NCBI RefSeq assembly: GCF_003334385.1
Contig: NZ_QOWN01000199.1
DNA length: 335 bases
Source of the DNA: Escherichia coli
GTDB taxonomy: Bacteria > Pseudomonadota > Gammaproteobacteria > Enterobacterales > Enterobacteriaceae
Direction: 5' to 3' (one strand)
Shown here: positions 1-335 of the stretch, in pieces
Position numbering within the stretch: position 1 is the first letter of the stretch
Layout of the letters: each line of letters starts with the position of its first letter
Made by a program: the position numbers and the translations under genes
Notes under the pieces: model-generated
What the model was told of the DNA's origin: nothing
The model's input: the letters and a program-made list of their open reading frames with translations, nothing else
The model's database searches: none

Positions 1-335
1 ACCACCTGCTCAATCGTACAACTGAAATCACTGTACCTGGCGTTATCTGTGACGCTCCACTCCCGGCACACCACCCTCACCGTCCGGTTATGTTTCGGTG
101 GTCGCCACAAAAAGGCACGGTAACCACCATGCCACGATAAAAATTCATCCAGCCAGCGCCGGGTTGGTTCATCCGTCACCCGGAACACCGCCTGAAACGT
201 CTTCAGTCTGGCATTAAGTCCCGTCGGTCGGCGCTGTTCATAACCGTCACCAAACCGAACCCTCACCACCGACGGTTTCTCACTCACCTGCATCCCTTCA
301 CGCGGGACCAGATGCAGCGTTTTTATCTCAGCCAC
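1..335 (-). CDS. M: Lambda-like phage minor tail protein M (tail-tip assembly protein, gpM homologue). 3' end truncated by the window edge at position 1, with a stop expected a few nt beyond. Start probably GTG at 333-335 or just upstream of the window.
   Basis: The reverse-complement frame beginning at plus-strand 335 is open for 111 consecutive codons, while the other two minus frames stop within 13 nt and the plus frames stop at 23-25, 121-123 and 136-138. The translation aligns along its whole length with lambda gpM as I recall it (MKTFRWKVKPGMDVASVPSVRKVRFGDGYSQRAPAGLNANLKTY...HGGWKSFLWTPPYEWRQIKVTCAKW...EFEQVVN), with about 40-45% identity by eye and one small indel. Shared motifs are GM.V..PSV..VRFGDGY.QR.P.GLNA.LKT, FL..HGG...FLW.PP, C..WS and FS...EQV. 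The plus strand is C-rich, so the coding strand is G/purine-rich, as is typical of coding sequence. Confidence 0.93.
   Translation of the reverse strand, partial: MAEIKTLHLVPREGMQVSEKPSVVRVRFGDGYEQRRPTGLNARLKTFQAVFRVTDEPTRRWLDEFLSWHGGYRAFLWRPPKHNRTVRVVCREWSVTDNARYSDFSCTIEQV
323..335 (-). CDS. Extreme 3' terminus (last 2-4 codons plus stop) of the upstream tail gene, presumably the tape-measure protein (lambda H equivalent). Frame is ambiguous: the stop is either TAA at plus 323-325 or TGA at plus 328-330.
   Basis: Inference only. The gpM homology begins at codon 4 of the open frame, and lambda's ATG position is occupied by ATA here, so M probably starts at the GTG at 333-335. Both alternative minus-strand frames terminate immediately (g-TGG-CTG-AGA-TAA and gt-GGC-TGA), which is what a tightly packed upstream gene ending here would look like. 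In lambda, as I recall, the H stop overlaps the M start (ATGA). Too short to verify by composition or homology. Confidence 0.25.

Follow-up and report, generated by a model that had tools for sequence, protein, structure and literature searches.

We are highly confident that the window, by which we mean the whole 335-nt stretch of Escherichia coli DNA analysed here, encodes on its minus strand a gpM-type distal tail protein of an E. coli lambdoid siphovirus prophage. This reading includes the role of gpM, its position as a ring in the tail, late expression, and coupling to the neighbouring genes H and L. No result spoke against it, and family membership, gene boundaries, synteny, purifying selection and prophage context were established directly.

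A gpM-family protein and the boundaries of its gene

The minus strand of the window is a single open frame of 111 codons, the translation of which (VAEIKTLHLVPREGMQVSEKPSVVRVRFGDGYEQRRPTGLNARLKTFQAVFRVTDEPTRRWLDEFLSWHGGYRAFLWRPPKHNRTVRVVCREWSVTDNARYSDFSCTIEQV) matched the Pfam family PF05939 (Phage_min_tail) with an i-Evalue of 6.5e-28 and 97.7 bits, residues 6-111 aligning to positions 2-107 of the 108-position model. The same protein fell into PHROG 14, “minor tail protein”, with E=2.4e-35. A phmmer search against PDB sequences matched chain M of 8iyk, the lambda “Tail tip protein M” (E=1.6e-24, query residues 5-111 on chain residues 2-107), along with further lambda M entries (8iyl, 8k35, 8xcg and 9e7m), and BLASTP against lambda M from J02459 gave 45% identity with E=1e-32. 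The only significant Pfam match covers the whole 113-aa protein, which therefore has a single domain with none added. No NCBIfam family was found at E<=0.001, a result that reflects the coverage of that library and is not evidence against membership of the Pfam family or likeness to the PDB entries. A preliminary description made from the window alone had named the product a homologue of the minor tail protein gpM and had expected BLASTP or HMM searches with the 111-aa translation to return the lambda gpM-like phage minor tail family, and both expectations were borne out by the Pfam, PHROG, PDB and BLASTP matches. A more distant solved relative is chain 6 of PDB 25vf, a 113-aa “MF2 protein” (E=2.4e-08) that has GGGYSQ…GLN and HGGYRSFLW motifs in common with the window protein.

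The resemblance to lambda gpM extends beyond family membership. The two proteins belong to the same length class (113 versus 109 aa), can be aligned end to end and both carry the conserved FGDGY-QR-GLN-LKT and HGG-FLW-PP motifs, and both genes lie between H and L with overlapping stop and start codons. The window protein differs in being 4 residues longer at its N-terminus and in starting from GTG, and the similarity of its gene to lambda M at the nucleotide level is limited to the last ~20 nt. Much closer are the Stx-converting and PPompW/PPyecE-type prophages of O157 and its relatives (Stx1a_11KH263, Stx1_14040, YYZ-2008 and JLK-2012), which are 92-99.4% identical over the whole window and have the same annotated gene with the same neighbours; the differences from the window amount to a few synonymous and 2-8 non-synonymous substitutions.

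In a window this short and with a G+C content of 56%, an open frame says little: one fully open frame also occurred in 9.5% of mononucleotide shuffles, so the gene call rests on homology and selection and not on the frame itself. The other five frames contain 1-12 stops (6 and 12 in the two other minus frames, 1-3 in the plus frames). Comparison with four alleles at dS 0.21-0.30 gave dN/dS values of 0.06-0.11, a clear signature of purifying selection on this frame, and on the strength of these values and the homology we set aside a chance open frame as an explanation. Other frames contain short ORFs (24, 31 and 39 aa); we gave these no weight, as the gene enclosing them is under purifying selection in frame -1.

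The window is 100% identical to L001:20001-20335, in a region of the E. coli EC2 chromosome where the annotated CDS occupies 20001-20342 and encodes a 113-aa “phage tail protein” (WP_000807940.1). Of this 342-nt gene the window holds the first 335 nt, and the last 7 nt (gAACTGA) lie beyond window position 1. The preliminary description had placed the window inside the tail module. The module was right, but the window is essentially gene M itself, with H reaching 8 nt into it, rather than an arbitrary internal piece (Table 1).

At the upstream end, a GGAGG Shine-Dalgarno sequence lies 8 nt before the GTG, outside the window and within H. A subgroup that is 67% identical to the window (733R4, PhiR49_2) has this GTG annotated as well, again overlapping H by 8 nt, and lambda H and M overlap too, by 4 nt. 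The overlap of the H stop with the M start (GTGGCTGA) suggests that the two genes may be translationally coupled. At the downstream end, just past window position 1, the M stop in turn overlaps the L start (TGATG) in the EC2 sequence, and lambda and the 67% subgroup are arranged likewise. The annotation of the M start is inconsistent between records: in phage vB_EcoS_phi330 (L006 143-442) M is annotated as a 99-aa protein from an internal ATG at codon 15, whereas the other records use the GTG. We rejected the internal ATG because GGAGG is placed 8 nt from the GTG, because the 67% subgroup also has the 8-nt overlap with the H stop, and because lambda M aligns from codon 4-5.

Table 1. Features located in the 335-nt window, in window coordinates.
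Feature	Position	Strand	Details and basis
gpM-like distal tail protein CDS	1..335	minus	codons 1-111 and two bases of codon 112, of 113; translation, identity to annotated CDS, Pfam/PHROG/PDB matches
GTG start codon of M	333..335	minus	sequence of L001:19941-20400
3' end of tape-measure gene H, last 8 nt	328..335	minus	TGA stop at 330..328, overlapping the M start (GTGGCTGA); CDS 16766-20008 versus 20001-20342
Most conserved family motif, codons 26-46 (VRFGDGYEQRRPTGLNARLKT)	198..260	minus	invariant alignment columns, windowed identity
Terminator-like hairpin GGCATGGT-GGTT-ACCGTGCC, then TTTTTGTGGC	104..133	minus (sense)	scan; within the WHGGYRAFLW codons
Start of lambda-similar block shared by co-resident prophages	1..13	minus	blastn of EC2 versus lambda, edge at L001:20323

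Tail-gene order and the state of the prophage

Synteny was assessed in contexts 100% or 99% identical to the window (L001, L004 and L005) against lambda (L002). E. coli EC2, E. coli S1-KEN-03-A and phage vB_EcoS-569R3 all have the order major tail subunit, G, T, tape measure, M, L, K (a C40 peptidase), I and J on one strand, which is the gene order of lambda. Since M is on the minus strand of the window, this order puts H on the side of higher plus-strand coordinates and L on the side of lower ones. The preliminary description had predicted this arrangement from lambda, with M between H and the tail-tip genes and both neighbours on the minus strand, and it agrees with what the identical contexts contain: the flanks there include the tape-measure and L/K/I/J homologues, and in EC2 an integrase as well.

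Relatedness to lambda is uneven across the EC2 module. By BLASTP, L, K, I and J are 78%, 87%, 66% and 66% identical to their lambda counterparts and H is 25% identical over its C-terminal third only, while the EC2 major tail subunit, G and T had no match to lambda V, G and T. PHROG profiles confirmed the roles of these three proteins and placed the tape measure in PHROG 339. Compared with lambda, the window-type M is thus paired with a tube protein and chaperones that are not lambda-like and with a longer tape measure (1080 versus 853 aa). Nor are the head genes that accompany the 100% identical copies of the lambda type in sequence (the portal has 861 aa and the capsid 645 aa). The chaperone genes G and T of EC2 (L001 16039-16718) are annotated as separate CDSs, and PHROG 14766 (224 positions) covers both of them, consistent with an unannotated G-T fusion product made by a -1 frameshift of the lambda type.

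The annotation of the EC2 prophage was read over 2949835-3020000, and that of S1-KEN-03-A was also read. In EC2 the module is surrounded by genes for an integrase, an excisionase, an exonuclease, a CI-like LexA-family repressor, Cro, replication proteins and a Q-type antiterminator, together with two tRNAs and genes for a holin, a lysozyme, an Rz-like lysis protein, terminase, portal and capsid, and ompW bounds the prophage on the integrase side. Given this set of integration, regulatory, replication, lysis and head genes around M, the element that carries the window's allele in EC2 is a lambdoid prophage. The earlier assignment of the locus to mobile or accessory DNA, and specifically to the tail-tip module of a lambdoid phage or prophage, therefore stands on both the tail-gene order and the prophage genes in EC2. 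F-type pyocins are built from lambda-like tail genes, and M might on that ground be proposed to belong to a head-less lambda-tail-like bacteriocin (an F-type tailocin) or to another domesticated tail machine; the list of Foldseek matches does include tailocin and GTA tail proteins, at weak scores. We consider this extremely improbable, as all inspected contexts have terminase, portal, capsid, integrase, repressor and lysis genes beside the tail module, and the closest phage records are inducible Stx-converting phages.

Prophages with the identical M allele differ in condition: one is apparently complete and another decayed. In EC2 all the morphogenesis genes of its prophage are annotated as intact. 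In S1-KEN-03-A (L004 3163-3696; 11190-13774) the lysozyme gene has an internal stop, the portal gene is frameshifted and the YdfR gene is truncated, and this prophage is probably defective. M in the source genome could likewise be intact in sequence and yet sit in a defective (cryptic) prophage, contributing to no virion. Many lambdoid prophages are defective, and similar copies number 2 per E. coli genome at the median and 7 at most, which together with the frameshifted portal and interrupted lysozyme of S1-KEN-03-A lend this scenario some weight; the intact morphogenesis genes of EC2, the unbroken frame and the low dN/dS of the alleles speak against it. On balance we think it rather unlikely, and even if true it would alter the state of the element and not the identity of the gene.

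The gene is widespread. Prophage genes annotated in at least nine complete E. coli chromosomes, those of EC2, SCU-104 and S1-KEN-03-A among them, match the window at 100% identity, and copies at least 80% identical are present in 1175 of the 5426 complete E. coli genomes, at 2820 matching places (six of these on plasmid records). Among phages, 91 records are 92-99.4% identical to the window, mostly Stx1a/Stx2-converting phages and “PPompW”/“PPyecE” prophages; the exact window allele was absent from the phage collection and was found in E. coli chromosomes. In phage phi467 (L012 121-492) the reading frame of the M homologue shifts after residue ~75 (…IRAFCGVRQNT…), so that a 123-aa ORF continues into L; this is either a sequencing error or a pseudogene. 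Gene M as found here is a known structural gene, already annotated, and the E. coli prophages that carry it are very common. The preliminary description had called it a well-known structural component and not novel, and rightly so, with a homologue solved at near-atomic resolution and annotated copies widespread.

The M/L junction, a probable inversion in EC2 and a hairpin within M

When EC2 was compared with lambda by blastn, the aligned stretch opened at L001:20323, corresponding to window position 13 and preceding the M stop by ~20 nt; from there it ran on across L, K, I and J at 75-78%. Two different prophages of EC2 also share a block that has its left edge at this coordinate, 8.4 kb long and 95.5% identical, and after it a second shared block of 5.3 kb at 99.9%. 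M is 45% identical to lambda M as against 66-87% for L, K, I and J, which makes the M/L junction a sharp mosaic boundary, and the shared edge places M on the diverged side of this classical module boundary, with the tube and the tape measure.

The two EC2 prophages (NZ_CP058571.1, about 2.19-3.01 Mb; L001, L003, L014 and L015) have mixed flanks. For the prophage with the window allele, ompW-yciC adjoins the integrase and yecD-aspS the tail end; for the second, the integrase is adjacent to yecE(DUF72)-yecN-cmoA and the tail end to an ompW remnant and yciE. These mixed flanks indicate a chromosomal inversion of ~0.7 Mb in EC2, which would have arisen by recombination of the ompW-site and yecE-site prophages within their shared L-K-I-J/fibre/cargo block. 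S1-KEN-03-A has the uninverted ompW arrangement. The cargo downstream of the tail-fibre genes consists of a YadA C-terminal-domain adhesin-like gene and a gene for a ~1335-aa S6-family (SPATE-type) autotransporter peptidase (L001 29170-35184; L004 29658-35658; L014 37165-43329). The cargo block is 99.9% identical between the EC2 prophages, and the autotransporter is annotated as two pieces in prophage A of EC2; in prophage B, which is lambda-type, the homologue of tail assembly protein I (L014 29716-30296) is annotated as frameshifted.

No repeats or promoter-like sites were found in the window. A scan for terminator-like sites returned two, versus 0.2 expected in shuffles, and the hairpin listed in Table 1 folds at about -13 to -14 kcal/mol. 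These two results would favour a functional RNA element, with the hairpin and T-run at 133..104 (sense) acting as an intragenic terminator or a small RNA. The hairpin, however, forms only in the alleles that are 92-100% identical and is absent from 733R4 and PhiR49_2 of the 67% subgroup and from lambda, and its stem is invariant among the close alleles, which leaves no covariation evidence for it. The sole Rfam match, obtained at a permissive threshold, was cyano_het_sRNA over the hairpin, at 17.9 bits versus a gathering score of 35.7 (E=0.34). The bases are moreover fully explained by the conserved peptide WHGGYRAFLW, and the late operons of lambdoid phages are transcribed by a Q-modified, terminator-resistant polymerase. 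We rejected the hairpin as a conserved element since it is not kept outside the 92-100% allele group, regard a role for it as RNA as very improbable, and judge it to be a by-product of the coding sequence.

The junction can also be read more speculatively, in a proposal to which we give only a small chance. The junction ~20 nt before the end of M (~position 13) might be a preferred exchange point, with the highly similar L-K-I-J/side fibre/cargo block that otherwise different co-resident prophages share driving both tail-tip swapping and large inversions, and M might serve as an adaptor matched to its own tube and tape measure. As a separate and weaker possibility, the hairpin in M might terminate non-antiterminated transcription before the tail-tip genes in lysogens.

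Predicted fold and proposed place in the virion

An AlphaFold2 model built from a shallow alignment of 8 sequences had a mean pLDDT of 62; residues 45-113 reached 70-86 and were predicted as strand-helix-strands, and residues 1-43 were below 50. With this moderate-confidence model as query, the sole Foldseek match in the PDB below E=0.001 was the lambda tail tip, 8iyk (E=7e-7, TM 0.56-0.58, rmsd 9.3). The next matches were a phage T1 tail-tip protein (9l9p_H) and the N-domain of lambda gpV, at 10-18% identity and E above 0.01, so that the likeness to these and to other siphovirus Dit and tube proteins is one of fold only. The predicted core and these weak matches agree with the beta-sandwich plus helix of gpM. 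Because of the moderate AlphaFold confidence this test is weaker than the sequence test, and the model is consistent with a tail-tube-like fold without being independent proof of it. The Dit proteins of many Gram-positive phages carry extra galectin-like or carbohydrate-binding domains, and the gpM type is a minimal single-domain version that lacks them.

In lambda, gpM has the same topology as the N-domain of gpV (PMC10721106). Cryo-EM of lambda shows that six gpM copies, with the tail-tube fold, make up a ring that binds the last gpV ring electrostatically through its beta-sandwich side, while the E-loops adopt two conformations and stack on a three-fold ring of gpL HDI and gpJ HDII domains (PMC10721106, PMC11101478). 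In Ur-lambda, a dodecameric side-fibre collar wraps the gpV-gpM junction and contacts K2, W6 and R80 of gpM (PMC12617516). The aligned positions in the window protein are K5, L9 and R84, and a side-fibre gene lies downstream of M in the EC2 prophage.

Identity to lambda M is distributed unequally along the protein, at 70% for residues 14-46 and 37% for residues 47-113 by windowed identity. We infer that the segment conserved across the family (VRFGDGYEQRRPTGLNARLKT) may correspond to the extended E-loop, the part stacked on the L/J ring, an analogy that stays provisional as the text of the papers gives no residue range for the loop and the motif is conserved family-wide. The diverged remainder would face the tube protein. 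As that protein and lambda V come from different sequence families, lambda offers no template for the contacts on the tube side.

Taking stoichiometry, virion position and contacts from lambda, we propose that six copies of the M product encoded by the window would form a ring with the tail-tube fold. Its extended loops would stack on the three-fold L/J ring, and by doing so the M ring would reconcile the six-fold symmetry of the tube with the three-fold symmetry of the tail tip. Where a phage has side fibres, M may also help to seat the fibre collar. M would be expressed from the late operon, with translation coupled to H upstream (GTGGCTGA) and to L downstream (TGATG).

For annotation, recognizing M is useful: the locus can be labelled as prophage DNA, and both the strand and the genes to expect on either side follow. 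What the present analysis adds is contextual: M lies just upstream of a recombination-prone L-K-I-J block in which E. coli prophages exchange host-range modules, and this same block is the route by which the ~0.7 Mb inversion of EC2 evidently arose.

Follow-up and report, generated by a model that had tools for sequence, protein, structure and literature searches.

A GTG codon as the predicted start of a lambda gpM-type tail gene in Escherichia coli prophages, overlapping the tape-measure gene by eight nucleotides

Introduction

Where does translation of a phage tail gene begin when the ATG that opens its lambda counterpart is not there? The question is raised by a 335-nt stretch of Escherichia coli DNA (the window, by which the whole stretch analysed is meant), whose minus strand opens with GTG GCT GAG ATA AAA ACG CTG. 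A preliminary description, drawn up from the letters of the window alone, had placed an ATA opposite the initiator of lambda gpM and had proposed the GTG three codons upstream as the probable start, overlapping the end of a tape-measure gene by about 8 or 13 nt. The evidence set out below indicates that translation of M very probably starts at this GTG (335-333), which would be read as fMet and directed by a GGAGGA Shine-Dalgarno (SD) sequence. The features on which the argument turns are the following.

1..335, minus strand: M coding sequence, covering codons 1-111 and 2 nt more out of 113 codons in all; the gene ends 7 nt past the window
333..335, minus strand: GTG, predicted start codon of the gpM-like gene; first codon after an in-frame TGA, SD 7 nt upstream, annotated, clade-invariant
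328..330, minus strand: TGA stop of the tail tape-measure gene (lambda H homologue), ending a 1080-codon open ORF
328..335, minus strand: 8-nt start/stop overlap GTGGCTGA (-8 spacing, NTGNNTGA type), read from the sequence
324..326, minus strand: ATA (Ile4), aligned with lambda gpM Met1 (phmmer, MAFFT)
323..325, minus strand: TAA in the third (+1) frame, not a gene end
291..293, minus strand: ATG, codon 15, a conserved internal Met equivalent to lambda M12 and very probably not a start

A gpM-type gene in lambdoid prophages

The minus strand of the window holds the first 335 of the 342 nt of a gene for a gpM-type minor (distal) tail protein of a lambdoid E. coli prophage, and the frame opened by GTG runs through all 111 codons of the window with no stop. 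Homology to lambda, claimed in the preliminary description, is borne out by the translation. Its residues 6-112 align with positions 2-108 of the 108-position Pfam model PF05939 (Phage_min_tail; E = 2.7e-28), PHROG 14 matches as 'minor tail protein' (E = 3.4e-36), and a phmmer search of solved structures pairs residues 5-113 with 2-109 of the lambda 'Tail tip protein M' 8iyk_M (E = 8.1e-26); an NCBIfam search with the same translation returned no matching model. Gene order agrees with this: the tail cluster of E. coli EC2 (locus L001) reads major tail subunit, chaperones G/T, tape measure, M, L, C40 peptidase (K-like), I-like tail assembly protein and J, and in the annotation of L001 M is preceded by the tape measure (H) and followed by 'minor tail protein L'. 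Judged by homology and synteny, the gene in the window is thus a lambda gpM-type distal tail protein gene of a lambdoid E. coli prophage. Its lambda counterpart is the distal tail protein gpM, whose hexameric ring joins the tail tube to the tip, with 109 of 109 residues resolved in the virion (PMC10721106); such a ring between tail tube and tip hub, known for lambda gpM, would be expected of the prophage protein by homology. At the far end of the gene the stop codon of M shares 1 nt with the start codon of L (TGATG, L001 4340-4344, 7-9 nt beyond window position 1 on the minus strand); M accordingly has a -8 junction at its upstream end and a -1 junction at its downstream end.

Prophages in several E. 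coli chromosomes contain the sequence of the window at 100% identity. Places that match it number 2820, spread over 1175 of 5426 complete E. coli genomes (634 of these at at least 99%), and 91 phage records, mostly of Stx-converting phages, match as well. Six of the matching places in complete genomes lie on plasmids. The M gene is highly multi-copy, a single genome having as many as 7 copies, chiefly in STEC/EHEC strains with many lambdoid prophages, and the same junction arrangement recurs in isolated phages (vB_EcoS-569R3, Stx-converting phages and Salmonella SPF_0923). Might the missing ATG then simply mean that M is decaying in a cryptic prophage and no longer functions? The lack of an ATG at the lambda position and the presence of several copies in prophage-rich strains would suit such a reading, but the ORF is intact, the gene recurs throughout the many genomes just counted, often nearly unchanged, the isolated phages carry the identical arrangement, and both the SD and the GTG are conserved; decay has next to no probability on these grounds.

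The start codon

In the flanking sequence (L001 3981-4015: ...cgacgtgacGGAGGAatgcTGA GTG GCT GAG ATA AAA...), an in-frame TGA (L001 3998-4000, just outside the window) stands immediately 5' of the GTG, and no start farther upstream is therefore possible. This disposes of the more distant in-frame ATG that the preliminary description had allowed for, while the ribosome-binding site that it had placed beyond the window, 5-10 nt before the GTG, is indeed present as GGAGGA at L001 3988-3993, 7 nt upstream. The computed duplex with the 3' end of 16S rRNA amounts to -9.5 kcal/mol at the GTG versus -2.2 kcal/mol at the ATG of codon 15, and when the 8.3-kb locus is scanned on both strands, just 1.5% of its 17-nt windows reach the former value. 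From the GTG to codon 15 the frame contains no further ATG, GTG or TTG (predicted M residues 2-14 are AEIKTLHLVPREG), and GTG is the only available start for M. The same codon is annotated as the start by NCBI PGAP (WP_000807940.1, CDS L001 4001-4342) and in an independent GenBank phage record, ON470597, as that of a 'tail tip assembly protein M'. A lone GTG would be trivial; its position directly after a stop, the SD energy and its conservation across lineages at 48-100% amino acid identity are not.

The first in-frame ATG is codon 15 (window 293-291), and its Met is invariant in relatives, including all sequences of an 8-sequence MAFFT alignment. Could it be the real start, leaving the 14 upstream codons untranslated? 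Besides having the weak anti-SD pairing given above, this ATG follows its G-rich run with no spacer, and the equivalent Met of lambda (M12) is internal to a protein that is resolved in the virion from end to end (PMC10721106). Homology to lambda residues 2-11 extends over residues 5-14, and the match to the Pfam model runs from residue 6; with similarity beginning at residues 5-6, translation must begin upstream of codon 5. Moreover, one sub-lineage (L099) has, ahead of this Met, an indel whose length is divisible by 3. Initiation at codon 15 is therefore highly improbable, and the GTG remains the start to be explained.

What became of the lambda start position? The phmmer alignment pairs K5 of the query with K2 of lambda, which puts I4 (ATA) opposite lambda Met1, and MAFFT agrees, so the placement in the preliminary description holds. 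The closest relatives with a short N-terminus, two M genes on IMG/VR contigs (L224 and L216, 68-71% amino acid identity), start exactly at the window's ATA codon: L224 reads ATG AAA ACC TTT CAT TGG and L216 GTG AAA ACC TTT CAT TGG, where the window has ATA AAA ACG CTG CAT CTG. Their codons 2-6 (AAA ACC TTT CAT ...) thus match window codons 5-9, and L216, like the window, uses GTG; both nonetheless start at the lambda position, 25 codons before the conserved GDGY motif and right after an in-frame H TAA (GGAGGATAA-GTG/ATG) without any overlap, whereas the window has ATA at their start codon and its own start three codons earlier. In other members of the window's clade, whose starts lie 28 codons before GDGY, the equivalent codon is CCT or ACG and therefore has no start-like character left. 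The ATA is probably a relic of an ancestral start position that now serves as an ordinary Ile codon and, as far as the alignments go, replacement of the lambda ATG by ATA is a fair evolutionary summary, the start having shifted three codons upstream relative to lambda.

ATA is a very poor initiator in E. coli. This speaks against the idea that M is initiated non-canonically at the ancestral ATA (codon 4), or at the CTG of codon 7, even though the ATA stands exactly where lambda, L224 (ATG) and L216 (GTG) begin. In addition, the distance to the SD would be 16 nt and so fall outside the usual range, a canonical and well-spaced GTG lies 9 nt upstream in the same frame, and the CCT or ACG of the clade relatives betrays no conservation of a near-cognate codon. 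Non-canonical initiation is accordingly extremely unlikely, and the canonical GTG is the start assumed from here on.

In the related group L216-L224 (around 390-405 of each locus), H and M lie in one frame and are split by a single TAA (gcgGGAGGATAA-GTG/ATG); stop-codon readthrough there would give an H-M fusion.

The overlap with the tape-measure gene

The tape-measure CDS is annotated at L001 766-4008, and its TGA (L001 4006-4008), in the +2 frame relative to the GTG, ends the 1080-codon ORF; the upstream gene is hence the tape measure, as the preliminary description had supposed, and far from ending well before position 335 it overlaps the GTG. The positions given there for the stops of the other two minus frames (TAA at 323-325, TGA at 328-330) are exact in the sequence. 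As for the length of the overlap, only the first of the two values holds. The +1 frame that ends at the TAA (325-323) is closed by several stops just upstream (L001 3984, 3945, 3897 and 3888), so that no long ORF ends at this TAA; an overlap of 13 nt is ruled out and the overlap is 8 nt.

The GTG begins 5 nt before the first base of the tape-measure TGA, which is the geometry of the -8 overlap pairs (NTGNNTGA) as these are described in Huber et al. 2023 (PMC10666635) and Brown & Wade 2025 (PMC12548453), namely NTG, two bases, TGA. The pairs described there are, like the one in the window, co-directional genes for parts of one complex, and the descriptions point to no structural difference between them and the window. 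At the level of sequence, the GTG also has the marks of a true initiation codon, as this class has it, with nothing available upstream, a properly spaced SD and conservation.

The SD itself is embedded in the tape-measure gene, where it occupies the Asp-Gly-Gly codons (GAC GGA GGA) of a conserved C-terminal H motif, RDGG(M/L)LSG. Lineages whose M start lies at least 18 nt farther downstream encode the same H glycines as GGT/GGC and have their SD elsewhere. On this codon comparison, the choice of GGA versus GGT/GGC is a signature, written in synonymous codons, of selection for the ribosome-binding site.

How does this compare with lambda? The lambda H/M junction (J02459 13100; GGAGGTggacgATGA) involves the same genes in the same order and orientation, with homologous proteins (E = 8e-26), and there too the SD lies inside C-terminal, Gly-rich H codons and start and stop overlap. 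The differences are that lambda uses ATG with a 4-nt overlap (ATGA), whereas the window uses GTG three codons farther upstream with an 8-nt overlap, and that the lambda SD corresponds to Ser-Gly-Gly of an H tail longer by three residues, whereas that of the window corresponds to the conserved Asp-Gly-Gly and H ends after ...LSG. Across the family the motif RDGG(L/M)x(S) is conserved, and the residues that follow it vary, with a length of 0 to 4 (L001 3985-4008 compared with lambda L003 172-204): GGGR in lambda, G in the window's H, and AYR or VYR elsewhere. In the model of the lambda virion, gpH is built for residues 818-849 (PMC10721106); counted from lambda ...RDGGLFSGGGR (853 aa), residue 849 is the Ser that ends RDGGLFS. 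The unmodelled, variable tail of H would thus fit a stretch that is free to change as the M initiation signals move.

Junction variants among relatives

A first scan of viral contigs yielded 80 near-identical contigs (94-99% identity) with an invariant junction. Because invariance among near-identical contigs says little, 12 divergent phage records were added, together with two viral-contig scans seeded with divergent members of the clade. With GDGY, a conserved motif, as the common anchor, the 254 loci yielded 71 unique junctions. By default, M in this family starts at an ATG that precedes the G of GDGY by 25 codons, and H and M lie within -8 to +10 nt of each other in nearly all family members. 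The spacings other than -8 were as follows.

-4 nt (ATGA): lambda, phage 21
-1 nt (TAATG or TGATG): mEp460, L227, L232, L241
0 nt (in-frame TAA, then the start directly): L216, L224
+5 nt (gap): L225
+10 nt (gap): L228

The window's clade has its GTG start at -28 codons from GDGY, except for the sub-lineage L099, which starts at -26 after an in-frame deletion. The types that accompany the window in this clade are listed with their N-termini.

606R7 type, 66% amino acid identity: VPEPEVFNWIPREGM
Salmonella SPF_0923 type, 48% amino acid identity: VANTEEFHWLPEDGM
L099 type, 6-nt in-frame deletion: VAEEFHWLPEDGM

Every member of the clade (window, 606R7, SPF_0923 and L099 types) keeps the GTG within GTGNCTRA, that is, with the H stop, TGA or TAA, 5 nt downstream, and has GG(A/G)GGA exactly 7 nt upstream. 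Downstream of the GTG the codons vary from member to member while the GTG, the 8-nt overlap and the SD stay. The comparison of gpM N-termini among related phages that the preliminary description had suggested thus comes out in favour of the GTG. The -8 side comprises only about four independent lineages, the other variants being close relatives, and the comparison is therefore qualitative rather than statistical. An in-frame ATG that lies within the SD of the 606R7-type relatives, 5 codons before the GTG, was considered as a start and rejected: the anti-SD energy there comes to +0.9 kcal/mol, and the sister variants L181 and L193 lack this ATG.

What do these findings add? The GTG start is already present in RefSeq and GenBank, and the gene family, its synteny and the -8 type of overlap are all known; the addition made here is only modest, namely a series of junction variants put on record and the synonymous-codon signature that goes with the embedded SD. 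The RefSeq start (WP_000807940.1) gains support for a tail gene found in more than 1000 E. coli genomes, including those of Stx-converting phages, which has little import beyond correct annotation. The locus may also serve as an example of textbook type, in which an SD is kept by the choice of synonymous codons in the preceding gene and the start is shifted by three codons relative to lambda.

Coupled or independent initiation

How would ribosomes reach the GTG? The GGAGGA 7 nt upstream would direct initiation there and, in addition, ribosomes that end translation of the tape measure at the TGA may re-initiate at the GTG, which begins 5 nt behind that stop, so that termination-reinitiation coupling would add to the SD-driven de novo initiation. 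We put the chance that translational coupling of M with the tape-measure gene contributes functionally at roughly even. In its favour we count the strict conservation of the -8 spacing within the clade, where exact GTGNCTRA spacing is held down to 48% identity as the neighbouring codons change, and the confinement of H and M to distances of -8 to +10 nt in nearly all family members. The -8 spacing (NTGNNTGA) is moreover, in the account given by PMC12548453, which cites PMC10666635, the third specifically enriched spacing in prokaryotic genomes, after -4 and -1.

These same observations bear against the alternative that M is initiated at the GTG by its independent SD only, the 8-nt overlap being a matter of compact packing with no functional coupling. 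That alternative nevertheless has much to recommend it. The SD is strong (-9.5 kcal/mol) and well spaced, and no local RNA structure has to be unfolded: the region L001 3951-4050 folds with an MFE of -30.8 kcal/mol versus a shuffle mean of -31.7 kcal/mol (z = 0.29), leaving the SD and the GTG unoccluded. With a fold no better than that of shuffled sequences, the 'unfolding' type of coupling is unsupported. Work summarised in PMC12548453 indicates that the efficiency of coupling falls as overlaps exceed -4 nt, and gaps between H and M are tolerated in two relatives, of 5 nt in L225 and of 10 nt in L228. Finally, lambda M is a hexamer and lambda H a trimer (PMC10721106), so that strict 1:1 coupling is not required. 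Taken together, independent initiation alone is a serious contender whose probability falls somewhat short of one half. In two further searches of the region, Rfam returned only a sub-threshold chance match (E = 0.81) and a scan of the H-M interval detected no sigma-70-like promoter.

Could the position of the start have been adjusted in evolution? One conceivable, though rather unlikely, scenario is that the H/M junction of lambda-like tails is a naturally 'sliding' initiation site, at which the unstructured H end beyond the conserved ...RDGGxxS would be free to grow or shrink, the SD would be rewritten into whatever glycine codons stand 7 nt upstream, and the M start would migrate (from ATG to GTG to ATA, with an upstream GTG captured). 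Were this true, the ratio in which different phages produce H and M (3:6) would be tuned by the spacings -8, -4, -1, 0, +5 and +10, and the family would provide a natural series for measuring overlap length against the efficiency of coupling.

Two further features of these loci deserve mention. Within M, a terminator-like hairpin occupies window 133-114 on the minus strand and is followed by a T-run to 104 (L001 4203-4232 in all, the hairpin being L001 4203-4222); it consists of GGCATGGTGGTTACCGTGCC followed by TTTTTGTGG, has an 8-bp stem of about -16 kcal/mol and encodes WHGGYRAFLW. Near-identical variants of the window share it, the 606R7, SPF_0923 and lambda homologues lack it, and it is probably a side effect of the codons for WHGGYRAFLW. 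The other concerns L222 (IMGVR_UViG_2811995012_000002, about 380-460), where what precedes the M homologue bears no relation to the C-terminus of the tape measure, the frame is interrupted by a stop 22 codons ahead of GDGY and the sole start is the ATG equivalent to Met15; M of L222 looks like an N-terminally truncated or recombinant gene.

Follow-up and report, generated by a model that had tools for sequence, protein, structure and literature searches.

In bacteriophage lambda, the tail genes follow one another in the order H-M-L-K-I-J, and the product of the second, the tail tip protein gpM (PDB 8IYK, 8IYL, 8K35, 8XCG, 9E7M; Pfam PF05939), has a beta-sandwich fold and forms a ring between the tail tube and the tip. 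Each virion holds six copies of gpM, which together make up this hexameric distal-tail ring (PMC10721106). Through its E-loop face the ring contacts the gpL/gpJ ring, and through its opposite face the first ring of the gpV tube; both of these contacts are electrostatic (PMC10721106; PMC11101478). The gpM family is already known, and so is the tendency of prophage genes and other horizontally acquired genes of Escherichia coli to be poorly adapted in their codons. A second described system that bears on the locus presented here is the ileZ-argN(-argO) tRNA cassette of the Shiga-toxin phage 933W and its relatives, which lies downstream of the antitermination gene. The third of these tRNAs, argO, reads AGA and AGG, and a CAU anticodon that has been modified with lysidine reads ATA; to our knowledge, E. 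coli has no tRNA-Arg(UCG) of its own. For the 933W tRNAs, co-expression with the late genes and decoding of rare codons have reportedly been described or proposed before (Plunkett et al. 1999).

Here we present a 335-nt stretch of E. coli DNA, called the window throughout, which is almost the whole gene M (encoding gpM) of a lambda-like prophage common in this species. Only one frame, reverse-complement frame 1, is open across the entire window, so the M product is encoded on the minus strand, a strand that the first-pass annotation had left unnamed. Coding on the plus strand was rejected, since all 3 of its frames contain stops and its ORFs are only 24-39 aa long, 39 aa being the maximum because the listing did not include ORFs extending past either end of the window. 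The gene ends 7 nt past window position 1, which makes the CDS 342 nt long, and the window holds its first 335 nt. The open frame is 100% identical to the RefSeq CDS WP_000807940.1, a 'phage tail protein' of E. coli EC2 (L001 20001-20342). The product is a single small domain of 113 residues, where its relatives have 108-118, and it matches Pfam PF05939 (Phage_min_tail; E = 2.7e-28, residues 6-112 on model positions 2-108 of 108), the phrog_14 'minor tail protein' family (E = 3.4e-36) and lambda gpM itself (PDB chain 8iyk_M, 'Tail tip protein M'; E = 8.1e-26, query 5-113 against chain 2-109, 45% identity). The likeness to lambda gpM is thus a full-length homology, between 113 residues here and 109 in lambda, with 3 extra residues at the N-terminus of the window's protein. 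By this homology, the window's gpM would share the beta-sandwich fold and the hexameric ring of its lambda counterpart, and would take the same part in the tail tip. A second solved chain, the gpM-like 'MF2 protein' (PDB 25vf_6, 113 aa), matches residues 23-111 with E = 1.3e-8. A search of NCBIfam gave no family match for the M product, a promoter scan of the window found none, and the best Rfam match of the window (E = 0.34) falls far under the gathering score, by which an RNA-family reading was rejected. The features of the gene are collected in Table 1.

Table 1. Gene M and its codons of interest in the window; what is found at the same position in other alleles or in lambda is given under remarks.
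Feature	Window position	Strand	Remarks
Gene M (distal tail protein / tail tip protein gpM)	1..335	-	codons 1-111 and 2 nt of codon 112; 113 codons in total
GTG start codon of M	333..335	-	first possible start; RefSeq annotates the same start
8-nt overlap of M start and H 3' end	328..335	-	H stop TGA at 330-328; junction CTGAGTGGCTGAGA
ATA (Ile), codon 4	324..326	-	anticodon match is the prophage CAU tRNA
CGT (common Arg)	302-300, 119-117	-	
CGC (common Arg)	233-231, 158-156	-	
AGG (Arg25)	261..263	-	lambda Lys AAG, one A-to-G step away
CGG (Arg27)	255..257	-	70%-identity alleles Lys AAG; lambda CGC
CGA (Arg36)	228..230	-	92-95% alleles CGC; 70% alleles CGG
AGA (Arg43)	207..209	-	92-95% alleles Gln CAA
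CGG (Arg52)	180..182	-	70% alleles CGT
CGG (Arg59)	159..161	-	70% alleles CGT
CGA (Arg78)	102..104	-	70% alleles CGT
CGG (Arg84), conserved Arg	84..86	-	70% alleles AGG; lambda CGG
AGG (Arg87)	75..77	-	70% alleles CGG; lambda Lys AAG
CGG (Arg91)	63..65	-	92% alleles CGT; 70% alleles AGG
AGG (Arg100)	36..38	-	92-94.6% alleles CGG; 70% alleles Met ATG

The first-pass annotation had supposed that the sequence is horizontally acquired phage DNA, and this can be seen directly from where the gene lies. In EC2, M is found inside a complete lambdoid prophage that extends from an integrase beside ompW to the tail fibre genes, and its neighbours are the tape measure gene H (L001 16766-20008), M itself (20001-20342), L (20342-21040), a C40 peptidase (K), a tail assembly protein (I) and J, the same order as in lambda. 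The window is 100% identical in EC2 and in 8 other strains among the matches listed, and 1175 of the 5426 complete genomes of E. coli carry it, at a median of 2 copies per genome. It is also found in 101 phage records, which belong for the most part to Stx-converting and 'PPompW' lambdoid phages. EC2 itself carries 2 copies of the M segment.

The manner in which M is started and ended also follows lambda, where the start of M likewise overlaps the end of H and its stop overlaps the start of L. An in-frame TGA stands directly 5' of the GTG, which is therefore the earliest start that M could have, and a GGAGGA Shine-Dalgarno sequence is found 8 nt upstream of it, outside the window; the alignment with lambda gpM sets in at residue 5 of the product. 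The two phages differ in the start codon and in the length of the overlap with H, with GTG and 8 nt here and ATG and 4 nt in lambda. At the other end of M, its stop codon shares nucleotides with the start codon of L (TGATG). Overlaps of this kind suggest that the translation of M may be coupled to that of H.

What drew attention to this gene is its arginine codons. Of the 111 complete codons in the window, 15 encode arginine (CGG 5, AGG 3, CGA 2, AGA 1, CGT 2, CGC 2), and ATA is one of its two isoleucine codons; there are also 4 lysines, 3 histidines, 8 glutamates and 5 aspartates, in a sequence with a G+C content of 55.8% and a GC3 of 61%. Every figure that had been reported earlier for arginine, for ATA and for basic and acidic residues was reproduced in the minus-strand frame. 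The rare arginine codons are dispersed along M, and there are no tandem AGG/AGA pairs.

The codon adaptation index (CAI) puts this usage on a common scale. The CAI weights come from a set of 30 K-12 genes (L002; ribosomal-protein genes, tufA and fusA), K-12 being another strain than the carrier of the prophage. The CAI of M came to 0.239, far under the 0.56-0.84 of the reference genes (ribosomal, tuf, fus) themselves. It is also below all 62 chromosomal genes of a sample made up of 24 genes from the prophage flanks or L002 (0.293-0.704, median 0.39) and 38 further genes of the EC2 chromosome (0.243-0.614, median 0.389). The low CAI that the first-pass annotation had predicted is therefore borne out, and the value is not comparable to that of host core genes. 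Set against the 51 genes of the prophage (range 0.22-0.54, group medians 0.33-0.36), M is second lowest, with only xis beneath it, and is the lowest of the late genes. When its arginine codons are left out, however, the CAI rises to 0.367, which ranks 11th of 51 and lies near the prophage and chromosomal medians, so that the low-CAI signal of M is entirely an arginine effect: rare arginine codons and ATA are enriched throughout the prophage, and M stands at the low end of the prophage genes because it is rich in arginine. In its low codon adaptation, M behaves as prophage genes and other acquired genes of E. coli generally do, and nothing in this is distinctive of M. Within the late region, the major capsid protein (CAI 0.455, 26% rare arginine codons) and the major tail protein (CAI 0.451, 0 of 5 rare) rank first and second in CAI and have the smallest shares of rare arginine codons, which suggests that weak translational selection acts only where many copies are needed, that is, on the bulk virion proteins.

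How unusual the arginine codons of M appear depends on the background chosen. The rare share is 1.7% (7/414) in the ribosomal reference set and 23.0% in the chromosome sample (1092 arginine codons in 62 genes), and within the prophage it is 44.7% in late, 45.3% in early and 50.4% in lysis genes; in M it is 11/15, or 73%. Compared with the chromosome sample, this is a strong excess (P = 5e-5), and a far more extreme one compared with the ribosomal set. Compared with the late genes of its own prophage, the excess reaches P = 0.024 uncorrected, with 51 genes compared, and is lost after correction for that number; a multinomial test over the six codons gives P = 0.31. The G+C content is 56-60% on the side of M and the prophage and 52-54% in the flanking chromosomal genes, and the coding strand of the late region is 32.7% G and 24.7% C. 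The product of these late-region base frequencies predicts that 70.9% of arginine codons should be rare, with expected counts for the six codons of 1.9/2.4/2.3/3.2/2.1/3.0 against the 2/2/2/5/1/3 observed (P = 0.90). By this measure, the arginine codons of M look unselected. Since the rare share is 73% in M, 45% in the prophage and 23% in the chromosome, and 71% is expected, the excess is prophage-wide and is amplified in M by a doubled arginine content. There may still be a component particular to M beyond the prophage mean, given the nominal P of 0.024. The rare-arginine usage is real when measured against the chromosome, but it is not special to M, since 45% of arginine codons are rare across the prophage and base composition fits the counts.

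The other half of the matter is the protein itself, whose pI is about 9.9 and whose net charge is about +6. Arginine makes up 13.3% of its residues; the corresponding figure is 6.4% for the late genes (P = 0.006), and for the chromosome sample it is 5.5% (P = 0.001). Lambda gpM is likewise basic, with a pI of 9.6, and reaches this with 8 arginines and 8 lysines where the window's gpM has 15 and 4. Most full-length gpM relatives have a pI of 8.5-10 and 7-15 arginines, and the basic character is, as far as these sequences tell, a trait of the gpM family, a statement that covers 64 close enterobacterial relatives and lambda. The window's allele stands at the top of the family range for arginine because arginine replaces lysine and other residues in it. 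Its neighbours in the tail are acidic (major tail protein pI 5.5, L pI 4.64), and a basic gpM between acidic partners fits the electrostatic stacking seen in lambda, to which the additional arginines might contribute.

We therefore consider it very probable that the rare arginine codons of gene M are unselected, composition-like usage of the kind found across the prophage, made conspicuous by an arginine-rich, basic gpM. In this explanation, the late region, which is rich in G+C and in G on the coding strand, would set the arginine codon counts through its base composition, and an arginine content twice the usual would drag the CAI down to 0.24. Codon selection in M would be absent or very weak, in keeping with a need for six gpM copies per virion, while the lineage of the window may have accentuated the basicity of the family by placing arginine where relatives have lysine, glutamine, threonine or methionine. 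In some carriers, including the one that is identical to the window, ileZ-like CAU and argN-like UCG tRNAs may relieve CGA, CGG and ATA. M would then be a clean example of prophage codon usage that is unlike that of the host, and of a small, low-copy structural gene with no visible codon selection. It also illustrates that, in a short gene, one amino acid, here arginine, can almost by itself produce a low CAI.

Three other explanations, and a more elaborate one, were weighed against this reading. The one that survives best is mutational: part of the AGR/CGR excess would be due to arginines that this lineage gained from lysine (AAR), glutamine (CAR) or methionine (ATG) codons, several of them through one substitution in the middle of the codon, and such changes would land on rare codons. 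The alignment offers instances of this, as the AGG codons of Arg25 and Arg87 stand opposite lysine AAG in lambda, AGG of Arg100 opposite methionine ATG and CGG of Arg27 opposite lysine AAG in the 70% alleles, and AGA of Arg43 opposite glutamine CAA in the 92-95% alleles, which marks Arg43 as lineage-specific; the exchange of lysine for arginine between the lambda and window proteins points the same way. However, Arg43 (CAA to AGA) and Arg27 (AAG to CGG) would each need two changes, the conserved arginines 36, 52, 78, 84 and 91 use rare codons too, and the direction of change is presumed from the alignment. This origin is compatible with the composition-like usage we favour, and as the explanation of the rare codons we hold it to be possible but rather doubtful.

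The second alternative is that M is co-adapted to tRNAs supplied by the phage, in which case CGA, CGG and ATA would have been selected and would not be slow to decode during lytic growth. The window-identical prophage of EC2 does carry a tRNA-Arg(UCG) and a tRNA with a CAU anticodon that is annotated as tRNA-Ile and is presumably lysidine-modified (L003 3274-3435). Both genes are flanked by the antitermination gene/methyltransferase on one side and the lysis genes on the other. They share 99.4% identity with the pair that is annotated as argN/ileZ in 933W (AF125520.1). This pair is present in 284 phage records and resembles the 933W cassette in its location downstream of the antitermination gene as well as in identity, while the third tRNA of the 933W-type cassette, argO, is absent from the EC2 prophage. 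The anticodons of the pair match 7 of the 11 rare arginine codons of M (the two CGA and five CGG) and the single ATA, and CGA and CGG together make up 33% of arginine codons in the late genes against 17% in the chromosome sample. In the EC2 prophage, then, 'host-rare' need not mean 'poorly decoded', as the phage tRNAs may read these codons.

On the other side, no tRNA of the EC2 prophage matches the one AGA and three AGG codons, the codon counts are already predicted by base composition, and 4 of the 8 arginine codons of M are rare, against 11 of 15 here, in lambda, a phage that is not known to carry tRNA genes. The carriers of closely related alleles speak most directly. In Stx1a_2342 and Stx1a_11KH263 (L012, L013), which have a 99.4%-identical M allele, no tRNA gene was found in the 50 kb scanned of each, and PPompW_EH1846 (98.8% M allele) carries a different set, consisting of CAU, Lys(UUU) and Arg(UCU) tRNAs (L014 15344-15584). 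Since carriers of nearly the same allele have either no cassette or another one, the tail module circulates independently of the tRNA cassette, and strict co-adaptation of M to it is rejected. The codon usage of M is not chiefly due to co-adaptation, which we regard as improbable in the form stated. The genomes of some lambdoid phages do include tRNA genes with anticodons that fit part of the codon mismatch, and host-rare codons are best assessed with reference to the background of the element that carries them and to the tRNA genes of that element.

The third alternative is programmed slow translation, in which the rare arginine codons and the GTG start would throttle or pace the synthesis of gpM, whether to set stoichiometry within a coupled H-M-L unit or as an aid to folding. 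Such a role would suit a gene whose start overlaps the end of H and whose stop overlaps the start of L, whose CAI is below that of every other late gene, and whose product is a six-copy component in lambda (PMC10721106). But the rare codons are scattered with no AGG/AGA pairs in tandem, the surplus relative to the prophage background disappears once 51 genes are corrected for, and the other low-copy tail genes L, I and J have only 34-44% rare arginine codons. In addition, CGG, AGG and CGT interchange at the same positions among alleles, and these synonymous swaps, at Arg84, 87, 91 and 100, show free drift. We judge this explanation to be very improbable. Finally, a reading that joins the rare arginine codons, the GTG/H overlap and an internal hairpin into a late-phase control point, at which Q-modified polymerase and the phage tRNA-Arg(UCG) and tRNA-Ile would govern gpM and the downstream tail-tip proteins, and which would keep the tail-tip genes silent in the lysogen and timed or limited in lytic growth, is one to which we give almost no credence.

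The first-pass annotation had also taken the codon usage to fit low-level expression. Low expression is plausible, but the codon usage itself does not show it, and an expression level is not to be read from codon usage alone; taken together with the phage origin, the interpretation of the first-pass annotation is supported in part. A plausible case for low gpM translation comes by analogy from the six copies per virion of lambda, from the position of the GTG start within the 3' end of H, and from the high CAI and the few rare arginine codons of the two most abundant virion proteins.

The hairpin is a feature of the M coding (minus) strand at window 133-114, where GGCAUGGU-GGUU-ACCGUGCC is followed by UUUUUG (T-run 113-109) in the manner of a terminator. 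Its folding energy is -13 kcal/mol (z = -2.85 against shuffles), and a second, weaker candidate lies at 162-149. The hairpin segment is the same in all the 92-100% alleles that were fetched, with one allele differing only at the base after the T-run. Because the segment is invariant among these alleles, there is no covariation in the stem, and the hairpin was absent when looked for in the 70% alleles and in lambda; as a conserved element, it is unsupported. Runs of T or A occur at about window 109-113 and 143-147. In the M copy of phi467 (L010 121-492), the T run after the hairpin is shortened from T6 to T5, which shifts the frame and yields an aberrant product of 123 aa, and four database proteins (P0004, P0034, P0043 and P0050) change frame in the same stretch. 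Frame switches at such homopolymers imply that many prophage copies of M are pseudogenes or contain sequencing errors.

Several further observations concern the prophage as a whole. The EC2 prophage is flanked on the integrase side by ompW (L003 19641-20279)-yciC-yciB-yciA-tonB and on the tail side by yecD (L001 36154-36720)-aspS-nudB-yebC-ruvC, loci that are 637 kb apart in K-12 (1.314 and 1.951 Mb), and this distance implies a large inversion by recombination between lambdoid prophages at ompW and yecE. The 'portal protein' CDS has 861 aa in EC2 (noted at L001 11022-11243 and 11189-13774) and corresponds to two CDSs in PPompW_EH1846 (21835-23199 and 23196-24581), and the 645-aa 'major capsid protein' of EC2 is named 'prohead protease' in PPompW_EH1846; these discrepancies could be annotation differences, a frameshift or a fused protease-capsid gene. 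PPompW_EH1846 also has an ISEc20 insertion after its tRNA set, where EC2 has the lysis genes. Variable cargo is found 3' of the tail fibre genes: in EC2 (L001 29170-35184) it consists of a protein with a YadA C-terminal domain and a 1249-aa autotransporter, and at the same site PPompW_EH1846 carries the type III effectors EspO, NleG and EspM.

Follow-up and report, generated by a model that had tools for sequence, protein, structure and literature searches.

A gpM-type distal tail protein gene in a common Escherichia coli prophage lineage and the conserved positions of its family

Introduction

The distal tail protein of phage lambda, gpM, forms a hexameric ring and has the tail-tube fold, i.e., a beta-sandwich with an inserted E-loop and a flanking helix (PMC10721106, PMC11101478). 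In the lambda tail, the sandwich stacks on gpV, and the E-loops, which adopt two conformations, stack on three HDI domains of gpL and three HDII domains of gpJ (PMC10721106, PMC11101478). The topology of gpM is identical to that of gpV-N, in which the E-loop is formed by a long insertion into the sandwich (PMC10721106), and the side-fibre collar of Ur-lambda contacts gpM at K2, W6, and R80 (PMC12617516). A tail-tube-like ring domain is also found in the solved proteins of T1 (9L9P chain H) and MF2 (25VF), in the Dit gp20 (23GD), and in T5 pb9, another siphophage distal tail protein, which has been reported with an OB-fold extension (PMC7291167).

The stretch of E. coli DNA analysed here, 335 nucleotides in its whole length and referred to below as the window, almost certainly encodes the gpM-type distal tail protein (Dit) of a lambdoid prophage, a protein that would form a hexameric adaptor ring and whose islands of identity with lambda gpM correspond to the constrained positions of the family. 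The value of this result beyond correct annotation is small, as gene, family, fold, and role are all established already, and the exact allele is found in hundreds of E. coli genome sequences as well as in deposited genomes of phages. What can be added is a table of conservation at each position of gpM, which separates family-wide constraints from residues common only to lambda, and the observation that two modules of this tail type meet at the M/L boundary, a finding that could be of use in designing chimeric tails.

The gene and its family

The window is read on its minus strand, where frame 0 is open across all 335 bases (335 to 1) and yields 111 codons with the translation VAEIKTLHLVPREGMQVSEKPSVVRVRFGDGYEQRRPTGLNARLKTFQAVFRVTDEPTRRWLDEFLSWHGGYRAFLWRPPKHNRTVRVVCREWSVTDNARYSDFSCTIEQV; the other reading frames contain many stops. 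Two plus-strand open reading frames (24 and 39 aa) were set aside, since both run antisense to a gene with good support and nothing speaks for them independently. The features at the ends of the gene are as follows.

1..335, minus strand: gpM-type distal tail protein CDS, codons 1-111 of 113 (open frame, Pfam PF05939, annotated 342-nt CDS)
333..335, minus strand: GTG start codon of the gpM gene (annotation and sequence of a 100%-identical genome)
328..335, minus strand: 8-nt overlap with the 3' end of the tape-measure gene (H homologue), including its TGA stop (annotation and sequence)

Records whose DNA is identical or nearly so annotate a 342-nt CDS, which ends seven bases past window position 1 (..EQVVN*), so that codons 112 and 113 (V, N) and the stop lie just outside the window. 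In the 100%-identical genome, GGAGGA is located 7 nt 5' of the GTG, also outside the window (upstream sequence gacggaggaatgctgaGTG). The codon aligned with the lambda ATG is ATA (Ile4), which places the start three codons upstream of that of lambda, and the overlap with the tape-measure gene is 8 nt in the window lineage vs. 4 nt in lambda. The same GTG start arrangement is present in phages 716R1 and 473R12; the 473R12 record carries a shorter CDS annotated from Met15, which is probably a mis-call.

The preliminary description had identified the gene as that of gpM, and this identification is borne out by profile, structure, and position. The protein belongs to Pfam PF05939 (Phage_min_tail, the lambda gpM family; E 6.5e-28, score 97.7; query 6-111 against 2-107 of the 108 model positions), matches phrog_14 'minor tail protein' (E 2.4e-35), and has as its best solved relative the lambda 'Tail tip protein M' (8IYK and four other entries; E 1.6e-24, or 3.6e-40 with the family profile), while its gene is located between the tape-measure gene and gpL. 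No NCBIfam model names the window protein. An AlphaFold2 model built on 129 sequences (mean pLDDT 88.3) superimposes on lambda gpM (8iyk_E) with a TM score of 0.81 and an rmsd of 2.4 A at 44% identity, and on the T1 tail-tip protein (9l9p_H) with a TM score of 0.72. As in the minimal Dit of the lambda type, the model consists of strands and one helix (56-69) and has no extra C-terminal domain, and the full protein is 113 aa long. The PF05939 signature (FGDGY.QR, G.N, F-L in the helix, G...F.W.PP, C..W) is present. In the annotation of an Stx1 phage and of the EC2 prophage of E. coli, the neighbouring genes follow the classical tail gene order of lambda; L, K, I, and J share 66-88% identity with their lambda counterparts. 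Family membership, fold, and gene order are thereby established for this locus, and no result speaks against the assignment.

Lambda gpM (8IYK, 8IYL, 8K35, 8XCG, 9E7M) is thus alike in Pfam family, fold, and gene position and similar in size (113 aa, 111 of them in the window, vs. 109 in lambda), and FGDGY.QR, GLNA.LKT, FL..HGG...FLW.PP, C..W, and EQVVN are shared identically. The differences include the low overall identity (44-45%), the upstream GTG start, and one additional residue before the helix. Lambda numbering equals the query position minus 3 up to aa 58 and minus 4 thereafter. In addition, the major tail protein that the window-lineage gpM partners belongs to phrog_158, whereas that of lambda belongs to phrog_41, and the two have no significant BLASTP similarity.

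Islands of identity with lambda gpM

Identity to lambda gpM amounts to 44.4% by tblastn (aa 4-111) and to 45.3% (48/106) in a global alignment; hence, the earlier by-eye estimate of differences at over half of the positions is correct. The same holds for the motif coordinates, which are exact for FGDGY (aa 28-32, positions 240-254) and HGGyraFLWrPP (aa 69-80, positions 96-131), while GLNAxLKT corresponds to aa 39-46 (198-221). Identity had also been proposed to concentrate in these three islands, and 20 of the 25 motif residues are indeed identical to lambda, compared with 27 of 82 elsewhere (hypergeometric P 3.6e-5, a post hoc value because the motifs had been picked by eye). Clustering is also apparent from the number of identity runs, which is 42 and thus lower than in shuffles (53.7; P 0.014), and the scattered C, W, and S identities near the C-terminus are found at C90, W93, and S94. 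The distribution along the protein is as follows.

aa 5-20: 5 of 16 residues identical to lambda
aa 21-46: 20 of 26
aa 47-61: 2 of 15
aa 62-80: 11 of 19
aa 81-111: 10 of 31

The islands are therefore real, but they are wider than first described: the N-terminal one extends over P21-S-V..VRFGDGY.QR.P.GLNA.LKT, and F65/L66 in the helix had been missed.

Conservation across the family

A search of 1.84 billion cluster representatives returned 1048 hits at E <=0.001. Conservation was calculated from 128 representatives of 100-125 aa with pairwise identity <=50%, whose identity to the query, its own cluster excepted, ranges from 27 to 60%; since they were drawn from the best 150 of the 1048 hits, they are biased towards the query. 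Within this set, the positions conserved at >=80% and the principal exceptions among the motif residues are the following (fraction of the top residue).

Conserved, FGDGY and after: F28.88, G29.95, D30.94, G31.96, Y32.97, Q34.88, R35.88
Conserved, aa 39-80: G39.97, N41.91, F65.98, G71.83, F75.98, W77.88, P80.80
Conserved, elsewhere: P21.89, C90.95, W93.95, V111.80
Just below: L66.78
Not family-wide, GLNA-LKT: A42.18, L44.45, K45.17, T46.27
Not family-wide, later positions: H69.52, G70.58, L76.33, P79.68, S94.36

Wherever conservation reaches 78%, the query carries the majority residue, with the exception of L at F7 and I at F108. Positions identical to lambda are also the more conserved ones (mean top-residue fraction 0.61 vs. 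0.33; Mann-Whitney P 7e-8). The suggestion that the motif positions are constrained throughout the family thus holds for most of those named, but not for A, L, K, and T of GLNA-LKT, H69, G70, and L76 (17-58%); as a list, the original motifs omit Q34, R35, F65, and L66 and over-count A, L, K, and T. As judged from this alignment, A42, L44, K45, T46, L76, H69, and G70 reflect shared ancestry with lambda and not family constraint. A42 and R43 vary even between 97%-identical relatives.

More distant solved homologues give the same picture. The FGDGY position reads FGDGY, YGGGY, FGNGY, and FGNGY in the four solved homologues, and the signatures are YGGGYSQ..DGLN..FLKRHGGYRSFLWTLP in MF2, FGNGYMQ..SGFN..F..SH..IKPFAWTPP in T1, and FGNGYGQ..DGPN..FLRGH.FVKPFVVTAP in gp20. 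These three proteins retain the pattern FG.GY.Q, G.N, F...H....F.W.P at <=17% identity to the query, but C90 is not kept in them and W93 is kept only in MF2; gp20 is also longer (199 aa), and its match is confined to its residues 87-192. The motif islands are thus the known signature of the gpM family. A literature search for 'FGDGY' found nothing relevant.

Placement of the conserved positions in the fold

In the AlphaFold2 model, strands 16-21 and 23-27 are followed by a turn at 28-32 (FGDGY), strand 33-37, a turn at 38-42 (P-T-G-L-N), strand 43-53, the helix at 56-69, and strands 75-77 (FLW), 86-97 (containing C90 and W93), and 102-110. The conserved positions fall into these elements as follows.

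198..272, minus strand: aa 22-46, probable E-loop, beta-hairpin region (FGDGYEQR at 231-254 and G39-L-N41 at 213-221; 77% lambda identity; conservation 88-97%)
240..254, minus strand: aa 28-32, FGDGY motif (88-97% conserved in the 128 representatives; kept or varied in the four solved homologues)
96..143, minus strand: aa 65-80, predicted FL helix end, HGG helix cap/turn, FLW strand, and PP turn (AlphaFold2 model)
57..68, minus strand: C90..W93 in the predicted long strand aa 86-97 (each 95% conserved in the representatives)

The lowest pLDDT values of the model (73-77) are found at aa 21-40. Lower confidence is what a hairpin that protrudes from the fold should show in a model of the monomer, and this, together with the topology of gpV-N, is why aa ~22-46 are placed in the E-loop; this putative range is taken from model secondary structure and pLDDT. 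If so, two of the three islands probably lie on the face of the protein that stacks on the gpL/gpJ hub ring. F65/L66, F75, W77, C90, and W93 are hydrophobic helix and strand positions that probably pack the sandwich core, whereas HGG and PP appear in the model as helix-cap and turn residues.

By homology to the solved tails of lambda, six copies of the protein would form a ring of tail-tube-fold subunits. The beta-sandwich face of this ring would stack on the major tail protein at its first ring, and its other face, with the extended loops, on a pseudo-hexameric ring to which gpL and gpJ contribute three hub domains each. Because the ring would contact both tube and hub, it would adapt the 3-fold tip to the 6-fold tube and close the initiator for tube polymerisation. 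Within such an assembly, FGDGY.QR and G.N would provide glycine- and aromatic-rich turns in the hub-facing extended loop; the division of conserved residues into core and interface is likewise inferred, at the level of secondary structure.

A hairpin within the coding sequence

One of the islands coincides with a potential nucleic acid structure.

104..133, minus strand: terminator-like hairpin and T-tract within the CDS (codons W68-W77, WHGGYRAFLW), with an 8-pair stem, a GGTT loop, and the tail TTTTTGTGG

It could therefore be asked whether conservation at 96-131 is imposed at the level of RNA or DNA, by an element on the coding strand, and not by the protein. The hairpin and T-tract at 133-104 are in favour of such an element, as is the number of such sites, two compared with 0.2 expected. 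A 45-nt stretch containing the hairpin folds at about -17 kcal/mol in the window and in the three same-lineage relatives that were folded (L001, L003, L004). However, the stem-loop is missing in 716R1, 473R12, and lambda, yet the peptide motif is retained; codons 73-94 differ synonymously among lineages; and Rfam gives no match at threshold, the permissive search returning only one sub-threshold chance hit (17.9 bits vs. a gathering score of 35.7). As the stem is not kept beyond the immediate lineage, the hairpin is rejected as the source of constraint, and this explanation is the least credible of those considered here. Conservation of the peptide remains the preferred reading, and the hairpin is probably an accident of codon choice. 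Scans of the window for promoters and for repeats found none.

Lineage and relatives

Of 5426 genomes, 1175 contain the window sequence, some of them in as many as 7 copies. At least nine complete E. coli chromosomes match its DNA at 100% identity, 634 records do so at >=99%, and Stx1a-converting phages in a phage collection at 99.4%. Stx1a_2054 and PPompW_EH1846 encode the protein with 100% identity. The closest described counterpart is the minor tail protein of Stx1a-converting and PPompW phages (e.g., BCI49087.1 in LC567819.1; WP_000807940.1 'phage tail protein'), with 100% protein identity over 111 residues and DNA identity of 98.8-100%; its gene likewise lies between the tape-measure gene and gpL, and there is no difference of substance. 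Phage YYZ-2008 (genus Pankowvirus, ACI32398.1) follows at 94.9% DNA identity, its protein differing by A42P, R43Q, and P57S. Across E. coli phage records, gpM types form a ladder of identity to the query: 94-100% for the window type, ~68% for vB_EcoS-716R1, 49% for 473R12, and 44% for the lambda clade.

The view that the gene represents a divergent lambdoid lineage is thus only half right: it is distinct from lambda (44-45%), but near-identical to gpMs of known phages (100% in Stx1a-converting phages and PPompW_EH1846). Exact protein and DNA matches in known phages and chromosomes mean that the lineage is well sampled and annotated, and not a newly seen divergent one. The window is an ordinary, already known gpM gene in a very common, already annotated prophage lineage, and its tail type is common to many Stx-converting and PPompW phages.

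Selection on the gene

Comparison with close relatives yields 13 synonymous and 3 replacement differences to YYZ-2008 and 16 synonymous and 7 replacement differences to Stx2c_04E077, which shows purifying selection on the gene. Residues 73-94, fully identical to those of the 68% relative 716R1 despite 12 synonymous codon changes, add to this evidence. Selection bears on the possibility that the prophage is defective and the gene within it a remnant in decay, with an identity pattern of no present function. Such a fate would not be unusual, since many E. coli prophages are defective and the 100% DNA matches are bacterial chromosomes. Against it are the intact frame with the Shine-Dalgarno-like GGAGGA 7 nt upstream of the start, the mainly synonymous nature of the differences, the complete tail module in the host genome, and the presence of the identical protein in deposited complete genomes of Stx1a-converting phages and of a 98.2%-identical one in vB_EcoS phage records. 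Decay is therefore highly improbable, and a gene maintained for its product is the better reading.

Residues and blocks specific to the lineage

The window lineage has L7, L9, and I108 (315-317, 309-311, and 12-14), whereas F (88%), W (55%), and F (89%) are typical of the family at these positions; F, W, and F are also found in the 68%-identical 716R1 and, at the aligned positions, in lambda gpM. The three residues may represent a coupled, lineage-specific change in the N- and C-terminal strands. Position 108 is occupied by a residue other than F in 4 of the 10 aligned sequences that have L7 (a group that includes the query and its cluster representative P0001) and in 7 of the 112 that have F7; covariation of positions 7 and 108 is retained as a note only, since the sample is too small and is not phylogenetically independent.

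A 22-residue block, RAFLWRPPKHNRTVRVVCREWS (codons 73-94, window 54-119), is identical to that of vB_EcoS-716R1 gpM, although the two proteins are 68% identical overall. Twelve codons within it differ synonymously, and intragenic recombination was rejected as its origin for that reason. Constraint on the block exceeds the family-wide pattern, which hints at a lineage-specific partner surface, and the block includes R84, which is aligned with the side-fibre contact R80 of lambda.

The tail module and the joint at the M/L boundary

In both the Stx1 phage and the EC2 prophage, the gene order is major tail protein, chaperones, tape measure, M, L, K, I, J, and then tail fibre; lom is located between J and the tail fibre in the Stx1 phage (L001) only. 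For the tail module of a prophage with the exact window sequence, the comparison with lambda gene by gene is as follows.

V: no significant BLASTP match; best PHROG 158 vs. 41, with weaker cross-matches; remotely related
H: 26% over the last 401 aa
M: 44-45%
L: 78%
K: 88%
I: 67%
J: 66%
Stf N-terminus: 59%

The change is also visible at the nucleotide level.

1..35, minus strand: 3' end of the gpM gene, where nucleotide identity to lambda steps up (sliding identity; L002 12300-12380)

Sliding identity to lambda is 0.33-0.64 within M and rises to 0.71-0.78 where M ends (its last ~40 nt) and L begins; values of 0.6-0.96 are then maintained through L and K. Because identity jumps there, the M/L boundary is considered a mosaic joint. 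Lambdoid genomes are mosaic, and with a true step in lambda identity at the 3' end of this very gene, it is reasonable to ask whether the islands themselves are recently exchanged patches of lambda-like DNA in a foreign gene and not the result of constraint. This explanation is largely refuted, since nucleotide identity to lambda is 0.58-0.64 at FGDGY/GLN and 0.49-0.53 at HGG..FLW, i.e., far under that of L and K, and the same residues are conserved in the 128 representatives and in the solved T1, MF2, and gp20 proteins. Exchange within the gene is thus very unlikely to have produced the islands, and constraint on the family remains the favoured reading of them.

As far as these comparisons can tell, gpM is the adaptor that joins a tube/tape-measure module unlike that of lambda to a tip module (L, K, I, and J) that is lambda-like. 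In this context, the uneven identity of gpM to lambda (77% in the putative hub-facing loop and ~35% in the rest) might reflect co-adaptation of the ring to two partners of different history, and the loss of three aromatic residues in this lineage (F7L, W9L, and F108I) might retune the side-fibre collar seat. Retuning of the seat is proposed because lambda W6, which is aligned with L9 of the query, contacts gpStf; the combined proposal is tentative and, on balance, somewhat doubtful.

Elsewhere in the module, the major tail protein (L002 7308-8024), whose tube domain falls into PHROG family 158 and not into that of lambda gpV (41), carries a C-terminal Ig-like domain that matches Hoc-like/decoration proteins (PDB, PHROGs), as does the C-terminal domain of lambda gpV.

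Follow-up and report, generated by a model that had tools for sequence, protein, structure and literature searches.

A hairpin at the 5' end of tail gene M in a lambda-type prophage of Escherichia coli is very probably incidental to the coding sequence

The window analyzed here, a 335-nt stretch of Escherichia coli DNA, carries on its minus strand an uninterrupted 111-codon reading frame (VAEIKTLHLVPREGMQVSEKPSVVRVRFGDGY...), which corresponds to the 5' part of a phage tail gene (Table 1). The window was matched at 100% by the E. coli EC2 prophage (CDS WP_000807940.1), at 81-100% by ~1,180 further E. coli records, and at 90-99% by 91 phage records, mainly those of Stx-converting phages. The EC2 record (L001) gives the gene as a CDS of 342 nt under the annotation 'phage tail protein'; in phage records the annotation is 'tail tip assembly protein M'. 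A tblastn comparison of the window protein with lambda M (NC_001416) gave 45.5% identity over residues 4-113 (E 5e-23). The protein also matched PHROG 14, 'minor tail protein' (E 3.4e-36), and its GDGY, HGG, and W.PP motifs align with those of its homologues. The gene order at the EC2 locus is T, H (266-3508), M (3501-3842), L, K (a C40 peptidase), I, and J, and an identical order is found in phage vB_EcoS-569R3. Protein homology and synteny, with the tape-measure gene H before it and L-K-I-J after it, identify the window gene as one of the lambda gpM type. Lambda gpM makes up the hexameric distal tail ring (PMC10721106). A Shine-Dalgarno element, GGAGG (M -13..-9), lies 8 nt upstream of the GTG start of M, beyond the window edge.

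Table 1. Features of the 335-nt window; M nt positions are counted from the first letter of the M start codon
Feature	Window position	Strand	Description
Gene M, 5' part (nt 1-335 of 342)	1..335	minus	lambda-type distal/minor tail protein; GTG start 335-333
H/M overlap, 8 nt, GTGGCTGA	328..335	minus	M start GTG 335-333, H (tape measure) stop TGA 330-328; CDS coordinates in L001 and L002
T5 (plus) / A5 (mRNA) tract	320..324		within codons Ile4-Lys5-Thr6 (ATA AAA ACG)
Inverted-repeat arm	311..317		plus GATGCAG; mRNA CUGCAUC, M nt +19..+25; codons Leu7-His8-Leu9
Inverted-repeat other arm	288..294		plus CTGCATC; mRNA GAUGCAG, M nt +42..+48; codons Gly14-Met15-Gln16
Minimum-energy mRNA hairpin (M nt +17..+55)	281..319	minus	15 pairs, one unpaired G on each side, 7-nt loop GCGUGAA (window 303..297)
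Pro11-Arg12-Glu13-Gly14 codons (CCG CGT GAA GGG)	294..305	minus	Pro CC / Gly GG form apical hairpin pairs

An earlier note on this DNA had drawn attention to a perfect 7-bp inverted repeat whose arms are 16 nt apart, with five T's on the plus strand 2 nt past the 3' arm. Both the exact complementarity of the arms and the T tract were confirmed in the sequence, as was the location of the repeat just inside M, after the GTG start, which overlaps with the stop of H; in minus-strand numbering, the repeat covers M nt +19..+48. The caution, voiced in the same note, that a 7-bp stem could be due to chance was borne out as well. The window contains seven perfect inverted repeats of 7-8 bp, among them this one, and of 2000 shuffled versions of the window with dinucleotides preserved, 21% had one or more perfect 7-bp repeats with a spacer of 3-20 nt (mean 0.29 per shuffle). 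Taken alone, the 7-bp repeat is therefore at the level expected by chance.

The mRNA structure at this position was understated by the earlier note: the actual minimum-energy fold is a longer hairpin, in a register different from that of the 7-bp repeat. When folded in a 56-nt context, the hairpin had an energy of -19.3 kcal/mol (z -2.27, 5 of 200 dinucleotide shuffles as good). The exact 39-nt hairpin, the boundaries of which were picked after seeing the fold, had an energy of -18.2 kcal/mol (z -3.53, 0 of 200 shuffles as good). The same hairpin was retained in 135-nt and 335-nt folds. Since 34% of shuffled windows hold a 45-nt stretch at -19.3 kcal/mol or lower, a hairpin of this stability is unremarkable. 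Throughout the tail operon (7.3 kb, 57% G+C), 68 of 2430 45-nt windows (2.8%), located at 21 distinct places, fold at least as well, which corresponds to approximately one per 350 nt. The most stable 45-nt fold of the window itself lies elsewhere, at M nt +142..+186 (window 194..150, minus strand; L001 ~3643-3687; -21.3 kcal/mol, CCGGGUGACGGAUGAACCAACCCGG core). A 60-nt segment overlapping this other fold exceeds its own synonymous recodings (z -2.2, p 0.03). A scan of L001 positions 3300-3900 against Rfam 15, with E values up to 10, revealed no match at the +17..+55 hairpin, and two weak, irrelevant matches elsewhere.

The stability of the hairpin was also compared with that of synonymous sequences. 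Codons 4-23 were recoded 2000 times, with codons drawn from operon usage, and the best local fold of each recoding was scored. The recodings averaged -15.2 ± 3.2 kcal/mol, compared to -19.3 kcal/mol observed (z -1.31), and 10% of them were as good or better (p 0.10); stability beyond that provided by peptide and codon usage was thus not found for the hairpin in this test. Among 90 other 60-nt segments of the operon, 14 beat their own recodings by a larger margin. We conclude that the encoded peptide accounts for most of the hairpin stability. The region codes for Thr-Leu-His-Leu-Val-Pro-Arg-Glu-Gly-Met-Gln-Val-Ser in a prophage tail operon of 57-64% G+C. A Pro (CCN) codon with a Gly (GGN) codon four codons away provides a built-in stem, which the flanking codons happen to lengthen in the present lineage.

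Homologous loci were then compared for conservation and covariation of the hairpin arms. At 80 IMG/VR loci (94-99% protein identity), the hairpin was invariant except for a singleton, T>A at +20; these closest viral loci are uninformative on covariation because the hairpin is practically invariant there. A genomic-contig scan for intermediate relatives returned nearly exclusively distant M genes (50% identity or less) and one at 66%, while the intermediate lineages B, B', C, and D were obtained from two further viral-contig scans. The resulting sister set comprised lineages B (VDEIKTLHWCPREGMQVT), B' (VTEIKTLHLAPREGMQVT), C (VPEPEVFNWIPREGMETT), D (VKTFHWAPREGMQSS), and E (VANTEEFHWLPEDGMKT), as well as lambda and cdtI, some of them taken from database records. 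For 14 distinct 5' ends of homologues, an alignment consistent with the codons was prepared. Neither the 7-bp stem nor the minimum-energy stem exceeded column shuffles in paired cells or covariation (184/500, 230/500; 179/500, 307/500; 14 ends). The only pairs invariant in 14 of 14 ends were two C-G pairs between Pro CC and Gly GG (columns 43/53 and 44/52), and the PREGM motif is conserved at the protein level.

Judged by sequence comparison, the homologue most telling against a conserved structure is that of lineage B' (L196). The peptide that it encodes at this position, TLHLAPREGMQVT, is nearly identical to the one encoded here, TLHLVPREGMQVS. The nucleotide changes are mostly synonymous (CTG>CTT, CAT>CAC, GGG>GGA, GTG>GTA, and others), and three of the seven stem pairs are lost without compensation. 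The first 75 nt of L196 M fold at only -13.9 kcal/mol, into another shape. Lineage B (L083) has a different stem, CCCTTCAC/GTGAAGGG; lineage C has a short ATCCCC/GGGGAT stem at the hairpin position; in lineage D the stem has moved downstream; and nothing comparable to the hairpin is present in lineage E or lambda. In several sister lineages, too, some part of +17..+60 forms a stable hairpin, in registers other than the present one. The T5 tract is replaced by ATT AAG ACC in lineage B and by CCT GAA GTT in lineage C, and is also absent from lineage E. Identity between lineages in M +1..+60 (0.73-0.90) was not above that in the neighboring blocks. The block best conserved between lineages is formed by the last 30 nt of H, the Shine-Dalgarno element included.

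A family-wide fold profile was calculated for 77 M genes, none of them more than 85% identical to another, aligned on the GDGY motif. The start region was open, and the mean excess folding had a shallow trough (-1.2 to -1.7 kcal/mol) at ~M +7..+66. The end of H shows an equal or deeper trough, as do three or four further positions in M. We conclude that the M family has no special structural signal just after the start. In the same 77 H/M junctions, the mean trough was deepest (-1.9 ± 0.4 kcal/mol) in the 3' end of H, some 60 to 10 nt before M begins.

The earlier note had suggested that a stem-loop at this position could modulate coupled initiation at M. The -30..+30 region, when compared with its shuffles, folded less well than they did (z +1.27). 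In the 135-nt fold, both the Shine-Dalgarno element (-13..-9) and the GTG were outside the hairpin and unpaired. With hairpin stability within the recoding range (p 0.10) and with no covariation of the arms across homologues, an outcome that the earlier note itself had named as counting against its proposal, the suggestion is not supported. A larger structure joining the Shine-Dalgarno element and start codon to the hairpin was also considered and rejected (135-nt fold, z -0.85, both elements outside).

In coupling by RNA unfolding, as described in a review, a structure hides the downstream ribosome-binding site or start and is opened by upstream translation, as is the case for f1 genes VII/IX and the MS2 coat and lysis genes (PMC12548453). 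Like such elements, the M hairpin lies where the stop and start of two phage genes that are translated together overlap (GTGGCTGA), but it differs from them in being wholly downstream of the start (+17..+55), with the Shine-Dalgarno element and GTG unpaired. A ribosome terminating at the H stop would reach only the basal pairs of the hairpin. The same review describes a library screen in which the efficiency of coupling was negatively correlated with structure close behind the upstream stop codon (PMC12548453). The available text of the gpM structural papers (PMC10721106) and of the coupling review (PMC12548453) makes no mention of a regulatory hairpin in M.

The alternative to be weighed here is that of a lineage-specific mRNA hairpin which tunes M translation. 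Lying just past the footprint of a ribosome that ends at the H stop or initiates at the GTG, such a hairpin could slow or position ribosomes, and so set the H:M ratio or aid recognition of the weak GTG. The hairpin does begin at +17, immediately past the 8-nt overlap, and it is a fairly stable one (-19.3 kcal/mol, z -2.27), but this stability is within the synonymous recoding range (p 0.10), and equally stable hairpins occur in the operon approximately every 350 nt. The initiation region upstream of it is open, and the reported negative correlation between post-stop structure and coupling efficiency (PMC12548453) would fit an influence on M; yet covariation is absent, and L196 destroys the hairpin by uncompensated changes while encoding a near-identical peptide. 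The -17..+60 segment has no common polymorphism in the closest lineage, but identity between lineages at M +1..+60 is no higher than in the neighboring blocks. We consider this alternative unlikely. In view of the reported correlation, a tuning role for the hairpin is conceivable, but nothing here points to selection for such a role.

A second analogy is provided by hairpins located ~14 nt downstream of a weak start, which were reportedly found by Kozak in 1990 to enhance recognition of that start by eukaryotic scanning ribosomes. The M gene is similar in having a non-AUG start (GTG) and a stable hairpin beginning ~14-17 nt downstream. It is unlike the Kozak-type case in that its hairpin lacks the conservation that would suggest selection. 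To our knowledge, start enhancement by a downstream hairpin depends on 40S scanning, and is not established for bacterial initiation led by a Shine-Dalgarno element.

Among 65 distinct close relatives (93-100% identity), the longest run without common polymorphism is M -17..+60 (77 nt; L001 3484-3560; window part 335..276), and the Shine-Dalgarno element, the start, and the entire hairpin all fall within it. With 94 polymorphic sites placed at random, the P value for this block is ~0.002, but this control takes no account of linkage or mosaic recombination. Between lineages, the block is not more conserved. The polymorphism-free block is probably genealogical in origin. For this one lineage only, the hairpin together with the -17..+60 block could be a selected element that tunes restart at the weak GTG of M by ribosomes finishing H and thereby fixes the H:M ratio for tail-tip assembly, with sister lineages using other hairpins at the same place; we find this very improbable.

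The same junction could be envisaged as a site acting at the DNA level, i.e., a palindrome serving for protein binding or recombination at the boundary of the H and M modules. The H/M junction is the least polymorphic stretch of the closest lineage, and the mosaicism of lambdoid tail modules, with L alleles diverging sharply after M, would fit a recombination site in this part of the operon. The half-sites, however, are just 7 bp long, 16 bp apart, and at chance level; they are not conserved in sister lineages and have no repeated copy elsewhere in the window. There is hardly any likelihood, in our opinion, that the repeat is such a site.

On the plus strand, the repeat had been noted to loosely resemble a weak intrinsic terminator of antisense transcription, with the stem at 288-317 followed by TTTTT at 320-324. 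Like a Rho-independent terminator, the plus strand does have a perfect stem (7 bp) with five T's 2 nt after it, but the 16-nt spacer exceeds the usual 3-8 nt loop of such terminators, and the fold is weak and needs an internal loop. The plus-strand fold has an energy of -11.5 kcal/mol (z -1.44, 18 of 200 shuffles as good) with a large, interrupted loop, and a consensus terminator scan reported no terminator there on the plus strand. The TTTTT is followed by ATCTC, which makes a minimal U-rich tract in this lineage only; the tract is part of the Ile-Lys-Thr coding sequence and has been lost in sister lineages, and the arms are not co-conserved. A promoter-like site was not found within the 335-nt window. 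Termination of antisense transcription at this repeat is thus extremely unlikely, and this part of the earlier note was not upheld. A reading of AUAAAAAC as a slippery frameshift site, considered by eye only, was also rejected: it contains five A's and no X XXY YYZ heptamer, and in the alternative frame there is no ORF, however short.

Two further terminator-like sites were observed in the tail operon. A terminator scan revealed one on the sense strand within M, at window 133..104 (minus strand; M nt +203..+232), where GGCATGGTGGTTACCGTGCC is followed by TTTTTGTGGC (8 pairs, 4-nt loop). The segment encodes WHGGYRAFLW; the stem is broken by synonymous changes in L196, with the peptide unchanged, and is absent from lineages B to E and from lambda. 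This site is probably coincidental. The other, a strong terminator-like hairpin at L001 6043-6081 (CAGGCACCC-TCCG-GGGTGCCTG then TTGTTTTTTGGG, about -23 kcal/mol), is located in an A+T-rich, unannotated 250-nt gap between I (ends at 5872) and J (starts at 6122).

Several of the records examined have peculiarities of their own. In E. coli SCU-171 (L083, NZ_CP054363.1 12571-13502), the gene 200 nt downstream of the lineage-B M is annotated as porin OmpC and is not L, which suggests that the tail module is truncated or rearranged. In phage phi467 (L085, LN997803.1), the M frame agrees with its homologues only as far as ...IRAF, and the annotated CDS, at 372 nt, is longer and runs into L. This record looks like it carries a frameshift in M. 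M genes were also found on short contigs (L092, L093, L096, L098, and L125) of assemblies labelled Clostridiales, Collinsella, Lacrimispora, and Chryseobacterium. Their identity to the query is at the level of lambda M (45%), with 27% for the Chryseobacterium record, and these contigs probably represent enterobacterial phage DNA that entered the assemblies by contamination or mis-binning.

The inverted repeat and the surrounding mRNA hairpin are, in our assessment, very probably an incidental result of the coding sequence. They are like incidental structure in G+C-rich coding sequence in that their stability is typical of the operon and mostly explained by the peptide, and in that their register is not conserved. 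They differ from ordinary incidental structure solely by proximity to a start codon and by the polymorphism-poor block in one lineage. If formed on late mRNA, the hairpin would simply be unwound by translating ribosomes, and it would serve no function of its own, be it in coupling the translation of H and M, in termination, or as a DNA element. The identity of the gene, the anatomy of the junction, the statistics, and the lack of co-conservation come directly from the data, and we infer from the absence of any signal of selection that the hairpin has no function.

The outcome removes one candidate regulatory element, and in itself matters little. Were the hairpin to tune M translation after all, this lambdoid tail operon would offer a modest case of translational coupling tuned by structure. 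With the hairpin taken as incidental, the locus illustrates how pairs of Pro and Gly codons, such as those of PREGM, make stable-looking hairpins in G+C-rich phage genes, and how such hairpins can pass a dinucleotide-shuffle test yet fail a synonymous-recoding test.
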